64,000 nt of DNA from Eubacteriales bacterium (GTDB lineage Bacteria > Bacillota > Clostridia > Oscillospirales > CAG-272). Positions 1 through 64,000 of this stretch are shown piece by piece (position 1 is the first letter of the stretch; every line of letters begins with the position of its first letter). The position numbers were made by a program, and so were the translations under genes. The notes beneath the pieces were generated by a model, which had not been told where the DNA came from, did no database searches, and saw only the letters and a program-made list of their open reading frames with translations. The DNA lies in NCBI GenBank assembly GCA_045658565.1, contig JAZOVF010000008.1, positions 49,051 to 113,050 on the forward strand, read 5' to 3'.

Positions 1-528
1 TTCAATATTATTTAATTTGTAGTACGCTCCGTCGCGCTCTGCATCAGTTGCGAAATATATAACAGGGAACATATTCGATATAATTCCAACCTCAAGGGCG
101 TAGACATTGGGAGTTAATCCCTTCGGAAGATTTATTTCAATCTTTTCTGTGTTCTTTCCCGGGAGCCAGGCGCGAATATCAATTTCTGTTGTGAAAATAT
201 ATTCGTCTCTCTCGGATTTCAATCGGATATTAAAAGGGAGCTTTTTGTATATAGGTGCAATTCCCACATTGTCAACACAAAGCTCGATATTTAACGAGCT
301 TCCCACAGTCGTCTTTTCGGGACAGCTAATATAATCTATCACATAGTGATATCCCATTTTGTTAACCCAGCCGTCTATTTTATCCTTCCACTCATAGGGA
401 ATGGGCATAGATTTTGCGTTAAGGGAGCTTATGTGCCACTCAAGTGTTTTTTCAATTATATAATCAATATCCCAGCCCTGACGCTGCCATTCTCCGAGCC
501 ACCAGTATTGTAGCCAAAGTGCTTTGTG
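1..528 (-). pseudogene. C-terminal remnant of a DUF4832-type glycoside-hydrolase-like protein; 5'-truncated and running off the window edge
   Basis: Stop-free frame from 528 to 1 reads ...YWWLGEWQRQGWDIDYIIEKTLEWHISSLNAKSMPIPYEWKDKIDGWVNKMGYHY...NVGIAPIY...DIRAWLPG..., resembling the DUF4832 C-terminal region. An in-frame TAA lies at 529-531 with no start codon or RBS in front of the conserved part. Confidence 0.6.
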
Positions 529-571
529 TTATATAAAGAGTTCAAGGTAGGTTTTACTTTCTTGAGTAGTT

Positions 572-623
572 AAAAAAAGCAACGGTTGTACACTACCGCA
601 TGGTAAGAACAACCGCTGCTTTT
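572..623 (-). terminator. Intrinsic terminator after rpmF, probably bidirectional
   Basis: Stem aaaagcaacggttgt / acaaccgctgctttt with A and T tracts, just past the rpmF stop. Confidence 0.75.
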
Positions 624-636
624 GTTTGGGCAAAAA

Positions 637-831
637 TTACTTTGCTGCTTCTGTCTTGGAAACGATTTCCTCACCCTTGTAGTAACCGCAAGACTTGCAT
701 ACACGGTATGCAAGAATGTCCTCGCCGCACTGAGGGCACTTTACGATATTGGTGGGAGTCTCCAACTTCCAAACGCTGGAACGTCTCTTCATTTTTCTCG
801 AGTGAGAAACTTTTCTCTTTGGTACTGCCAT
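637..831 (-). CDS. rpmF: 50S ribosomal protein L32 (zinc-ribbon form)
   Basis: MAVPKRKVSHSRK...CPQCG...YRVCKSCGYY; GGAGG RBS. Confidence 0.97.
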   Translation of the reverse strand: MAVPKRKVSHSRKMKRRSSVWKLETPTNIVKCPQCGEDILAYRVCKSCGYYKGEEIVSKTEAAK

Positions 832-876
832 TGTTGTAACCTCCTATTTGAGCATGCAAACAGCATTCTCTGTATG

Positions 877-1428
877 TTATTTTTTATTATTTTCTTCGTT
901 TTTCATTTGCTCGAGCAGTTTGCGTAAAGGTTCAAGACGCGGGTCTATCTCCTTGTGGTCGCATCCGCACTGACCTTCGTTCAGGTTTTTGCCGCATTTC
1001 TGGCAAAGACCCTTGCAGTCCTCCTTGCACAAAAAGCGCATAGGAAACTCCATTTCAAGCTGCTCGTAGAGCTGCTCGTCAAGGTCGAGGAAGCCGTCCT
1101 CGATAATCGCAAATTCGTCAAGCTTGTCTTCGTCAAGGTCGCCAAGCATATCTCTTGGGGAGCAGGTTTTCTCAAGGTCGAGGGTAAATGTTCCGGAAAC
1201 AGGCGCGAGACAACGTGCACAAGAGGCAACATAGTCTACAGACGTGGTAAGGGTCATACGCATATATCCGGCAGTATTGGTGATTTCACCCTTAACCTTC
1301 ATGGGAGAAGGAAAACTTACACCGTAAAGGTAGCTGGACGTATCCTCAGAGTCGATATCGAGCGGTAATTCATAATCGAATGTAAGCAGTCTGTCACCCG
1401 CGAGGAGCGGTCTCAAATCAAGCTTCAC
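877..1428 (-). CDS. yceD: DUF177/YceD family metal-binding protein
   Basis: CARCL and LCKEDCKGLCQKCGKNLNEGQCGC...DPRL motifs; upstream of rpmF; GTG start at 1428 behind GGAGG. Confidence 0.92.
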   Translation of the reverse strand: MKLDLRPLLAGDRLLTFDYELPLDIDSEDTSSYLYGVSFPSPMKVKGEITNTAGYMRMTLTTSVDYVASCARCLAPVSGTFTLDLEKTCSPRDMLGDLDEDKLDEFAIIEDGFLDLDEQLYEQLEMEFPMRFLCKEDCKGLCQKCGKNLNEGQCGCDHKEIDPRLEPLRKLLEQMKNEENNKK

Positions 1429-1499
1429 CCGGTATCCCTCCATTTTGTTTTGTCGATTTTGGGCGCAGTTTAGGCTACAACCGCAAATTCGCACAATAT

Positions 1500-1528
1500 A
1501 TTATAAATCAGGACTTAAGAAAAGTCAA
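1500..1528 (-). promoter_or_regulatory. SigA-type promoter for yceD-rpmF
   Basis: TTGACT-17 bp-TATAAT on the minus strand. Confidence 0.75.
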
Positions 1529-1618
1529 GAGGTTTTTGAAAGTTTTTTTAAAAGTTTTCACACCCCAAAGCGCCCCGAAAATGTTTGTATTTAGAAAAAC
1601 TTTTCGTTGCTATCACGA

Positions 1619-1647
1619 TTGACAAAAAAGACAAGGAGGAGTATAAT
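1619..1647 (+). promoter_or_regulatory. SigA-type promoter for the MATE gene
   Basis: Exact TTGACA-17 bp-TATAAT. Confidence 0.8.
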
Positions 1648-1683
1648 TATTATACGCATTGTATTTAGGGAGGAGAAGGAAGG

Positions 1684-3072
1684 ATGATTTCCCTCGCAAA
1701 GAAGAAAGGCGTCGATGCCACGGAAGGCCCGATATTTTCTAAAATGGTAGCCTTTGTTATACCTCTTATGCTGACTAACCTTATGCAGTAGCTTTACAGT
1801 ATGGCTGACAGTATGGTTGTGGGAAAGTTTTCGGGTGATACAGAGGCTCTTGCCGCCATAGGCTCAACATCAACCTTTATTGCTCTAGTTACGGCTCTGT
1901 TTACAGGCTTTGCAGCAGGGGCGAGTGTTGTTGCTTCTCGTGCATTCGGAGCAAGAAATAGCGAGGAGCTATCCAAGGCCACACATACTGCGGTTTGCTT
2001 TGGCTTTGTTGTAGGTGTTTTTCTTTCTGTGCTTGCACTTCTTGCAAGTGAGCCGATGCTTGAACTTTTGGAAACAAAAGAAATTCTTATGCCAAAGGCG
2101 CTTACATATGTTCGTATAGTCTTTATCGGCACTCCCGCTATTGCAACCTACAATTTCGGCGCGGCAATATTGCGCTCTGTGGGTGACTCGAGAACTCCTT
2201 TTTATACTCTTACCGCAAGCGGAATTCTTAATGTTTTACTGAATTTTGTGTTTGTTGTGGGCTTCGGAATGAGTGTTGAGGGTGTTGCCATAGGCACAGT
2301 TGCTTCTCAGTACCTTTCTGCCATAGTTGTTATTGTTGTTTTATCTAAGAGAAAGGACGAGGCATATTCGCTGAATCCGAAAAAACTGAAAATTGATAAG
2401 AAAACCTTACAAATAATACTCAAAATGGGCGTTCCCGCAGCAATTCAGGGGGCTTTGTTTGGTATAACAAATCTCTTCCTTATCCGAGCGTTAAACGATT
2501 TTTCCGTTCCTGTTCTTTCTGCACGCACTATTGCCACCAGCATTGATGTACTCTTGTCTACGGCAATGAATACATATCTCCATGTGGCAATGACATTTAC
2601 AGGGCAAAACCTTGGCGCAGGCAAGCCTGACAGAATTAAAAAATCCTTGCTTATAGCTCTTTCTCAGGTGGTAACGATAGGAATTGTTGTGGGGCAGATA
2701 ATGATTCTGTTTTACAAGCCCCTTGCGGACCTTTATATCTCTCCCGGTGACCCTGACAGAGAGGCAGTACTTGCTGCAGCAAAAACGATAATGACCATAA
2801 TGCTTTCCTCCTATTTTATGGGAGCGATAAACGAGGTCCTCTCGGGATTTCTCAGAGGGCTTGGATATTCTCTTCAGCCGATGCTTATCTCTCTTGCAGG
2901 TGTATGCGCTTTCAGGCTGGTGTGGATACTGACTGTGTTCCCTACAATAAATGAACTGTGGGCGTTGTATCTCGTTTATCCTATTTCCTGGACAATTACC
3001 AGCCTCGGGCTTCTTGCGGTAATTCTTGCGGTTTGGAAAAAGGTTAAAGAAAGAATAATGAAATCGAAATAA
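1684..3072 (+). pseudogene. MATE family efflux transporter with one in-frame TAG at codon 36
   Basis: Strong RBS, then ATG 1684: MISLAKKKGVDATEGPIFSKMVAFVIPLMLTNLMQ*LYSMADSMVVGKF...; TAG at 1789-1791; the rest is an intact multi-TM MATE (LRSVGDSRTPF, GVAIGTVASQ, GQNLGAG). Confidence 0.8.
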
Positions 3073-3091
3073 ATATATTTGCTACATTTGC

Positions 3092-3128
3092 TCGGCGGTG
3101 CTTTACATAGCATCGCCGAATTATTTTG
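3092..3128 (+). terminator. Hairpin terminator after the MATE gene
   Basis: tcggcggtgct-ttacat-agcatcgccga followed by attatttt. Confidence 0.6.
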
Positions 3129-3137
3129 CGAAAATTG

Positions 3138-3166
3138 TTGACAACGAAACAATTATAATATATAAT
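3138..3166 (+). promoter_or_regulatory. SigA-type promoter for fhs-rdgB-TRIC gene
   Basis: Exact TTGACA-17 bp-TATAAT. Confidence 0.8.
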
Positions 3167-3211
3167 TGTAGTGTTATGACATTACCTTTTTATGGAGGAA
3201 AAATTATTGTG

Positions 3212-4882
3212 ATGACCGATATCGAAATTGCACAGTCTGCAAAACCCAAGCACATTCTTGAAATTGCAAAGGATGCTGGTGTTGACGAAAAGTACATTGA
3301 GCTTTACGGAAGACATAAGGCTAAGCTTGACCTCTCTCTTATCACAGATTCCGAGACGAAGCCTGACGGAAAGCTTATTCTTGTAACCGCAATAACTCCC
3401 ACCCCCGCAGGAGAGGGAAAAACCACCACGACCATAGGCCTTGCCGACGGTATGAAGAGAATTGGCAAAAAGGTTGCCGTTGCTCTTAGAGAGCCTTCTC
3501 TCGGTCCGGTATTCGGCGTTAAGGGCGGTGCCGCAGGCGGCGGATATGCCCAGGTTATTCCTATGGAGGATATCAACCTCCACTTCACAGGTGACTTCCA
3601 TGCAATAGGCGCGGCAAACAACCTGCTTGCGGCTATGTTGGATAACCATATTTATCAGGGAAACAGCCTTAATATCGACCCCAGACGCATCACATGGAAG
3701 AGATGTGTTGATATGAACGACCGTCAGCTCCGCTTTGTAACCGACGGCCTTGGCGGACGTGTTAACGGTGTTCCTCGTGAGGATGGATATGATATTACCG
3801 TTGCCTCCGAGATTATGGCAGTTCTTTGTCTTGCTTCCTCTATCGCTGACCTTAAGGCAAGACTTGCCCGCATAATAGTAGGCTATACCTATGATGAAAA
3901 GCCCGTAACCGCAGGCGATCTTAAGGCTGAGGGTGCGATGACCGCACTTCTTAAGGATGCACTTAAGCCCAACCTTGTTCAGACCCTTGAGGGAACTCCC
4001 GCATTTGTTCACGGCGGTCCCTTTGCTAATATCGCTCACGGCTGCAACTCTGTAATCGCTACAAAAACCGCTATGAAGATGGCAGATTATGCTATTACCG
4101 AGGCAGGCTTCGGCGCAGACCTTGGAGCCGAGAAGTTCCTTGATATAAAGTGCCGTTATGCAGGACTTACCCCCGCTGCGGTTGTTATAGTTGCAACCGT
4201 AAGAGCTCTTAAGATGCACGGTGGTCTTGCAAAAACCGAGCTTGGAACAGAGAATCTTGAGGCTCTCGAAAAGGGTATTCCCAACCTTCTTCGTCACGTT
4301 TCCAACATTAAAAATGTATATAAGCTTCCCTCTGTGGTTGCAGTTAACAGATTCCCCACAGATACCGATGCCGAAATTCAGTTCATTATAAATAAATGTA
4401 AGGAACTTGGCGTAAACGTTATTCTTTCTACCGTCTGGGCAGATGGCGGCAAGGGCGGCGAGGAGCTTGCCAAAGAGGTTGTCAAACTCTGCGAGGAAGA
4501 GCAGGGCGACTTTACCTTCTCCTATGACCTTGATACAACTATTGAAGAAAAGATTGAAGCAGTTACCAAGAAGATTTACGGCGGTGACGGTGTAACATTC
4601 CTTCCTGCTGCAAAGAAGCAGATTGCGGCTCTCACAGCTCTCGGATTTGACAAGCTGCCTATCTGTGTTGCAAAAACTCAGTATTCCTTCTCCGATGATC
4701 CTACAAAGCTTGGCGCTCCCGAGGGCTTCAAGATTACAATAAAGAATGTAAAGGTTTCCGCCGGTGCAGGATTTGTTGTTGTTCTTACAGGCGATATTAT
4801 GACAATGCCCGGACTTCCTAAGATTCCCGCGGCTGAAAAAATCGATGTTGATGAAAACGGAAAAATTACAGGACTCTTCTAA
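3212..4882 (+). CDS. fhs: Formate--tetrahydrofolate ligase
   Basis: [47 protein letters not shown]; start ATG 3212 (or GTG 3209) after GGAGG. Confidence 0.98.
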
Positions 4883-4883
4883 T

Positions 4884-5465
4884 ATGAAGCTTATTATAGC
4901 ATCTAACAATGCTCATAAAATTAAAGAGATAAAGAAAATTCTCTCGGGCAAGTTTGACGAAATACTTTCGCTCAGGGAAGCAGGGGTTAGCCACGAGACT
5001 GTTGAGGATGGCAGCACCTTTATGGAGAACGCCCTCAAGAAGGCTCGTGAAATAACCGAAATTACAGGATGTGCCGCCCTGGCTGACGATAGCGGAATTT
5101 GCGTGGATTCGCTGGGCGGTGCTCCCGGAATTTACAGCGCAAGGTACGCAAGCTCTGTGTGCTGTAATGCTTCGGATGAAGCAAATAACGCACTTCTTTT
5201 GGCAAATCTTCGTGATAAAGAGGACTGGTCTGCTCACTATACCTCTGCTGTGGCTCTGGTTTATCCCGATGGCAGGGAAGTGTGCGCTGAAGGGTATATG
5301 TACGGCAAAATTATTGATACACCAAGGGGTGAGCGCGGCTTTGGCTATGACCCTATTTTCGTTATGGACGGTGAGGAACGCACGGTTGCCGAAATGACCG
5401 ATGAGGAAAAGAATGCCGTAAGCCACAGAGCAAGGGCTCTTGAAGCACTTTTGACAAAACTATGA
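4884..5465 (+). CDS. rdgB: Non-canonical purine NTP pyrophosphatase (RdgB/HAM1)
   Basis: ASNNAHKIKE, ADDSGI, APGIYSARYA, GFGYDPIF, KNAVSHRARAL. Confidence 0.96.
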   Translation: MKLIIASNNAHKIKEIKKILSGKFDEILSLREAGVSHETVEDGSTFMENALKKAREITEITGCAALADDSGICVDSLGGAPGIYSARYASSVCCNASDEANNALLLANLRDKEDWSAHYTSAVALVYPDGREVCAEGYMYGKIIDTPRGERGFGYDPIFVMDGEERTVAEMTDEEKNAVSHRARALEALLTKL

Positions 5466-5480
5466 TTTTTAGAGGCAATA

Positions 5481-6206
5481 ATGGAAACAGTTATTAGCAT
5501 TTTGGAGATAATTGGTATAATTTCTTTCTCTGCGGCAGGTGCTATGGTTGCTATTGACAAGGAAACAGACTTGTTCGGTGTTGTGTTTCTTTCATTGATA
5601 ACCTGCTTTGGCGGAGGAATTATGAGAGACATCCTTGTTGGCGGAGCTATCGACAGACCTGTGCCGTGGGTGCTTTCGGGCTTGCCTGATGCAAATCTTC
5701 ATCTGATAATCGCCTTTGTTACCTCTGTGGCGGTTTTTGCCGTTGCTGCCATATTTAAAAAGCAGTATGTTAATGAAGAACGCTTTGTGGTAGCTATAAA
5801 TAATATCCTCGATGCCATAGGTATCGGTGTTTTTGCGGCTATGGGAACTGCGGCTTGTATTGAGCTTGGCGCCTTTGTTGCCGTTACTATGGGTATGGTG
5901 TCCTCGGTGTTTGGCGGACTTACAAGAGATATAATTCTGCGTGATATTCCTTTTGTTCTCAGAAAATATGTTTATGCCGTGGCTACAATTGCGGGTTCGG
6001 CATTCTATTATCTTAATGTAACGGTGTTTATGTCGGGGCACGAGGCTGCGGAGGCGGTGGCTGCATTCGGTTGCACATTAATCGTTTTTGCTATCCGTGT
6101 TATTGCAACGGCACTTAAGCTCAATTTCCCGAAGGCTATCAAGTTTTCAGAAATAAAGGATGAAATTGGCGTAGAGGAAGAAATAGTAGCAAATTCAACA
6201 AAATAA
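5481..6206 (+). CDS. TRIC cation channel / YadS (UPF0126) membrane protein
   Basis: Duplicated GGGxxRD motif (FGGGIMRDIL, FGGLTRDII) and multiple TM segments. Confidence 0.88.
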   Translation: METVISILEIIGIISFSAAGAMVAIDKETDLFGVVFLSLITCFGGGIMRDILVGGAIDRPVPWVLSGLPDANLHLIIAFVTSVAVFAVAAIFKKQYVNEERFVVAINNILDAIGIGVFAAMGTAACIELGAFVAVTMGMVSSVFGGLTRDIILRDIPFVLRKYVYAVATIAGSAFYYLNVTVFMSGHEAAEAVAAFGCTLIVFAIRVIATALKLNFPKAIKFSEIKDEIGVEEEIVANSTK

Positions 6207-6231
6207 ATTTTGATTTTTTGTGAAAAAACTC

Positions 6232-6390
6232 TTTACAAACGCAAAAGTTTGTGATATAATACCCGTTGGCCTATTGCTGGGTATTGTGTATGGCCTTGCT
6301 CCGTTTGGAAGAATTCCTTGCGTAGCTCGAGCTTTTCACCCGCACAACGCTCGGTTTTGGGAATATAATTTTTAAGAAAGGTGAAGACAA
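6232..6390 (+). promoter_or_regulatory. rpsO promoter and structured 5' leader (probable S15 autoregulatory RNA)
   Basis: TTTACA-17-TATAAT at 6232-6260, then about 125 nt of GC-richer untranslated leader. S15-binding leaders are known in Firmicutes; the fold was not verified. Confidence 0.5.
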
Positions 6391-6657
6391 ATGATTTCTA
6401 AGGAAACAAAGACCGCCCTCATTGCTGAGTACAAGATCAATGAGCAGGACACAGGTTCGCCCGAGGTTCAGGTTGCTATTCTTACAACCAGAATCAATGA
6501 GCTCACCGAGCACATGAAGAAGAACCCCAAGGACTTCCATTCTCAGAGAGGTCTCTCCAAGATGGTTGGTCACAGAAAGCAGCTTCTCGCTTACCTTGCT
6601 AAGAAGGATATCGAAAGATACAGAGCGATCATCAAGAAGCTTGGTCTCAGAAAGTAA
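6391..6657 (+). CDS. rpsO: 30S ribosomal protein S15
   Basis: [13 protein letters not shown]...KDFHSQRGL...LGLRK. Confidence 0.98.
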
Positions 6658-6691
6658 TATTTATACTTCCCGAGATAACTTATGTTGTAAT

Positions 6692-6724
6692 AGACGGGAA
6701 CGGATTTTTCGTTCCCGTTTGTTA
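6692..6724 (+). terminator. Terminator hairpin after rpsO
   Basis: agacgggaacg / cgttcccgttt stem with T-rich tail. Confidence 0.7.
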
Positions 6725-6749
6725 TGACTGCCCAAAAGTCGAAAAAATG

Positions 6750-6818
6750 GAGCGGAAGTAGCAGTTAATTATGTGCTTGAGAGACTCTCGAGCGTATACT
6801 TAAGTGCTATGTTCGCTC
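6750..6818 (+). promoter_or_regulatory. Long irregular hairpin in the pnp leader (candidate RNase III site)
   Basis: About 30-bp interrupted stem: gagcgga/ttcgctc, gtagca/tgctat, ttaa/ttaa, gcttgaga/tctcgagc. Confidence 0.55.
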
Positions 6819-6846
6819 TGAAATAAAAATAAAAGGAGTAAAAAAC

Positions 6847-8955
6847 ATGGTAGAAAATTTCAAAACATTTGACGATTACAAAGAGTTCAAGTATGAGCTG
6901 GCAGGCCGTCCCCTTGTTGTTAAGACAGGTAAGATAGCAGGCCTTGCAAACGGTGCGGCTCTTGTTCAGTACGGCGAAACAACCGTTCTCGCAACCGCAA
7001 CAGCATCCGCATCCCCCAGAGAGGGCATAGATTTCCTTCCTCTCTCTGTTGACTATGACGAAAAGCTTTATGCGGTTGGTAAGATCCCCGGCGGCTTCCT
7101 CAAGCGTGAGGGTAAGCCCTCCGAGAAGGCAGTTCTTGCAGGCCGTGTTATCGACAGACCTGTAAGACCCCTGTTCCCCAAGGATCTTCGTAACGACATT
7201 TCTCTTCTTCTTACAATTATGTCGGTAGACCCCGACTGTTCTCCCGAGATCACCGCTATGATCGGTGCATCTATTGCCCTTTCTATCTCTGACATTCCCT
7301 GGAACGGACCTATCGCAGGCGTGTTTATGGGTCTTGTTGACGGCGAGATAGTTGTTAACCCCACAGCAGCTCAGCGCGAAAAGTCTGACCTTGAGCTTAC
7401 TGTTGCCGCATCTATGGGCAAGGTGGTTATGATTGAGGCAGGAGCTAACGAGGTTTCGGATGAGGTTATGTTCGAGGCTATTATGAAGGCTCACGAGGAG
7501 TGTAAGGGTGTTGTTGGCTTTATCAACGACATCGTTGCCGAGATCGGTAAGCCTAAGTTTGCTTATGCTTCGGGCGAGCTTGACCACGATATGTTTGATG
7601 AGATTTTCGCATATTGCGAAAAGGCCGTTATGGAGGCTCTTGATACCGACGATAAGAATGTAAGAGATGCAAAAATGCAGCCCATTATGGATGATATCGT
7701 TGCAAAGTTTGAAGAGAAGTACGAGGATATTAAGGTAGTTCTCCCCGAGCTTATCTACAAAATACAGAAAAAGATCGTTCGCCGCTGGCTCCTTGTTGAC
7801 AAGAAGCGTGTTGACGGCAGACGCATGGACGAAATCCGTCCCCTTGCATCTGAGGTTGGCGTAATTCCGAGAGTACACGGCTCAGGTCTCTTTACCAGAG
7901 GTCAGACTCAGGTTCTCACTATCGCAACCCTTGGCACACTTTCCGATGCTCAGAAGCTTGAGGGTCTTGATGACGAGACAACCAAGAGATATATGCACCA
8001 TTACAATATGCCCGGTTACTCTACCGGTGAGGCAAAGGCTCTTCGTAGCCCCGGACGCCGTGAGATTGGTCACGGTGCTCTTGCTGAGCGCTCTCTTGTT
8101 CCGGTTCTTCCCTCTGAGGAAGAATTCCCCTATGCTATCCGTCTTGTTTCCGAGGTTGTTTCCTCTAACGGCTCTACCTCTCAGGGTTCTGTTTGCGGCT
8201 CTACTCTTGCGCTTATGGATGCAGGTGTACCGATCAAGGCTCCTGTTGCTGGTATTTCCTGCGGCCTTATCACCGCTGAGGACGGCTCTTGGGATACTAT
8301 GATAGACATTCAGGGTCTTGAGGACTTCTATGGCGATATGGACTTTAAGGTAGCAGGTACCAAAAAGGGTATCACCTCTATTCAGATGGACCTTAAGGTA
8401 GACGGTCTTACCCCTGAGATCATCAAGCAGGCTCTTGAAACTACTCACCAGGGCAGAAACGAGATTATCGACAAGATTATCCTTGCTGCTATTCCCGAGC
8501 CAAGAAGCGAGGTTTCAAAGTATGCTCCCAAGATGATTTCTATGACTATCGACCCCGACAAGATAAGAGAGGTTATCGGTAAAGGCGGCGCGGTTATTCA
8601 GAAGATTGTTGCTGACACCGGCGCAAAGATTGATATTAACGATGACGGCACCGTATTTATCGCTGCAGTTGAGCGCGATAGCGCAGACAGAGCTAAGGCT
8701 ATTATCGATGCTATCGTTTTCGAGCCTGTTGTAGGCGAGACCTATGAGGGAACTGTTACTCGTATTATTCCTATCGGTGCATTCGTTGAGTACGCTCCCG
8801 GCAAGGAGGGAATGGTTCACATTTCCAAGCTCCAGGACAAGAGAACCGAGAAGGTTGAGGACGTCGTTGCTGTTGGTGATACCGTAAGAGTCAAGTATCT
8901 CGGAACCGATGAAAAGGGAAGACAGAACCTCTCTATGCGTGATGCAGACAAGTAA
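6847..8955 (+). CDS. pnp: Polyribonucleotide nucleotidyltransferase (PNPase)
   Basis: GKIPGGFLKREG, RVHGSGLFTRGQTQ, RREIGHGALAER, GDMDFKVAGT; KH and S1 domains. Confidence 0.99.
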   Translation: MVENFKTFDDYKEFKYELAGRPLVVKTGKIAGLANGAALVQYGETTVLATATASASPREGIDFLPLSVDYDEKLYAVGKIPGGFLKREGKPSEKAVLAGRVIDRPVRPLFPKDLRNDISLLLTIMSVDPDCSPEITAMIGASIALSISDIPWNGPIAGVFMGLVDGEIVVNPTAAQREKSDLELTVAASMGKVVMIEAGANEVSDEVMFEAIMKAHEECKGVVGFINDIVAEIGKPKFAYASGELDHDMFDEIFAYCEKAVMEALDTDDKNVRDAKMQPIMDDIVAKFEEKYEDIKVVLPELIYKIQKKIVRRWLLVDKKRVDGRRMDEIRPLASEVGVIPRVHGSGLFTRGQTQVLTIATLGTLSDAQKLEGLDDETTKRYMHHYNMPGYSTGEAKALRSPGRREIGHGALAERSLVPVLPSEEEFPYAIRLVSEVVSSNGSTSQGSVCGSTLALMDAGVPIKAPVAGISCGLITAEDGSWDTMIDIQGLEDFYGDMDFKVAGTKKGITSIQMDLKVDGLTPEIIKQALETTHQGRNEIIDKIILAAIPEPRSEVSKYAPKMISMTIDPDKIREVIGKGGAVIQKIVADTGAKIDINDDGTVFIAAVERDSADRAKAIIDAIVFEPVVGETYEGTVTRIIPIGAFVEYAPGKEGMVHISKLQDKRTEKVEDVVAVGDTVRVKYLGTDEKGRQNLSMRDADK

Positions 8956-9002
8956 TTCTTGTTGTGCAAAATAACAAAAAACAACTGAAAATTGTTAGTA
9001 AA

Positions 9003-9053
9003 AAGTGCCAAAGCCTCATCGAGTATCTCGGGGCTTTGGTGCTTATATTTTTG
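9003..9053 (+). terminator. Terminator after pnp
   Basis: aagtgccaaagcct / gggctttggtgctt stem followed by atattttt. Confidence 0.7.
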
Positions 9054-9145
9054 TCTCTTAAAACGGTGGATTTTTTGCTAGGAAAGCCCTGTTTAATTAT
9101 TTATAAAAAAAATAATAAAAAAAGAGAATATTTTCGGAAAAACTA

Positions 9146-9174
9146 TTGACATTTCGACCTAAAAGTTGTATAAT
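9146..9174 (+). promoter_or_regulatory. SigA-type promoter about 185 nt upstream of the first Cys/His-rich lipoprotein
   Basis: Exact TTGACA-17 bp-TATAAT. Confidence 0.78.
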
Positions 9175-9361
9175 TGCAGAAGAGAAGGTACACAGAGGTG
9201 TATTTTGCCTGTTTTTGTCATGTGCAAAGGTGTGAAAACTGTTTTTTGAAATTTTCGCCACTTTTTGAAAAACGTTTTTGCAGTGTGCAGAATATACTAA
9301 TGTGTGATTTTTCCAAAAACAAAATTTTTAAAAGAAGAAAGACTAAAGGAGAAAAATTACA

Positions 9362-11125
9362 ATGAGAAAAAACACACTCATTAAACTGTTGGCAGTTTTG
9401 GCAATGTGCTTTTTGATTGGCGCGGCTCTTGTTTCCTGTGGCGAAGGCGAAACAGAGGATGTTGCTGCTAAGACTATTGTAGGTGTTGAGTTCGTTGGTA
9501 ACGACCTTGTTATCACCTATGATGATGGTACAAAGACTACTACCGCTATTCCCGAGGCTGCGGTATGCCAGCATGCTAACCCCATTCAGATCGTTACCGA
9601 GGCTCACAAGCTGGAAAACGGTGCGCTCACCAAGGACGAGGTTCTCTATGTTTGTAACGACTGTGCAAGTGCATGGGTTGAGTACAAGGAGGGTGAAACC
9701 CTTATCCACGTAGCAAGCGGTGACAAGGTTGTTAAGGCTCCCACTTGTGTTGATGACGGCTATTCTGCTGACATCTGCCTCCACTGCGGAGTTGAGTACA
9801 ACGTAGTTGTTACCGAGGAGACCACTAAGACAGGTCACACTCTCGGTGCTGCATACTTTGCAGAGGGCGATGCTTGCGTAGGCGGTAAGACCGCTAAGGA
9901 TTGTGCAGATTGCGATTACATCGAGTATACCGATGTTGCTGCTGCTGCAAACGAGGGCTTTGACGGCGTACATAATGTTGCTACTTGGAACACTGTTACC
10001 GCTCCTACTGCTACTACCGGTGGTGTTGTTGAGGGCGTATGTACCGTTGCTAGCTGCGGTAAGACCATAACTAAGGAAATCGGCGCTCTTCCTGATAAGG
10101 CTGATAATAATGAGTACGATTTTGATGAAGCAGATTCCGACATGTTCGTTGAGTGCGGTGATGCTGCAAATTACATCTATGTTCACAAGGCAACCGGTCT
10201 TGAGTACAATGTAACCAAGGCTGGAGACGATGTTGTTAAGCACGAGCTTAACGGCAAACCTATGACCTCTGTTGATCAGGTTGAGGCAGGCAAGGAGTTT
10301 GAGACCGCTTACTACTATGATGAGGTTCCCGGCGTTGTTCTCTTCGCTAACCATCCTCTCGTATGTGACGAGGCAGTTCTTGCTCACTTCAGGTGTACAG
10401 CTGTACATGACGGCGGTAAGTGCGATAAGGATATTTCCGTATACGTAAAGGCTAGACACACTACTGTTGGTGCTACTTGGGTAGGCGTTCCCGGTGAAGC
10501 TCCCACTTGTACCGAAGCTGGTAAGGAAACCACCAACTGCACAGCGTGCGGTACTGCACAGTACAGAGAGGTTTCTGCTCTTGGTCACACCTACACCTAC
10601 GTTGATGAGACTCTTTACACCGACGCTAAGGACGGTACTGTATTCAACACTGCTGACTATGCTAACGTAACCGATTCTAAGAAGCCCTACCACAGAGATT
10701 TCTGTGACAACGGCTGCGGCACTGTTGCATACCGCGTAGTTGCTGATTATGCAGTTGACGTTACCACCGATCCCGCTACCTGCCAGGGCGACGGAGAAGG
10801 CAAGATTTCCTGGACCAAGTGCGATGGCACTAACGGTGCAGCTGTTGTTGTTCTTCCTCAGTTCGCTCACAAGACTCTTGTAAACGGCGAGAAGGTTGCA
10901 ATTGTTGAGGGTAAGGAAAACATCAAGATCAAGATCTACAACGCAGATCATGCTGATTACAAGGATCTCGTTAAGGAGCTTGACAACGTAGCATTCTCTA
11001 CTACCGAGGCTGTTCTCGGTTACATCCACTGCGAGTGCACTTGCAAGGATTGCGATGCTCACGACGTAACTGTTTGGGTTCAGAAGCTTGGCGCTGATGC
11101 TCCCGCAATGGTTGACTTCCAGTAA
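9362..11125 (+). CDS. Cys/His-rich repeat lipoprotein (587 aa), function unknown
   Basis: Signal peptide with lipobox ...AALVS-C; about 28 Cys in recurring (A)PTC..G....CxxC....GH units; acidic; codon usage resembles pnp and rpsO; AAGGAG RBS. Confidence 0.85.
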   Translation: MRKNTLIKLLAVLAMCFLIGAALVSCGEGETEDVAAKTIVGVEFVGNDLVITYDDGTKTTTAIPEAAVCQHANPIQIVTEAHKLENGALTKDEVLYVCNDCASAWVEYKEGETLIHVASGDKVVKAPTCVDDGYSADICLHCGVEYNVVVTEETTKTGHTLGAAYFAEGDACVGGKTAKDCADCDYIEYTDVAAAANEGFDGVHNVATWNTVTAPTATTGGVVEGVCTVASCGKTITKEIGALPDKADNNEYDFDEADSDMFVECGDAANYIYVHKATGLEYNVTKAGDDVVKHELNGKPMTSVDQVEAGKEFETAYYYDEVPGVVLFANHPLVCDEAVLAHFRCTAVHDGGKCDKDISVYVKARHTTVGATWVGVPGEAPTCTEAGKETTNCTACGTAQYREVSALGHTYTYVDETLYTDAKDGTVFNTADYANVTDSKKPYHRDFCDNGCGTVAYRVVADYAVDVTTDPATCQGDGEGKISWTKCDGTNGAAVVVLPQFAHKTLVNGEKVAIVEGKENIKIKIYNADHADYKDLVKELDNVAFSTTEAVLGYIHCECTCKDCDAHDVTVWVQKLGADAPAMVDFQ

Positions 11126-11212
11126 TTTTAAACAAAGAACGTAAGACTAAAGGATTTAATCCTTGAAGTCGAATTTTAAGAAATCGAGTGAAGTAATATT
11201 CTCCATTCCTCC

Positions 11213-11275
11213 ACTTCTTATTTAAAAGGCGGGCGGTCGCCTTGCGGCCGCCCTGCTAATGACTTTATAAGAAGT
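11213..11275 (+). other. GC-rich intergenic stem-loop between the two lipoprotein genes
   Basis: Inner stem gggcggtcgc/gcggccgccc inside outer stem acttcttat/ataagaagt; no U-tract. Confidence 0.6.
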
Positions 11276-11353
11276 TGCGTTATGGTACAAAGGTCCTGCT
11301 ATGCATTTTTTTGGAATGCATAGTTTTGACATATTATTTAATAGGAGGGAAAA

Positions 11354-13984
11354 ATGAAAAAACATTTACTGAAACTCTTGCTGTTATGTTGTACCGGAAT
11401 ACTCGCTCTTAGCTTATTTGCGTGTGTTCCGACAACAGAACAGTATAAGGTGGATTTCATTGTTGACGGCCAGGTGTACAAGTCCTGCACAACAAGCGGA
11501 AATTCCCGAGTAACCCTTCCCTCTGATCCTACTAAGACCGCCTATGTTTTTAAAGGCTGGTATTTTGACGAGGGCAAGTGGACAAAAGAGTTCAACGCCC
11601 ATTCATTTGAAAAAGATCCAATAGAAAAAGACGTTAATATTTACGCAAGATTTGAGCTTGATAAGACCCACACCTGTAACAAGTTGTGGAAAATAGAGCT
11701 CCAGGCTACATGTCAGTCCGAGGGTAAAAGGGTGCAGAGATGCTCTTATCCCGAGTGCGCTAAGGTTTACGCAGTTGAAACGGTGCCGATTAAGGTTAAT
11801 AGCAACGGTGAAGTTGTTCACACAGGTGCTACTGATACGGTAAAAATTATCGGTACTCCGGCTACATGTACAACAGAAGGCTCGTGTACAGAGATGTATT
11901 ACTGCTCTTTGTGTAAGGCAAAGACAGGAGAAGAGACCTTTGAAATTCCAGTTGATAATAACGCACATAAGTTTGTTAATGACGATATAAACCACACAAA
12001 TCTTGTAAGAGCAGATGATGTGTTTAACTTTAGTGCACAGTGTGAATTCTGTCCGTTTAAGGTTAATTTGGCGAATGTTGATGTAACCGAGAAGATTGAC
12101 GAGGTTGCAACCTGTACAACTCCCGGAAGCAAGTATTACACCTGCTCTGTATACGGTATTGAGTTTACATCGGCAAAGGAAGAGATTCCTGCCAAGGGTC
12201 ATTACATAAACGGTGTTGCGATAGAAGATAAAGTTTACAGTGAAAAGACTCACAGTAAGATATTCTCCAAGATAACTCTTATCGACGATCCTAATCGCGA
12301 TGAGACCTGTTGCGAAACAGCAGCTGATGGGGATCGAATTATGCAGGGAGTATATAAATGTGATGTCTGCCACGAAAATGACTATATATCAGTATTTAAA
12401 CCCCATAAGAATGGAACGTGGGTAAAGACTGCTAATGCCGAGTGCTATAAGCCCGGCGAAGAGATTCTTGCTTCCTGCTCTTCTTGCGGAGGTAAAAATT
12501 TAACTAGAGAAATTCCCGCAACTGAGGCGCATGTAGACGGTGAAACAATCCTTGTTAAGGACGGAGCAAAGTTCCATCTTGCCGTAGCCTGCACTAAGAG
12601 ATCCAAGGGATGTACTCACATTGATATAATGGTTGAAAACGTTGAGGTGGAAGAACAAACTATAATCAGCAAGGATTGTACCGTTGATGATGTTATAAGA
12701 TACACCCACGTTACTGCATCGGGCAAGTATTCATATGATGAGCCGATAGACCATGGCAAAGGACATTTCTTGAACGGTGTTCGTGCGGAGACTCTTCAGG
12801 ATCAGGCCGGATGGTTCGATTATCGTTATATTGATAACGGAATAAATGTCTTTGACAATATTTATCTCACCTGTGACCAAGAAACATACGGTATGTATGT
12901 ATGCGAATCCTGCAAGCAAGATATACTTGTAACAGTATACAGACCCCACTCCGGTACATGGGTAACAACAAAGGCTCCTACCTGCACATTTGAAGGTATA
13001 GCAAACTTCTACTGCGATATTGAGGGATGCACCTACGGTGACGATAATACTGTAACTAAGGTTGTTGAACCTCTTGGGCATGATTATGACTATACACTCG
13101 GAATTGAAAATGATAGATTCTTGTTAAACGGTAAGTGCCACTGTAATGAAACAGAGGTTATCAAAAATGTTTCTGTAGATGTTTCGATTACAAAGGAACC
13201 CACCTGCAAGGAAGCAGGAACAATTGTGTACACCTGCTATCATAGTGGTGGCGTTTATGAGATGTCAGAAGCTATTCCTGTTATACCTCATGCTTTAGGT
13301 AACGAGCTTATCGATGAAGGTGCAAGACTTGAATATGTAAAGTATGTAAAGAACGGTTCTGTTAAACTGAGATTTGCTAATATTAGCTGCACAGATTCTG
13401 TCGATGATACATCTAATGATATGTCTGCATCTTATATATGCACAGAGTGCGGTGATACAGTTGCGGTTAAGGTTTATAGACTCCACGACGGTGAAACTAC
13501 AATAATCGATACAGACAGCTCACCTTGTGTAATCTCCGGCAAAAAGCAATTTGCTTGTAGCTATTATGGTTGCACATATGTGTCTGAAACCGACTACAAC
13601 AAGGATGAGCATAACTACGTTGCAACTCGTACCTCGAATCCCGATGGCACACAGACAATTTTTGCTAAATGTAACGTTGAGGGTTGCGGAGATACAAAAA
13701 CCTACTCCGGACTTACATCGGTTGATGTTGATATTAAGACAGAGGCAACCTGTTCGTCAATGGGCTATGTTGAGTATACATTCTTCTACGGTGGAGAAAC
13801 TTATACTCTCGGAGCTGTAATTGACAGAGGAAACCACGTGTTGAATGGTGTTGACTTTGAAACTCTTATGGTCAACGGTAAGCTTCCTGACGACATAACC
13901 GAGTTTGTTATAGTTCGTGATGCATATTACTTCATGTGTGAAGAGTGCGGAATGCATGTCAGAGTAGACGTAGCAACAAACTAA
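11354..13984 (+). CDS. Cys/His-rich repeat lipoprotein (876 aa) with N-terminal InlB B-repeat-like domain
   Basis: Lipobox ...SLFA-C; YKVDFIVDG...LPSDPTKTAYVFKGWY...IYARF resembles the Listeria-Bacteroides repeat; about 47 Cys, mostly within four roughly 180-aa super-repeats; AGGAGG RBS. Confidence 0.87.
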   Translation: MKKHLLKLLLLCCTGILALSLFACVPTTEQYKVDFIVDGQVYKSCTTSGNSRVTLPSDPTKTAYVFKGWYFDEGKWTKEFNAHSFEKDPIEKDVNIYARFELDKTHTCNKLWKIELQATCQSEGKRVQRCSYPECAKVYAVETVPIKVNSNGEVVHTGATDTVKIIGTPATCTTEGSCTEMYYCSLCKAKTGEETFEIPVDNNAHKFVNDDINHTNLVRADDVFNFSAQCEFCPFKVNLANVDVTEKIDEVATCTTPGSKYYTCSVYGIEFTSAKEEIPAKGHYINGVAIEDKVYSEKTHSKIFSKITLIDDPNRDETCCETAADGDRIMQGVYKCDVCHENDYISVFKPHKNGTWVKTANAECYKPGEEILASCSSCGGKNLTREIPATEAHVDGETILVKDGAKFHLAVACTKRSKGCTHIDIMVENVEVEEQTIISKDCTVDDVIRYTHVTASGKYSYDEPIDHGKGHFLNGVRAETLQDQAGWFDYRYIDNGINVFDNIYLTCDQETYGMYVCESCKQDILVTVYRPHSGTWVTTKAPTCTFEGIANFYCDIEGCTYGDDNTVTKVVEPLGHDYDYTLGIENDRFLLNGKCHCNETEVIKNVSVDVSITKEPTCKEAGTIVYTCYHSGGVYEMSEAIPVIPHALGNELIDEGARLEYVKYVKNGSVKLRFANISCTDSVDDTSNDMSASYICTECGDTVAVKVYRLHDGETTIIDTDSSPCVISGKKQFACSYYGCTYVSETDYNKDEHNYVATRTSNPDGTQTIFAKCNVEGCGDTKTYSGLTSVDVDIKTEATCSSMGYVEYTFFYGGETYTLGAVIDRGNHVLNGVDFETLMVNGKLPDDITEFVIVRDAYYFMCEECGMHVRVDVATN

Positions 13985-13996
13985 TCAAAATATCTT

Positions 13997-14026
13997 AAGC
14001 GGTCTGCAAAGAGCAGACCGCTTTTT
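13997..14026 (+). terminator. Intrinsic terminator after the lipoprotein pair
   Basis: aagcggtctgc-aaaga-gcagaccgc-ttttt. Confidence 0.88.
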
Positions 14027-14126
14027 ACATCCTCCACTGCCAAGGAAGGCTATCTGGAGGAGCAAGCCTTTCCCATATTGGTGTGGGTGTGTTCATATAT
14101 CTTGTATGTGATAATGTTGGTAGTCT

Positions 14127-14946
14127 GTGAATGTATTAGAGCATCAAATTGTATTTAAATATCTTAAAGAAAAATTTCCTCATCCTAAAATCGGCGGTCC
14201 AGCAATTGCAACCGTTTGGCATGAGGAATTCTGTGAGCTGTTCTTCTCTTCTATAAGAAATGCGGGTATAACCGCGGACTATATTTCCTACCACCGCTAC
14301 GTCAAGACTGTTGAGGACTTTTTCGAGTCGGTTGACAGATTTAACTTGTGGCTTGAAAAATACGGCTACGGCGATGTTGAAACCCATTACAAAAAGTGGA
14401 ACTACGTCAGGGGCTGGCAGGCAGAGAAGTTTATGCATACAATAGATACAATAAAGGGGCTAAAGGTTTCTTCTTTTGTTGCAGGTGTAATGTCCGCTCT
14501 TCAGTACAAGAAAATCGATATGATGATGTACTACGAGGGCAGACCCTCGGCATTCTGCGGACTCGGGGACACTCATACCTACCGTTCCCACAAGACTTTT
14601 TATACCTTCCTTGCCTTTGCGCATCTTCGTGATATAGGCACAGCGGTTAAAACCGAATGTGACGAATACCTCTACTCCGCAGCCGCTAAAAATGAAAATG
14701 AGGCGGCTGTTCTCCTGACTTACTTTAATGAGGCAGATGATGCCAAAAAATATAAGAAAACAAAGTTATCGCTTAATAATATCCCTATAAAAGAGGGAGA
14801 AAAAATCAAGGCAGAGGTTCTTGTGATTGATGAAAATCATAATCTTGAGCCTGTGATGGAAGAGATCTTTACTTCTTTTTGATTCAGCTATTTACCTTGA
14901 TATGCCTATTTATACCACTTACCTTGTAAAGCTTAGCAAAATATAA
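14127..14946 (+). pseudogene. Degraded C-terminal fragment of a GH39-like (clan GH-A) glycoside hydrolase
   Basis: KYLKEKFPHPKIGGPA...DYISYHRY...ETHYKKWNY, where EWN is expected. The N-terminal half and RBS are missing. A frameshift near 14880 separates ...EEIFTS from ...AIYLDMPIYTTYLVKLSKI* ending at 14946. Confidence 0.65.
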
Positions 14947-14950
14947 TCTT

Positions 14951-14985
14951 AAACGGACTGTCTATCAAAAAAGCAGTCCGTTTTT
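14951..14985 (+). terminator. Terminator after the GH remnant
   Basis: aaacggactg / cagtccgttttt. Confidence 0.75.
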
Positions 14986-15071
14986 CTAATAAAAGAATGA
15001 AAACATCTTGTTTTTTTCTAATTAATATTGTATAATATATAAGTAAAAGAATGCGTTTAAGAGGTCACAAC

Positions 15072-15881
15072 ATGTTAATCGAAAGAATATATTTATCCGA
15101 TGATAAGCGTGCTTATCTTGACGCCTATGTTTCGGAATTCAGAAACGCAAGACGTGATGCTATGCTTGTAATTCCCGGCGGTGGTTACAGAGCTGTTTGT
15201 TCTGACAGAGAGGGGGAGCTTGTTGCTCTTGCCTATGCCTCCAGAGGCTATAATGCATTTGTCTTGAAGTACAGAGTGGCAGAGGAAGGAGATGTTTATC
15301 CCACCCAGCTTCTTGATGCTTCAAGAGCCGTTCTTCATATAAAGGCGAATGCCGATAAGTATTTTATCAATCCTGACAGAGTATTTGCAGTCGGATTTTC
15401 TGCAGGCGGTCATCTTGCAGGAAGCCTCGCTCTTATGGCGAAGGACAAACTCGTTCTTGAAACTCTCGGTGTAACTGCCGATGAGCTTAAAATCAAGGGA
15501 GTAGTGCTTTCTTACCCGGTTGTAACCGCTATGACAGACACTCACCGCGGCTCATTTGAGCATCTTACAGGTATGCCATTTGACAAGATTCCCGAGGAGC
15601 TTAAGAGAAAATATTCTCTTGAAGAAAATGTGGATGAAAATTCGCCCCCCGCATTTATCTGGCATACAGCAGAGGATAAAACCGTTCCCGTTGTCGGCTC
15701 GCTTAGGCTTGCGGCAAGGTATGTGGAGAAAAAGGTTCCTGTTTCTATCCACGTTTATCCTTACGGCTGCCACGGAATCTCACTTGCAACAGCCTATGCT
15801 AACCACGAGGCACGTGTTGCCGAGCCTTTGGCTCAGAGATGGCTCGAAGATTCAATAGATTTTCTTAATACGATTAAATAA
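15072..15881 (+). CDS. Alpha/beta hydrolase (acetyl esterase/lipase-like)
   Basis: IPGGGY, GFSAGGHLA nucleophile elbow, PPAFIWHTAEDKTVP, HG motif. Confidence 0.92.
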   Translation: MLIERIYLSDDKRAYLDAYVSEFRNARRDAMLVIPGGGYRAVCSDREGELVALAYASRGYNAFVLKYRVAEEGDVYPTQLLDASRAVLHIKANADKYFINPDRVFAVGFSAGGHLAGSLALMAKDKLVLETLGVTADELKIKGVVLSYPVVTAMTDTHRGSFEHLTGMPFDKIPEELKRKYSLEENVDENSPPAFIWHTAEDKTVPVVGSLRLAARYVEKKVPVSIHVYPYGCHGISLATAYANHEARVAEPLAQRWLEDSIDFLNTIK

Positions 15882-15900
15882 AGAAAAGGATATATAAAGT

Positions 15901-17193
15901 ATGGAAAGAACTTATATTAAAGACGTTGCTCCCGGCATTTGCCGCGTTTCGGGCTTTGTTGAAAACTTCCGTAACAAGAGAACGATGGCGTTCATTGTTG
16001 TTAAAGACATTACCGGCAAGCTCCAGGTGACTATCGAGAAAGAAAAGCACCCCGAATTCACCGAAATGCTTGACTCACTCACTATTCACTCTGTTGTAAC
16101 CTTTGAGGGTGAGGTTGTTCTCAGCGAGTATGTAAAAATGGGCGGTAAGGAAATGTACCCCACCGCAATGAAGATTGAGTCTATTGCAGACGCTCTTCCC
16201 ATTAAGGATGATTCCGACATTGACGTTAAGATGGATTACCGTTGGATCGACCTTCGCAGAGATAAAAATCACCTTATGCTAAGAATGCAGACAACTCTTA
16301 CTAATGCTATGCGTGAGTTCCTCGTGGATCGCAACTTCGTAGAGATACACACTCCCAAGCTTATCGGTGCTGCATCCGAGTCCGGATCTGATGTATTTGA
16401 GGTTAAGTATTTCGATACTAACGCATACCTTGCACAATCTCCTCAGTTCTATAAGCAGATGGCTATGGCTTCGGGCCTTGAGCGTATATTCGAGACAGGT
16501 CCTGTTTTCAGAGCAGAGAAGTCCTACACCAACAAGCACGCAACCGAGTTTACCGGCTTTGATCTTGAGTTCTCTTACATCAACTCTTTTGAGGATGTTA
16601 TGAAGATGGAGGAGGAGCTTCTTGCCTATGCGATTGAAAAGGTGGCAGAGAAGCACGGTGATGAGATAGTAGCCCTCTTTGGTGAGGAGTTTAAGGTTAC
16701 TGTTCCCTCGCTTCCTTTCCCCAGAATGAAACTCGCTGACGTATATGCGGAGCTTGAAAAGAGATACGGCTACACCGTTCCCGACGAGCTTAAAGGTGAC
16801 CTTACCACCGAGGCTGAACGTATGACGAAGCAGCTTTGCAAGGATATGTTCGACCACGAATTTCTCTTCATTACCGATTACAGCGCCGCAGAGCGTGCCT
16901 TCTATCACATGAGAGACGAAAACGGTATACCCTGTGGCTACGACCTTATCTGGCGCGGTGTTGAGATTACAACAGGCGCACAGCGTGAGCACAGATACGA
17001 CGTTCTTAAAGCTCAGGCAGAGGAAAAAGGCCTTGCCGAAGACGTTAAGTTCTATCTCGAATTCTTCAAGTACGGCTGTCCTCCTCACGGAGGCTTCGGT
17101 ATCGGTATCGACCGTCTTACCATGCTCTTCCTTGGACTTTCGATTAAAGAGGCAGAGTTCCTCTTCAGAGGTCCTAACCGTTTAACGCCGTAA
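15901..17193 (+). CDS. aspS: Aspartate--tRNA ligase, short archaeal-type (probably non-discriminating)
   Basis: YLAQSPQFYKQM, FRAEKS, GAQREHRYD, YGCPPHGGFGIGIDR; 430 aa without a GAD insert. Confidence 0.93.
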   Translation: MERTYIKDVAPGICRVSGFVENFRNKRTMAFIVVKDITGKLQVTIEKEKHPEFTEMLDSLTIHSVVTFEGEVVLSEYVKMGGKEMYPTAMKIESIADALPIKDDSDIDVKMDYRWIDLRRDKNHLMLRMQTTLTNAMREFLVDRNFVEIHTPKLIGAASESGSDVFEVKYFDTNAYLAQSPQFYKQMAMASGLERIFETGPVFRAEKSYTNKHATEFTGFDLEFSYINSFEDVMKMEEELLAYAIEKVAEKHGDEIVALFGEEFKVTVPSLPFPRMKLADVYAELEKRYGYTVPDELKGDLTTEAERMTKQLCKDMFDHEFLFITDYSAAERAFYHMRDENGIPCGYDLIWRGVEITTGAQREHRYDVLKAQAEEKGLAEDVKFYLEFFKYGCPPHGGFGIGIDRLTMLFLGLSIKEAEFLFRGPNRLTP

Positions 17194-17458
17194 TTTTGCG
17201 TGATACTTTGTTACGCCTTTTGTGCTCGGCTCGGAGTAGGTAACTACACCGTCGCCTGTGCTCCTCGGCGTGTCTCGTCTGACGCAAAATTTCGTGCGTT
17301 AAAATTCCCCACGTTAAAACTATAATGCCGTAATTTTGCGTGATACTTTGTTACGCCTTTTGTGCTCGGCTCGGAGTAGGTAACTACACCGTCGCAGGTG
17401 CTCCTCGGCGTGTCTCGTCTGACGCAAAATTCCGTGCGTTGAAATTCCCCACGTTAAA
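17187..17458. repeat. Tandem duplication (140-bp period) of a long imperfect palindrome
   Basis: 17187-17318 and 17327-17458 match at 128 of 132 nt. Each copy has aattttgcgt...acgcaaaatt ends and a gtag-gtaa-ctac apex. Confidence 0.95.
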
Positions 17459-17505
17459 TTTCTCACGTTAAAATTACGATCCCGATTGATCATAAAGGAG
17501 TAAAA

Positions 17506-19500
17506 ATGTATACAGGCCACGTTTATCTGTATGACGGAACACCTCTTGAAAATATCAAGGTTACAGACGGCTTGAACATCTCAATAACCGACGAAAACGG
17601 TGCTTACACTCTTTCGGGGTGGGATAGAGCAAATGTGATTTCTGTCGGAGTTCTAACGCTTTATCATGACGATTGGTTTAGGTATATTGACTCTGGGCAC
17701 AGTGTATATGATTTCTATATTTCTCCGATTCCAAAGAAGGATTTCAGTCGTTTTGCTCACGTATCGGACACCGAAATATTCCTTGACAACGCAAAAATTG
17801 ACAAGTGGATAGATTTTGCAAGAAATACCTCAAAGAACGAGGATTGCGATTTTTTGATCCACACAGGCGATATTTGCCGTATAAGAGGACTTCAAACGCA
17901 TTATCGCGAGCTTAATTATCACACCTTGGGTATCCCTGTGAGATACACTATCGGTAACCACGATTACGTAAACGATAAGTACGGTGAATATAGCTTTGAG
18001 CGTCTTTACGGACCTATATATTATTCCTTTGACCACGGCGGAACTCATTACGTTGTGTTACCTATCAGAAAAGGCGAGACTGCCGGTCTTTACGAGCCCG
18101 ATGACTCGGTAAGATGGCTTAAAAACGACCTTTTATATAATAAATGTAAACAAATCGTTGTATTTTCACACAGTTTTTGCCACGAATCAGAGGAGGACTT
18201 CGTTTACGGCACAAGCGAGTCTGTTGACTTGAAGGAACACGGTATTCTCGCTTGGATATTCGGTCATCTTCACACAAACTTTTGCAACAAAACCGAGTGC
18301 GGTGCATTTAACATCTCAACTGCCCGTCCTGACCAGGGCGGCATAGACCTTTCGCCTGCTTGTATAAGAATTACCGATGTATGCGGTGCTGAACTTAGTA
18401 CAAAGCTTGTATATAACGAAAATAAATATACCGATAAAATTTCCACCTTTATCTATCGCAAAAAGCTTGGCGATGAATTCCTTTTCACCTCACCGATTTA
18501 TGCAGACGGTAGGATATATGCCGTAAGTTCTTCCGACGGTTATCCAAAGGATGCGTTTCTTTGCGCCTTGGACTCCGAGAGTGGAGAAATCATATATAAA
18601 AAACCGCTTAATTACGGAACAAAAACCGAGCCTGTATATAGTGATGGCAGACTGTTTTTGCTTGATACTAACGGAAATTTGCTCTGTTTTGACGTAAAGC
18701 ATGGCGACGTTTTGTGGAGCGTAAAGTTACCCGAAGCTTCTCCGAAATATTATAAGGGCGGTCTTTTAATAGACGAAGGACTTTTATACGTTCACGGCAG
18801 TTTAGGATTGGGGGGTTATTCGGCAGATGACGGAAAGTTGATGTTTTTCGCCGAAACAAACGGTAACGGCGGTACAAAGTCCGCAAAAATTCTGAAAATT
18901 GACGAAAAAATTGTATTTCCGTCTCAATGGGGACGATTTTGTGTCCTTGACGAGCAGGGAAATCTGTTATGGGATATACCGAGAATTAAGGATTCCTTGG
19001 CTTCTCCCGTTGCCGATGGCAGAACGGTTTACGTACCATCCGGCAGAACTTTGATAAAGTTGTCTGTCGATGACGGTGAGATTTTTGCAGAGACCGAAAA
19101 ATATTGCGACAGTGCATTCGATACACCCTCAAAGCCGCTTATTACAGACGAATTTATTTTCGTTTCAATGTCCGATTTCGGTGTTGTGGCGATGGATAAA
19201 GATAGTTTAGAAATAAGAAAGCGTTATGGTGTAGGCGAGTCCTTGATCGCCATTTGCCCTTATCTTGACCATTCGGCATACGTTGCGGTTGGCGATATAA
19301 TAGCCGTAACCGATAAAGTTATTATGTTTGCGTCCTGTGACGGAAATATATATTTCTATGATATTTACAGCGAAGAATGTATTAAAAAAATAAAAGTTGG
19401 AGCGCCATTGACCTCTACACCGATAATTTTTGAAAACAAGGTGGGCGTTGTCGATTTTTATGGCAATTTTACAGCTTATGAATTTCCAAAAATAAAATAA
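17506..19500 (+). CDS. Calcineurin-like metallophosphoesterase fused to a PQQ-like beta-propeller
   Basis: HVSDTE, HTGDI, GNHD, FGHLH motifs; C-terminal propeller repeats (ALDSESGEIIY, CFDVKHGDVLWS). Confidence 0.88.
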   Translation: MYTGHVYLYDGTPLENIKVTDGLNISITDENGAYTLSGWDRANVISVGVLTLYHDDWFRYIDSGHSVYDFYISPIPKKDFSRFAHVSDTEIFLDNAKIDKWIDFARNTSKNEDCDFLIHTGDICRIRGLQTHYRELNYHTLGIPVRYTIGNHDYVNDKYGEYSFERLYGPIYYSFDHGGTHYVVLPIRKGETAGLYEPDDSVRWLKNDLLYNKCKQIVVFSHSFCHESEEDFVYGTSESVDLKEHGILAWIFGHLHTNFCNKTECGAFNISTARPDQGGIDLSPACIRITDVCGAELSTKLVYNENKYTDKISTFIYRKKLGDEFLFTSPIYADGRIYAVSSSDGYPKDAFLCALDSESGEIIYKKPLNYGTKTEPVYSDGRLFLLDTNGNLLCFDVKHGDVLWSVKLPEASPKYYKGGLLIDEGLLYVHGSLGLGGYSADDGKLMFFAETNGNGGTKSAKILKIDEKIVFPSQWGRFCVLDEQGNLLWDIPRIKDSLASPVADGRTVYVPSGRTLIKLSVDDGEIFAETEKYCDSAFDTPSKPLITDEFIFVSMSDFGVVAMDKDSLEIRKRYGVGESLIAICPYLDHSAYVAVGDIIAVTDKVIMFASCDGNIYFYDIYSEECIKKIKVGAPLTSTPIIFENKVGVVDFYGNFTAYEFPKIK

Positions 19501-19523
19501 AAAATACATATAGGAGAAAAATT

Positions 19524-20162
19524 ATGAAAATCGCACTTATTAACGAAAACAGCCAGGCGGCTAAGAACGCTCTTATCGAGTCTACTCTTCGCTCTGTTGT
19601 TGAGCCTCTCGGTCACGAGGTGTTTAACTACGGAATGTACTCCGCAGAGGATAAGGAGCAGCTTACCTACGTTCAGATCGGTATTCTTTCCGCAATTCTT
19701 CTTAACTCCGGCGCTTGCGACCTTGTAATCACAGGTTGCGGCACAGGCGAGGGAGCTATGCTTGCTTGTAACTCTTTCCCCGGTGTTCTTTGCGGTCACG
19801 TTGTTGATCCTACCGACGCTTATCAGTTTACTCAGGTTAATAACGGTAACGCTATCTCTATGCCTTTCGCTAAGGGCTGGGGCTGGGGCTGTGAACTTAA
19901 CCTTCAGTACGTTTTTGAAAAGCTCTTCGTTTCCGAGTGGGGTCTTGGCTATCCTCGTGAGAGAGCAGTTCCCGAGCAGAGAAACAAGAAGATTCTTGAC
20001 GAGGTTAAAAAGGTAACTCACACCGATATGGTTTACATTCTCGAAAACCTTGACAGAGATCTTGTTAAGGGAGCTATTGCAGGTCCTAAGTTCCAGGAGT
20101 ACTTTTTCGCAAATTGCAAGTGCCCTGAAATCAAGGCTGCTGTTGAAAAGCTTCTTAAGTAA
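19524..20162 (+). CDS. RpiB/LacA/LacB family sugar isomerase with C-terminal extension (DhuI-like)
   Basis: MKIALINENSQAAKN, TGCGTGEGAMLACNSFPGV, FAKGWGWGCELNL. Confidence 0.9.
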   Translation: MKIALINENSQAAKNALIESTLRSVVEPLGHEVFNYGMYSAEDKEQLTYVQIGILSAILLNSGACDLVITGCGTGEGAMLACNSFPGVLCGHVVDPTDAYQFTQVNNGNAISMPFAKGWGWGCELNLQYVFEKLFVSEWGLGYPRERAVPEQRNKKILDEVKKVTHTDMVYILENLDRDLVKGAIAGPKFQEYFFANCKCPEIKAAVEKLLK

Positions 20163-20324
20163 TACATAAGTTTACGGTGCACTTTCGGTTTTCGACGGTG
20201 CGCCAACCGCATATTTGACAATAATTGTTTGCAAAAGCAGCTACTTTTACGTGCTTTATCTATTTGAAACCTTGAGTAATTGTCGGTTGCTTTGCTTGAA
20301 AAAAATAAGCATTTAATAGATTCT

Positions 20325-21107
20325 ATGAAAACAAAAAAGCAAATTAAATCAGAATATAAAGCAGCGCTTTTATCGGCAAAGGAGCGCTTTGTAAACGAGT
20401 GCGATAATGCCGAGCAGATTTATAAAAAAGAAATTGATGAGTTGCGTATAAGCGAGGGCAAGCCTGTGCCTAAGGACCCGCCAAAGCGCTCGCTCATTGA
20501 AGAAATAGGAAATTCGGTAACTCATGGATTAGGCAGTATTTTTGCTGTTGTTGCGTTGATTCTTATGGTAATATCAGCCGATAGAGCAGAGGAATACATC
20601 TCGGCGGCCATATACTTTGTAGGACTTTTCTCTATGTTCACAATGAGCTGTCTTTACCACGCGTTCCGTCATGGCTCCGGAGTAAAAAGACTGTTCAGAC
20701 GATTTGATTATTCGGGCATATATCTTCTTATTGGAGCTACGTTTGCCCCTGTTTTGATATGCTATTTCGGTAATCTTTTCGGCTTTATATTCTTTACTGT
20801 TCAGTGGGCTGTAATAGCTGCGGGAATCAGTCTTGTTGGAGTTTTTGGTCCTACCAGACTTCGTTTTCTCCATATTCCCATGTATGTAATATTGGGTTGG
20901 AGTGCCTTGATGCTTTTGCCGTTTATGATTTTTGGCGGGGCATCCGAGCTTGCAACCTGGATACTGCTTGGCGGTGTTATTTACACTATAGGTATAATTC
21001 CATTTGCTATTAAATTGAAGGGTTCTCACTTTATCTGGCATTTCTTTGTTCTGGCCGGTGCAATAGCCCAATGGGTAGGAATATATATGCATCTTTATTT
21101 GGCATAA
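20325..21107 (+). CDS. Hemolysin III / PAQR family membrane protein
   Basis: EEIGNSVTHG, SCLYH, RRFDYSGIYLLIGAT, HFIWHFFV. Confidence 0.92.
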   Translation: MKTKKQIKSEYKAALLSAKERFVNECDNAEQIYKKEIDELRISEGKPVPKDPPKRSLIEEIGNSVTHGLGSIFAVVALILMVISADRAEEYISAAIYFVGLFSMFTMSCLYHAFRHGSGVKRLFRRFDYSGIYLLIGATFAPVLICYFGNLFGFIFFTVQWAVIAAGISLVGVFGPTRLRFLHIPMYVILGWSALMLLPFMIFGGASELATWILLGGVIYTIGIIPFAIKLKGSHFIWHFFVLAGAIAQWVGIYMHLYLA

Positions 21108-21122
21108 AATTTCGGAGGTTTT

Positions 21123-22127
21123 ATGGAATTTTTAACTGATATTGCAGAGTGGTGTATGCCGTTTCTGTATTTTTTGAGAGACATCGGAAATCCTGTTTTT
21201 GACTTCTTCTTTGAAACAGTAACGCATCTTGGTGAGGAAACGGTATTCCTTGCTATTTCAATAGTTTTCTTCTGGTGTATTGATAAGAGAGAGGGGTATT
21301 TTATCCTCCTTTCGGGACTGCTTGGCACGCTGATAAACCAGGCGGCAAAGCTTGCCTGCAGTGTTCCGAGACCCTGGCACATAAACCCTGATTTTCAGCC
21401 TGTCGGAGATTCTAAAATTGAGGCTACCGGCTATTCATTCCCCTCGGGACATACTCAGAATACTGCTACGACATTTGGCTGTATTGCGGCATATAATCGC
21501 AAAAAGCGCTGGGTAACGGTTGTTTCTGTTATCATAATTGCTCTTGTGTCATTCTCGCGTATGTATCTTGGTGTTCATACACCTCTTGATGTTGTAACAT
21601 CCCTCCTTGTGTCCCTCGGTCTTGTGCTTATACTTCGCCCTTGGTTTGAGACAGAAGAGAAATTTGATAAGGCATATCCTGTTATCGTTGTTATCTCAGT
21701 AGTTCTTTCTGTCGCATTTCTCGGTTATGTTCTGCTTGTCAAAGCAGATGCTAGCCTTGATGCAGAAAACTATAACAGCGCATTTAAAAATGCCTGCACT
21801 CTCCTTGGTTGTACGGTTGGTCTTGTTGTAGTATGGTTCGTTGATACGACCTATGTAAACTTTGATACAAAGGCTTCGTGGTATGCTCAGATAATCAAGG
21901 CGGCAATTGGCTTTGTAATTGTTCTGGCTATAAAAGCCGGCCTTTCTGCGCCCTTGACAGCCCTTTTTGGTAACGAGCAGATAGCAAGGATTATAAGATA
22001 TTTTCTTATAGTTGTGTTTGCAGGAGCAGTATGGCCATTGACGTTTAAAAAATTTAGCGAAATTAAAATTAAGGCCTTGGATAATTTTGGCGCAAAGATA
22101 AAAACAAAATTTACTAAAAAAGCATAA
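21123..22127 (+). CDS. PAP2 family membrane phosphatase
   Basis: K..CSVPRP, SFPSGH, SRMYLGVHTPLDV. Confidence 0.92.
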   Translation: MEFLTDIAEWCMPFLYFLRDIGNPVFDFFFETVTHLGEETVFLAISIVFFWCIDKREGYFILLSGLLGTLINQAAKLACSVPRPWHINPDFQPVGDSKIEATGYSFPSGHTQNTATTFGCIAAYNRKKRWVTVVSVIIIALVSFSRMYLGVHTPLDVVTSLLVSLGLVLILRPWFETEEKFDKAYPVIVVISVVLSVAFLGYVLLVKADASLDAENYNSAFKNACTLLGCTVGLVVVWFVDTTYVNFDTKASWYAQIIKAAIGFVIVLAIKAGLSAPLTALFGNEQIARIIRYFLIVVFAGAVWPLTFKKFSEIKIKALDNFGAKIKTKFTKKA

Positions 22128-22134
22128 AGTCTCC

Positions 22135-22173
22135 ACACAGCTGCAGAAAAAGTAACTGCGGCTGTGTTTTTTT
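22135..22173 (+). terminator. Intrinsic terminator
   Basis: acacagctgcag / ctgcggctgtgt followed by a T tract. Confidence 0.85.
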
Positions 22174-22245
22174 ATAAATACCCCTTTACATTTTAAAAGA
22201 TTTATGATAAAATAATATGAATAATAATCTTTGGAGATTCATTTT

Positions 22246-22698
22246 ATGAAATGCCCTGTTTGTAATTCGCCGGATTCAAGAGTTCTTGATTCCCGTCCCA
22301 TAGATGAAGGCGCGAGCATAAAGCGCCGCCGCGAATGCCCCTCCTGTGGTAAGAGATTTACCACTTATGAGGTTGTTGATACCGTTCCGATAGCTGTAGT
22401 AAAGCGTGACGGCAGACGTGAGTTCTTTGATAAGCATAAGCTTATTCTCGGAATTGAGCGTGCCTGCCAGAAGCGCCCTGTGAACGCCGAGGAGATAGCA
22501 GCATCTATAGAGGCGGAGCTTCAGAATTCCATAATTACCGAAATTTCCTCGAAAAACATTGGCGAAATGGTTCTCACAAGACTTAAGGAGCTTGATATAG
22601 TTTCCTATATCCGTTTTGCTTCTGTTTACCGTGAGTTTAAGGACGTTGATTCCTTTATGAACGAGATAACCAATCTTTCAGCCCGTAAGAAAAAATAA
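22246..22698 (+). CDS. nrdR: Transcriptional repressor NrdR
   Basis: MKCPVC...SRVLDSR...RRRECPSCGKRFTTYE; ATP cone; YIRFASVYREF; promoter TTTACA-17-TAAAAT at 22185-22213. Confidence 0.97.
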   Translation: MKCPVCNSPDSRVLDSRPIDEGASIKRRRECPSCGKRFTTYEVVDTVPIAVVKRDGRREFFDKHKLILGIERACQKRPVNAEEIAASIEAELQNSIITEISSKNIGEMVLTRLKELDIVSYIRFASVYREFKDVDSFMNEITNLSARKKK

Positions 22699-22716
22699 AT
22701 TTTTCGGAGAAAACTG

Positions 22717-23601
22717 ATGATTAAAAGTATGACAGCCTTCGGCAGAGCAAAACGCGAGGGTACTGAAAAGGATATTACAATCGAGATAAAAAGCGTAAAT
22801 TCTCGCTTCTTTGACTGTAATGTAAAGCTTCCCAGAGCATACATTTTTCTTGAGGAGAGAATAAAGGAATATGTTAAGGGCGCTGTCTCACGTGCAAAGG
22901 TTGATGTTTTTGTAACCGTAGACAACCACACCTCAGGTGTAGGTAATGTTAGTATAGATAAGGCCTTTGCCGAAAGCTATATCGCAGCTCTGCGCAGCCT
23001 TGGCGCAGAGTTCGGCTTAAAGGACGATATCAGCATAATGACGGTTGCGAGAAACCAGGATATATTGACCTTTGACAGACCTGAGGAGGATCTTGAAGCC
23101 GAGTGGCAGGTATTTAAAGAAGTCCTTGATGAAGCAATTGCGGGTTACACCGCTATGCGTACAGTAGAGGGTGAAAAGGCAGAGCGTGATATCAAGGCAA
23201 AAATCGAGCTTGTAAGAGAATATGCTGCCGAGGTTGAATCAATTTCAAAAGAGGATACCGTAGGTTACCGCGATAAGCTTGAAGCAAGAATACGTGCAAT
23301 TCTCGGAGAGGTTGACGTACAGGTTGACGAAAACCGCCTGCTTACCGAGTGTGCAATATGGGCTGATAAAATAGCTATAGACGAGGAGCTTGTAAGGCTT
23401 CGCTCTCACTTTGGCGCATTCTATGATATAGCCGCGTCAAAAGAGCCTTCGGGCAGAAAGCTTGACTTCCTTATGCAGGAATTAAACCGTGAAACAAATA
23501 CCATAGGCTCTAAGTGCAATAATGCGAAGATTGCCCGTATTGTTGTAAACATGAAAGGCGAATTAGAGAAGATTAGAGAGCAAGTTCAAAATATAGAGTA
23601 A
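22717..23601 (+). CDS. yloC: YicC/YloC family endoribonuclease
   Basis: MIKSMTAFGR, EIKSVNSRF, GRKLDFLMQELNRETNTIGSK, EKIREQVQNIE. Confidence 0.96.
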   Translation: MIKSMTAFGRAKREGTEKDITIEIKSVNSRFFDCNVKLPRAYIFLEERIKEYVKGAVSRAKVDVFVTVDNHTSGVGNVSIDKAFAESYIAALRSLGAEFGLKDDISIMTVARNQDILTFDRPEEDLEAEWQVFKEVLDEAIAGYTAMRTVEGEKAERDIKAKIELVREYAAEVESISKEDTVGYRDKLEARIRAILGEVDVQVDENRLLTECAIWADKIAIDEELVRLRSHFGAFYDIAASKEPSGRKLDFLMQELNRETNTIGSKCNNAKIARIVVNMKGELEKIREQVQNIE

Positions 23602-23687
23602 AATTTTGAGAATTGCGGCAGATTTTTTGTCTTGCAGTAGTTTTCTACAGCCGGCGGCGAAAAAATCTTTGCACTTCATCAAAATTT
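23601..23687. repeat. Long imperfect palindrome related to the post-aspS element
   Basis: aaattttga...agattttt...gtag-tttt-ctac...aaaaatct...tcaaaattt, starting at the yloC stop codon. Confidence 0.7.
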
Positions 23688-23751
23688 GTAATTTTGCGAA
23701 ATTCTCCGTATTTTAAGCGCCTCACTTTCAGTTGTTGAAAAGGGAAGAGAT

Positions 23752-24018
23752 ATGAAATTCATAAATATTGGTTTTGGAAACATGGTTTCCGCAGGCAGAA
23801 TAGTTGCAATAGCTTCTCCCGATTCCGAGCCCATAAAGAGGCTTGTAAGAGATGCTAAAGAAGAAGGCAGGGTTATTGACGTATCCTGCGGCAGAAGAAC
23901 CAGGGCGGTAATAGTTACCGACTCTGAACACGTCATTCTCTCGGCAATACAGACCGAGACTATAACAAACCGTCTGTCTATTGATGACGATATAGACGAC
24001 GAAGCAGAAGAAGAGTAA
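23752..24018 (+). CDS. remA: RemA / DUF370 family regulator
   Basis: [27 protein letters not shown]...[24 protein letters not shown]. Confidence 0.95.
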
Positions 24019-24051
24019 AATAATTTGCCGAATGGCAGAATGGAGATAAAT

Positions 24052-24321
24052 ATGATATATCCTACAATTGACCAGCTTACAAAGGGTGAGTTCAACCGCT
24101 ATGAGCTTGTTGTCGGTGTTGCAAAATGCGCCCGCATCGTTACCGATGAGTACATCGAAATGAGAAGCCGTGCTCAGAAGATGATTGACAACCACGAGAC
24201 CGAGAAGCCTCTTGCGGCTCTTATCGACCCTGAGTACAAGGATAAAAAGGCTGTTAAAATAGCTATCGGAAAGCTTGAGGAGGGCAGATTTAAGCTTGCC
24301 CGTCCCGAAAATCTAAAGTAA
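24052..24321 (+). CDS. rpoZ: RNA polymerase omega subunit
   Basis: MIYPTIDQL...NRYELVVGVAKCAR...KAVKIAI; located between remA and priA. Confidence 0.85.
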   Translation: MIYPTIDQLTKGEFNRYELVVGVAKCARIVTDEYIEMRSRAQKMIDNHETEKPLAALIDPEYKDKKAVKIAIGKLEEGRFKLARPENLK

Positions 24322-24346
24322 AAAAACAAAATGGAAGGTGAGCGGA

Positions 24347-26587
24347 ATGTATTGTGAGGTATATCTTTTTGATGCGCCATATCATATAGACCGCCCCTTT
24401 GACTATTCCTGTGACGATAGTGTTTATCCCGGCTGTATCGTCGATGTGCCCTTTGGAAAGGCAAACAAGCTCCGTCGGGGTGTTGTTTTTTCTGTAAAAA
24501 GCAACGCTGACGGGGACAAAATAAAGCCCGTGCATTCGGTTTTAACCAACCGATATTCCTTTAGCCAGGAGATGCTCGGGCTATGCTTGTTTTTGAAGGA
24601 ATACACTCTTTGCACCTTTGGCGAGGCTGCAAAAACAATATTACCCCCCGGGGCAACAAATTCTCTTCCTAACATAAGCTATAAAAAGACGGTAACACTT
24701 GCCGTCTCGAGAGAGACTGCCGTAACCTTGCTTAATGCAAAGGGCAGGGCGGGTATAAGCAGCGAGGGGCAGCGTGAGATAATAAAATATCTTTTGGATA
24801 TTGGAAGCGCTGATATGGAGCTTGTACGAGGGCTTCACGGTGTAACACCGACACACGTTAAGGCTCTTGAAAATAAGGGAATCGTAAATCTTATCGCAAC
24901 CGAGACCTTCCGTAACCCTTACTCGGCATATGCCAGAGAAAAAGACACCTCGGAAATAATATTAAGTGACGAGCAGCAAAGGGCTTTTGATACAATCCAG
25001 TCGCTTTATTCTGCGCCTACTGCCAAGGCGGCACTTCTTTACGGAGTTACGGGTAGCGGAAAAACAAAGGTTATAATGCGGGCAATAGACCGCACCTTGA
25101 AAGACGGTAAAACTGTTATAATGCTTGTGCCGGAGATTTCTCTGACACCCCAGACGGTAAACATTTTCTGTAAGAGGTATGGTGAGCGAGTTGCGGTTAT
25201 TCATTCCTCGCTTTCAAAGGGGGAGAGGCTTGATGCCTGGCGCAGAATAAAGGCAGGAGATGCCCGACTTGTTATAGGTACGCGCTCGGCAATATTCGCC
25301 CCTCTTGAAAATATAGGGCTAATTGTAATTGACGAGGAGCACGAGCACACCTACAAATCCGAGTCTGACCCCAAGTACCACGCAAGAGACGTTGCGGCAT
25401 ACAGGTGCGGCAAGGCTAATGCACTAATGCTTCTTGCCTCTGCAACCCCCTCTCTTGAAAGCTTCTATAAGGCACAGCAGGGAAATTACACTCTGGTAAC
25501 TCTTCGTCAGCGCTATGGTGGAGTAAAGCTGCCTGAGGCTATTATAGTTGATATGCGTGAGGAGCTGAGGCTTGGTAATACCTCTCCCATAAGCCAAAGG
25601 CTTCACGACGAGTTAAAAGAGGTTTATGACAGGGAAAACCAGGCAATAATCTTCCTTAACCGAAGAGGCTATTCAACACAAATAAGCTGCAAGGAATGCG
25701 GAGATGTAATAAGCTGTCCGAGATGCTCGGTGTCCTTGACATTCCATAACGGAGAGGGCGGAGGAAAGCTCCTTTGCCATCTTTGCGGATATACCGAAAA
25801 AACACCTAAGTGCTGCCCCTCATGCGGAGCGGAAAAGCTTTCGTTTTTGGGATACGGTACTCAAAAGCTTGAGGGAGAATTAAACCGTTTTCTTCCCGAC
25901 ATGAGCGTTATGCGTATGGATGCCGATACCACAAGCGGTAAGCTTGCATACGATAAAATGCTTGAGGATTTCAGAAAATCAAAGGCAGATATACTTCTCG
26001 GCACACAAATGGTGGCCAAGGGACACGATTTTCCAAAGGTAACTCTTGTTGGTGTAGCTCTTGCCGACACGTCGCTCTATGTCAGCGATTTTCGCGCCTC
26101 GGAGCGTACTTTCTCCCTGCTTACTCAGGTTATCGGCAGAGCAGGACGAGCACTTGACGGCGGTGTTGCGGTTATACAGACCTTTGCGCCGAAAAACGAG
26201 GTTATAAGACTTGCGTGCCTTCAGGATTATGATAAATTCTACGAGGGCGAGATTGCCGTAAGACGTGAGCTTTCATACCCTCCGTTTTGCGATATGGTTC
26301 AGCTTACCCTAACGGCAGATGACGAGGGAGAGTTGCAAAAAAGCTCGGCAGAGCTTCATGAAAAAATAATTGAAAAAATAAAAACAAGCTATACAAAGCT
26401 TCCATTTATTGTATTCGGCCCCTTTGAGGCACAGGTATATAAATTAAACGAAAAATACAGAATGCGTATGGTAGTCAAATGTCGCCTAACAAAAGAATCT
26501 CGAAGGCTCTTCCACGAGTTGCTCTCGGAGTTTTCTCTTAACCGCGATGTAACTCTGGCGGTAGACTTAAACCCGCTTACTGTATAA
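24347..26587 (+). CDS. priA: Primosomal protein N'
   Basis: GVTGSGKT, DEEH, LNRRGY, CxxC zinc motifs, GTQMVAKGHDFP. Confidence 0.98.
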   Translation: MYCEVYLFDAPYHIDRPFDYSCDDSVYPGCIVDVPFGKANKLRRGVVFSVKSNADGDKIKPVHSVLTNRYSFSQEMLGLCLFLKEYTLCTFGEAAKTILPPGATNSLPNISYKKTVTLAVSRETAVTLLNAKGRAGISSEGQREIIKYLLDIGSADMELVRGLHGVTPTHVKALENKGIVNLIATETFRNPYSAYAREKDTSEIILSDEQQRAFDTIQSLYSAPTAKAALLYGVTGSGKTKVIMRAIDRTLKDGKTVIMLVPEISLTPQTVNIFCKRYGERVAVIHSSLSKGERLDAWRRIKAGDARLVIGTRSAIFAPLENIGLIVIDEEHEHTYKSESDPKYHARDVAAYRCGKANALMLLASATPSLESFYKAQQGNYTLVTLRQRYGGVKLPEAIIVDMREELRLGNTSPISQRLHDELKEVYDRENQAIIFLNRRGYSTQISCKECGDVISCPRCSVSLTFHNGEGGGKLLCHLCGYTEKTPKCCPSCGAEKLSFLGYGTQKLEGELNRFLPDMSVMRMDADTTSGKLAYDKMLEDFRKSKADILLGTQMVAKGHDFPKVTLVGVALADTSLYVSDFRASERTFSLLTQVIGRAGRALDGGVAVIQTFAPKNEVIRLACLQDYDKFYEGEIAVRRELSYPPFCDMVQLTLTADDEGELQKSSAELHEKIIEKIKTSYTKLPFIVFGPFEAQVYKLNEKYRMRMVVKCRLTKESRRLFHELLSEFSLNRDVTLAVDLNPLTV

Positions 26588-26603
26588 AAAAGAGGATAAA
26601 AAA

Positions 26604-27071
26604 ATGGCAAAATTAAAGATTGTAAAATTCGGTGACCCAATGCTCAGAAAGGTCTCGCGCCCCGTAACCGAGATTACCCCCAGAATATGCACGCTGATAG
26701 ACGATATGATAGAAACTATGCGTGAGGCAGGCGGCTGCGGACTTGCGGCGGTACAGGTAGGCGTTCTTCGCCGTATTGCTGTTATTGAGGTTGAAGAGGG
26801 CAAGGTTTATGAGTTGATAAACCCCAAGATTATCTCCTTTGCAGGTGAGCAAGAGGATAATGAGGGTTGCCTTTCAAACCCCGGAAACTACGGTATAACA
26901 AAGCGTCCAAGGGCAGTAACTGTAAGAGCAACAGACCGCAAGGGTAATGAATATGAGCTTACAGGCACAGACCTTCTTGCAAGAGCTATCTGCCACGAGT
27001 GCGACCACCTTGACGGAAAGCTTTATACAGATGTGCAGATACGTCCTCTGCGCCCCGAAGAGCTTAAGTAA
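26604..27071 (+). CDS. def: Peptide deformylase
   Basis: GCGLAAVQVG, EGCLS, HECDHLDG. Confidence 0.98.
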   Translation: MAKLKIVKFGDPMLRKVSRPVTEITPRICTLIDDMIETMREAGGCGLAAVQVGVLRRIAVIEVEEGKVYELINPKIISFAGEQEDNEGCLSNPGNYGITKRPRAVTVRATDRKGNEYELTGTDLLARAICHECDHLDGKLYTDVQIRPLRPEELK

Positions 27072-27084
27072 AAGGAATTAAAGT

Positions 27085-28017
27085 ATGAAAATAATGTTTA
27101 TGGGTACGCCTGAGATTTCTGCCACCTGCTTAAAGAGACTTATCGACGACGGCCATAATGTAACAAGCGTTATTTCCCGTGAGGATAAGCCGAGGGGTCG
27201 TAAAATGATTATGACTCCCACCGCAGTAAAGCTTTTGGCGCTTGAAAATAATATCCCCGTATATACACCGAAAACTCTTCGTGACGAGGAATTTTTCTCT
27301 CTTTTAGAGGAGCTTTCCCCTGACTTAATAGTGGTTGTAGCCTATGGCAAAATTCTGCCGTCGGAGGTGATAAATTACCCGAAATACGGCTGTATAAACC
27401 TTCATGTGTCCTTGCTTCCGAAGTATAGGGGTGCCGCTCCTATGCAGAGAGCGATTATGGAGGGTGAAGAAAAAACAGGCGTTACTGTAATGTATATGGA
27501 CGAGGGGCTTGATACAGGCGACATTATTGCCGTGTCCGAGTTTGAAATAGGTCCTACCGATGACTTCGAGGCGATACACGACCGCTCTGCCGAAATAGGC
27601 TCAGCCCTGCTTTCAAAAACCATCCACGATATTGCGGCAGGAAGCATTCAAAGAATAAAGCAGGACGACTCCATTGCAACCTATGCTAAGAAGGTTGAAA
27701 AGGAAGATTGTAAACTAGACCTTACATTATCGGCTAAAAATCTTGATTTTATCATCAGAGGAGTAACACCAATCCCCGGTGCGTTTGTTTATCATAACGG
27801 CAAAATGCTGAAGATAAATAAGGCAACCCCCATAGAAAAGAATGCCGAGGCAGGTAAGGTTGTGGCTCTTGATGAAAAGGGCGATGGCTCTATCACCGTA
27901 GGCTGCGGCGATGGCTCATTGCTTGTTACATCGGTTATCCCCGAGGGCAAGGGCAAAATGTCTGCGGGTGACTATATTCGCGGAAGAAAAATAGTCATCG
28001 GAGATAATTTTGAATAA
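27085..28017 (+). CDS. fmt: Methionyl-tRNA formyltransferase
   Basis: FMGTPE, VVAYGKILP, NLHVSLLPKYRGAAP, GLDTGD. Confidence 0.98.
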   Translation: MKIMFMGTPEISATCLKRLIDDGHNVTSVISREDKPRGRKMIMTPTAVKLLALENNIPVYTPKTLRDEEFFSLLEELSPDLIVVVAYGKILPSEVINYPKYGCINLHVSLLPKYRGAAPMQRAIMEGEEKTGVTVMYMDEGLDTGDIIAVSEFEIGPTDDFEAIHDRSAEIGSALLSKTIHDIAAGSIQRIKQDDSIATYAKKVEKEDCKLDLTLSAKNLDFIIRGVTPIPGAFVYHNGKMLKINKATPIEKNAEAGKVVALDEKGDGSITVGCGDGSLLVTSVIPEGKGKMSAGDYIRGRKIVIGDNFE

Positions 28018-28038
28018 ATTTAAAGAAAGGAGAGAGAA

Positions 28039-29337
28039 ATGAATATAAGAAAAATAGCACTTGATATGATGCTTGACTATGAGATAAGCGGAAAATATGT
28101 TAATCTTTCTCTCTCCTCTCACACAGCAGACAGGCTTACAGACTCCGAGAGAGGACAGCTCACATCTCTTCTTTATACTGCTGTTGAGCATAAGATTACA
28201 TACGATTATCTTATAGCGTCTCTTTCAGGCAGAAGTATTGATGATATAGACGACTATACGCGGGCTTTGCTGCGCCTTGGCCTTTGCCAGATAATTCATA
28301 TAAACTCTATTCCCGATTTTGCCGCAACAAACGAGACGGTAAAGCTTGCAAGAAACCCTGGCGAGCGCTCATTTGTCAACGGAGTTTTGCGCTCTGCGGT
28401 GAGGAATAAGGAGAATCTCCCTATTCCGAAAAAAGAGAAGAACTACCGCCGTTATCTTTCGGTAAAATATTCATTTCCCCTTTGGATAGTAAAGCATTTT
28501 TCTTCTCTATTCGGAGAGGACGTGTGCGAAGAAATTCTTAACTTTTATAATACAGAAAAATACACAGATATATCACTTAATCTAACAAGGTGTAACGGCT
28601 CTGAACTTCGGGCGGAGTACAGTGCCGCTCCTGTAATTGACAACAAGCTCAGCCTGCGTATAGACAGCTCGGTTAACCCCGAGAGGCTTGCAGGATTTTT
28701 TGAGGGTTATTTCTTTGTACAGGATACGGCATCCGCTGCTGCGGTTGCGGCGCTTGCGCCGAGAGCAGGGGACAGGCTTATTGATGTTTGCTCAGCCCCG
28801 GGAGGCAAGAGCTTTCCCGCCGCTGTTCTTATGGAGAACAAGGGTGAAATTTATTCCTTTGACCTTCATGAGAGTAAGCTTTCGCTTATAAGAAGCGGTG
28901 CAAAAAGGCTGGGGCTTGATATAATAAATGTGGCTATGCGTGATGCGACTTTTCCGCATGAAGAGTTCTTTGGTACCGCTGACAAGGTTATATGCGATGT
29001 GCCCTGCTCGGGTCTTGGTGTTCTTGGTAAAAAGCCCGACTTAAGGTATAAGGATGAGGCAACCTTAAGAGAGCTTCCCGCCTTGCAGCTTAAAATACTT
29101 AACGAGTCGGCAAAATACCTGAAAGACGGCGGAGAGCTTCTTTATTCCACCTGCACATTAAACCCTGAGGAAAACGAAAATGTGATAAAGGCATTCCTTG
29201 AGGAAAATGTAGGCTTTGAGTTAGTTGATTTTAAGGTCGGTGAGCTTTGCTCCGAGGGAGGAATGCTGACCCTTTTGCCTCATATTCACAAAACTGACGG
29301 CTTCTTTATGGCAAAGCTGAAAAGGAAAGTAAAATGA
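28039..29337 (+). CDS. rsmB: 16S rRNA m5C967 methyltransferase
   Basis: NusB-like N-terminus; DVCSAPGGKS, DVPCSGLG, YSTCT. Confidence 0.96.
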   Translation: MNIRKIALDMMLDYEISGKYVNLSLSSHTADRLTDSERGQLTSLLYTAVEHKITYDYLIASLSGRSIDDIDDYTRALLRLGLCQIIHINSIPDFAATNETVKLARNPGERSFVNGVLRSAVRNKENLPIPKKEKNYRRYLSVKYSFPLWIVKHFSSLFGEDVCEEILNFYNTEKYTDISLNLTRCNGSELRAEYSAAPVIDNKLSLRIDSSVNPERLAGFFEGYFFVQDTASAAAVAALAPRAGDRLIDVCSAPGGKSFPAAVLMENKGEIYSFDLHESKLSLIRSGAKRLGLDIINVAMRDATFPHEEFFGTADKVICDVPCSGLGVLGKKPDLRYKDEATLRELPALQLKILNESAKYLKDGGELLYSTCTLNPEENENVIKAFLEENVGFELVDFKVGELCSEGGMLTLLPHIHKTDGFFMAKLKRKVK

Positions 29338-30398
29338 CAGAAAAAATAGATTTATATTCAATGCTCCCCGAGGAGCTTGAAGAGTATTTTGTATCTCTCG
29401 GAGAGCCTAAATTCCGAGCAAAGCAGACCTTTCCACGTCTTGCAAAGGGGGAGAGCCTAGACGGTCTTACAAATCTTTCAAAGGCTCTCAGAGCGCGACT
29501 TGCTGAAGAAACTGTTGACACTCTTCCGCGAGTGGAAGAAAGACTCGTGTCAAAGATAGACGGAACGGTAAAGTACCTTTTCAGGCTTCACGACGGCTCT
29601 TGCATTGAGAGTGTTTTAATGAAATACAAGCATGGAAACACACTTTGCATATCCAGCCAGGTTGGCTGCTATATGGGTTGTAAGTTTTGTGCTTCGACAA
29701 TAGGCGGCAAGGTTCGCGACCTTTACCCCTCAGAGCTTCTCGGGCAGATTATCGCTGCTCAGCTTGACTCGGGGGAGAGGGTTTCAAATGTTGTAATGAT
29801 GGGTATAGGCGAGCCTCTTGATAACTTTGACAATGTAATAAAGTTTTTGCGGCTTGTAAATCACCCCGACGGTCTTAATATAGGCTATCGCCACATTTCC
29901 CTTTCAACCTGCGGTGTTGTTCCCGGAATATACAAGCTGGCTGAGGTTGATATTCCTATTACACTTTCAATTTCTCTGCACGCATCAAATGACGAAAAGC
30001 GTACAGAGATTATGCCTGTAAACAAAAAGTGGAAAATATCGGAGCTTCTCTCTGCCTGCGTAGATTATTACAAGGTTACAGGCAGACGAATATCCTTTGA
30101 ATATACCCTGATATCGGGTAAAAATGATACAGAGGCCGATGCCAAGGAGCTTGCTTCCCTTCTAAAAAACGCATTCCGAGGCACAGGCGCGCCAATACAT
30201 GTAAACCTTATCCGCGTTAATGAGGTAAAGGAAACAGGCTTTAAAAAGGGCAGTGCCGAGTCGGCAAACAATTTTGCCAAGACACTTGAGGGACTTGGCG
30301 TGGTGGCAACAGTGCGCCGCAGACTCGGTGCAGATGTAAATGCCGCTTGCGGACAGCTTCGCCGCTCCGCAATGAAAGCACAATCAGAGCAAAGCTGA
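29334..30398 (+). CDS. rlmN: 23S rRNA m2A2503 methyltransferase (radical SAM)
   Basis: CISSQVGCYMGCKFCAS, MGIGEPLDN, AACGQL. Confidence 0.98.
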   Translation: MTEKIDLYSMLPEELEEYFVSLGEPKFRAKQTFPRLAKGESLDGLTNLSKALRARLAEETVDTLPRVEERLVSKIDGTVKYLFRLHDGSCIESVLMKYKHGNTLCISSQVGCYMGCKFCASTIGGKVRDLYPSELLGQIIAAQLDSGERVSNVVMMGIGEPLDNFDNVIKFLRLVNHPDGLNIGYRHISLSTCGVVPGIYKLAEVDIPITLSISLHASNDEKRTEIMPVNKKWKISELLSACVDYYKVTGRRISFEYTLISGKNDTEADAKELASLLKNAFRGTGAPIHVNLIRVNEVKETGFKKGSAESANNFAKTLEGLGVVATVRRRLGADVNAACGQLRRSAMKAQSEQS

Positions 30399-30407
30399 GG
30401 TAATATT

Positions 30408-31349
30408 TTGATTAGTACAAAATACGGTAAGGTTGTAAAGGGCCTTGGTGGTCTATACGAAACAAGAGTAGTAACAAACGGTAAAACCGAGCGCCTCGAA
30501 TGTCGGGCTAAGGGAATACTTAAGCGCGATGAGGCAAAGGTGCTGGTTGGTGATAATGTAATAATAACAGTAGACGACTCCACCCCGGACGGTATTGTGA
30601 TTTCTGAAATTGAGGAGAGAAAAAATTCGCTGATTCGCCCCCCTCTTGCAAATCTTGATTATCTTTTTATTGTTTTTGCGGCGGTAAAGCCTTCACCTGT
30701 TATTGAAACTGTAGATAAGCTTATATCAATAGCGGAGCACAATTCAATAACCCCTGTTATAGTAATAACAAAATCCGACCTTGCAGGAGATGCTTCAGAG
30801 GAATATGCGGCAATATACCGCCTTGTGGGACTTCCTACCTTTATCACCTCATCTGAAGCAGGCGAGGGGCTTAGCGAACTTTCCTCTTATATAAAAAGAG
30901 AGTTAAAAAACGGTAAAACTGCCGCCTTTGCGGGAGCCTCGGGTGTTGGAAAATCAACTCTTATGAATGCCCTTTTTCCCGGGCTTACCCTTGCAACAGC
31001 AGAAATATCGAGAAAAATAGAGCGTGGCAGACACACCACCCGCCATGTTGAAATATTTGACATAGAGGATAACGGTGATACAGGATTTCTCGCGGATACT
31101 CCGGGCTTTTCGCTTATAGATTTTGCCCGCTTTGATTTCTTCGCGCTTGATGAGCTATTACCCACATTCAGAGATTTTACCCCCTATCTCGGTGAGTGCC
31201 GCTATGCCGACTGTGCCCACTTTGGCGAGGGTGAGGACGAGTGTGCCGTAGCACGTGCTGCATTAGAAGGCAAAATATCTCCCTCCCGCCTTGAGTCCTA
31301 CCGCTCAATATATAGAGTTTTAAAGGATAAAAAGGGTTATGATAAATAA
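30408..31349 (+). CDS. rsgA: Ribosome small subunit-dependent GTPase A
   Basis: TKSDL, GASGVGKSTL, RGRHTTR, DTPGF, CRYADCAH...C; TTG start. Confidence 0.97.
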   Translation: MISTKYGKVVKGLGGLYETRVVTNGKTERLECRAKGILKRDEAKVLVGDNVIITVDDSTPDGIVISEIEERKNSLIRPPLANLDYLFIVFAAVKPSPVIETVDKLISIAEHNSITPVIVITKSDLAGDASEEYAAIYRLVGLPTFITSSEAGEGLSELSSYIKRELKNGKTAAFAGASGVGKSTLMNALFPGLTLATAEISRKIERGRHTTRHVEIFDIEDNGDTGFLADTPGFSLIDFARFDFFALDELLPTFRDFTPYLGECRYADCAHFGEGEDECAVARAALEGKISPSRLESYRSIYRVLKDKKGYDK

Positions 31350-31865
31350 GCCTTCCCCTTGGGGAAGGGGGACCACGGAGTGGTGGATGAGGTAATAGCA
31401 ACAACTTTTATTTGTGGAGTTTTAACTTTTTGAATGATATAAAAAATGCCTTACGAATATAACAGAACTTTAACTCTTAATGCGCAAGATTTGCGAAAGA
31501 ATATGACTCCTGATGAAAAACATCTATGGTATGATTTTTTGAAGCGATTACCTTTAACTGTCAATCGTCAAAAAATGATAGGACCATACATAACTGACTT
31601 TTATATTCATTCAGCAAAAATTGTGATTAAATTAGACGGTATTCAACACGAAATGCGTGAGAGCAAAACAAAAGATGAAAAGCGCGATGAATATTTAAAA
31701 TCACAGGGGATTGCGGTGTTGAGATATAGTAATGCCGTTCTTCGGGATAATTTTAACTTTGTATGTGAAGATATTTTAAATCATCTGGGACTTGATTATG
31801 AGGTTTTGAAAAAATAAGTGTACCTCATCCACCGCAAGCGGTCCCCCTTCCCCAAGGGGAAGGCT
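31349..31865. mobile_element. Candidate mini-element: DUF559 gene bracketed by inverted REP-like repeats
   Basis: Inverted repeats at 31349-31394 and 31821-31865; flanked by a 66-bp direct repeat of the rsgA 3' end at 31286-31351 and 31873-31938. Confidence 0.7.
31446..31817 (+). CDS. DUF559 / Vsr-like endonuclease domain protein, possibly inactivated
   Basis: LRKNMTPDEKHLWYDFL...RQKMIGPYITDFY...VIKLDGIQH...DEKRDEYL...VLRYSN. Confidence 0.9.
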   Translation: MPYEYNRTLTLNAQDLRKNMTPDEKHLWYDFLKRLPLTVNRQKMIGPYITDFYIHSAKIVIKLDGIQHEMRESKTKDEKRDEYLKSQGIAVLRYSNAVLRDNFNFVCEDILNHLGLDYEVLKK

Positions 31866-31872
31866 ATCTTTG

Positions 31873-31938
31873 CCGCCTTGATTCCTATCGCTCAATATAT
31901 AGAGTTTTAAAGGATAAAAAGGGTTATGATAAATAAGC
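31873..31938 (+). repeat. Second copy of the last 66 bp of rsgA, including the stop codon
   Basis: 64 of 66 identical to 31286-31351. Confidence 0.95.
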
Positions 31939-32074
31939 ACTTTCGTGGCCCTCGATATGTTGGGATTAAAGCTGAAAAAACTTTAAGAGACTGTCTCAAG
32001 TATTTAGCTTACGGGACAGTCTCTTTTTTGTTTCAGTTGTATTTATTTTCTATAAGAATTGGAAATTTACTTTT

Positions 32075-32290
32075 CTATATTTTGTTGAAATCCGGTTTGT
32101 CTGTCCTCCCTAGAAGATAATCGAGAGAAACGTTAAAGTAGTCTGCAAATTTTATTAGTGTAGCGTAATCCGCCTCTCGTTCCTCATTCTCGTATCTACT
32201 TATGCTGTTTTGATTCATATTCAAGTCAAGAGCGAGCTTTAGCTGTGATATTTTTCGCGTTTTACGTAATTCTTTTAGCCTAAATTTCAT
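32075..32290 (-). CDS. XRE-family helix-turn-helix regulator
   Basis: RLKELRK...SQLKLA...ISRYEN...ADYFNVSLDYLLGRTD. Confidence 0.92.
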   Translation of the reverse strand: MKFRLKELRKTRKISQLKLALDLNMNQNSISRYENEEREADYATLIKFADYFNVSLDYLLGRTDKPDFNKI

Positions 32291-32327
32291 AATTTTCCTC
32301 TTTTCTCTACTTTTTTAAAAAAAGCTC

Positions 32328-32378
32328 TTGACATTATTATACCGAAATGGTATAATCTAAATATCCCGAATTGGGATA
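32328..32378 (+). promoter_or_regulatory. SigA promoter overlapped by two palindromic operators
   Basis: TTGACA-17-TATAAT at 32328-32356; tatacc-gaaat-ggtata at 32338-32354 and tatccc-gaatt-gggata at 32362-32378. Confidence 0.75.
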
Positions 32379-32393
32379 AAGGAGGATTTTTAT

Positions 32394-32966
32394 ATGAAAT
32401 GTGGAAAACATGTGAACAGCGATGCTGTTGCTCAGTGTGAGGAGTGCGGAATAGGTGTTTGTTCCCTGTGTGCTGAAGAAACAAAGCTTGCTCGCGATTC
32501 TGTAGGAATTTTGTGTATAGATTGCTATAAAGAATCATTAGAGTGGATTATTTCCAATAATAGGGAAAAGGCACGAAAAATCGGGAATCGCATAAAAGGG
32601 AAACTGATTTTTTACTTTATAGGACTTGTATGTATTCTTGCTGAGTTTCTGTTCAATCTTGGAGGTCCCGGCTTAGGACTGGGTATATTCTTTTGCGGAA
32701 TTTATATGGGTGTTGCGGGTTGGAAAGCAGGAGCGGAAGCTCATGAGGACTGGGAAAGAAAGCATGGGGTTACATATGAAGTTACTAGCGAGGGAATTAC
32801 TCGTGATGAGGGGATAGGCGGAAAAGTATTTTTGTTTGTTTTATATCTTGCATTTGGTATTATAGCGACTCCTTGTTCGTGCTTGCTTGATAAGGGTAAA
32901 AAGAGCGAAGCTGAGAAGAGCATAGCATACTTTGAAAACGAACTGTTAAGAGTAAATAATTTATAA
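32394..32966 (+). CDS. Hypothetical membrane protein with N-terminal B-box-like zinc finger
   Basis: CxxH...CxxC...CxxC...CxxC N-terminus followed by about three TM segments; AAGGAGG RBS. Confidence 0.75.
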   Translation: MKCGKHVNSDAVAQCEECGIGVCSLCAEETKLARDSVGILCIDCYKESLEWIISNNREKARKIGNRIKGKLIFYFIGLVCILAEFLFNLGGPGLGLGIFFCGIYMGVAGWKAGAEAHEDWERKHGVTYEVTSEGITRDEGIGGKVFLFVLYLAFGIIATPCSCLLDKGKKSEAEKSIAYFENELLRVNNL

Positions 32967-33004
32967 AACAAGGTTCAAGTGCTTAATCTATATAGTGGAT
33001 AAAT

Positions 33005-33040
33005 AAAAAGACGCAGGAAATCTGGAGCCTGCGTCTTTTT
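33005..33040. terminator. Bidirectional terminator
   Basis: aaaaagacgcagg / cctgcgtcttttt between convergent genes. Confidence 0.85.
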
Positions 33041-33058
33041 CACCGACAAAGGTTGTTA

Positions 33059-33961
33059 TTAACTTAATGGGATTTCATATTCAAGAGCCTCTATCCATTT
33101 TCCGTCTATAAAATTGCAGGCTCTGAGTATAATTTCTTCTTCATAAACTTCAACAATCAAGCCATCTCCCGCAGGGTAGCCGTCACCTGTCGAGCGGGGG
33201 AGATAAACACTTTTTACACCGTAGTCGGTGCAAAAGCTATCTTCGTCAAAGCTCCAGTGGGTGTGACCTGAAATGTATATCAGATTGTCGCACTCACGCA
33301 AAAGCTCTGTGACTTCGCTTTTGTCTACTCCCTCAATCATATATAACGGGTGGTGATTGAATAATAAGATAGGCGCGCCTGCCTCTTTTGCCTCGTTAAG
33401 AGTGGATTTCAGCCAGCCAAGCTGCTCTTCGCTTATCTTGCAGGAATGAACCGTTGATTCCTCTGTTGCGAGAAAAATCACATAGCAGCCGTTAATTACC
33501 TTATAGTAGTAAGGCTTCTCGATATTGTTGTCAAAATGTCGGGAATTCCTTTTTATAAATTCCTTGCATAGCTCATCATAATTTCCGTCACCGTTGCCAA
33601 CGTCATGATTTCCCACTGCGACAAGTATATTTTCGGCAGGGGAGCCCCTTTCTACCGCGCTATAGAAAAAGTGGTTTTCCATAAAGCCACCGTTCATAGT
33701 ATTGTCACCAAGAAAGACGGCTGTGTCTGTATTTGCAGATTTCATTCCTTGTATAAGCTCTACAAATGAGTTGAAATTTTCTGCGTTGTTTGTTTCTATA
33801 TGAGTGTCTGAAACTATCGAGAAGCTTGTAATCAGCTCATCGGGATTTTTTTGCTGAAGCTCGGAATCCGAAGTCTGCCCAAATGAGAATAAAAGCCCAA
33901 AACAGGTAAAGAGTGTTGCAAAAAACTCTATTACCGAGGTGAAAACAATTGAAATATCCAT
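33059..33961 (-). CDS. Metallophosphoesterase (Icc/CpdA-like) with N-terminal hydrophobic segment
   Basis: SDTH, LGDNT, GNHD, NHHP, SGHTH. Confidence 0.88.
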   Translation of the reverse strand: MDISIVFTSVIEFFATLFTCFGLLFSFGQTSDSELQQKNPDELITSFSIVSDTHIETNNAENFNSFVELIQGMKSANTDTAVFLGDNTMNGGFMENHFFYSAVERGSPAENILVAVGNHDVGNGDGNYDELCKEFIKRNSRHFDNNIEKPYYYKVINGCYVIFLATEESTVHSCKISEEQLGWLKSTLNEAKEAGAPILLFNHHPLYMIEGVDKSEVTELLRECDNLIYISGHTHWSFDEDSFCTDYGVKSVYLPRSTGDGYPAGDGLIVEVYEEEIILRACNFIDGKWIEALEYEIPLS

Positions 33962-34001
33962 ATAATTTGGGATTTAACACTAAACCTTGCGGCTTTAAAT
34001 A

Positions 34002-35228
34002 TTAAAATGCCCACTCTCCGTTTTCAAAAATTTTTACCTCTTGTTCGTCGCGGCAAATGGCAGTAATACACATGTCGGGAGTTCCTATCATAAAGTCCTC
34101 GTGGATTATAGAGTCGTTTATTCCGAGGCTGTGAAGCTCCTCCTCGGTGTATTTGTCATAGTCTTTATAAAGATTGGTAAAGCCTCTGCCAAACGCAAGG
34201 TGGCAGGCTGCGTTTTCGTCAAAGAGGGTGTTGTAATAGAGCAGTCCCGATTCTCTTATAGGTGAGGAATATGGAACAAGAGCGCATTCGCCAAGATATG
34301 CTGCCCCCTCATCCATGCCGATAAGCTGTCTTAAGAATGACTCATTTTTTTCAGCTCCAACATCAACGGCACGTCCGCCCTCAAACTTTATCCAGAAGTT
34401 GTCAATAAGCTGCCCCTCAAAGGCTAAGGGCTTGGTTGAATAAACTATTCCGTCAGCATCCCCGCGTCTCGGAGAGGTAAATACCTCCTCCGAGGGAATG
34501 TTAGGGTTAAAATAAACACCCTTACCGAGGGTCTCTTCACCCCCTGCCATAAAGAGGCCGTCATCGAGAAGACCTACTCTTAGGTCGGTGCCGTTAGATG
34601 CCTTATATTTTAATTCCTTAATTCCGAGGGAATTTAAATATTCGTACTTCTTTTTTAGGTCAGCATTGTGCTTTTCCCAGGCGGCAATAGGGTCATCGTC
34701 AACTCTCGATGAGGTTAAAATAGCCTCCCAGAGCTTTTCTACCGCAACACTTGCTCTCTCGCCGGGGAATATCTTTTTTGCCCATTCCTTGCCGGGAACT
34801 GCGGCGATACACCACTGATATTTGTTTTCCATACGGTTGCGTATAGGCTTTATCGTCTTTGAGCGGGCAGCCATAGCAGCCGAGTATTTTTCTTGGTTAA
34901 TTCCCGCAAGTCCGTCGGGGTCCTCGGAGATAAGATATATCTTGCATGGCAAATTTTCTGCCTGCCACTCCCATTTTTCTATCTGCCACTTGTCAAGGGT
35001 AGAAAGTCTTTTCTTGGAGCAGTAGCGAACATCAAGCTTTGTCAGAGGCTGATAGGACCAATCTACCGTAACCTTTGCAGCTCCCGCCTTGTAGCACTCC
35101 TCGACTACCATTTTAACAAATTCGGGCTGGTCAAGCTCTGCGGAAACAAGAACCTCCTGTCCCTTTTGTACGTTGACACCCAAACGGGCAATAAGATTTG
35201 CATATTTTCTGAGTCGTGTTTTGTTCAT
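34002..35228 (-). CDS. Aminopeptidase, M29 family (AmpS/PepS-like)
   Basis: GVNVQKGQ, NIPSEEVFTSP, LGECALV, NTLFDENAACHLAFG, HEDFMIG. Confidence 0.95.
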   Translation of the reverse strand: MNKTRLRKYANLIARLGVNVQKGQEVLVSAELDQPEFVKMVVEECYKAGAAKVTVDWSYQPLTKLDVRYCSKKRLSTLDKWQIEKWEWQAENLPCKIYLISEDPDGLAGINQEKYSAAMAARSKTIKPIRNRMENKYQWCIAAVPGKEWAKKIFPGERASVAVEKLWEAILTSSRVDDDPIAAWEKHNADLKKKYEYLNSLGIKELKYKASNGTDLRVGLLDDGLFMAGGEETLGKGVYFNPNIPSEEVFTSPRRGDADGIVYSTKPLAFEGQLIDNFWIKFEGGRAVDVGAEKNESFLRQLIGMDEGAAYLGECALVPYSSPIRESGLLYYNTLFDENAACHLAFGRGFTNLYKDYDKYTEEELHSLGINDSIIHEDFMIGTPDMCITAICRDEQEVKIFENGEWAF

Positions 35229-35241
35229 TTTTTTGTCCTCT

Positions 35242-36660
35242 TTAAATATTTATCAAAACCTCTTTAAGGTATTCCCACACCCTTTCGGTGGACGAAATAG
35301 AAAGCCTTTCGGCAGGGGTGTGTATATCGTGAGCACGGGGACCCATAGAAATGCAGTCAAGCCCCTCTATTTTCTTTGAGAACAGACCGCATTCAAGCCC
35401 TGCGTGTATGGTAATTACCTTTGCATCATTATTGTACATATTACGGTAAATTTCACACATAATGTCTCTGAGGCGTGAGTCCTTTTTATATTCCCAGCCC
35501 GGATAGTCACCATGCTCGTTTATAGTTGCTCCGTGGAGTGAACAGACTTCCTTAACCTTTGATGCCAGCGCCTCTTTTTCTTCATCTTTCGACGAGCGAA
35601 GAGCTGTGGTAATATTTGCGTAATTTTTATCTGTCGATATTATACCCAAATTTATCGAGGTTTCAACCATGCCCGAAACCTCCTCGCTCATTTTTATAAC
35701 GCCATAGGGAATAGAGTTGATGAGGGAAATAAGATTTTTTGTGGTCTCAGATGTCATTACACAGTCGACCTCTCCCGAAAGTGCAAGAGTAATGTTTTCT
35801 TTTTCTGAATTCTTGGGAAGCTCTTCCCTTAACTTATCGGCGATTTCCGATAGCCTACTAAGGCTCATGGAAGAAACAAACTCAGCTGTTGCATATGGGG
35901 GAATAGCATTGTCGGCAACTCCGCCCGAAATACTGATAAGGCTGATGTCGCCAAAGGCAGAAAGATATTCGCCCAGTCTCTTTACCGCATTTGTGCGCCC
36001 CTTGTCTATCATAATACCGCTATGACCGCCAAGAAGTCCGTCGATTATCAAGGTGTATTTTTTACCCTTTGTCTGCTGGTAGAAAATAGGCAGAGAAATA
36101 TCAATTCTTCTGCCTCCCGCACAGCCTGCGATAAATACACCCTCTTCGTCGGAATCAAGATTTATCATCATTTTTCCGCTGAGGCGCGAGCAGTCGAGAG
36201 CCTCAGCACCGACAAGCCCAATTTCCTCGTCGGAGGTAAATACCGCCTCGATAGGAGGGTGGGGGATATCCGAGGAATCCAGAAGAGCAAGAGCATAAGC
36301 AACTGCAATTCCGTTATCAGCACCAAGGGTTGTGCCCTCAGCTTTGATAAAATCACCGTCAAGGATGGGATTTACACCGTTCTTTTCCATATCCCACATT
36401 ACACCGTCAGCTTTTTGCAAAACCATATCGGTGTGTCCTTGAATTATAACAGCACCTTTGTTTTCATAGCCCTCTGTTCCGGGCTTTTTGATTATAACAT
36501 TATCGAAAGCGTCTCGATAAAAATCAAGCTTCTTAGCCCTTGCAAACCCGACAAGATAATCTGCGATAGCCTCTGTATTGCCCGAGCCGCGGGGAATTTT
36601 TGAAATTTCGGCAAAAAAGCGAAAAACCGAAGCCGCTTTAGAGTCTTTTAAATTTATCAT
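35242..36660 (-). CDS. pepD: Aminoacyl-histidine dipeptidase (M20C)
   Basis: IPRGSGN, QGHTDMV, TTLGADNG, DEEIGL, GGHSG, HAGLECG. Confidence 0.95.
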   Translation of the reverse strand: MINLKDSKAASVFRFFAEISKIPRGSGNTEAIADYLVGFARAKKLDFYRDAFDNVIIKKPGTEGYENKGAVIIQGHTDMVLQKADGVMWDMEKNGVNPILDGDFIKAEGTTLGADNGIAVAYALALLDSSDIPHPPIEAVFTSDEEIGLVGAEALDCSRLSGKMMINLDSDEEGVFIAGCAGGRRIDISLPIFYQQTKGKKYTLIIDGLLGGHSGIMIDKGRTNAVKRLGEYLSAFGDISLISISGGVADNAIPPYATAEFVSSMSLSRLSEIADKLREELPKNSEKENITLALSGEVDCVMTSETTKNLISLINSIPYGVIKMSEEVSGMVETSINLGIISTDKNYANITTALRSSKDEEKEALASKVKEVCSLHGATINEHGDYPGWEYKKDSRLRDIMCEIYRNMYNNDAKVITIHAGLECGLFSKKIEGLDCISMGPRAHDIHTPAERLSISSTERVWEYLKEVLINI

Positions 36661-36794
36661 AGGTATTTCCTCACTGAAAAATTCACTTACCTAATATTTT
36701 ACAATAAAATGCCATAATTTTCAAGCATTAAGTTGACATTTAGGTCCAAAAGATGTAAAATAAATTCAAGATGTATAAAAAGGAGCTTTTCCTA

Positions 36795-38051
36795 ATGAAA
36801 AACGGACTTTTTGAATTTGTAAAAAAATCTCCAACACCCTATCACGCGGTAGCTGAAATAAAGAACAGACTGCTTGAGTGCGGATTTTCCGAAATATCCG
36901 AAAAGGATTCTTCATCCTTTGATATAGATTCGGGCTTTGTTATTCGAGATTCGTCAATAATCGCCTTTAAGGGCAATCCCCAAAACGGCGGATTTATGAT
37001 ATGTGCTACCCACAATGATACACCAACCTTTAAGGTGAAAAATACAAGAAGCGGTTCGTATGCCTCTCTTGCAACAGAGCCATACGGAGGTTCGATTTAC
37101 TACTCCTGGCTTGACCGCCCTCTTTCGGTTGCGGGACGTGTGGCGATTGAGACCTCAGACGGTATAGAGCTGCGCCTTGTTAATATAGACCGCGACCTTG
37201 TAACAATACCCAGCGTTGCTATTCATATGAACGGTACGGTAAACGACGGTGTAAAGCTCGACCCTGCAAAGGATATGCTTCCTCTTCTTTCGCTTGACAA
37301 GAGCGCGAATATCTTAGAGCTTGTTTCCGATGAGCTTGGTGCTTCCCTTGATGAAATTATATCAAGCGACCTTATGCTTTATTCAAGACAGCAGCCTCTC
37401 TCCTTTGGCGCATCGGGTGAGCTTATACTTTCTCCCCGCCTTGACGATTTGTCGTCGGTCTATGCTTCTCTTGAGGCATTTCTTGATGCCGAGCCGGGGG
37501 CAGTAAGTGTTCTTGCCGTTTTTGATAACGAGGAGGTAGGCTCGGGAACAAAGCAGGGCGCAGCATCAAGCTTTTTAAGAGACACCCTTTTGCGTATAGC
37601 AGGGGATGAGGAAAAATATCTGACAATGCTTCCCGACAGCTTTTTGGTAAGTGCGGACAACGCTCACGCAAAGCACCCGAACCACCCTGAGCTTTCCGAC
37701 CCGGACAATGCGCCCATTCTCGGAGAGGGCGTAGTAATAAAATACAATGCTAATCAGAGATATACCACCGATGCACGCTCTGACGGAATGTTTAGAATTA
37801 TATGCAAAAGGGCAGGGGTAAAGACACAGAGCTACTACAACCGCGCTGATAAAAGAGGCGGCAGCACCCTCGGTAACATAGCAATTTCTTCTGTCAGCAT
37901 TCCTGCGATAGATATAGGACTGCCCCAGCTTTCAATGCATTCATCAGCCGAGACAATAGCCCTCTCTGACCTTGAAAATATGAAAGATGCTCTTACCGAA
38001 TTTTATTCAGCAAAGCTTGTGACTGACGGTGCTAATATTAAAATAATCTGA
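36795..38051 (+). CDS. M18 family (aspartyl) aminopeptidase
   Basis: SPTPYHAV, WLDRPLSVAGR, RLDDL, DNEEVGS, ADNAHAKHPN, QLSMHS; promoter TTGACA-17-TAAAAT at 36733-36761. Confidence 0.94.
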   Translation: MKNGLFEFVKKSPTPYHAVAEIKNRLLECGFSEISEKDSSSFDIDSGFVIRDSSIIAFKGNPQNGGFMICATHNDTPTFKVKNTRSGSYASLATEPYGGSIYYSWLDRPLSVAGRVAIETSDGIELRLVNIDRDLVTIPSVAIHMNGTVNDGVKLDPAKDMLPLLSLDKSANILELVSDELGASLDEIISSDLMLYSRQQPLSFGASGELILSPRLDDLSSVYASLEAFLDAEPGAVSVLAVFDNEEVGSGTKQGAASSFLRDTLLRIAGDEEKYLTMLPDSFLVSADNAHAKHPNHPELSDPDNAPILGEGVVIKYNANQRYTTDARSDGMFRIICKRAGVKTQSYYNRADKRGGSTLGNIAISSVSIPAIDIGLPQLSMHSSAETIALSDLENMKDALTEFYSAKLVTDGANIKII

Positions 38052-38110
38052 CAACAAAAATAGGGTTTTGCAAACATTTATTTGCAAAACCCATTAAATT
38101 TAAGGAAAAA

Positions 38111-38737
38111 TCAATCTTCAAGATAGCGTTTAACAGATGCAACAATAACGTGAGCAGTGCCCTCAATTCCAAGAGTAGAGGAATTGACCGCCATATCGTA
38201 GTTGTCATACTTGCCCCACTTGTTACCTGTATAGAAGTTGTAATAAGATGAACGGCGCTTGTCTGTCTTGTTAATAACGTCAATTATCTGCGAGGACTTA
38301 AGCTCGGGGTGTCTTTTAGCAACACGCTCGCACCTGTGCTCAAGGTCACCGTAAACAAAAATTCTGAATATGTTTTCTTCATTTCTTAAAACATAGTCGG
38401 AGCAACGACCTATAATAACGCAACTCTCCTTAGCATACTCCTTGATAATATCCGATTGGAGAATAAAGAGCTTATCGTTGAGGGGCATCTTGTAACCAAA
38501 ATGCATAGTAGTTCCCAGGACGTTTGAGCCCATAGCGAGAGTATAAAGCAGACTGTTTGTTGCCGATTCTTCAACATTCTTTATAACCTCAACATTAAGG
38601 TTGCCGTTTGCTGCCGCGTTGGTTATAATTTCTTTGTCGTAAATCGGAATACCAAGCTCCTTTGCCACCAGCTCACCAATTTCACGTCCGCCGCTTCCGT
38701 ACTGACGGGCAATTGTTATTACAATTTTTTTAGTCAT
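38111..38737 (-). CDS. Cytidylate kinase-like family protein
   Basis: ITIARQYGSGGREIG, CVIIGRCSDYVL, DKRRSSYYNFYTG.KWG. Confidence 0.92.
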   Translation of the reverse strand: MTKKIVITIARQYGSGGREIGELVAKELGIPIYDKEIITNAAANGNLNVEVIKNVEESATNSLLYTLAMGSNVLGTTMHFGYKMPLNDKLFILQSDIIKEYAKESCVIIGRCSDYVLRNEENIFRIFVYGDLEHRCERVAKRHPELKSSQIIDVINKTDKRRSSYYNFYTGNKWGKYDNYDMAVNSSTLGIEGTAHVIVASVKRYLED

Positions 38738-38923
38738 AGATAAAACTCCTTTGCCAAGATGTTTGCTTAGGCAAGAGAGCTGGAATTACTCTTTCATGCC
38801 TAATTCATTATAGCAAGAAAAATGGAATTTGTAAATAGCTTTAGCGCAATTTGCCCAAAAAAACTTGAAAAAACCGCTGTATTGTGGTAAAATTTAAGCA
38901 TAAAACATTCCGAGGATAAAAAA

Positions 38924-40438
38924 ATGAATCTTGCAACACCAGATATGATTCCGAAAATTGATAAATTTGCAACCGATGCCTTGGGCATAATGCCGAGAGA
39001 GCTTATGCTCCGCAGCGCAGAGGCGGTAAATAAAGCCATAACCGAAAATTACCCCGAGGCAAAGTGTGTACTTATCCTAACAGGCAAAGGGAATAACGGC
39101 GGTGACGGCTATGCTCTTTCTTGCATTCTCAAGACTTCGGAGGTGGTGGTTTGCGACCTGTTTTCATCGGGTCAGCGCACCGACGAGGGTAAATACTGGC
39201 TTAATGAGGCCTTTGAGCGGGGGATAAAAATTATAAAAGGGCAAGGCGGTGAGCTTTATAGGCTGATTGAGAGCGCAGATATAATTGTAGATGCAATATT
39301 CGGCACAGGCTTTGTTGGAGAGCCGCCCTCTGTGCTTTCGGAGCTTGCCTCTGCCGTAAATAAAGCGGCAGCCGCAAAAATAGCTATTGATGTACCTTTG
39401 GGAATAAACGCATCAGACGGAAGTGTATGCAATATCTGTATTCCTTCCGATATTACAGTAACTCTCTCTTACTCAAAGCCGGGACTTCACTCATATCCTG
39501 CAAAAAGCCTTGTAGGCAGGCTTATACACTCGGATTTGCGACTTCCGTGTGATGTAATTGAAAAGGAATTTAAATTTTCTCACCGCTATGTTGATTTTGA
39601 AGAGGCAAAAGCTCTTATACCATGCAGAAAAGCAAATTCCAACAAGGGCAGCTTCGGTAAGACTCTTGTAATTACCGGGAGTGACAAATACAGAGGTGCC
39701 GCCCATCTTTCTCTTGAGGCTGCTTTAAGAGGCGGTGCGGGTATAGTTCATTTTGCAGGTGTGGAGGAGCTTTGCACCGAGCTTAGAATGAAGTTCCCCG
39801 AGGCGATATATCACCCATTTTCTTTAGCCAACAAGGACTTAAGCTTAGCTATTTCGGAGCAGTGCACCTCTGTGCTTATAGGCTCAGGCTCATCTGTTTC
39901 AAAAGAGCTTTTTCAGCTTGTAGAAAATCTCATTGAAAATACAAACACTCAGCTTTTGCTGGATGCCGATGCCCTCAACTCAATAGCAAAATATTCCTCT
40001 CCCGACATTCTCGCAAAAGCGAGAAAAAAGCCTGTAATCACCCCTCATCCCTTAGAGCTTTCAAGGCTTTCGGGCGTTCCTGTTTCTGAAATTGAGAAAA
40101 ACCGACTCTCGTTTGCCAAGGAGTTTGCGAAAAAGTATAACTGCATTTTACTGCTTAAAGGCGATGCCACAGTTATAACCGACGGAGAAGCCGTATATAT
40201 CAACGGCTCGGGTAGCTCAGCACTTGCAAAGGGAGGCAGCGGTGATGCTCTCGCAGGGCTTATTGCCTCACTTTTGGCATTTTCGCAGTCAGCTGTTAAG
40301 GCGGCAGCCCTTGGTGCATACGTACATGGCAGAGCAGGGGATATTCTGTCGGAAAAGCTGTCCTCATTCGGAGTAACTCCCTCAGATTTGCCGTGTCAGA
40401 TGGCAATGGCTATATCCGAAATAGAAAAATTAGGTTAA
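38924..40438 (+). CDS. nnr: Bifunctional NAD(P)HX epimerase/dehydratase
   Basis: GKGNNGGDG, DAIFGTG, DADAL, ITPHPLELSRL, LAKGGSGDALAG. Confidence 0.94.
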   Translation: MNLATPDMIPKIDKFATDALGIMPRELMLRSAEAVNKAITENYPEAKCVLILTGKGNNGGDGYALSCILKTSEVVVCDLFSSGQRTDEGKYWLNEAFERGIKIIKGQGGELYRLIESADIIVDAIFGTGFVGEPPSVLSELASAVNKAAAAKIAIDVPLGINASDGSVCNICIPSDITVTLSYSKPGLHSYPAKSLVGRLIHSDLRLPCDVIEKEFKFSHRYVDFEEAKALIPCRKANSNKGSFGKTLVITGSDKYRGAAHLSLEAALRGGAGIVHFAGVEELCTELRMKFPEAIYHPFSLANKDLSLAISEQCTSVLIGSGSSVSKELFQLVENLIENTNTQLLLDADALNSIAKYSSPDILAKARKKPVITPHPLELSRLSGVPVSEIEKNRLSFAKEFAKKYNCILLLKGDATVITDGEAVYINGSGSSALAKGGSGDALAGLIASLLAFSQSAVKAAALGAYVHGRAGDILSEKLSSFGVTPSDLPCQMAMAISEIEKLG

Positions 40439-40440
40439 TA

Positions 40441-40485
40441 AAAAGCGGGCCGCCGTTCGGTGAGTGACGACAGCCCGCTGTTTTT
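40441..40485. terminator. Bidirectional terminator between convergent genes
   Basis: aaaagcgggc / gcccgctgttttt. Confidence 0.7.
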
Positions 40486-41728
40486 ATTTGGAATTTTCTA
40501 TTCTGTAAAAATATTCTGCCGCAGATGCTCTTGTTACCGCACCCGATGAGCACTCTGCATCCTCTGCATCAAATACCCCAAGCATACACATAGCCGAAAC
40601 GGCAGGCCTTGCCCAGATAGGAATTTCTTCATCTGTTGCAAAAACGCTTTCCTCGCCCTCTCCGTCAACACCGATAAGAGAAGCCAAAATCTTTGCCGCC
40701 TCGTATTTTGTTATAGACTTGTTCGGCTCAAATGTTAGCTTTCCCTCTGAAAAATCTCCGCTTATAAGTCCTATTCTCTGAGCCGTTGCAACATAGGGCT
40801 TAAGGGAGAGGGGAATGTCGGCATCATCATCAAAATAGCTGGAGGAAATGCTTGAATCCGCACGAACACCCGCGGTTTTCATAGCGAGAGCTACAAATTC
40901 TGCACGGCTTACCTCCTCGTCGGGATTAAAGTATACGTCGTCACCAAGAATTCTTCCGCCCATAATTCCCATAGCCGTCATGGCAACTGCGGCATTGTAT
41001 TCGCTTCTTTCTTCCATATCGATATATACGGTGCTGCACATTCTGTTAACAACCTCAATTTTTACCGCCATAGGCTCGGAATAGTTGCCGAAGTCATCAC
41101 GTACAACATAGGTGAACTTATCCTCACCTGTGTAGTCGTCCCCGGGAGTGTAGCAGAACTTTCCGCCCTCAAGGAAGCAGACTCTGCCCTCGGTGGGGTA
41201 AGAGACAACAATATATTCAAGGAGGTCGCCCTCGGGGTCAAAGGCAGAAACAGATGAATAAACACTTATATTCTGCTGGGTTTTAACCGTTGGAATGCTC
41301 TCTGCCGAGGGGGCATAATTTACCTTGTCAATAAATTTGAGACTGCATTCAATTTCGCTTCCTCTGTCAACCTTGAATTTAAAGGAGCATTCCGAGACGG
41401 ATTTTGATGCAGGAACAAAAACAAGTCCCCCAAGGTTCTTTCTCTGTATTTCACGTCCCTCGCTGACACGTCTGCCACCGAGCAAAAGTGTACCCTCAAG
41501 TGATGTCGGAATGGACGTAACAGTAATAGAGTTAAAGTCTGTAAGGCATAATGCAGATTTAAAGTCACTGTCGGTAAAGGTCATTTTATGTCCCTTAAGA
41601 CCGGTTTTTACCATTTTTACATCTGATGCAATAACCTGAGCACCGGGTCCTAAAAAGGCGCTTGCCGACACAGCGCAAATTCCAAAGATAGCTACAACCG
41701 TCAAAATCAAAGCAATTGTTTTTTTCAA
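40484..41728 (-). CDS. Secreted S-layer-homology (SLH) protein with cadherin/Ig-like domain
   Basis: Signal peptide ...VSASA; DPEGD...YTP..DYTGEDKFTY; SLH motifs FNPDEEVSRAEF, FEPNKSITKYEAA, VTRASAA; TTG start. Confidence 0.88.
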   Translation of the reverse strand: MKKTIALILTVVAIFGICAVSASAFLGPGAQVIASDVKMVKTGLKGHKMTFTDSDFKSALCLTDFNSITVTSIPTSLEGTLLLGGRRVSEGREIQRKNLGGLVFVPASKSVSECSFKFKVDRGSEIECSLKFIDKVNYAPSAESIPTVKTQQNISVYSSVSAFDPEGDLLEYIVVSYPTEGRVCFLEGGKFCYTPGDDYTGEDKFTYVVRDDFGNYSEPMAVKIEVVNRMCSTVYIDMEERSEYNAAVAMTAMGIMGGRILGDDVYFNPDEEVSRAEFVALAMKTAGVRADSSISSSYFDDDADIPLSLKPYVATAQRIGLISGDFSEGKLTFEPNKSITKYEAAKILASLIGVDGEGEESVFATDEEIPIWARPAVSAMCMLGVFDAEDAECSSGAVTRASAAEYFYRIENSK

Positions 41729-41956
41729 AATTCCAAAAAACCTTCCTTTTCCTGAGATTGTAGTTATTTTTTACAACGGCAGTCGTCTTTATTCGCAAAG
41801 CCGCAAAAAACTTGACAAAAATCAAAGGGAGTAAAAAACGGTGTGCCGTGGCTGTGATTTTTGCTTTGTAAACATTAACAGATTATGTGTTTTAGTCTTA
41901 AAATCAATTTCCCACGGCTCAGAATGACACGTATTGCGCACAATGTTTGCACACTT

Positions 41957-42157
41957 GTAGGGGAGGGGCTTGCTCCTCCCGGAAATTATTTCTCTGAGAG
42001 GTTTTTTAGACAGCCCTATATTTGATAATACTGAGCAGGAAATAAAATAAAAACCCAGCGAACCTCTGTATCGGTAACGCTTGGTTTTTGCTTTTTAAAC
42101 TATATTAAGATTTTAGAGGTGTAAAAGTTTGTCGGGAGGAGCAAGCCCCTCCCCTAC
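41957..42157. repeat. Inverted pair of GTAG-type REP sequences (REPIN-like)
   Basis: gtaggggaggggcttgctcctcccg at 41957-41981 and its exact reverse complement at 42133-42157. Confidence 0.9.
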
Positions 42158-42240
42158 GATTGTATATTCACGCGTAATCTAAACACGCCAAGGGGAAGGC
42201 TTTTTAGGTTCTGCGTACCCCTCATTATAACTACTTTATC

Positions 42241-42663
42241 TTAAATATGTCCCTGGTCAAGGACCTCGATGCCCTCTGACTTAAGGATTTCCTCGGTGTG
42301 ATCGGTGTCGTCGGTACGCAGAACGGTGTACGCCTTTCCCGCCTCGCCTGTGATAAGCGCATAGAGATATTCGATATCGATGCCTCTGCCTTCAAGGAGG
42401 TTAAGCACCTTTGCAAGTCCGCCGGGAGTATCGGGAACAGCAAATGCAGTTATCTCTCTGACGTTTGCTGCGTGGCCTGCGTCATCAAGAATCTTTTTTG
42501 CTCGCTCTGGCTCACGTGTAATGATACGAACAATACCAAAGTCGGTAGTGTCGGCAAGGCACATAGAGCGAAGGTCAATACCCTCTTTTGCGAGAACGTC
42601 GGTTATCTCGTGGAGAGAGCCTTTTTTATTTTCTACAAATACCGAAAGCTGCTTGATTGCCAT
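42241..42663 (-). CDS. Tandem ACT-domain protein
   Basis: MAIKQLSVFVENKKG...ADTTDFGIVR...PDTPGGLA...IEYLYA; typical neighbour of paaK. Confidence 0.93.
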   Translation of the reverse strand: MAIKQLSVFVENKKGSLHEITDVLAKEGIDLRSMCLADTTDFGIVRIITREPERAKKILDDAGHAANVREITAFAVPDTPGGLAKVLNLLEGRGIDIEYLYALITGEAGKAYTVLRTDDTDHTEEILKSEGIEVLDQGHI

Positions 42664-42680
42664 GCTAAATATCCTCCCTA

Positions 42681-43994
42681 TCAATCATGTAAATTTCTTT
42701 CATCAATAACTCTCTTTGCCTTGCCCTCGCTTCTCTGAATGGTCTTTGGGGGAACAAGGTGAACAGACGGGCCTATGCCAAGCATTCCGCGAAGAGCAAG
42801 TGAAAGAGCCTTTTCTTTTTCGGAAATAGCCTTAACCGAGTCGTCGAACTGCTCGGGCGGAAGCTCAACATAAACGTCAAATGTGTCGTTATTGTTAACT
42901 CTGCCAAGCTTGATGTAATAGTTCTCAGAGAAGCCTTCCTTAAGGAGAACAGACTCAATCTGAGAGGGGAATACGTTAACTCCGCGGATAATCATCATAT
43001 CGTCGCTTCTGCCCATGGGCTTAGCCATACGGATATGAGTTCTGCCGCAGGAGCATTTCTTTCTGGAAAGAACGCAGATGTCTCTTGTTCTGTAACGAAG
43101 CATGGGGAATGCCTCTTTGTCAAGGCAGGTGAATACAAGCTCACCTTTTTCGCCTTCGGGAAGAGGCTCACCGGTTTCGGGATTGATTATCTCTGCATAG
43201 AAGTGGTCCTCATTAACGTGCATACCGCTCTGCTCCGAGCATTCAAATGAAACACCCGGGCCGGAAATTTCGGTAAGACCATAAATATCGTAAGCCTTGA
43301 TTCCAAGAGTAGCTTCAATGCTTTTACGCATCTCCTGTGTCCAAGGCTCCGCACCGAAAATACCTGCCTTAAGGGGAATTGTGTCAGCAGTATAGCCCTG
43401 CTCCTTAAGGCTTTCGCCAAGGTAAGCAGCGTAAGAGGGGGTGCAGCAAAGAACGGTGGCGTTCATATCTATCATAAACTGTATCTGTCTTTCGGTACTG
43501 CCCGAGGACATAGGAAGTGTAAGCGAGCCAACCTTATGTGAGCCGCCGTGAAGTCCTGCGCCACCTGTAAACAGACCGTAGCCGTAGCTTACTTGAACAA
43601 CATCCTCCTTGTCTGCGCCTGCCGCAACAAGGGCTCTGGCACAACAATCCTCCCAAAGGTCAACGTCGTGCTGAGTGTAATATGCTATAACTCTTTTACC
43701 AGTTGTTCCCGATGTGGAATGTATTCTTACGCATTCATCAAGAGGAACGGCAAGCATACCGTAGGGGTAGCACTCGCGAAGGTCGCTTTTTTCAATAAAG
43801 GGAAGCTTGTATATATCCTCGATTCCGTGAATATCCGCAGGGCTCACACCCTTTTTATCCATAAGATTACGGTAGTAGGGAACGTTTTTGTAAACGTGAG
43901 CCACCTGCTTTACTATCTTCTTTGATTGAAGCTTTTTTATTTCTTCAACCGGCATGGTCTCGATTTCCTCTTGATAGTACTTTCTCTTTTCCAT
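42681..43994 (-). CDS. paaK: Phenylacetate--CoA ligase
   Basis: RIHSTSGTTGK, YGYGLFTGG, GAEPW, YGLTE, GRSDDMMIIRGVNVFPSQIE. Confidence 0.95.
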   Translation of the reverse strand: MEKRKYYQEEIETMPVEEIKKLQSKKIVKQVAHVYKNVPYYRNLMDKKGVSPADIHGIEDIYKLPFIEKSDLRECYPYGMLAVPLDECVRIHSTSGTTGKRVIAYYTQHDVDLWEDCCARALVAAGADKEDVVQVSYGYGLFTGGAGLHGGSHKVGSLTLPMSSGSTERQIQFMIDMNATVLCCTPSYAAYLGESLKEQGYTADTIPLKAGIFGAEPWTQEMRKSIEATLGIKAYDIYGLTEISGPGVSFECSEQSGMHVNEDHFYAEIINPETGEPLPEGEKGELVFTCLDKEAFPMLRYRTRDICVLSRKKCSCGRTHIRMAKPMGRSDDMMIIRGVNVFPSQIESVLLKEGFSENYYIKLGRVNNNDTFDVYVELPPEQFDDSVKAISEKEKALSLALRGMLGIGPSVHLVPPKTIQRSEGKAKRVIDERNLHD

Positions 43995-44029
43995 TGGTTT
44001 TGCCTTTCTTATGCCAAAAAATCAGTATC

Positions 44030-44605
44030 TTATTTTCTTCCTAAAGAGAATGCCTTAAGGTTCATCTCCACAAACTTAGGAGCAACGCTTTGTCTTATCG
44101 CCGCCTCCCACTTTTCGGGAGCGATATCCATATACTTTGACAGTCTGCCCATAAGGACAATGTTGGTAGCTTTTGCCGAGCCTGCCTCAAGTGCGGGAGT
44201 AAGAGCATCAATGCAGTCAATGGTTACACCCTTTGCCTGTAAGTGCTCCAGCGCCTCGTGGGGGTATTCCATAGCGCCTGTAATAACCGGCATGGGGTCA
44301 ATTTCCTGTGAGTTAACTATAATCTTGCCGTCAGGCTTAAGGAAGGGGGCATATCTTGCCGCCTCCAGCTTCTCAAAGGAGATAATAAAGTCCGCTTCCC
44401 CCTTGTCAACAATAGGGGAATAAACTTTGTCGCCGTATCTTACATAGGTAACAACGCTTCCGCCTCTCTGGCTCATTCCGTGAACCTCGGATACCTTAAC
44501 ATCATATCCTTCGTTAACAAGAAGCTTTCCGAGGAGCTTGCTGGCAAGAAGAGAGCCCTGACCGCCAACACCGACAATCATAATATTTTTTGTATTATTC
44601 ATCAT
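44030..44605 (-). CDS. iorB: Indolepyruvate ferredoxin oxidoreductase beta subunit
   Basis: GVGGQG, SEVHGMSQRGGSV, FEKLEAAR. Confidence 0.96.
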   Translation of the reverse strand: MMNNTKNIMIVGVGGQGSLLASKLLGKLLVNEGYDVKVSEVHGMSQRGGSVVTYVRYGDKVYSPIVDKGEADFIISFEKLEAARYAPFLKPDGKIIVNSQEIDPMPVITGAMEYPHEALEHLQAKGVTIDCIDALTPALEAGSAKATNIVLMGRLSKYMDIAPEKWEAAIRQSVAPKFVEMNLKAFSLGRK

Positions 44606-46341
44606 TCTTCACCTCCGCAAATAGCATCAAATGCACACAGTTGCTTACAAACTCCGCATCCAACGCAGAGGGTAGTATCAATATGAGCCTTGCCGTTTTT
44701 CATAGAAATTGCAGGGCAGCCAATCTTCATACAAGCCTTGCAGGAGCGGCACTTGTCCACATCAACATTAAGCGAAGGCTTAGCCTTAACATACTTAAGA
44801 AGCGCGCAGGGGCGGCGTGAGATGATAACCGAGGGCTCCTCGGCAGAGGTCTCTTCCATAATAACCCTTTCGGTTTCCTTAAGGTCATAGGGGTCAACAA
44901 CACGAACACGGTTAAAGCCGAGAGCACGGCAGAGAGCCTCAAGGTCAATCTTTGTCGCAGGGTCGCCCTTGATGTTGTAGCCTGTGGTGGGGTTCTGCTG
45001 GTGGCCTGTCATACCTGTAATAGAGTTGTCAACAATAATAACGGTAGAATTTGTGCCGTTGTATGCAATGTTTGCAAGACCTGTCATACCCGAGTGCATA
45101 AAGGTGGAGTCACCGATTACGGCAACAGTCTTTTTCTCGGACTCAGCACCCCTTGCCTTGTTAAAGCCGTGAGTGCCCGAAACAGATGCGCCCATACAGA
45201 GAACAGAGTCAATAGCCGAGAGAGGCGGTGCCATACCGAGAGTGTAACAGCCAATATCGCCGAGAACGGTAATCTTCTTTTTAGAGAGAACATAGAAGAG
45301 GCCTCTGTGAGGACAGCCCGCGCACATAACAGGGGGACGAACGGGAATTACATCATCAGATGCGGTAAAGCTCTTCACTTCCTTGCCCATAACCTTAGCG
45401 ATAAGGCTCTGTGAGAACTCACCGCAAATGGGGAAGAGGTTTTTGCCGTCAACGTTAATGCCAAGAGCCTTGCAGTGGTTCTCGATAACGGGGTCAAGCT
45501 CCTCAATTACAACAATTCTTGAATGGGATGCCGCAAAGTCCAAAATAAGCTTTTGGGGCAGGGGATAAACAAGACCTAGCTTAAGTACAGATACCGAGTC
45601 ACCGTAAATTTCTTTAACATACTGGTATGATGTGCCCGAGGTGATAATACCGAGAGATTTATCCTCGGCAAGCTCTACACGGTTGAAGGGGCAGTTCTCC
45701 GCATATTCGGTAAGAGCCTTTGTTCTTTCCTCAACAACAGGGTGCTTTGCAATAGCGTTTGCAGGCGCCATTATGTACTTTTTAGGATTCTTTTCGTATG
45801 CAAGAAGCTCATGGGTCTCAGGCTCTTCCATTTCAACCGCACACTGTGAGTGAGCAATTCTTGTGCAGGTTCTGAAAATTACGGGAGTGTCAAATTTTTC
45901 AGAAAGCTCAAAGGCAGCCTTTGCAAATTCCTTTGCCTCAGCCGAGTCTGCAGGCTCAAGCATAGGAAGCTTTGCAGCAGCGGCATAATGGCGGGGGTCC
46001 TGCTCGTTCTGAGAGGAGTGCATTCCGGGGTCATCTGCAACACAAACAACAAGTCCGCCGTTTACACCTGTGTAAGAGAGGGTAAAGAGGGGGTCTGCCG
46101 CCACGTTGAGACCAACGTGCTTCATACAAGCGGCAGCTCTCGCTCCTGCAAGTGATGCGCCAAAGGCAACCTCAAGACCAACCTTTTCGTTAGGCGCCCA
46201 TTCGCAGTAAATTTCGTCATATTTTGCCGCATATTCGGTAATTTCGGTAGAGGGGGTACCGGGATAGCTGGATACTACCTTACAGCCCGCCTCGTAAAAG
46301 CCGCGGGCTACCGCCTCGTTTCCTAGCATCAATTTTTTCAT
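44602..46341 (-). CDS. iorA: Indolepyruvate ferredoxin oxidoreductase alpha subunit
   Basis: GNEAVARG, YPGTPSTE, MKHVGLNVAAD, CAGCPHR, GDSTFMHSG; C-terminal 2x[4Fe-4S] motifs. Confidence 0.97.
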   Translation of the reverse strand: MKKLMLGNEAVARGFYEAGCKVVSSYPGTPSTEITEYAAKYDEIYCEWAPNEKVGLEVAFGASLAGARAAACMKHVGLNVAADPLFTLSYTGVNGGLVVCVADDPGMHSSQNEQDPRHYAAAAKLPMLEPADSAEAKEFAKAAFELSEKFDTPVIFRTCTRIAHSQCAVEMEEPETHELLAYEKNPKKYIMAPANAIAKHPVVEERTKALTEYAENCPFNRVELAEDKSLGIITSGTSYQYVKEIYGDSVSVLKLGLVYPLPQKLILDFAASHSRIVVIEELDPVIENHCKALGINVDGKNLFPICGEFSQSLIAKVMGKEVKSFTASDDVIPVRPPVMCAGCPHRGLFYVLSKKKITVLGDIGCYTLGMAPPLSAIDSVLCMGASVSGTHGFNKARGAESEKKTVAVIGDSTFMHSGMTGLANIAYNGTNSTVIIVDNSITGMTGHQQNPTTGYNIKGDPATKIDLEALCRALGFNRVRVVDPYDLKETERVIMEETSAEEPSVIISRRPCALLKYVKAKPSLNVDVDKCRSCKACMKIGCPAISMKNGKAHIDTTLCVGCGVCKQLCAFDAICGGEE

Positions 46342-46367
46342 ATCAGTTTTCTCCTAGAGTATTTAAT

Positions 46368-48011
46368 TTAGCCGCTTATCTGTGCCTCAACAAGACTGCC
46401 TCCGCAGTAAATTTCGCGGAGCTTTGGCTTTTCTATCTTGCCTGTGGGGTTGCGAGGTACTTTTGCAAATATTATCTTACGAGGACGCTTGTACTTAGGT
46501 AGAGAGAGACAAAACTCGTTTATCTCCTCCTCGGTGCACTTTTCGCCCTCTTTTATCTCAATTACAGCGGTTGCAATCTCGCCAAGACGCTTATCGGGAA
46601 GACCGATAACCGCAACGTCTTTAATTTTACCAAAAGCTCTTAGGTGGTCCTCAATCTGAACAGGGTAGAGGTTCTCACCGCCCGAAATAATAACGTCCTT
46701 TTTACGGTCAACAAGGTAGATAAATCCGTCCTCGTCCTCCTTTGCCATATCTCCTGTAAGAAGCCAACCGTCTTTAAGAATTTCGGCAGTAGCCTCGGGG
46801 TTCTTGTAATAGCATTTCATAACTCCGTCGCCGAATACCGCAAGCTCGCCAACCTCTCCGGGATTTACAGGCTTCTGGTTTTCGTCAAGAATTGCGGTTT
46901 TCCAGGAATAGCCCGCCTTGCCTATTGCGCCAACCTTGTGTATATTTTCAACACCGAGGTGAACACAGCCCGGGCCGATAGACTCGGAAAGACCGTAGTT
47001 TGTATCATATTCATGGTGAGGGAACACGCTCTTCCATCTCTTGATGAGAGAGGGGGGAACAGGCTGAGCGCCCGCGTGAGTAAGACGCCATTGCTCAAGA
47101 TTTAATTTAGAAAGGTCAATGTCGCCTCTGTCAATGGCATCGAGAATATCCTGAATCCACGGAACAAGAAGCCAAACGATTGATGCCTTTTCGTCGGAGA
47201 CCGCCTCAAGCACCCATTGGGGCTTAACACCCCTCAGCAACACTGCCTTGCCGCCCACAACAAGAGAGCCAAACCAGTGCATCTTTGCTCCTGTATGGTA
47301 GAGGGGAGGAATGCAGAGGAACACATCATCCTTTGCCTGAGAGTGGTGGTTCTGCTCAACGTAGCAGGCTGCGACAAGCGCCTTGTGCTTATGTAAAATT
47401 GCCTTGGGAAATCCTGTTGTTCCCGAGGAGAAGTAAATTGCTCCGTCATCCTCGTCACAAAGCTCAACAGGGGGAACGGTTGAGGAGCAGTAATATGTCA
47501 TATCGGCATAGTTGTCGGCATACTCGGGGGTGTCAGCTTTTTTACCCACAAAGAAGAGGTTGTCTACCGCGGGAATATCATTCTGTATATTGTTTATACG
47601 CTCGATAAACTCGGGGCCAAAGACAAGCATTCTGACATCAGCAAGGTCAAGACAGTATTTTATCTCGTCTGAGGAATAGCGGTAGTTCATAGGCACAACT
47701 ATTGCGCCTGTTTTAAGAATACCGAAGTATATGGGAAGCCATTCAAGGCAGTTCATAAGCAGTATTGCAATCTTGTCGCCTCGCTTTACACCTCTGGTGA
47801 AGAGCAGGTTTGCAAAGCGGTTTGCCTTTATGTCAAAGTCGCGCCAGGTAATCTCACGTCTGTACTTGTCAGACTCAGCCGCAGTCTCAATAAGGCTGTA
47901 CTCGCGCCAGGTAACATTTTTGTCAGGCTGTTTTTCGGGATTTATCTCAACGAGAGCTACGTCATTAGGATAAATTTTGGCGTTTCGTTCAAGAAAATCT
48001 GTAATTGGCAT
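46368..48011 (-). CDS. AMP-dependent acyl-CoA synthetase
   Basis: YFSSGTTGFPKA, YGLSE, TGD, DRKKDVIISGGEN, PRNPTGKI. Confidence 0.94.
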   Translation of the reverse strand: MPITDFLERNAKIYPNDVALVEINPEKQPDKNVTWREYSLIETAAESDKYRREITWRDFDIKANRFANLLFTRGVKRGDKIAILLMNCLEWLPIYFGILKTGAIVVPMNYRYSSDEIKYCLDLADVRMLVFGPEFIERINNIQNDIPAVDNLFFVGKKADTPEYADNYADMTYYCSSTVPPVELCDEDDGAIYFSSGTTGFPKAILHKHKALVAACYVEQNHHSQAKDDVFLCIPPLYHTGAKMHWFGSLVVGGKAVLLRGVKPQWVLEAVSDEKASIVWLLVPWIQDILDAIDRGDIDLSKLNLEQWRLTHAGAQPVPPSLIKRWKSVFPHHEYDTNYGLSESIGPGCVHLGVENIHKVGAIGKAGYSWKTAILDENQKPVNPGEVGELAVFGDGVMKCYYKNPEATAEILKDGWLLTGDMAKEDEDGFIYLVDRKKDVIISGGENLYPVQIEDHLRAFGKIKDVAVIGLPDKRLGEIATAVIEIKEGEKCTEEEINEFCLSLPKYKRPRKIIFAKVPRNPTGKIEKPKLREIYCGGSLVEAQISG

Positions 48012-48241
48012 GGTTTTTCCTCCGTCGTGGGATGAACATTATAATAAATAATATAATATTATAGCACAGCTTTTTCTGTTTGTCGAGGGGTTAATTAGAG
48101 ATTTTTCAAATTTCAAACTGTTTTTTCCCGATTTTTGCTTGAAAAAGAAAAATTATGCCGACTATGCTGAATAAGTATGCAAAAATTAAAAAGCTCCCGA
48201 CAAAAAAAGTCGGGAACTCTCGTAAAATCGAATTGTTTCGT

Positions 48242-48988
48242 TTATTCTCCATAGGCTAAAAGAGCGCGAAGCATCTTTTCGGAAATGTTATATTTACTGC
48301 CCCCGTCTGTGCTGTCAAAAACACCGGGAAGTCTTATACACACAACTGTGTCAGGAGGGAGAAGAGAAAGGTCGGTTGTCTTGTATATTTCAAGAGAGGA
48401 AAGGTAAATGCCCCTGTCTGATGCGTAGGAGTAATCGCCACCCTCCTTTATGTAATTCTTAATGTCGGCAAAAATCTTGTCCTCACCATCACCGTCAAAC
48501 TCGCGGAAAACATCCTCAGAGAAAAGGTAGAGAAAATATCCGCTGTACATAAGGTCGCGTAAGGTCTGGTTGTTGGTTTGAATTTCGCTTTGAAGCTTGT
48601 TTTTTTGTAGCGGGTCTGTAATATCTTTTACCGCCTCATCATATTCATCATAGCTCATAATAAAGAGATTATGTAAATTAAACCTTACAATTCCGTCATT
48701 GTTATAATCTTCGCCGGCTGTTTCAATAGCCTTTGTTATTGTTGAAAGCTCGGTAACACCGTCGCCCGAAAGTGAGGTTGTAGCTATAGCCTTCTCTCCT
48801 GCGTAAATGATGTTTATGTCATATTCGGTCTTGGTAAAAAGCTGAGTTAAGAGTATCGCAGCGACAATGACCACAAAAACACCTACTATAGTGTGCCACT
48901 TGTAATGATACCAGAAGTTTTCAAGCTTTGCCGAAACAGGGATATTAAATTTTGGATTTACAGGTATATCTTGATTTTTTTCGTCCAT
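48242..48988 (-). CDS. Conserved hypothetical single-TM membrane protein
   Basis: KLENFWYHYKWHTI followed by one TM helix and an acidic domain; ATG at 48988. Confidence 0.75.
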   Translation of the reverse strand: MDEKNQDIPVNPKFNIPVSAKLENFWYHYKWHTIVGVFVVIVAAILLTQLFTKTEYDINIIYAGEKAIATTSLSGDGVTELSTITKAIETAGEDYNNDGIVRFNLHNLFIMSYDEYDEAVKDITDPLQKNKLQSEIQTNNQTLRDLMYSGYFLYLFSEDVFREFDGDGEDKIFADIKNYIKEGGDYSYASDRGIYLSSLEIYKTTDLSLLPPDTVVCIRLPGVFDSTDGGSKYNISEKMLRALLAYGE

Positions 48989-49161
48989 TATTTGCCTCGC
49001 GGGATTGTTTTTAATCATTATATCAAATTTAACTTCAATAGTCAATCCAAAACATTTAACATTTTGTAAAACTTCATAAAGGGAAATAATTTCATTGACA
49101 GGTGGGCATTTTTATTATATAATGTAATTATTAAAGTTAAAAGTGTTTGGAGGATATATAT

Positions 49162-50178
49162 ATGGCAGGACCGGGCGGCGGCGGAAACGGCGGCGGATTC
49201 AGAGGTGGCGGTGGAGGCTCCTTTGGCGGATTTGGCGGCGGCAACAGAGGTTATGGCGGAGGCTATCACAGAGGGCCGAGATTTTACGGTCCAGGATTTG
49301 GAATGTTTGGCTTTGGGCCGAGGTGGTACAGACCTTACTATGGCGGATATTACGGAGGCGGCTGTCTTGGCGGTCTTGTGGGACTTATATTCCTGCCTCT
49401 GTTTTTAATACTCTTTGCGGCTATAATGCTGTTTTCTTCGGTAGGAACGGCATTTTCGGCGGTGGCAAACGGCGGTATTGTTCAGTATGATGAAATGAAA
49501 TTCCAGTCCTATGCAGATGCTCGGTATAAAGAGGCATTCGGCACAGGGGAGACCTCCGAGGACAATATTCTTCTTGTGTTCGGGCTTGATGAGGAGAGGC
49601 AGCAGCCTTATATCATCGCCTGGGTTGGCGACAATATTCACCGCAATATTACAAATGCATTTGGAAACGAGAGAACAAAGTTCGGTCAGGTAGTAAATGC
49701 CGAGCTTCCTACAAATTACGATAATGCAATGAGCAAGAGTCTCTCAAACATCGTTCTGGATATGAGAGATTATATTACCGGTCTTGAATTAAAGTCCTCG
49801 TTTGATTATGAGACAGAGGGCGAGCGCGCAGATTCCTATCTTGTAAACAAATCAACTCTCAGCATCAGCGAGCAGACAGTAAACAGTGCATTAGAGGAGT
49901 TTACTTTGCAAACCGAGATTCCTATGGTAATTGTTGTAGCCGAGGCAGAGGAGATTTTCGGTAAAACCATTCCTATGGATAGCTGGTTTACAATTATTAT
50001 AGCCCTTGGACTTATCGCGCTTGCAATTTGGCTCTTTGTTAGAAATATCCTTGACAAAAAGCAGGCGAAAAAGAACGGATATGAAAACGGCAGAAACCAA
50101 AATAATTCGTCGGGATATAACAACAACGGCTATAACAACAATAACGGCAACGGTAATTGGTATAACAACGGATTTTAA
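49162..50178 (+). CDS. Hypothetical membrane protein with Gly-rich N-terminus and Asn-rich C-terminus
   Basis: GGAGG RBS; promoter TTGACA-17-TATAAT at 49095-49123; two TM segments. Confidence 0.8.
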   Translation: MAGPGGGGNGGGFRGGGGGSFGGFGGGNRGYGGGYHRGPRFYGPGFGMFGFGPRWYRPYYGGYYGGGCLGGLVGLIFLPLFLILFAAIMLFSSVGTAFSAVANGGIVQYDEMKFQSYADARYKEAFGTGETSEDNILLVFGLDEERQQPYIIAWVGDNIHRNITNAFGNERTKFGQVVNAELPTNYDNAMSKSLSNIVLDMRDYITGLELKSSFDYETEGERADSYLVNKSTLSISEQTVNSALEEFTLQTEIPMVIVVAEAEEIFGKTIPMDSWFTIIIALGLIALAIWLFVRNILDKKQAKKNGYENGRNQNNSSGYNNNGYNNNNGNGNWYNNGF

Positions 50179-50196
50179 CTAAATGTAACCTAATAT

Positions 50197-50240
50197 AAAA
50201 AACAAGGAATCTTGCAAAACGCAGAATTCCTTGTTTTTTT
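50197..50240. terminator. Bidirectional terminator
   Basis: aaaaaacaaggaat / attccttgttttttt. Confidence 0.8.
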
Positions 50241-50318
50241 AAACCTAAGGTGTTTTCTAGGAAAAAATGATGCTAGGACAAAAATGTTTTTTGTTAACTT
50301 TGAACGAAGAGACAAAAT

Positions 50319-50858
50319 TTAATACTCTTCGTCGTCAAATCGGGTCTCTCGTGCTTCCAGAGAATAGGATTTTACCATTTTTGCAAAATCCTCTGATGCC
50401 TCAATAGTAATTTCAGCCTGTTCCATGGGTGAATTTACTGTTATCAGTATTACAGACTCGGGGGATAGGGTAGGGAGATAGAAATACTTTTTGTAGCCGG
50501 GTGCTGCCTTGTGAGCCTTTCTCTCCTTTGAGTTAAGGATTTTAACATCCGAAATTGCATAAAGATCAAGACGGCAAAGGGTTGTGTGTCTCTTTCCCGA
50601 CATCTGTCTTACAACAAATACGCCTGAGCCATGAGAATCAAAGGTTATGTCGTAGAAATATTCAACACCAATGTACTTTGTGTAGATAAATACTGCTACT
50701 ACAATTGCCCCGAGGGCAAAAAGACCGATAATTCCTTTGTAGCGGTCGGCTATCATGTAAACAATTGTTATCAATGCGCCTATGGCAAGAAGTGTAAAAA
50801 ATGCACGTTTTGCCTTGTTGTTTGAGGGCTTTGCGTGAGAGAAAAATTCGTTAATCAC
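50319..50858 (-). CDS. Hypothetical protein with two N-terminal TM helices
   Basis: 179-aa ORF whose GTG start abuts the upstream stop. Confidence 0.7.
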   Translation of the reverse strand: MINEFFSHAKPSNNKAKRAFFTLLAIGALITIVYMIADRYKGIIGLFALGAIVVAVFIYTKYIGVEYFYDITFDSHGSGVFVVRQMSGKRHTTLCRLDLYAISDVKILNSKERKAHKAAPGYKKYFYLPTLSPESVILITVNSPMEQAEITIEASEDFAKMVKSYSLEARETRFDDEEY

Positions 50859-51617
50859 TTATGGGGTCTCCTTTGCTGACAGCTCGTAGGGTATGAGAGG
50901 GAAGTCCTCGGTATTCCAGTATATCAGTATCATATACGGCTCTTTCATTTCCACACCGTTTATTCTTACCTCAAGTCTTATCCAGTTTACCTCGTTTTCG
51001 GTACCGTTATCTAACTTAACACCGTCAAACACAAGCTTTACATACCTGTACATCATGGCAGAGTCGTATTCTTCGGCTACAAGATTTTCACCCATAGGGC
51101 TTCCAAGCTCACCATCCGGGTCTCCGTCGCTTGTTTGGTCGGAGGAGCGAGCCGCTACAAGAGAAAAATCAAAATTGTCCTTCCAGTCGGGGTCAAGCTC
51201 AATACCGTATTCTTCCTTAATAGTATCCATAAGGCTTACATTGTATCTAAGAGTTATCTGAAGCTCCTCGGTTTCGGGTATGTATATGAAGTGATTGCAG
51301 TAAAAGTTGCCCTCGGAAGAGTCGTCAAAGCCGAAGCTGCTGCTTTCAAGCAGCTTTTGCGTAAGCGCGCCTATATTGCCGCCCTTTGTATTATAAAGCT
51401 CTGTAAGCTCCTCTGTAAAATAAATCGCCTTTGTCTTTTCGGGATAGTAATTAAATGTAAACACTCTGAAAATAAGAAAGGCAACAACGCCGAAGCATAA
51501 AACCACAATAAATATCTTAAGCATAATGCCAACCTTGCTTTTTTTCGGGGATTCGTCCACCTCGTTATAGTCGCCGTAGCGTTCAAAATCACTCATGTTT
51601 TTTAAGTCCTTTGGCAT
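50859..51617 (-). CDS. Hypothetical single-TM acidic protein (start may be 51596)
   Basis: 252-aa ORF with one TM segment. Confidence 0.72.
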   Translation of the reverse strand: MPKDLKNMSDFERYGDYNEVDESPKKSKVGIMLKIFIVVLCFGVVAFLIFRVFTFNYYPEKTKAIYFTEELTELYNTKGGNIGALTQKLLESSSFGFDDSSEGNFYCNHFIYIPETEELQITLRYNVSLMDTIKEEYGIELDPDWKDNFDFSLVAARSSDQTSDGDPDGELGSPMGENLVAEEYDSAMMYRYVKLVFDGVKLDNGTENEVNWIRLEVRINGVEMKEPYMILIYWNTEDFPLIPYELSAKETP

Positions 51618-51722
51618 CGGCCCCGAATATATCGAGGCCGAATTTGTAATACTTAAATTTTATCATAAGGGATAAATAAAGTCAACTACAAAAGCCAAAA
51701 GTTAAAATTTAATTCACATGGC

Positions 51723-51965
51723 TTAAAAAATTTCGTCTCTGCCGAGATACAGGCTGCGCTTTTCCTCCTCGGATAGCTCATCAATGTCAAGACCTGCACT
51801 CATTGCAGTCCAAGCTCTGTTTGGAACAGGGGGATTAAATGCAGGAAGTTCAATTCCGGGACTATTTATGCCCGAAACAGCCCCGGGGGCATCCTTTCTG
51901 TAATTTCTTACGTTGTATTTTTCGGTTTTATTGGTAGTAAGCGTTTCGTTATTTTCGTTTTTCAT
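51723..51965 (-). CDS. Small hypothetical protein (80 aa)
   Basis: AAGGAG RBS before ATG at 51965. Confidence 0.6.
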   Translation of the reverse strand: MKNENNETLTTNKTEKYNVRNYRKDAPGAVSGINSPGIELPAFNPPVPNRAWTAMSAGLDIDELSEEEKRSLYLGRDEIF

Positions 51966-52117
51966 TTTTTTACTCCTTTTTGGCGATGTGTGCGCCGCCT
52001 CAGGGCTAGTATTTGTAACATAAGCCGAATTTATCACAGAGTACGTAAATTTTGCACCTTGGCTTGAAATTTATGCTTTGCTGTGTTAAAATATAATTTA
52101 AGGAAAGGAGGCCTCAA

Positions 52118-53026
52118 ATGCTTTATTACAATCTCAGCGAATATTTCAGAAAAAAATACGGCAAAAGACTAAAAAAAATATGCATAGATGGCGGATTTTC
52201 CTGCCCAAACCGCGACGGAACCTGCGGTCAGGGTGGCTGCATATACTGTGGCGACAGGGGAGCGGGCGAGCATATCGACCCATTAAAATCTATTGCCGAG
52301 CAGGTAAGTTGTGCTGTTTCGGCATCAGGGTTCGATGACCTTTTTGTTGCCTATTTTCAGAATTTTACAAACACCTATGCGCCTGTTAAGGTTTTAAGGG
52401 AGAGATATGACTCCGCCCTTATCGACGAGCGTATAAAGGTGCTGGCTATCGGTACTCGTCCCGACTGTATTGACGAGGATGTATGCCGACTTATCTCAGA
52501 CTATAAGGAAACTCATGACGTGTGGGTTGAGCTTGGACTCCAGACCGCAAATGATAAAACCGCAGATATGATCAACCGCGGCTATCACAGAGATGTGTTT
52601 GAGAGAGCGATGAGCCACCTTAATAAATACGAAATTCCTGTTGTTGTTCATCTTATTGTAGGACTTCCCGGCGAGGGACCGCAAGAAATTAAAAAAACGG
52701 CAGAATACATCAGCCGTTTTGATATATGGGGAATAAAAATACATTCAATCTATGTGTCAAGCGGTACAAAACTTGCCGAAATGTACGAGGCAGGGCAGTA
52801 CACACCCCCCACTCTTTCCGAATTTGTGAATTCTGCGGTGCATATTTTAACTCACATAAGCCCAGATACGGTTGTGCACAGGCTCACAGGCGATTGTCCG
52901 AGGGATATGCTTATAGCTCCCGAGTGGAACTCTGATAAGCACAAAATTATAAATGAAATAAACGGATATCTTGAAAAGAACGGACTTTATCAAGGATGCC
53001 AATACAAAAAGCCTTCCAAGAATTAA
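52118..53026 (+). CDS. TIGR01212 family radical SAM protein (YhcC/YtqA-like)
   Basis: DGGFSCPNRDG...GGCIYC, YFQNFTNTYA, IGTRPDC, VELGLQT, HRLTGD. Confidence 0.95.
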   Translation: MLYYNLSEYFRKKYGKRLKKICIDGGFSCPNRDGTCGQGGCIYCGDRGAGEHIDPLKSIAEQVSCAVSASGFDDLFVAYFQNFTNTYAPVKVLRERYDSALIDERIKVLAIGTRPDCIDEDVCRLISDYKETHDVWVELGLQTANDKTADMINRGYHRDVFERAMSHLNKYEIPVVVHLIVGLPGEGPQEIKKTAEYISRFDIWGIKIHSIYVSSGTKLAEMYEAGQYTPPTLSEFVNSAVHILTHISPDTVVHRLTGDCPRDMLIAPEWNSDKHKIINEINGYLEKNGLYQGCQYKKPSKN

Positions 53027-53053
53027 TTTCGGGAAGGCTTTTCATCTAAAAAA

Positions 53054-53362
53054 CTATTTGAGTATTACCGCTAAGGCTGCAATAGCTGTTTCCAAAATTA
53101 ACACACAAGGATAATAAATAAGAAGTATTTTTTCCAGCATGGCAACAGTAAAACCGTACTTGTTTGCAAAATATCTGATTATCGCCTCTTCAGAGTAGTC
53201 CTTCAGAACAAAAATATACATTAACACGGCTCCGGCAACCAGAATAAAATAGGATAGCATTTCGTCTTTCATAAAAGCGACAATTCCAAAAAATGCAAGG
53301 AAAAAATCAAAAAAGATGGTTATTCCTTTCATAACTATTCTATACATTTCAATAAATACCAA
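53054..53362 (-). CDS. Small hypothetical membrane protein
   Basis: About three TM segments; GGGGAG RBS before TTG. Confidence 0.6.
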   Translation of the reverse strand: MVFIEMYRIVMKGITIFFDFFLAFFGIVAFMKDEMLSYFILVAGAVLMYIFVLKDYSEEAIIRYFANKYGFTVAMLEKILLIYYPCVLILETAIAALAVILK

Positions 53363-53457
53363 TTTAACTCCCCCTAGTTCTATTGTTTGTTTAAGTGTTT
53401 GTTTTCGGTTTACTGTTGCTAATGTAAGTAAATATTGAAAAGCATGATACTCCCTCC

Positions 53458-53706
53458 TTAAACGTCATAGCTTTTCACTCTTTCGATGCAAGAGGGGCAA
53501 AGTCCTAAGTCCGAATTAAGCTCGCCCTGCTTTTTGCACATAGCACACAGGCGCTCCGAAGCCTTTATCAGAACTGTGTCCTCGTTCATAGTGATTAAAA
53601 CCTTTGAGCTTCTTTCAATGCCTAGCTTTTTTCTGAAATCCATAGGAAGAACAACTCTGCCGAGCTTATCAACCTCTCGTTCTATTCCGTTATTTCCTCT
53701 TTTCAT
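53458..53706 (-). CDS. AbrB/MazE/SpoVT family DNA-binding protein with C-terminal CxxC...CxxC
   Basis: GIEREVDKLGRVVLPMDFRKKLGI...CAMC...CPSC. Confidence 0.92.
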   Translation of the reverse strand: MKRGNNGIEREVDKLGRVVLPMDFRKKLGIERSSKVLITMNEDTVLIKASERLCAMCKKQGELNSDLGLCPSCIERVKSYDV

Positions 53707-53726
53707 AAATAAAACCCCTTAAAAGC

Positions 53727-53937
53727 AAAAAGTGCGGCAACCGAAGTCACCGCACCGAAAAACGCAAACCCCGATTGTCGGGAAACAAAATTCAATATAG
53801 GTACTTCTTTCGTCATACCACCACTGATGGAATTTGCGTTTTTACCAAATTCTACCGTGATGATAGACAAAAAAAGGGTATAATTATCCCTATGAACGAA
53901 AATACCTTGTTTTAAATATTGAATTTTATTTCCCGAC
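53727..53937 (-). ncRNA. Candidate structured RNA or attenuator leader upstream of the abrB-like gene
   Basis: Promoter TTGAAA-17-TATAAT at 53941-53969; 22-bp closing stem 53777-53798/53916-53937; cUUCGg terminator hairpin at 53732-53755 with U tract. Confidence 0.6.
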
Positions 53938-54111
53938 TATATTATACCACATAAATACTTTCGTTTCAAGTAATTTTTTAAAAAAAGCTCTATTATTGTC
54001 TTCCTGAGGCACAATTAGCTATTCTGCCACTCAGAATGACAAAAAAGCCTTCCACAAATTAATTTCGGGAAGGCTTTTAAACTAAATTGAAAATCTATTC
54101 TGAATAGCGCA

Positions 54112-55437
54112 TTATTTTAAATGCTTAATTTGCTTATGCTTGGGCATGGTTTTTATATGCTCATCTCTTGCACTTGTCTTACCCTCGGGCTTAATATCAC
54201 CCGACTTGATAAGGGATATTTTAGTAAGCATAGGACCAACAAGCTCGTATATGAGAACTGCGAAGAGAGTAATGCTTCTTATAATCTCTCCGTCAGCTCC
54301 AAGACCGTCTTTAGCAATCATTGACATACCGAGAGCAACACCCGCTTGTGGAAGCAAGGTTATACCCAGATATTTTACTATATTATCGTCGCATTTTGAT
54401 ATCCTTGCACTAAGGTATGCACCGCTATATTTTCCGATTGAACGGCTTAATATGTAAACAATACCTATCAAAACTATCATAAAATCGGCAAAAACAGTAA
54501 GATTAAGCTCTGCGCCCGAAATCACAAAGAAGATGACAAACAATGGAGCTGTCCACCTGTCTACACGTTCCATAAGCTCTTCGGAAAAGTCGCACACGTT
54601 GCAGAAAACCGTGCCTAGCATCATGCATACGAGAAGCGACGAGAAACCGATATGAACGCCCATAACGGTAAAGTCCATCAATGAAAGAGCTATGGTGAGA
54701 AGCACGAATGTAATAGACATTGAAAGACGCTTTGAGCGAGAGTGGAAGAAGCGCTCGCAGAAGTTGAAAATAAAGCCCATAGCCGCACCGAGAACCAACG
54801 AGAGAATAACTTCAAGTACAGGTTCAACCAGCATTGAAATTATGCTTACCGAGCCGCTCTGTATAGCCTTTGCTACACCGAATGAGGCCGCAAAAAGCAT
54901 AAGTCCGACTGCGTCGTCAAGAGCAACAACGGGAAGAAGTATGTCAGTAAGAGGACCCTTTGCCTTATACTGCTTAACAACCATAAGGGTTGCGGCGGGA
55001 GCTGTTGCTGCCGCAATTGCACCGAGAGTCAGCGCCGCAGGCAGACTGAGAACGTCGGGGAAAGCAAAGTGAAAGGCTATTAATGCAGCATCAACAAGAA
55101 GAGTTGTTATAACTGCCTGGAGAATACCGATTATTGTAGCCTGGCGCCCAATTTTTTTCAGCTGAGACAGGCGGAACTCGTTGCCTATCGAGAAGGCAAT
55201 AAAGCCGAGAGCTATCTCGCTTAAAATCTTGAAGCTCTCTACATTCTCCAATGATGTAAACCCGATTCCCGGAACATCGAGCTTTCCAAGAACAAACGGA
55301 CCGACAAGAATACCTGCAACAAGATAAGCGGTAACTGCAGGCAGCTTTAAGAGCTTAGCAAGTCTTGAGAGCATCAGACCTGCAAAAATAGCTATTGAAA
55401 TTGATAAAAGTGTTTGAGTTATGTATTCTTCGGGCAT
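54112..55437 (-). CDS. Cation:proton antiporter (CPA2 family)
   Basis: LPAVTAYLVAGILVGP, IAFSIGNEF, ATAPAAT, VVALDDA, LLPQAGVALG. Confidence 0.93.
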   Translation of the reverse strand: MPEEYITQTLLSISIAIFAGLMLSRLAKLLKLPAVTAYLVAGILVGPFVLGKLDVPGIGFTSLENVESFKILSEIALGFIAFSIGNEFRLSQLKKIGRQATIIGILQAVITTLLVDAALIAFHFAFPDVLSLPAALTLGAIAAATAPAATLMVVKQYKAKGPLTDILLPVVALDDAVGLMLFAASFGVAKAIQSGSVSIISMLVEPVLEVILSLVLGAAMGFIFNFCERFFHSRSKRLSMSITFVLLTIALSLMDFTVMGVHIGFSSLLVCMMLGTVFCNVCDFSEELMERVDRWTAPLFVIFFVISGAELNLTVFADFMIVLIGIVYILSRSIGKYSGAYLSARISKCDDNIVKYLGITLLPQAGVALGMSMIAKDGLGADGEIIRSITLFAVLIYELVGPMLTKISLIKSGDIKPEGKTSARDEHIKTMPKHKQIKHLK

Positions 55438-55719
55438 GGCTTTTACCTCTTTTAGAAATATGTTATATTTTAGGAATCATATATCCGCAATTAAATATTT
55501 TAACACTCTCGGGTGGTAAAGTCAATATCGGATTTTAACAAAAAATATTGCGTGAAGAAAATAAAAATGTGCACTTTTACTCTCCCTAGTATATGTATTT
55601 TGTGCAATGCGGAAAAATTTTAATAATTGAGGTAAGAAATGTTAAAAAAATTATTGACTTTTTCGCTTTAGTGTAGTATCATATTTTATATAAAATAAAA
55701 TATTCGGAGGTGTACATCT

Positions 55720-56046
55720 ATGACAGCAAAAAATGCTTTACTCTTTTTCCTTGCGGTATTTGGAATTCTCTTTGTTGGACTTGACGCTTATCTTCCCGCT
55801 TTGGGTATAACAGGTCTTACAGGTGCTATGTCTGCTATCGGTGGCGGAATGCTCGTTATATTCATGCTTCTGGTTCTCGGTGTAGGATTTGTTCTTAAAA
55901 TGGCGTATATCGTTGTTACTATCAGTCTTGTTGGTTTTGCAGCTTCTGCTCTGCTTGCAGGCGATCTCGTAATGGGTGCTGTTTACGCAGCTGTTGCTTT
56001 TGTTCTTCTTGCTCTCATTCCTAAGGTATTCCTTAGCAAGAAGTAA
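55720..56046 (+). CDS. Small very hydrophobic protein 1 (108 aa)
   Basis: GGAGGTG RBS; promoter TTGACT-17-TATCAT at 55654-55682; 3-4 TM segments. Confidence 0.75.
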   Translation: MTAKNALLFFLAVFGILFVGLDAYLPALGITGLTGAMSAIGGGMLVIFMLLVLGVGFVLKMAYIVVTISLVGFAASALLAGDLVMGAVYAAVAFVLLALIPKVFLSKK

Positions 56047-56110
56047 TATCAAACTTTATTATTTTTGACTTTTCTGCGCCGTGGTGTGGCGCATATCTTT
56101 GGAGGTTTTT

Positions 56111-56449
56111 ATGAAAACGGTTTTACTTGCATTCGTTTATGCATTGTTAGGATTTATATTCGGAGTTTGGGCGCTTGGGGTTCTGGTATTCGGCTTTAAC
56201 GCTCTTCAGGCTGTGTCGGTTTCCTTAACACTCTTTGTACTTCTTCTTGTTGTCTTTATTATTGCTTCGCTTGTTGTCGGTGCTATAGTCATCGTTACAT
56301 TCCTGAACAGAAGAAATATGCTTATTCCCTTGCTTGTTATAATGAGTGCTTGGATTTTGTTCGTTCTTGCCGGATTTGTTAACGCTATGCTCGGTGGCAG
56401 CGCTCTCTTTGATATTCCCGCTTTGTTTGGCTCGCTCTTCCTTGTGTAA
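56111..56449 (+). CDS. Small very hydrophobic protein 2 (112 aa)
   Basis: GGAGG RBS before ATG 56111; 3-4 TM segments. Confidence 0.72.
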   Translation: MKTVLLAFVYALLGFIFGVWALGVLVFGFNALQAVSVSLTLFVLLLVVFIIASLVVGAIVIVTFLNRRNMLIPLLVIMSAWILFVLAGFVNAMLGGSALFDIPALFGSLFLV

Positions 56450-56515
56450 GCTCTGAGCTACATCGGCATAATCAGGTTTGCGGTTTTGAGGTCAATGGTT
56501 TAAGGAGACAATTGA

Positions 56516-56860
56516 ATGTCTGTAAAAGTTAAGTTTCTACTCGCTTTTCTTGTTTTGGGATTGGTTCTCGTTGGCGCAGGCTGGGTTGGCATGATTCGCT
56601 TCGGTTTGGATGCGACAGTATCGGCTGTTATGATGCAGATCGGTGCGCTTTTTCTCAACCTTGCGTGGCTTGTCGGAATAATATCTATCATCGGCTTTAA
56701 ACGGCTAATTAAGTGGATGTATTTTATTTTTGTTATAACATTCGTTATCTGCGTGTTGGTTTTGGTCCCGTTCGTAGACTTCTTAACAATGACGGTTCTT
56801 GGTATTCTTTGCCTTGTTTTTACGCTTACACTGATACCTATTTTCAAAAATCATAAATAA
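56516..56860 (+). CDS. Small very hydrophobic protein 3 (114 aa)
   Basis: AAGGAG RBS; about four TM segments; followed by a terminator. Confidence 0.72.
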   Translation: MSVKVKFLLAFLVLGLVLVGAGWVGMIRFGLDATVSAVMMQIGALFLNLAWLVGIISIIGFKRLIKWMYFIFVITFVICVLVLVPFVDFLTMTVLGILCLVFTLTLIPIFKNHK

Positions 56861-56870
56861 TCCAAAGAAT

Positions 56871-56910
56871 AAAACGCTTGTGCCCGGCTCGGATGCATAA
56901 GCGTTTTTTT
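56871..56910 (+). terminator. Terminator after the hydrophobic triplet
   Basis: aaaacgcttgtgc / gcataagcgttttttt. Confidence 0.82.
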
Positions 56911-56984
56911 CTATTGACAATAAAATATAAATATGCTAGAATATAGCGGCATATATGAAAGACTAATATTTATCTGGAGATAAA

Positions 56985-58328
56985 ATGAAAGAAAAGAGAC
57001 CTATTCAGCTTTCCGACAGCTTCGGCTACGGCAGGCTTATTCGATTTGTTATTCCCTCGGTGGTGATGATGATATTCACCTCAATATACAGTATTGTAGA
57101 CGGATTTTTTGTTTCAAATTTTGTAAACAAGACGGCCTTTGCTGCAGTAAACCTTATAATGCCTTTGATTATGGTTCTGGGCGCTGTTGGATTTATGATA
57201 GGAACGGGAGGCACCGCCATAGTGGCAAAAACTCTCGGCCTTGGCGAAAAAGAGAACGCAAATCGTTATTTTTCCTTCCTTATTTATTTTACTGTAATAT
57301 CAGGTGTTGTTTTATCCGCGCTTGGTATAGTTTTTGCAAAACCTGTGGCGGTGCTTCTCGGAGCAACCGAGGGGGCAATGCTTGAAAACTGTGTTACATA
57401 TTGTCAGCTTGTGCTTCTTGGTCTGCCGTTCTTTATGCTCCAGAATGTTTTTCAGTCCTTCTTTATAACTGCTGAAAGACCAAAGCTCGGGCTTCTTGTT
57501 ACGGTTATGGCAGGAGTTACAAACATTGTCCTTGATGCCCTCTTTATTGCCGTTTTCGAGTGGGGGATTGCAGGAGCTGCGGTTGCAACAGCAACAAGTC
57601 AGCTTGTAGGCGGTGTGTTTCCTCTTATCTACTTCGGACGTGATAATTCAAGCGCTCTACGCCTTGGAAAAACGTCATTTTACGGAAATGTGCTTTTGCA
57701 CACGGTAACAAACGGCTCATCTGAGCTTATGAGCAATATTTCATCCTCGGTTGTAACAATATTTTATAATGTGCAGCTTATGCGTTTTGCGGGAGAGAAC
57801 GGTGTTGCCGCCTATGGCGCAATAATGTATGTCAGCTTTATTTTTGCTGCTATTTTTATCGGCTTTTCTATCGGCTCATCACCGATAGTCAGCTTCCACT
57901 TCGGTGCGGACAACAGAGACGAGCTTCGGAGTCTCAGAAAAAAGAGCACTGTAATAATTGGTATAACCTCACTTGCTATGACAGCTCTTTCACTTCTTCT
58001 CTCAGCCCCTCTATCCCAGCTTTTTGTAGGCTATGACAGAGAGCTTTATGAGCTTACACACCACGGATTTGTTATATTCTCGTTTGTATTCCTTACAATG
58101 GGAATAAATATCTTTGGCTCGGGCTTCTTTACCGCCCTTAATAACGGACTTGTTTCTGCGGTTATAGCCTTTCTCAGAACTCTTGTTTTCCAGATTTCAT
58201 CTGTGCTTATATTGCCCATATTCTTCGAGCTTGACGGAGTCTGGTTCTCGGTAATCACGGCAGATGTCTTGGCCTTTATCGTAACGGTAGCCTTCCTCGT
58301 GGGAAAGAGAAAACGGTATGGGTATTAA
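56985..58328 (+). CDS. MATE family efflux transporter
   Basis: PSVVMMIFTSIYSIVDGFFVSNFV, GIAGAAVATA, GVAAYG; promoter TTGACA-17-TAGAAT at 56914-56942. Confidence 0.95.
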   Translation: MKEKRPIQLSDSFGYGRLIRFVIPSVVMMIFTSIYSIVDGFFVSNFVNKTAFAAVNLIMPLIMVLGAVGFMIGTGGTAIVAKTLGLGEKENANRYFSFLIYFTVISGVVLSALGIVFAKPVAVLLGATEGAMLENCVTYCQLVLLGLPFFMLQNVFQSFFITAERPKLGLLVTVMAGVTNIVLDALFIAVFEWGIAGAAVATATSQLVGGVFPLIYFGRDNSSALRLGKTSFYGNVLLHTVTNGSSELMSNISSSVVTIFYNVQLMRFAGENGVAAYGAIMYVSFIFAAIFIGFSIGSSPIVSFHFGADNRDELRSLRKKSTVIIGITSLAMTALSLLLSAPLSQLFVGYDRELYELTHHGFVIFSFVFLTMGINIFGSGFFTALNNGLVSAVIAFLRTLVFQISSVLILPIFFELDGVWFSVITADVLAFIVTVAFLVGKRKRYGY

Positions 58329-59206
58329 ATAAGCTTTTCAAGCTCTCCCGAAAGGGTTGCCTTTGTAGATGCCCTTACCTCATAAAGGGGAAGTCTTAAT
58401 TCCGGGGAGCATAGCCCAAGTTTTGACATTGCGTATTTTATTGGCGCAGGGTTTGTCTCTAAGAATAATGAATTTATAAACGGTAAGAGCCTTAGCTGTG
58501 TTGCGAGGCTCTTTTTTGTATCCCCCTCTAAATAATAATTAACAATATCGCAGGCATCTTTTGGCAAAATATTAGACACAACCGAAATTGCTCCCGCGCC
58601 GCCGAGGGCAAGAGCTGTATAAATTTGCGAGTCATTTCCTGCATAAAGGGGAAGTGATATGCCAAAGGCAGAAAGAGAAACCAGCCTGTCAGCAGAGTCG
58701 GATGCCTCTTTTATTCCAACGGTGTTCTCATGCTCAGAAAGCCTTGATAGAAGATTCAATCCCAGGTTTACCCCTGTTCTTGAGGGGACATTATAAAGTA
58801 TCGCGGGCAGGTCGGCTGATTCCAAAATTGACATATAGTGCCTGAAAACGCCCTCCTCCGTACCCTTGTTGTAATATGGAGTAACTAAAAGCACGCCGTC
58901 ACAGCCTATCTCCGCAGCCCTTTTTGTATGCCTTATGGCGGCTGCCGTATCGTTTGTTCCAGTGCCAAAGACGAGCTTTATTCTGCCAAGGCATCTCTCA
59001 GCAGTAAATTCAAAAAGCGAATATCTCTCCGAGTCTGTAAGGGTGGCGGCCTCGCCTGTTGTACCGCCTATAATAAGTGCGTGTACTCCTGAGGAAATTT
59101 GCATCTCTATAAGGTTTTCAAGTGCATCAAAATCAATTTCTCCGTTTTTAAAAGGAGTTACAAGGGCAGTTCCAATGCCGTTGAATATAGTTTTTTTAGT
59201 TTTCAT
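58325..59206 (-). CDS. dapA: 4-hydroxy-tetrahydrodipicolinate synthase
   Basis: ALVTPF, GTTGE, VTPYYNK, LYNVPSRTG, GIKEAS, ETNPAPIK; probable start ATG 59206. Confidence 0.96.
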   Translation of the reverse strand: MKTKKTIFNGIGTALVTPFKNGEIDFDALENLIEMQISSGVHALIIGGTTGEAATLTDSERYSLFEFTAERCLGRIKLVFGTGTNDTAAAIRHTKRAAEIGCDGVLLVTPYYNKGTEEGVFRHYMSILESADLPAILYNVPSRTGVNLGLNLLSRLSEHENTVGIKEASDSADRLVSLSAFGISLPLYAGNDSQIYTALALGGAGAISVVSNILPKDACDIVNYYLEGDTKKSLATQLRLLPFINSLFLETNPAPIKYAMSKLGLCSPELRLPLYEVRASTKATLSGELEKLI

Positions 59207-59296
59207 AACTTTATTGCTCTCATCTCTTGAAAAAACAAATGGTTTTGTGTATAATTGATTCGTATATTTATATTTTATGAAATAGGAGAAGCTCTC

Positions 59297-60391
59297 GTGC
59301 CGACAGATACGAAAAATAAAGAAGAAATAATAATAAATAAGAGGTGCGAAACCGACCTTACAACTCACGATTTTTATTACGACCTGCCCGAGGAGCTTAT
59401 TGCTCAGTTCCCGACGGCTGAGCGTGACGGCTGCCGACTTATGGTGCTTGACAGAGAATCTGGCAGGGTAGAGCATAAGCACTTTTACGATATAATAGAC
59501 TATCTTAACCCCGAGGATATGCTGGTGGTTAATTCCTCCAAGGTAATACCGGCAAGACTCCTTGGCAAAACCGACAAGACAGGCTCGGATATGGAGCTTT
59601 TGCTTCTCCGTATGCTTGACTCGGGGGAGTGGGAAACCCTTGTTCGTCCGGGAAAGCGCGCAAAGGTAGGCGCAGGCTTTGACTTTGGAGGAATTCTCCA
59701 CGCCACAGTTACCTCGGTGCTTGATGACGGAAACAGAATAGTTAAATTTGATTACGATATCGAAAAATACGGCTCAATATACGAGGTTCTCGACGAGGTG
59801 GGAAATATGCCCCTGCCTCCCTATATTACAAAAAAGCTGGAAAACAAGTCCGACTACCAGACAGTTTATGCTAAAGAGGAGGGCTCAGCCGCAGCTCCCA
59901 CAGCAGGTCTGCATTTTACAAAGGAGCTGCTTGAAAAAATCAAAGCCAAGGGTGTAGGCTATGGCGAGGTAACTCTTCACGTTGGTCTCGGCACATTCCG
60001 TCCCGTAAAGGTTGAGAGGCTTGAAGAGCACCTTATGCACTCGGAATATTTCTACATAACAGAGGATGTAGCCGAGGAAATAAACCGCCGCAGAGCCGCA
60101 GGAGGCAGAATTATTGCCGTAGGAACAACCGCCTGCCGTGTGCTTGAAAGCGTTGCCGAGTCTGACGGAAAAATGAGAGCCTTTAAGGGCGAAACAGGAA
60201 TTTTCATCTACCCCGGCTACAAATTCAAGGCAATAGACGCCCTGATAACAAACTTCCACCTTCCAGAGTCCACCCTTATAATGCTGGTCAGCGCCCTTGC
60301 GGGAAAAGAAAATACCATGAATGCGTACAAAACGGCAGTAGATGAGAAATACCGATTTTTCTCCTTTGGTGATAGTATGTTTATTCAATAA
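59297..60391 (+). CDS. queA: S-adenosylmethionine:tRNA ribosyltransferase-isomerase
   Basis: [52 protein letters not shown]; GTG start after AGGAG. Confidence 0.97.
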
Positions 60392-60525
60392 GTCCCGAGT
60401 ACTGCAAAACCCTCAAAAGCCGGAAAAATATGCCCAAAGTAACTATTTGGCTACATAATTTGGAGCAGAAATGGAAAAAATAACTAAAAAATACCGTTTT
60501 TTGTTCCTAAAAGGTTGTTATTATA

Positions 60526-60554
60526 TTGACAAATATCTACCAAAGTAGTATAAT
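60526..60554 (+). promoter_or_regulatory. SigA-type promoter of serC-serA
   Basis: Exact TTGACA-17 bp-TATAAT. Confidence 0.8.
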
Positions 60555-60616
60555 AAGTGTAATTTTATTTTTAATGAAAGGATTTACCCTATAAAGGGTA
60601 AAAATGGGCAAACAAA

Positions 60617-61717
60617 ATGAACAGAGTGTATAATTTCTCAGCCGGCCCTTCTATGCTTCCCCTTGAGGTTCTCGAGCGTGCGCAGAAGGAGATGCTGTGC
60701 TACAGAGAGTCAGGAATGTCGGTTATGGAGATGAGCCACCGTACCCCTGAGTTTGAGGCTATTCTTCACGGGGCAGAGGACGCACTCAGAAAGCTGATGA
60801 ACATTCCTGCAAACTACAAAATTCTCTTTATGCAGGGTGGAGCATCAACTCAGTTTGCTTCAGTTCCGCTTAACCTTCTTTCCGCACATCAGTGTGCAGA
60901 CTATATCGTTTCGGGCCAGTTCTCCAAGAAGGCTGCTACCGAGGCTAAGAAGTATGGTGATATAGCTATTGCGGCATCCTCCGCAGGCGCAATTCCTACC
61001 TTCTCCACAATTCCCGAAACAACAAAAAGCTCCTTCCGTCCAGATGCAGACTATGTTCATATCTGCTTTAACAATACTATTTACGGAACAAAGTTCCACT
61101 ATATTCCCGATACAGGAAACATTCCTCTTGTTGCTGATATGTCATCCTGCATCTGCTCCGAGCCTGTTGATGTTTCAAAGTTTGGCCTTATCTACGCAGG
61201 AGCTCAGAAGAACATCGCTCCCGCAGGTGTAACTATTGTTATTGTTCGTCAGGACCTTATCGGAAACGCACGTCCGGACACTCCCGCAATGCTTGACTAT
61301 CAGAACATGGCAGAGAACGACTCTATGTACAACACTCCTCCCTGCTGGTGCATCTATATGGCAAAGCTTGTGTTTGAGTGGATTCTTTCTATCGGAGGTC
61401 TTGAGGAAATGAAGCGCCGTAATGAGAGAAAGGCTTCTCTTCTTTACGATTATCTTGACGCTCAGTCCTACTATACCGCAAGTGTTGACAAAAAGTGCCG
61501 TTCTATGATGAACGTGGTGTTTATTACAGGCGATGCCGAGCTTGATAAAAAGTTCTGCAAGGAGGCATCCGAGAGAGGTCTTAAGAACCTTAAGGGTCAC
61601 CGTTCTGTTGGCGGTATGCGTGCATCTATCTACAATGCTATGCCCACCGAGGGTGTTGAAAAGCTTGTCGAGTTCATGAAGGAATTTGCAGCTAACAACC
61701 CCAAGGTTCAGTATTAA
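60617..61717 (+). CDS. serC: Phosphoserine aminotransferase
   Basis: RVYNFSAGPSMLP, EMSHR, YAGAQKN, GHRSVGGMRASIYNA. Confidence 0.98.
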   Translation: MNRVYNFSAGPSMLPLEVLERAQKEMLCYRESGMSVMEMSHRTPEFEAILHGAEDALRKLMNIPANYKILFMQGGASTQFASVPLNLLSAHQCADYIVSGQFSKKAATEAKKYGDIAIAASSAGAIPTFSTIPETTKSSFRPDADYVHICFNNTIYGTKFHYIPDTGNIPLVADMSSCICSEPVDVSKFGLIYAGAQKNIAPAGVTIVIVRQDLIGNARPDTPAMLDYQNMAENDSMYNTPPCWCIYMAKLVFEWILSIGGLEEMKRRNERKASLLYDYLDAQSYYTASVDKKCRSMMNVVFITGDAELDKKFCKEASERGLKNLKGHRSVGGMRASIYNAMPTEGVEKLVEFMKEFAANNPKVQY

Positions 61718-61763
61718 GTATCAATAAAAATCCTAGTAAAACAGGAAAAATGTAAACAAAACT

Positions 61764-62927
61764 ATGAAAAAAATCAAATTAATGAATAAAATTGCCGCTA
61801 TCGGCACTGATGTTTTTGATAAAAACGTGTATGAGGTTTCCGAGAACGTAGAAGCACCTGATGCTATGATGGTGCGTTCTGCCAACCTTCACGAAATGGA
61901 ATATAACCCAGAGCTTCTTGCAATTGCAAGAGCGGGCGCAGGTGTAAACAACATTCCTACCGACGAGTGCGCTAAGCGCGGTATTGTTGTTTTCAACACC
62001 CCCGGTGCTAATGCAAACGGAGTTAAGGAGCTTGCAGTTGCGGCTCTTATGCTTGCTTCCCGTGACGTTGCCGGCGGTATTGAGTGGGTTAAAGCTAACG
62101 CAGACGATGCTAATATTGCAAAGACTGTTGAAAAGGAGAAATCAAAGTTTGCAGGCTGCGAAATCCTTGGCAAGACCCTTGGTGTTATCGGCCTTGGCGC
62201 TATCGGCGGTATGGTTGCAAATGCGGCAAAGAACCTCGGTATGAAGGTTGTTGGCTGTGACCCCTATCTTACAGTTAATGCGGCATGGAGCCTTTCCAGC
62301 TCGGTTCACCATGCACAGAGCTATGACGAAATTTACGCAGTTTCAGATTACATCACTCTTCACGTTCCCGCCACAGCTTCAACAAAGGGAATGATAAACA
62401 AGGAAACTATAGCAAAGATGAAGGACGGTGTGCGTATTATTAACCTTGCCCGCGCCGAGCTTGTCAATACAGAGGATATTAAGGAAGCCCTCGAGTCAGG
62501 AAAGGTTGCAGCGTATGTAACCGACTTCCCAACCCCCGAGACAGTTGGTCTTAAGAATACCGTAAACATTCCCCACCTTGGCGCATCCACCGCAGAGAGC
62601 GAGGATAACTGTGCGGTTATGGCAGCGCAGGAGCTTTCTGAGTTCCTTGCAACAGGAAATATCAGAAATTCCGTTAACTATCCCGCGGTTTCTATCCCCC
62701 ACACAGGCGCAGCCCGCATCTGTATAGCTCACAAGAATATACCCAATATGCTTTCCCAGATTACAGTTATCGTATCCGGAGCAGGCATCAATATTGAGAA
62801 CTTCTCAAACGGCTCTAAGGGCGACTTCGCTTACACTATCGTTGAGATAGGCGTTGATGTTCCCACAGCTATCGTTGCGGCTCTTGAGGCTATTGACGGA
62901 ATAATTAAGGTTAGAGTAATAGATTAA
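61764..62927 (+). CDS. serA: D-3-phosphoglycerate dehydrogenase with C-terminal ACT domain
   Basis: RAGAGVNNIP, NTPGANAN, GLGAIG, PHLGAST; follows serC. Confidence 0.95.
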   Translation: MKKIKLMNKIAAIGTDVFDKNVYEVSENVEAPDAMMVRSANLHEMEYNPELLAIARAGAGVNNIPTDECAKRGIVVFNTPGANANGVKELAVAALMLASRDVAGGIEWVKANADDANIAKTVEKEKSKFAGCEILGKTLGVIGLGAIGGMVANAAKNLGMKVVGCDPYLTVNAAWSLSSSVHHAQSYDEIYAVSDYITLHVPATASTKGMINKETIAKMKDGVRIINLARAELVNTEDIKEALESGKVAAYVTDFPTPETVGLKNTVNIPHLGASTAESEDNCAVMAAQELSEFLATGNIRNSVNYPAVSIPHTGAARICIAHKNIPNMLSQITVIVSGAGINIENFSNGSKGDFAYTIVEIGVDVPTAIVAALEAIDGIIKVRVID

Positions 62928-62961
62928 ATAATGTTCACGGCACCCCTCGGGGTGCCGATTT

Positions 62962-63199
62962 TGTCATCCTGAGGCGCACAGGGCTTATTCGAGGACGAAG
63001 AGTCAGCCCCGAAGGATCTCCTTTCTCGAACCTATTGCAAGTTCGGTCTTTTGCAGGGATGCACCTCGATAAAACTGACGACCGATGGTCGCCCCTACAA
63101 TTCACCTTTGCAAATCCAAAAGGGAATAAGGCTCCGAGAGGGAGATTCTTCGTGGTGAGATTTTAGTCTCCGAATATAATTTCTGCCGCTCAGAATGAC
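62962..63199. repeat. Empty GTCATCCTGAG-type palindromic element with a nested GTAG-type REP
   Basis: Left arm tgtcatcctgag...cgaaggatctcc; right arm ggagattcttcg...ctcagaatgac; internal acgaccgatggtcgcccctaca at 63078-63099. Confidence 0.8.
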
Positions 63200-63488
63200 G
63201 GATTATTTGCGACTTTGTAACCATATATAAAAATTACGGCACCCTTTACGGGTGCCGCTTTTGTTTGTGTAGCGACAACTTGGAATTTGCGTATTTCCCA
63301 ACAATCGGAGTTTGTTTTTTGCTTGTGGGAGGGGATCGCATTTTGTTTTGCATACATTTCTCCTAAAAGATATGATTTTAACCACATATGATTGGTTACA
63401 AATATATTATAAATCAGATGTGATTAAAAGTCAACACTTTTTTAATCATATATGATATAATTTTACAAAATAATATTTGGAGGAAAGT

Positions 63489-63707
63489 ATGATTTACGCC
63501 AACAGACTCAAATATTTGCGTGAAGCTCGTGATTTAACACAATCTGATATTGCGAAAGTGTTAGGGACGACTTATCAATATTATAGCACTTACGAATCGG
63601 GAAAACGTGAAATGCCTTTTTCGCGGGCAATCGAGCTTGCAAGGTTTTATAATGTATCCCTTGATTATCTTGCGGGCTTTACTGATACACCGAGAAAATT
63701 GAACTAA
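63489..63707 (+). CDS. XRE-family helix-turn-helix regulator
   Basis: RLKYLRE...TQSDIA...YESGKRE...FYNVSLDYLAG; GGAGG RBS. Confidence 0.92.
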   Translation: MIYANRLKYLREARDLTQSDIAKVLGTTYQYYSTYESGKREMPFSRAIELARFYNVSLDYLAGFTDTPRKLN

Positions 63708-63740
63708 TAATTGGATTAAACTGTGGACGGAACACTTTTT

Positions 63741-63810
63741 TGTCATCCTGAGGCGCATAGAGCTTATTCGAGGACGAAGAGCCTACCCCGAAGGATCTCC
63801 TTTTCCGAAC
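63741..63810 (+). repeat. Second copy of the GTCATCCTGAG left arm, directly upstream of the GIY-YIG gene
   Basis: 63 of 70 identical to 62962-63031. Confidence 0.9.
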
Positions 63811-63872
63811 AGCTAAAAGCTTATGGCTGGCAGGTAGGAGCTTGTATAATCTGAGCAAAAAGGGCTACTAAT

Positions 63873-64000
63873 ATGTACTACGTTTATATACTCACGAGCA
63901 AAAACAACAGAGTTTTGTATATTGGTGTTACGAATGATTTGAAACGCCGAATATATGAACACAAAAACGAGATTGTAGATGGATTTACAAAAAGGTATCA
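63873..64000 (+). CDS. GIY-YIG nuclease family protein (partial; not in the supplied ORF track)
   Basis: MYYVYILTSKNNRVLYIGVTNDLKRRIYEHKNEIVDGFTKRY... Confidence 0.9.
   Translation, partial: MYYVYILTSKNNRVLYIGVTNDLKRRIYEHKNEIVDGFTKRY

Follow-up and report, generated by a model that had tools for sequence, protein, structure and literature searches.

A probable Clostridial member of the Ssn nuclease/SRM system with repeats built into inverted doublets

The locus at the end of the DNA analysed here, in which a small GIY-YIG nuclease gene lies between two inverted hairpin repeats, is very probably a Clostridial member of the Ssn nuclease/SRM system and not a new kind of system. As described by Chenal et al. 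(2025, Nat Commun 16:2388, PMC11893778), the Ssn system comprises a single-domain GIY-YIG nuclease specific for single-stranded DNA (ssDNA) and NTS/SRM hairpin repeats that carry GTC at the 5' end as a tag and C at the 3' end, arranged in the order repeat-gene-repeat; the enzyme cuts ssDNA site-specifically beside the hairpin and affects natural transformation. Coordinates without a prefix refer to the window, that is, the whole 64,000-nt stretch on contig C8 of the 1.67-Mb genome G000, and the prefix C8 marks positions on the contig itself.

Anatomy of the locus and its copies

Pairwise comparison of the end of the window revealed a 73-nt direct repeat, or arm, at 62959-63031 and 63738-63810 (90% identity), the second copy of which stops 62 nt before the ATG (63873) of the GIY-YIG open reading frame (ORF). 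The 16-mer at the start of the arm has five matches in the window at up to three mismatches, where 0.25 are expected and five or more occurred in none of 100 shuffles. The first arm opens a gene-less, or empty, doublet of 238 nt (62962..63199), composed of two inverted units, inner arm extensions and a central spacer, whose right arm terminates with CTCAGAATGAC at 63199. The ORF scan found no frame longer than 56 aa inside this copy, which folds as a single long imperfect hairpin (-90 kcal/mol, RNA parameters). Both of its SRM-like units were recovered by model R1, which was built solely from units of other genomes. The left unit (62959..63022, plus strand; C8:112009-112072; 33.9 bits, E 3.7e-5) reads TGTC, foot ATCCT...AGGAT, then C, and the right unit (63140..63203, minus strand; C8:112190-112253; 27.6 bits) has the foot ATTCT...AGAAT when read on the minus strand.

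The empty doublet lies between two terminator-like hairpins on the plus strand. The first follows serA, a gene assigned from its Pfam 2-Hacid_dh_C/ACT domains, at 62938..62957; it has eight pairs and a T-rich tail running into TGTCAT, and abuts the left end of the element. The second, at 63237..63257, has nearly the same stem and sits 37 nt past the right end of the element, for which reason we rejected the pair as a simple target-site duplication. The same duplicated arrangement of serA-type terminators is present in the relative L002.

The gene-bearing doublet (plus strand) begins at 63741 and runs to the end of the window and 303 nt beyond it (C8:112791-113353, 563 nt in all). Its left unit occupies 63738..63801 on the plus strand (C8:112788-112851; model R1, 33.9 bits), followed by the Ssn-like single-domain GIY-YIG nuclease gene, also on the plus strand, with its first 42 codons at 63873..64000 and the full 104-aa ORF at C8:112923-113234. 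For TTGTATAAT (63839-63847), a by-eye promoter reading between the left unit and the ORF, the consensus scan lists no promoter. Past the window end, a right arm with 90% identity to that of the empty copy follows the stop codon and ends ...CTCAGAATGACA at C8:113353, within a right unit found by model R1 on the minus strand (C8:113293-113356). Two further traces of the arms lie elsewhere in the window: a 43-nt mini-palindrome that joins the outer end of a left arm to that of a right arm (53998..54040), and a right-arm remnant ending GGCTCAGAATGACA (41890..41929, plus strand), recognised by eye against the other right arms, that escapes the 16-mer scan at up to three mismatches. The first-pass annotation had described the doubled arm, the gene-less element between two serA-type terminators and both outlying arms, and had expected a right arm behind the GIY-YIG gene; all of this holds.

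Genome G000 contains about 14 related elements with 18 units by model R1. One element bears the gene and about 13 are gene-less, and about a dozen of these are doublets of two inverted units. The gene-less copies with inverted ends measure 190-285 nt.

The repeat unit and the nuclease

The units of G000 are about 56-64 nt long and those of its relatives 25-50 nt. Each opens at the 5' end with the tag TGTC and closes with a C; between the two lie the foot, in which ATYCY pairs with RGRAT, G.A mismatches rich in purines and an inner hairpin that varies; all units of G000 start with TGTCAT or AGTCAT. Across 36 aligned units from other genomes, the G, T and C 5' of the foot and the C directly after its closing ...AT are invariant. 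The foot sequence itself varies by lineage, with ATTGC/GCAAT and ACCCT/AGGGT variants flanking their own genes.

The first-pass annotation had described a pairing of left with right arm, and the covariation does not support this as the conserved structure. Foot triplets are complementary within the arm in 100 of 125 unfiltered arms, with five different pair types, compared to a mean of 41 and a maximum of 57 in 1000 shuffles, and the left and right arms of a pair share their triplet type in only 10/30 pairs. As a selected structure, the long left-right hairpin was rejected: 17 of 28 cells agree at its four variable pair columns, which show G-U and A-C mismatches alike. The conserved structure is thus the hairpin within each arm. 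Its G.A mismatches and the core GCGAAGC are confined to one strand of the unit, and GCGNAGC is reported to form a DNA mini-hairpin of extraordinary stability (PMC13037366).

Searches against Rfam yielded zero matches at the gathering score across the whole window, only chance-level matches at 62800-64000 with E up to 10, and none in 20 homologue loci with E up to 0.1. Pedo-repair RNA (RF01715), a motif found near small repair-like genes, was considered as an identity for the repeat and dropped, as it matched neither at 62800-64000 nor in the 20 homologue loci.

The 104-aa product matches PF01541 (GIY-YIG) over residues 1-74 (E 3.1e-17) and has no other domain; the median length of its homologues is 93 aa (n=81). 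The catalytic residues are intact: Y5, Y16, R26, H30, E63 and N82 are kept in 80-81 of the 81 homologues, Y5 and Y16 in all of them and E63 in 80. Y5, Y16 and E63 stand one position off Y6, Y17 and E64 of Neisseria meningitidis SsnA, an equivalence judged by position only, and mutation of these SsnA residues is reported to abolish cutting (PMC11893778). The nearest solved structures by sequence are two UPF0213 proteins, BH0048 (PDB 1ZG2, E 7.9e-7) and EF2693 (PDB 1YWL, E 0.02), a weak likeness that may reflect a neighbouring GIY-YIG subfamily. With these, and with Slx1, YhbQ and YazA, the protein shares the small GIY-YIG (URI) domain; according to PMC7017083, Slx1 is a nuclease selective for structure and founded a family to which YhbQ and YazA belong. 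Against TIGR01453 the protein scores 20.7 bits (cut-off 56). A GIY-YIG homing endonuclease of the I-TevI type was rejected, the protein being a single domain with no C-terminal DNA-binding domain and its gene intergenic, not intronic.

Gene-repeat association and likeness to known systems

The association of repeat and gene extends across genomes. In the order sample, units occur in 23 of 151 genomes, and the 11 genomes that have a close homologue (E <= 1e-20) are all among these 23; the remaining 12 unit-bearing genomes are without one. G034, G074, G100 and G150 have no GIY-YIG match other than one in a UvrC-sized frame (616-626 aa); these assemblies are 96-100% complete by marker genes, and assemblies of this type often lose repeats and repeat-flanked genes. 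In the phylum sample, 11 of 151 genomes have units and the six best protein matches all fall in unit-bearing genomes, while distant homologues with 31-42% identity occur in about 30 genomes without units; the repeat association is therefore limited to a subclade. Both samples agree with the link between the arms and small GIY-YIG genes that had been proposed from the window. At the level of single loci, a unit lies within 150 nt of the ORF at 69 of 80 homologue loci, and the ORF sits between convergent units at 18 of the 80 by script and at six more by model coordinates. For Ssn homologues, the published values are 71% for an SRM close by and 42% for SRMs on either side (PMC11893778).

In common with the Ssn system, the locus encodes a GIY-YIG protein that has one domain, about 94-104 aa and Tyr, Tyr and Glu at matching positions (judged by position only), and its gene lies between repeats in the order repeat-gene-repeat, here C8:112788-112851 (plus) and C8:113293-113356 (minus). 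As in NTS/SRM repeats, GTC directly precedes a foot AT... whose closing ...AT is followed by C, the copies are numerous per genome and almost always extragenic, and the hairpin is backed by covariation, at a length of 20-50 nt for NTS/SRM and about 56-64 nt for the units of G000. In contrast to NTS, a G+C-rich perfect palindrome, the units described here have the foot ATYCY/RGRAT, G.A mismatches and either a core of the GCGAAGC type or an inner hairpin that varies, and in contrast to Ssn repeats the units of G000 are long (~64 nt) and assembled into doublets of 210-285 nt that include additional conserved inner arms.

These differences mark a variant that goes undetected by the published search pattern. 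The SRM search sequence of that publication has five matches in G000, none of them at units (ten in the reversed control), and two matches in the 80 homologue loci compared to one in the control. According to PMC11893778, the 29 genomes that defined this search sequence include no Firmicutes, and Ssn family members are recognised by CDD cd10448 or by tblastn to N. meningitidis SsnA with E < 1e-10. In its Supplementary data 4, the Clostridia are mostly entered as 'YES' for cd10448 psiblast, 'NO' for a CDD score > 100 and 'NO' for tblastn, and SRM enrichment is only 0.4-2.0 fold in 14 Ruminococcus rows and likewise in the rows for Anaerotruncus, Acutalibacter, Serpentinicella and two Clostridium entries (PMC11893778).

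The first-pass annotation had compared the locus to RAYT/REPIN. As a description of architecture the analogy is apt, and the Discussion of the Ssn paper already makes it (PMC11893778); as a claim to a new kind of system it gives way to the fit with Ssn/SRM. As in REP/REPIN-RAYT, the palindromes are extragenic, fold on themselves, carry a short 5' tag that stays unpaired and form inverted doublets, and a nuclease gene present in one copy lies between two units in inverted orientation. A further likeness, by analogy in our case, is a probable action on single-stranded hairpins. The tag is GTC here and GTAG or CGTC in REP. In contrast to RAYT (TnpA-REP; Y1 HUH, IS200/IS605-type), the gene between the units encodes a hydrolytic GIY-YIG enzyme, from which strand rejoining is not expected. 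The gene-less copies also recall IS-derived MITEs, in that they have inverted ends, are intergenic and resemble the gene-bearing copy; unlike MITEs, they come with no transposase and no target-site duplication, and their ends are self-folding units, not plain terminal inverted repeats.

Proposed working, rival readings and meaning

By analogy with the published family, the 104-aa protein would cut ssDNA. Its binding would be restricted to the unit folded in ssDNA, on one of the two strands, and the nick would probably fall within a few nucleotides on the 5' side of the GTC tag, so that the genomic units would mark the places where ssDNA is cut. Such ssDNA might enter the cell by transformation or conjugation, or might lie exposed at replication forks or in recombination intermediates, and cutting would shorten the available homology and alter recombination at the site. 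This would be the putative role of the nuclease in this organism, and it may also have a part in the spread of the doublets. ComEC-like and DprA-like genes are present in G000, but as the same families occur in 10 and 11 of 14 control genomes, they are near-universal and say little about DNA uptake.

The Discussion of the Ssn paper raises repeat-gene-repeat as a present or past mobile element (PMC11893778), and a reading of the doublet as an active mobile element, IS-like or REPIN/RAYT-like, is possible though on balance doubtful. It agrees with the Ssn explanation on the parts and differs on the purpose of the nuclease, which would cut beside both end units so that the doublet is freed or copied, with gene-less copies as non-autonomous deletion derivatives moved in trans. 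Consistent with it, some gene-less copies resemble the gene-bearing copy in sequence outside the units as well: C31:24593-24701, for example, matches it over 109 nt (81%) and extends into the stretch directly upstream of the ORF. Some empty copies have the look of deletion derivatives of the copy with the gene. Furthermore, L002 carries two composite doublets of about 405 nt that are 97% identical and have the same three nested insertions each; their likeness stops exactly at the units (TCATCC... on the left, ...ATGAC on the right), and one of them occupies a position that is empty in G000. In contigs of an L002-like strain from four sequencing runs, the joint is as in L002 and no joint skips an element, and coverage in the RNA run is limited to the downstream gene; these data speak neither for nor against excision or expression. 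G057, a closer relative, has no counterpart of the doublet on contig C11 of G000 in its orthologous spacer. The copies keep to intergenic gaps, with open frames of at least 120 aa overlapped by only two of 14 elements and by none of the other 12, and unit numbers are high in some genomes (at least 141 in G027, 120 in G107, 80 in G292 and 71 in G034). GIY-YIG enzymes, however, hydrolyse DNA without a covalent intermediate, so strand rejoining of the kind performed by a Y1 HUH transposase is beyond the nuclease alone. Inspection by eye shows no target-site duplication at the ends of the nine complete copies, the homologue gene is single-copy in 30 of the 33 genomes with a match, and units persist in genomes where the small GIY-YIG gene was not found. 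Nor did the comparisons yield a clean empty site: the C11 spacers of G000 and G057 differ by several events, hence no exact junction is readable, and within the genus serA shares only 64-76% DNA identity and synteny is mostly lost. The specific form of this reading, in which an ssDNA-specific GIY-YIG enzyme nicks at both hairpins of a working unit-gene-unit element, replication or repair by the host copies the segment, freed or broken, to new sites and the gene-less doublets ride along, we regard as rather improbable. Of the autonomous/non-autonomous pair proposed in the first-pass annotation, the gene-bearing and about 13 gene-less copies are real, and transposition of the arms by the nuclease is unsupported.

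It is unlikely that the repeats are independent of the nuclease, as host hairpins or hairpins mobilised otherwise, and that the GIY-YIG gene is a selfish homing-type ORF settling in their loops. Such an ORF would account for the one-sided dependence, in which close homologues are always in unit-bearing genomes and the reverse does not hold, for the patchiness of the gene within the genus (5 of 25 genomes, G000 included) and for homologues of 48-53% identity found in the loop of hairpins inserted in the 23S rRNA genes of G271 and G334, the latter with two such copies. Yet the published family binds and cuts the repeat itself (PMC11893778), and gene and repeat are therefore functionally matched; the lineage-specific feet flanking their own genes suggest co-evolution, and the protein is without a DNA-binding domain of the homing-endonuclease type. 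Very improbable is an action of the units as RNA structures, that is, as 3'-end stabilisers or terminators among which the nuclease gene merely lies. Several units do abut terminator T-tracts, REP-like repeats elsewhere in bacteria are reported to act in RNA (PMC3733652), and the units of the complete genome G292 are oriented with the replichore and therefore with the majority of genes (31:14 vs 9:26, per unit p = 2.6e-4). This bias, however, is non-significant when tandem clusters are counted once (15:11 vs 4:10, p = 0.10) and is inseparable from gene orientation, the doublets put the structured strand on both DNA strands, no Rfam family matches, and the published enzyme is reported not to bind RNA (PMC11893778).

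We therefore retain the assignment to the Ssn/SRM system, and since that system is already published, the main value of the locus lies in extending it. What is new is modest: G.A-rich stems that the published SRM pattern misses, REPIN-like doublets and some deletion-like empty copies. As the pattern misses this variant of gut Clostridia, counts of Ssn-family repeats in Firmicutes are probably too low. Metagenome assemblies also break at the repeats, a point to bear in mind when reading such genomes. Provided that the enzyme is active, the variant foot (ATYCY/RGRAT, with G.A mismatches and a core of the GCGAAGC type) would offer a further enzyme/site pair for ssDNA tools. The deletion-like gene-less doublets and the L002 composite ending at the units are circumstantial evidence on the mobility of repeat-gene-repeat arrangements; were the doublet mobile, the Ssn repeats of many bacteria would be the progeny of an element, beyond mere recognition marks.

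Gene-bearing and gene-less elements beside serA

The first-pass annotation had described a repeat arm upstream of a GIY-YIG gene and predicted a matching right arm beyond its stop codon, and both were found. A 73-nt direct repeat occurs at window positions 62959-63031 and 63738-63810 (90% identity), the second copy ending 62 nt before the ATG at 63873 of a GIY-YIG reading frame that extends past the window end and that comprises 104 amino acids in the genome (PF01541, E 3.1e-17). About 65 nt 3' of its stop lies a right arm, 90% identical to that of the upstream gene-less copy and ending ...CTCAGAATGACA at position 113353 of the contig (C8), which sets the bounds of the gene-bearing element, comprising the frame and both arms, at C8:112791-113353 (563 nt). 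On this contig the window covers C8:49051-113050. The gene-less copy reported between two versions of a terminator was likewise recovered at window 62962-63199 (238 nt), with terminator-like hairpins of almost identical stem at 62938-62957 and 63237-63257, a pair also present in one relative. As the second hairpin lies 37 nt beyond the element, a plain target-site duplication does not explain the arrangement. The further arm sites noted earlier are real, being a mini-palindrome (53998-54040) and a right-arm remnant (41890-41929).

In a genus relative (locus L085, genome G008) serA is directly followed by typA/bipA, whereas in the genome studied here (G000) their spacing is about 2 kb (62928-64996 in window coordinates) and contains both doublets, i.e., pairs of inverted units, and two further genes. 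Because the two genes adjoin in the relative, the entire stretch looks like an insertion in G000. Between serA and typA/bipA lie an XRE-type HTH gene (63477-63707; PF01381, E 1.1e-15) and a small membrane-like gene on the minus strand. Just upstream of the HTH gene, a 20-nt inverted repeat (63410-63459; 85% complementary, 10-nt spacing between arms) overlaps a strong promoter-like site (11 of 12) on the minus strand and may serve as an operator.

Searches with blastn and iterated nhmmer identified about 14 elements on nine contigs of G000, each of two arm profiles giving 25 matches. Nine are complete doublets of 209-285 nt, predicted to form long hairpins (-49 to -102 kcal/mol), and the remainder are truncated, cut by contig ends or single arms. 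Twelve of the 14 overlap no open frame of at least 120 aa, other small repeats are nested in some copies, and tblastn finds only one small GIY-YIG gene of this type in the assembly. Small G+C-rich palindromes of at least one further repeat family (GGGGAAGG ... CCTTCCCC, ends CCTCATCC / GGATGAGG) are dispersed through G000 and nested within several doublets (C31:24740-24800, C31:49060-49160, C8:140101-140240 and 140320-140370, C32:19327-19470, C4:63664-63720). Contigs of G000 end inside repeats at C4:129015-129120 and C18:12318-12458, and in other MAGs many matches to the unit model fall less than 200 nt from contig ends; short-read assemblies are interrupted by the doublet repeats, and bins may lack genes that these repeats flank.

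A conserved hairpin within each arm

Over about 97 nt the left arm is an imperfect inverted copy of the right. Pairing the two in seven complete copies gives G-U and A-C mismatches alike, with agreement in only 17 of 28 cells across four variable pair columns, whereas within an arm the 5' ATYCY always matches the 3' RGRAT. We analysed covariation in 80 loci carrying homologues of the GIY-YIG protein, using a search pattern limited to anchors (GTCAT-NNN-GA ... GA-NNN-ATC, where N is a free base). This search yielded 125 arms in 37 loci, against one match in reversed sequence, and the free triplets were complementary in 100 of the 125 arms, with five pair types, compared to a mean of 41 and a maximum of 57 in 1000 shuffles. 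Among 30 convergent pairs with both arms self-complementary, only 10 had the same type in both arms. The conserved structure is thus inside the single arm, not in left-right pairing.

An alignment of 36 such units reads invariant G-T-C, A-T, covarying triplet, G-A, inner hairpin, G-A, partner triplet, A-T, C. Since these units were chosen for self-complementarity, pair counts taken from them lean towards structure; the unbiased figure is the 100/125 from the anchor search. The inner hairpin varies in length, the shortest among the 36 being GCGAAGC; DNA mini-hairpins of the form GCGNAGC are described as extraordinarily stable (PMC13037366). Because of the purine mismatches, the fold is specific to one of the two strands.

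Association of units with the nuclease gene

The 80 homologues (54-95% identity) come mostly from Clostridia MAGs, with one Gammaproteobacteria MAG. Of these loci, 64 contain a 10-mer end motif, and R1, a profile built only from units of genomes other than G000, gave 188 matches in the 80 loci and 18 in G000. By nhmmer profile a unit lies within 150 nt of the ORF in 69 of the 80; the 11 others include four whose repeats show another foot type. The ORF sits between convergent units in 18 loci by script and in six more by model coordinates (L030, L060, L071, L072, L075, L076), while a complete doublet stands just upstream instead in 21. In L067 and L072 the ORF almost exactly fills the loop, with one unit 1-18 nt upstream of the ATG and another 3 nt past the stop, and gene-less hairpins adjoin the ORF-bearing one in tandem.

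In an order-level sample, 23 of 151 genomes carry units, including all 11 with a close homologue (E <= 1e-20), which leaves 12 unit genomes lacking one. At E <= 1e-5 the protein has matches in 33 of the 151; in 18 genomes that lack units these are weak only (E >= 1.7e-18), many of them falling in long frames. In a phylum-level sample units occur in 11 of 151 genomes; the six best protein matches all fall in unit genomes, five unit genomes have no close homologue, and a further 30 or so genomes without units contain distant homologues (31-42% identity). As related genomes are not independent, these counts are given without a statistical test. Unit numbers reach at least 141 in G027, 120 in G107, 80 in G292 and 71 in G034, the first two being drawn from no more than 150 scored candidates.

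Variant units with foot ATTGC/GCAAT flank the homologous gene in L122 (1345-1400 and 1878-1925) and likewise in L056, L062, L066 and L068, and one with foot ACCCT/AGGGT lies at L120:1871-1903. R1 matched the L120 unit and missed those of L122, so unit-bearing genomes are probably under-counted. Small GIY-YIG ORFs (48-53% identity to the window's protein) also reside inside 23S rRNA genes (L124:1301-2000 in G271:C1; L126:1301-2000 in G334:C1, with a second copy at G334:C1:887676-887888), where they occupy the loop of a hairpin insertion (CCAGCACTCAAC ... GTTGAGTGCTGG) bordered by ordinary 23S sequence at either end. In the Gammaproteobacteria MAG, units of the same kind flank a homologue of 57% identity (L030:1650-2080), and about nine half-units are arrayed in tandem after it with a period of 49 nt, indicating horizontal spread or else mis-binning of the contig.

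Mobility and relation to the Ssn/SRM system

We consider it rather unlikely that the unit-gene-unit doublet is a mobile element. Some gene-less copies share sequence beyond the units with the gene-bearing copy, and locus L002 has two composite doublets that share 97% identity across their nested insertions as well, their likeness stopping at the units and one occupying a place that is empty in G000. The doublet of contig C11 is missing from the orthologous spacer of a relative, which likewise speaks for mobility. However, the nine complete G000 copies show no target duplication, sequencing runs with contigs of an L002-like strain showed no excision product, and the spacer compared for the C11 doublet offers no clean junction. 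The gene is single-copy in most order-sample genomes with a match, and units occur in genomes where no small GIY-YIG gene was found (G034, G074, G100, G150), whose sole PF01541 match is in a UvrC-sized frame of 616-626 aa. A hydrolytic nuclease is moreover unable to rejoin strands, which also counts against mobility.

The first-pass annotation had likened the two elements to a RAYT/REPIN pair; the architecture holds, but the idea, whose mechanism is conjectural, is not new: the Discussion of Chenal et al. 2025 (PMC11893778) already likens repeat-gene-repeat to an insertion sequence and compares it with REP and RAYT. There, SsnA of N. meningitidis is described as a 94-aa single-domain GIY-YIG protein (cd10448) that binds its hairpin repeat, NTS, solely as single-stranded DNA and on one strand, cutting a few nucleotides upstream and leaving dsDNA and RNA untouched; the mutants Y6A, Y17A and E64A no longer cut. 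The three nucleotides 5' of the palindrome weigh most for cleavage and the C right 3' of it for binding. As reported in the same account, a related motif (SRM) lies near 71% of homologues and flanks 42% on both sides, the gene is present in 137 of the 169 genomes that contain more than 200 SRMs, and transformation with DNA carrying NTS rises about five-fold when the gene is lost. G000 has ComEC-like and DprA-like genes, both near-universal.

The units of G000 likewise have a GTC tag, AT...AT foot ends and a following C, and the active-site residues of the 104-aa protein are intact (Y5 and Y16 in 81/81, E63 in 80/81 homologues). On these shared features of repeat layout and residues we file the element and its nuclease, with reservations, under the Ssn/SRM system: by sequence the best solved structures for the protein are UPF0213 proteins, weakly matching, and these Clostridial units are missed by the degenerate SRM pattern of the paper, because the 29 genomes used to define it include no Firmicutes (PMC11893778). 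In the table of that paper SRM enrichment is only 0.4-2.0 fold for 14 Ruminococcus rows, Anaerotruncus, Acutalibacter, Serpentinicella and two Clostridium rows. Alongside the observed unit anatomy, covariation, gene-unit association and intact active-site residues, the proposed working in this organism draws on the Ssn family: on single-stranded DNA the protein would bind the folded unit and would nick 5' of GTC. What is newly added to the published Ssn system is a variant repeat that the published search pattern misses.
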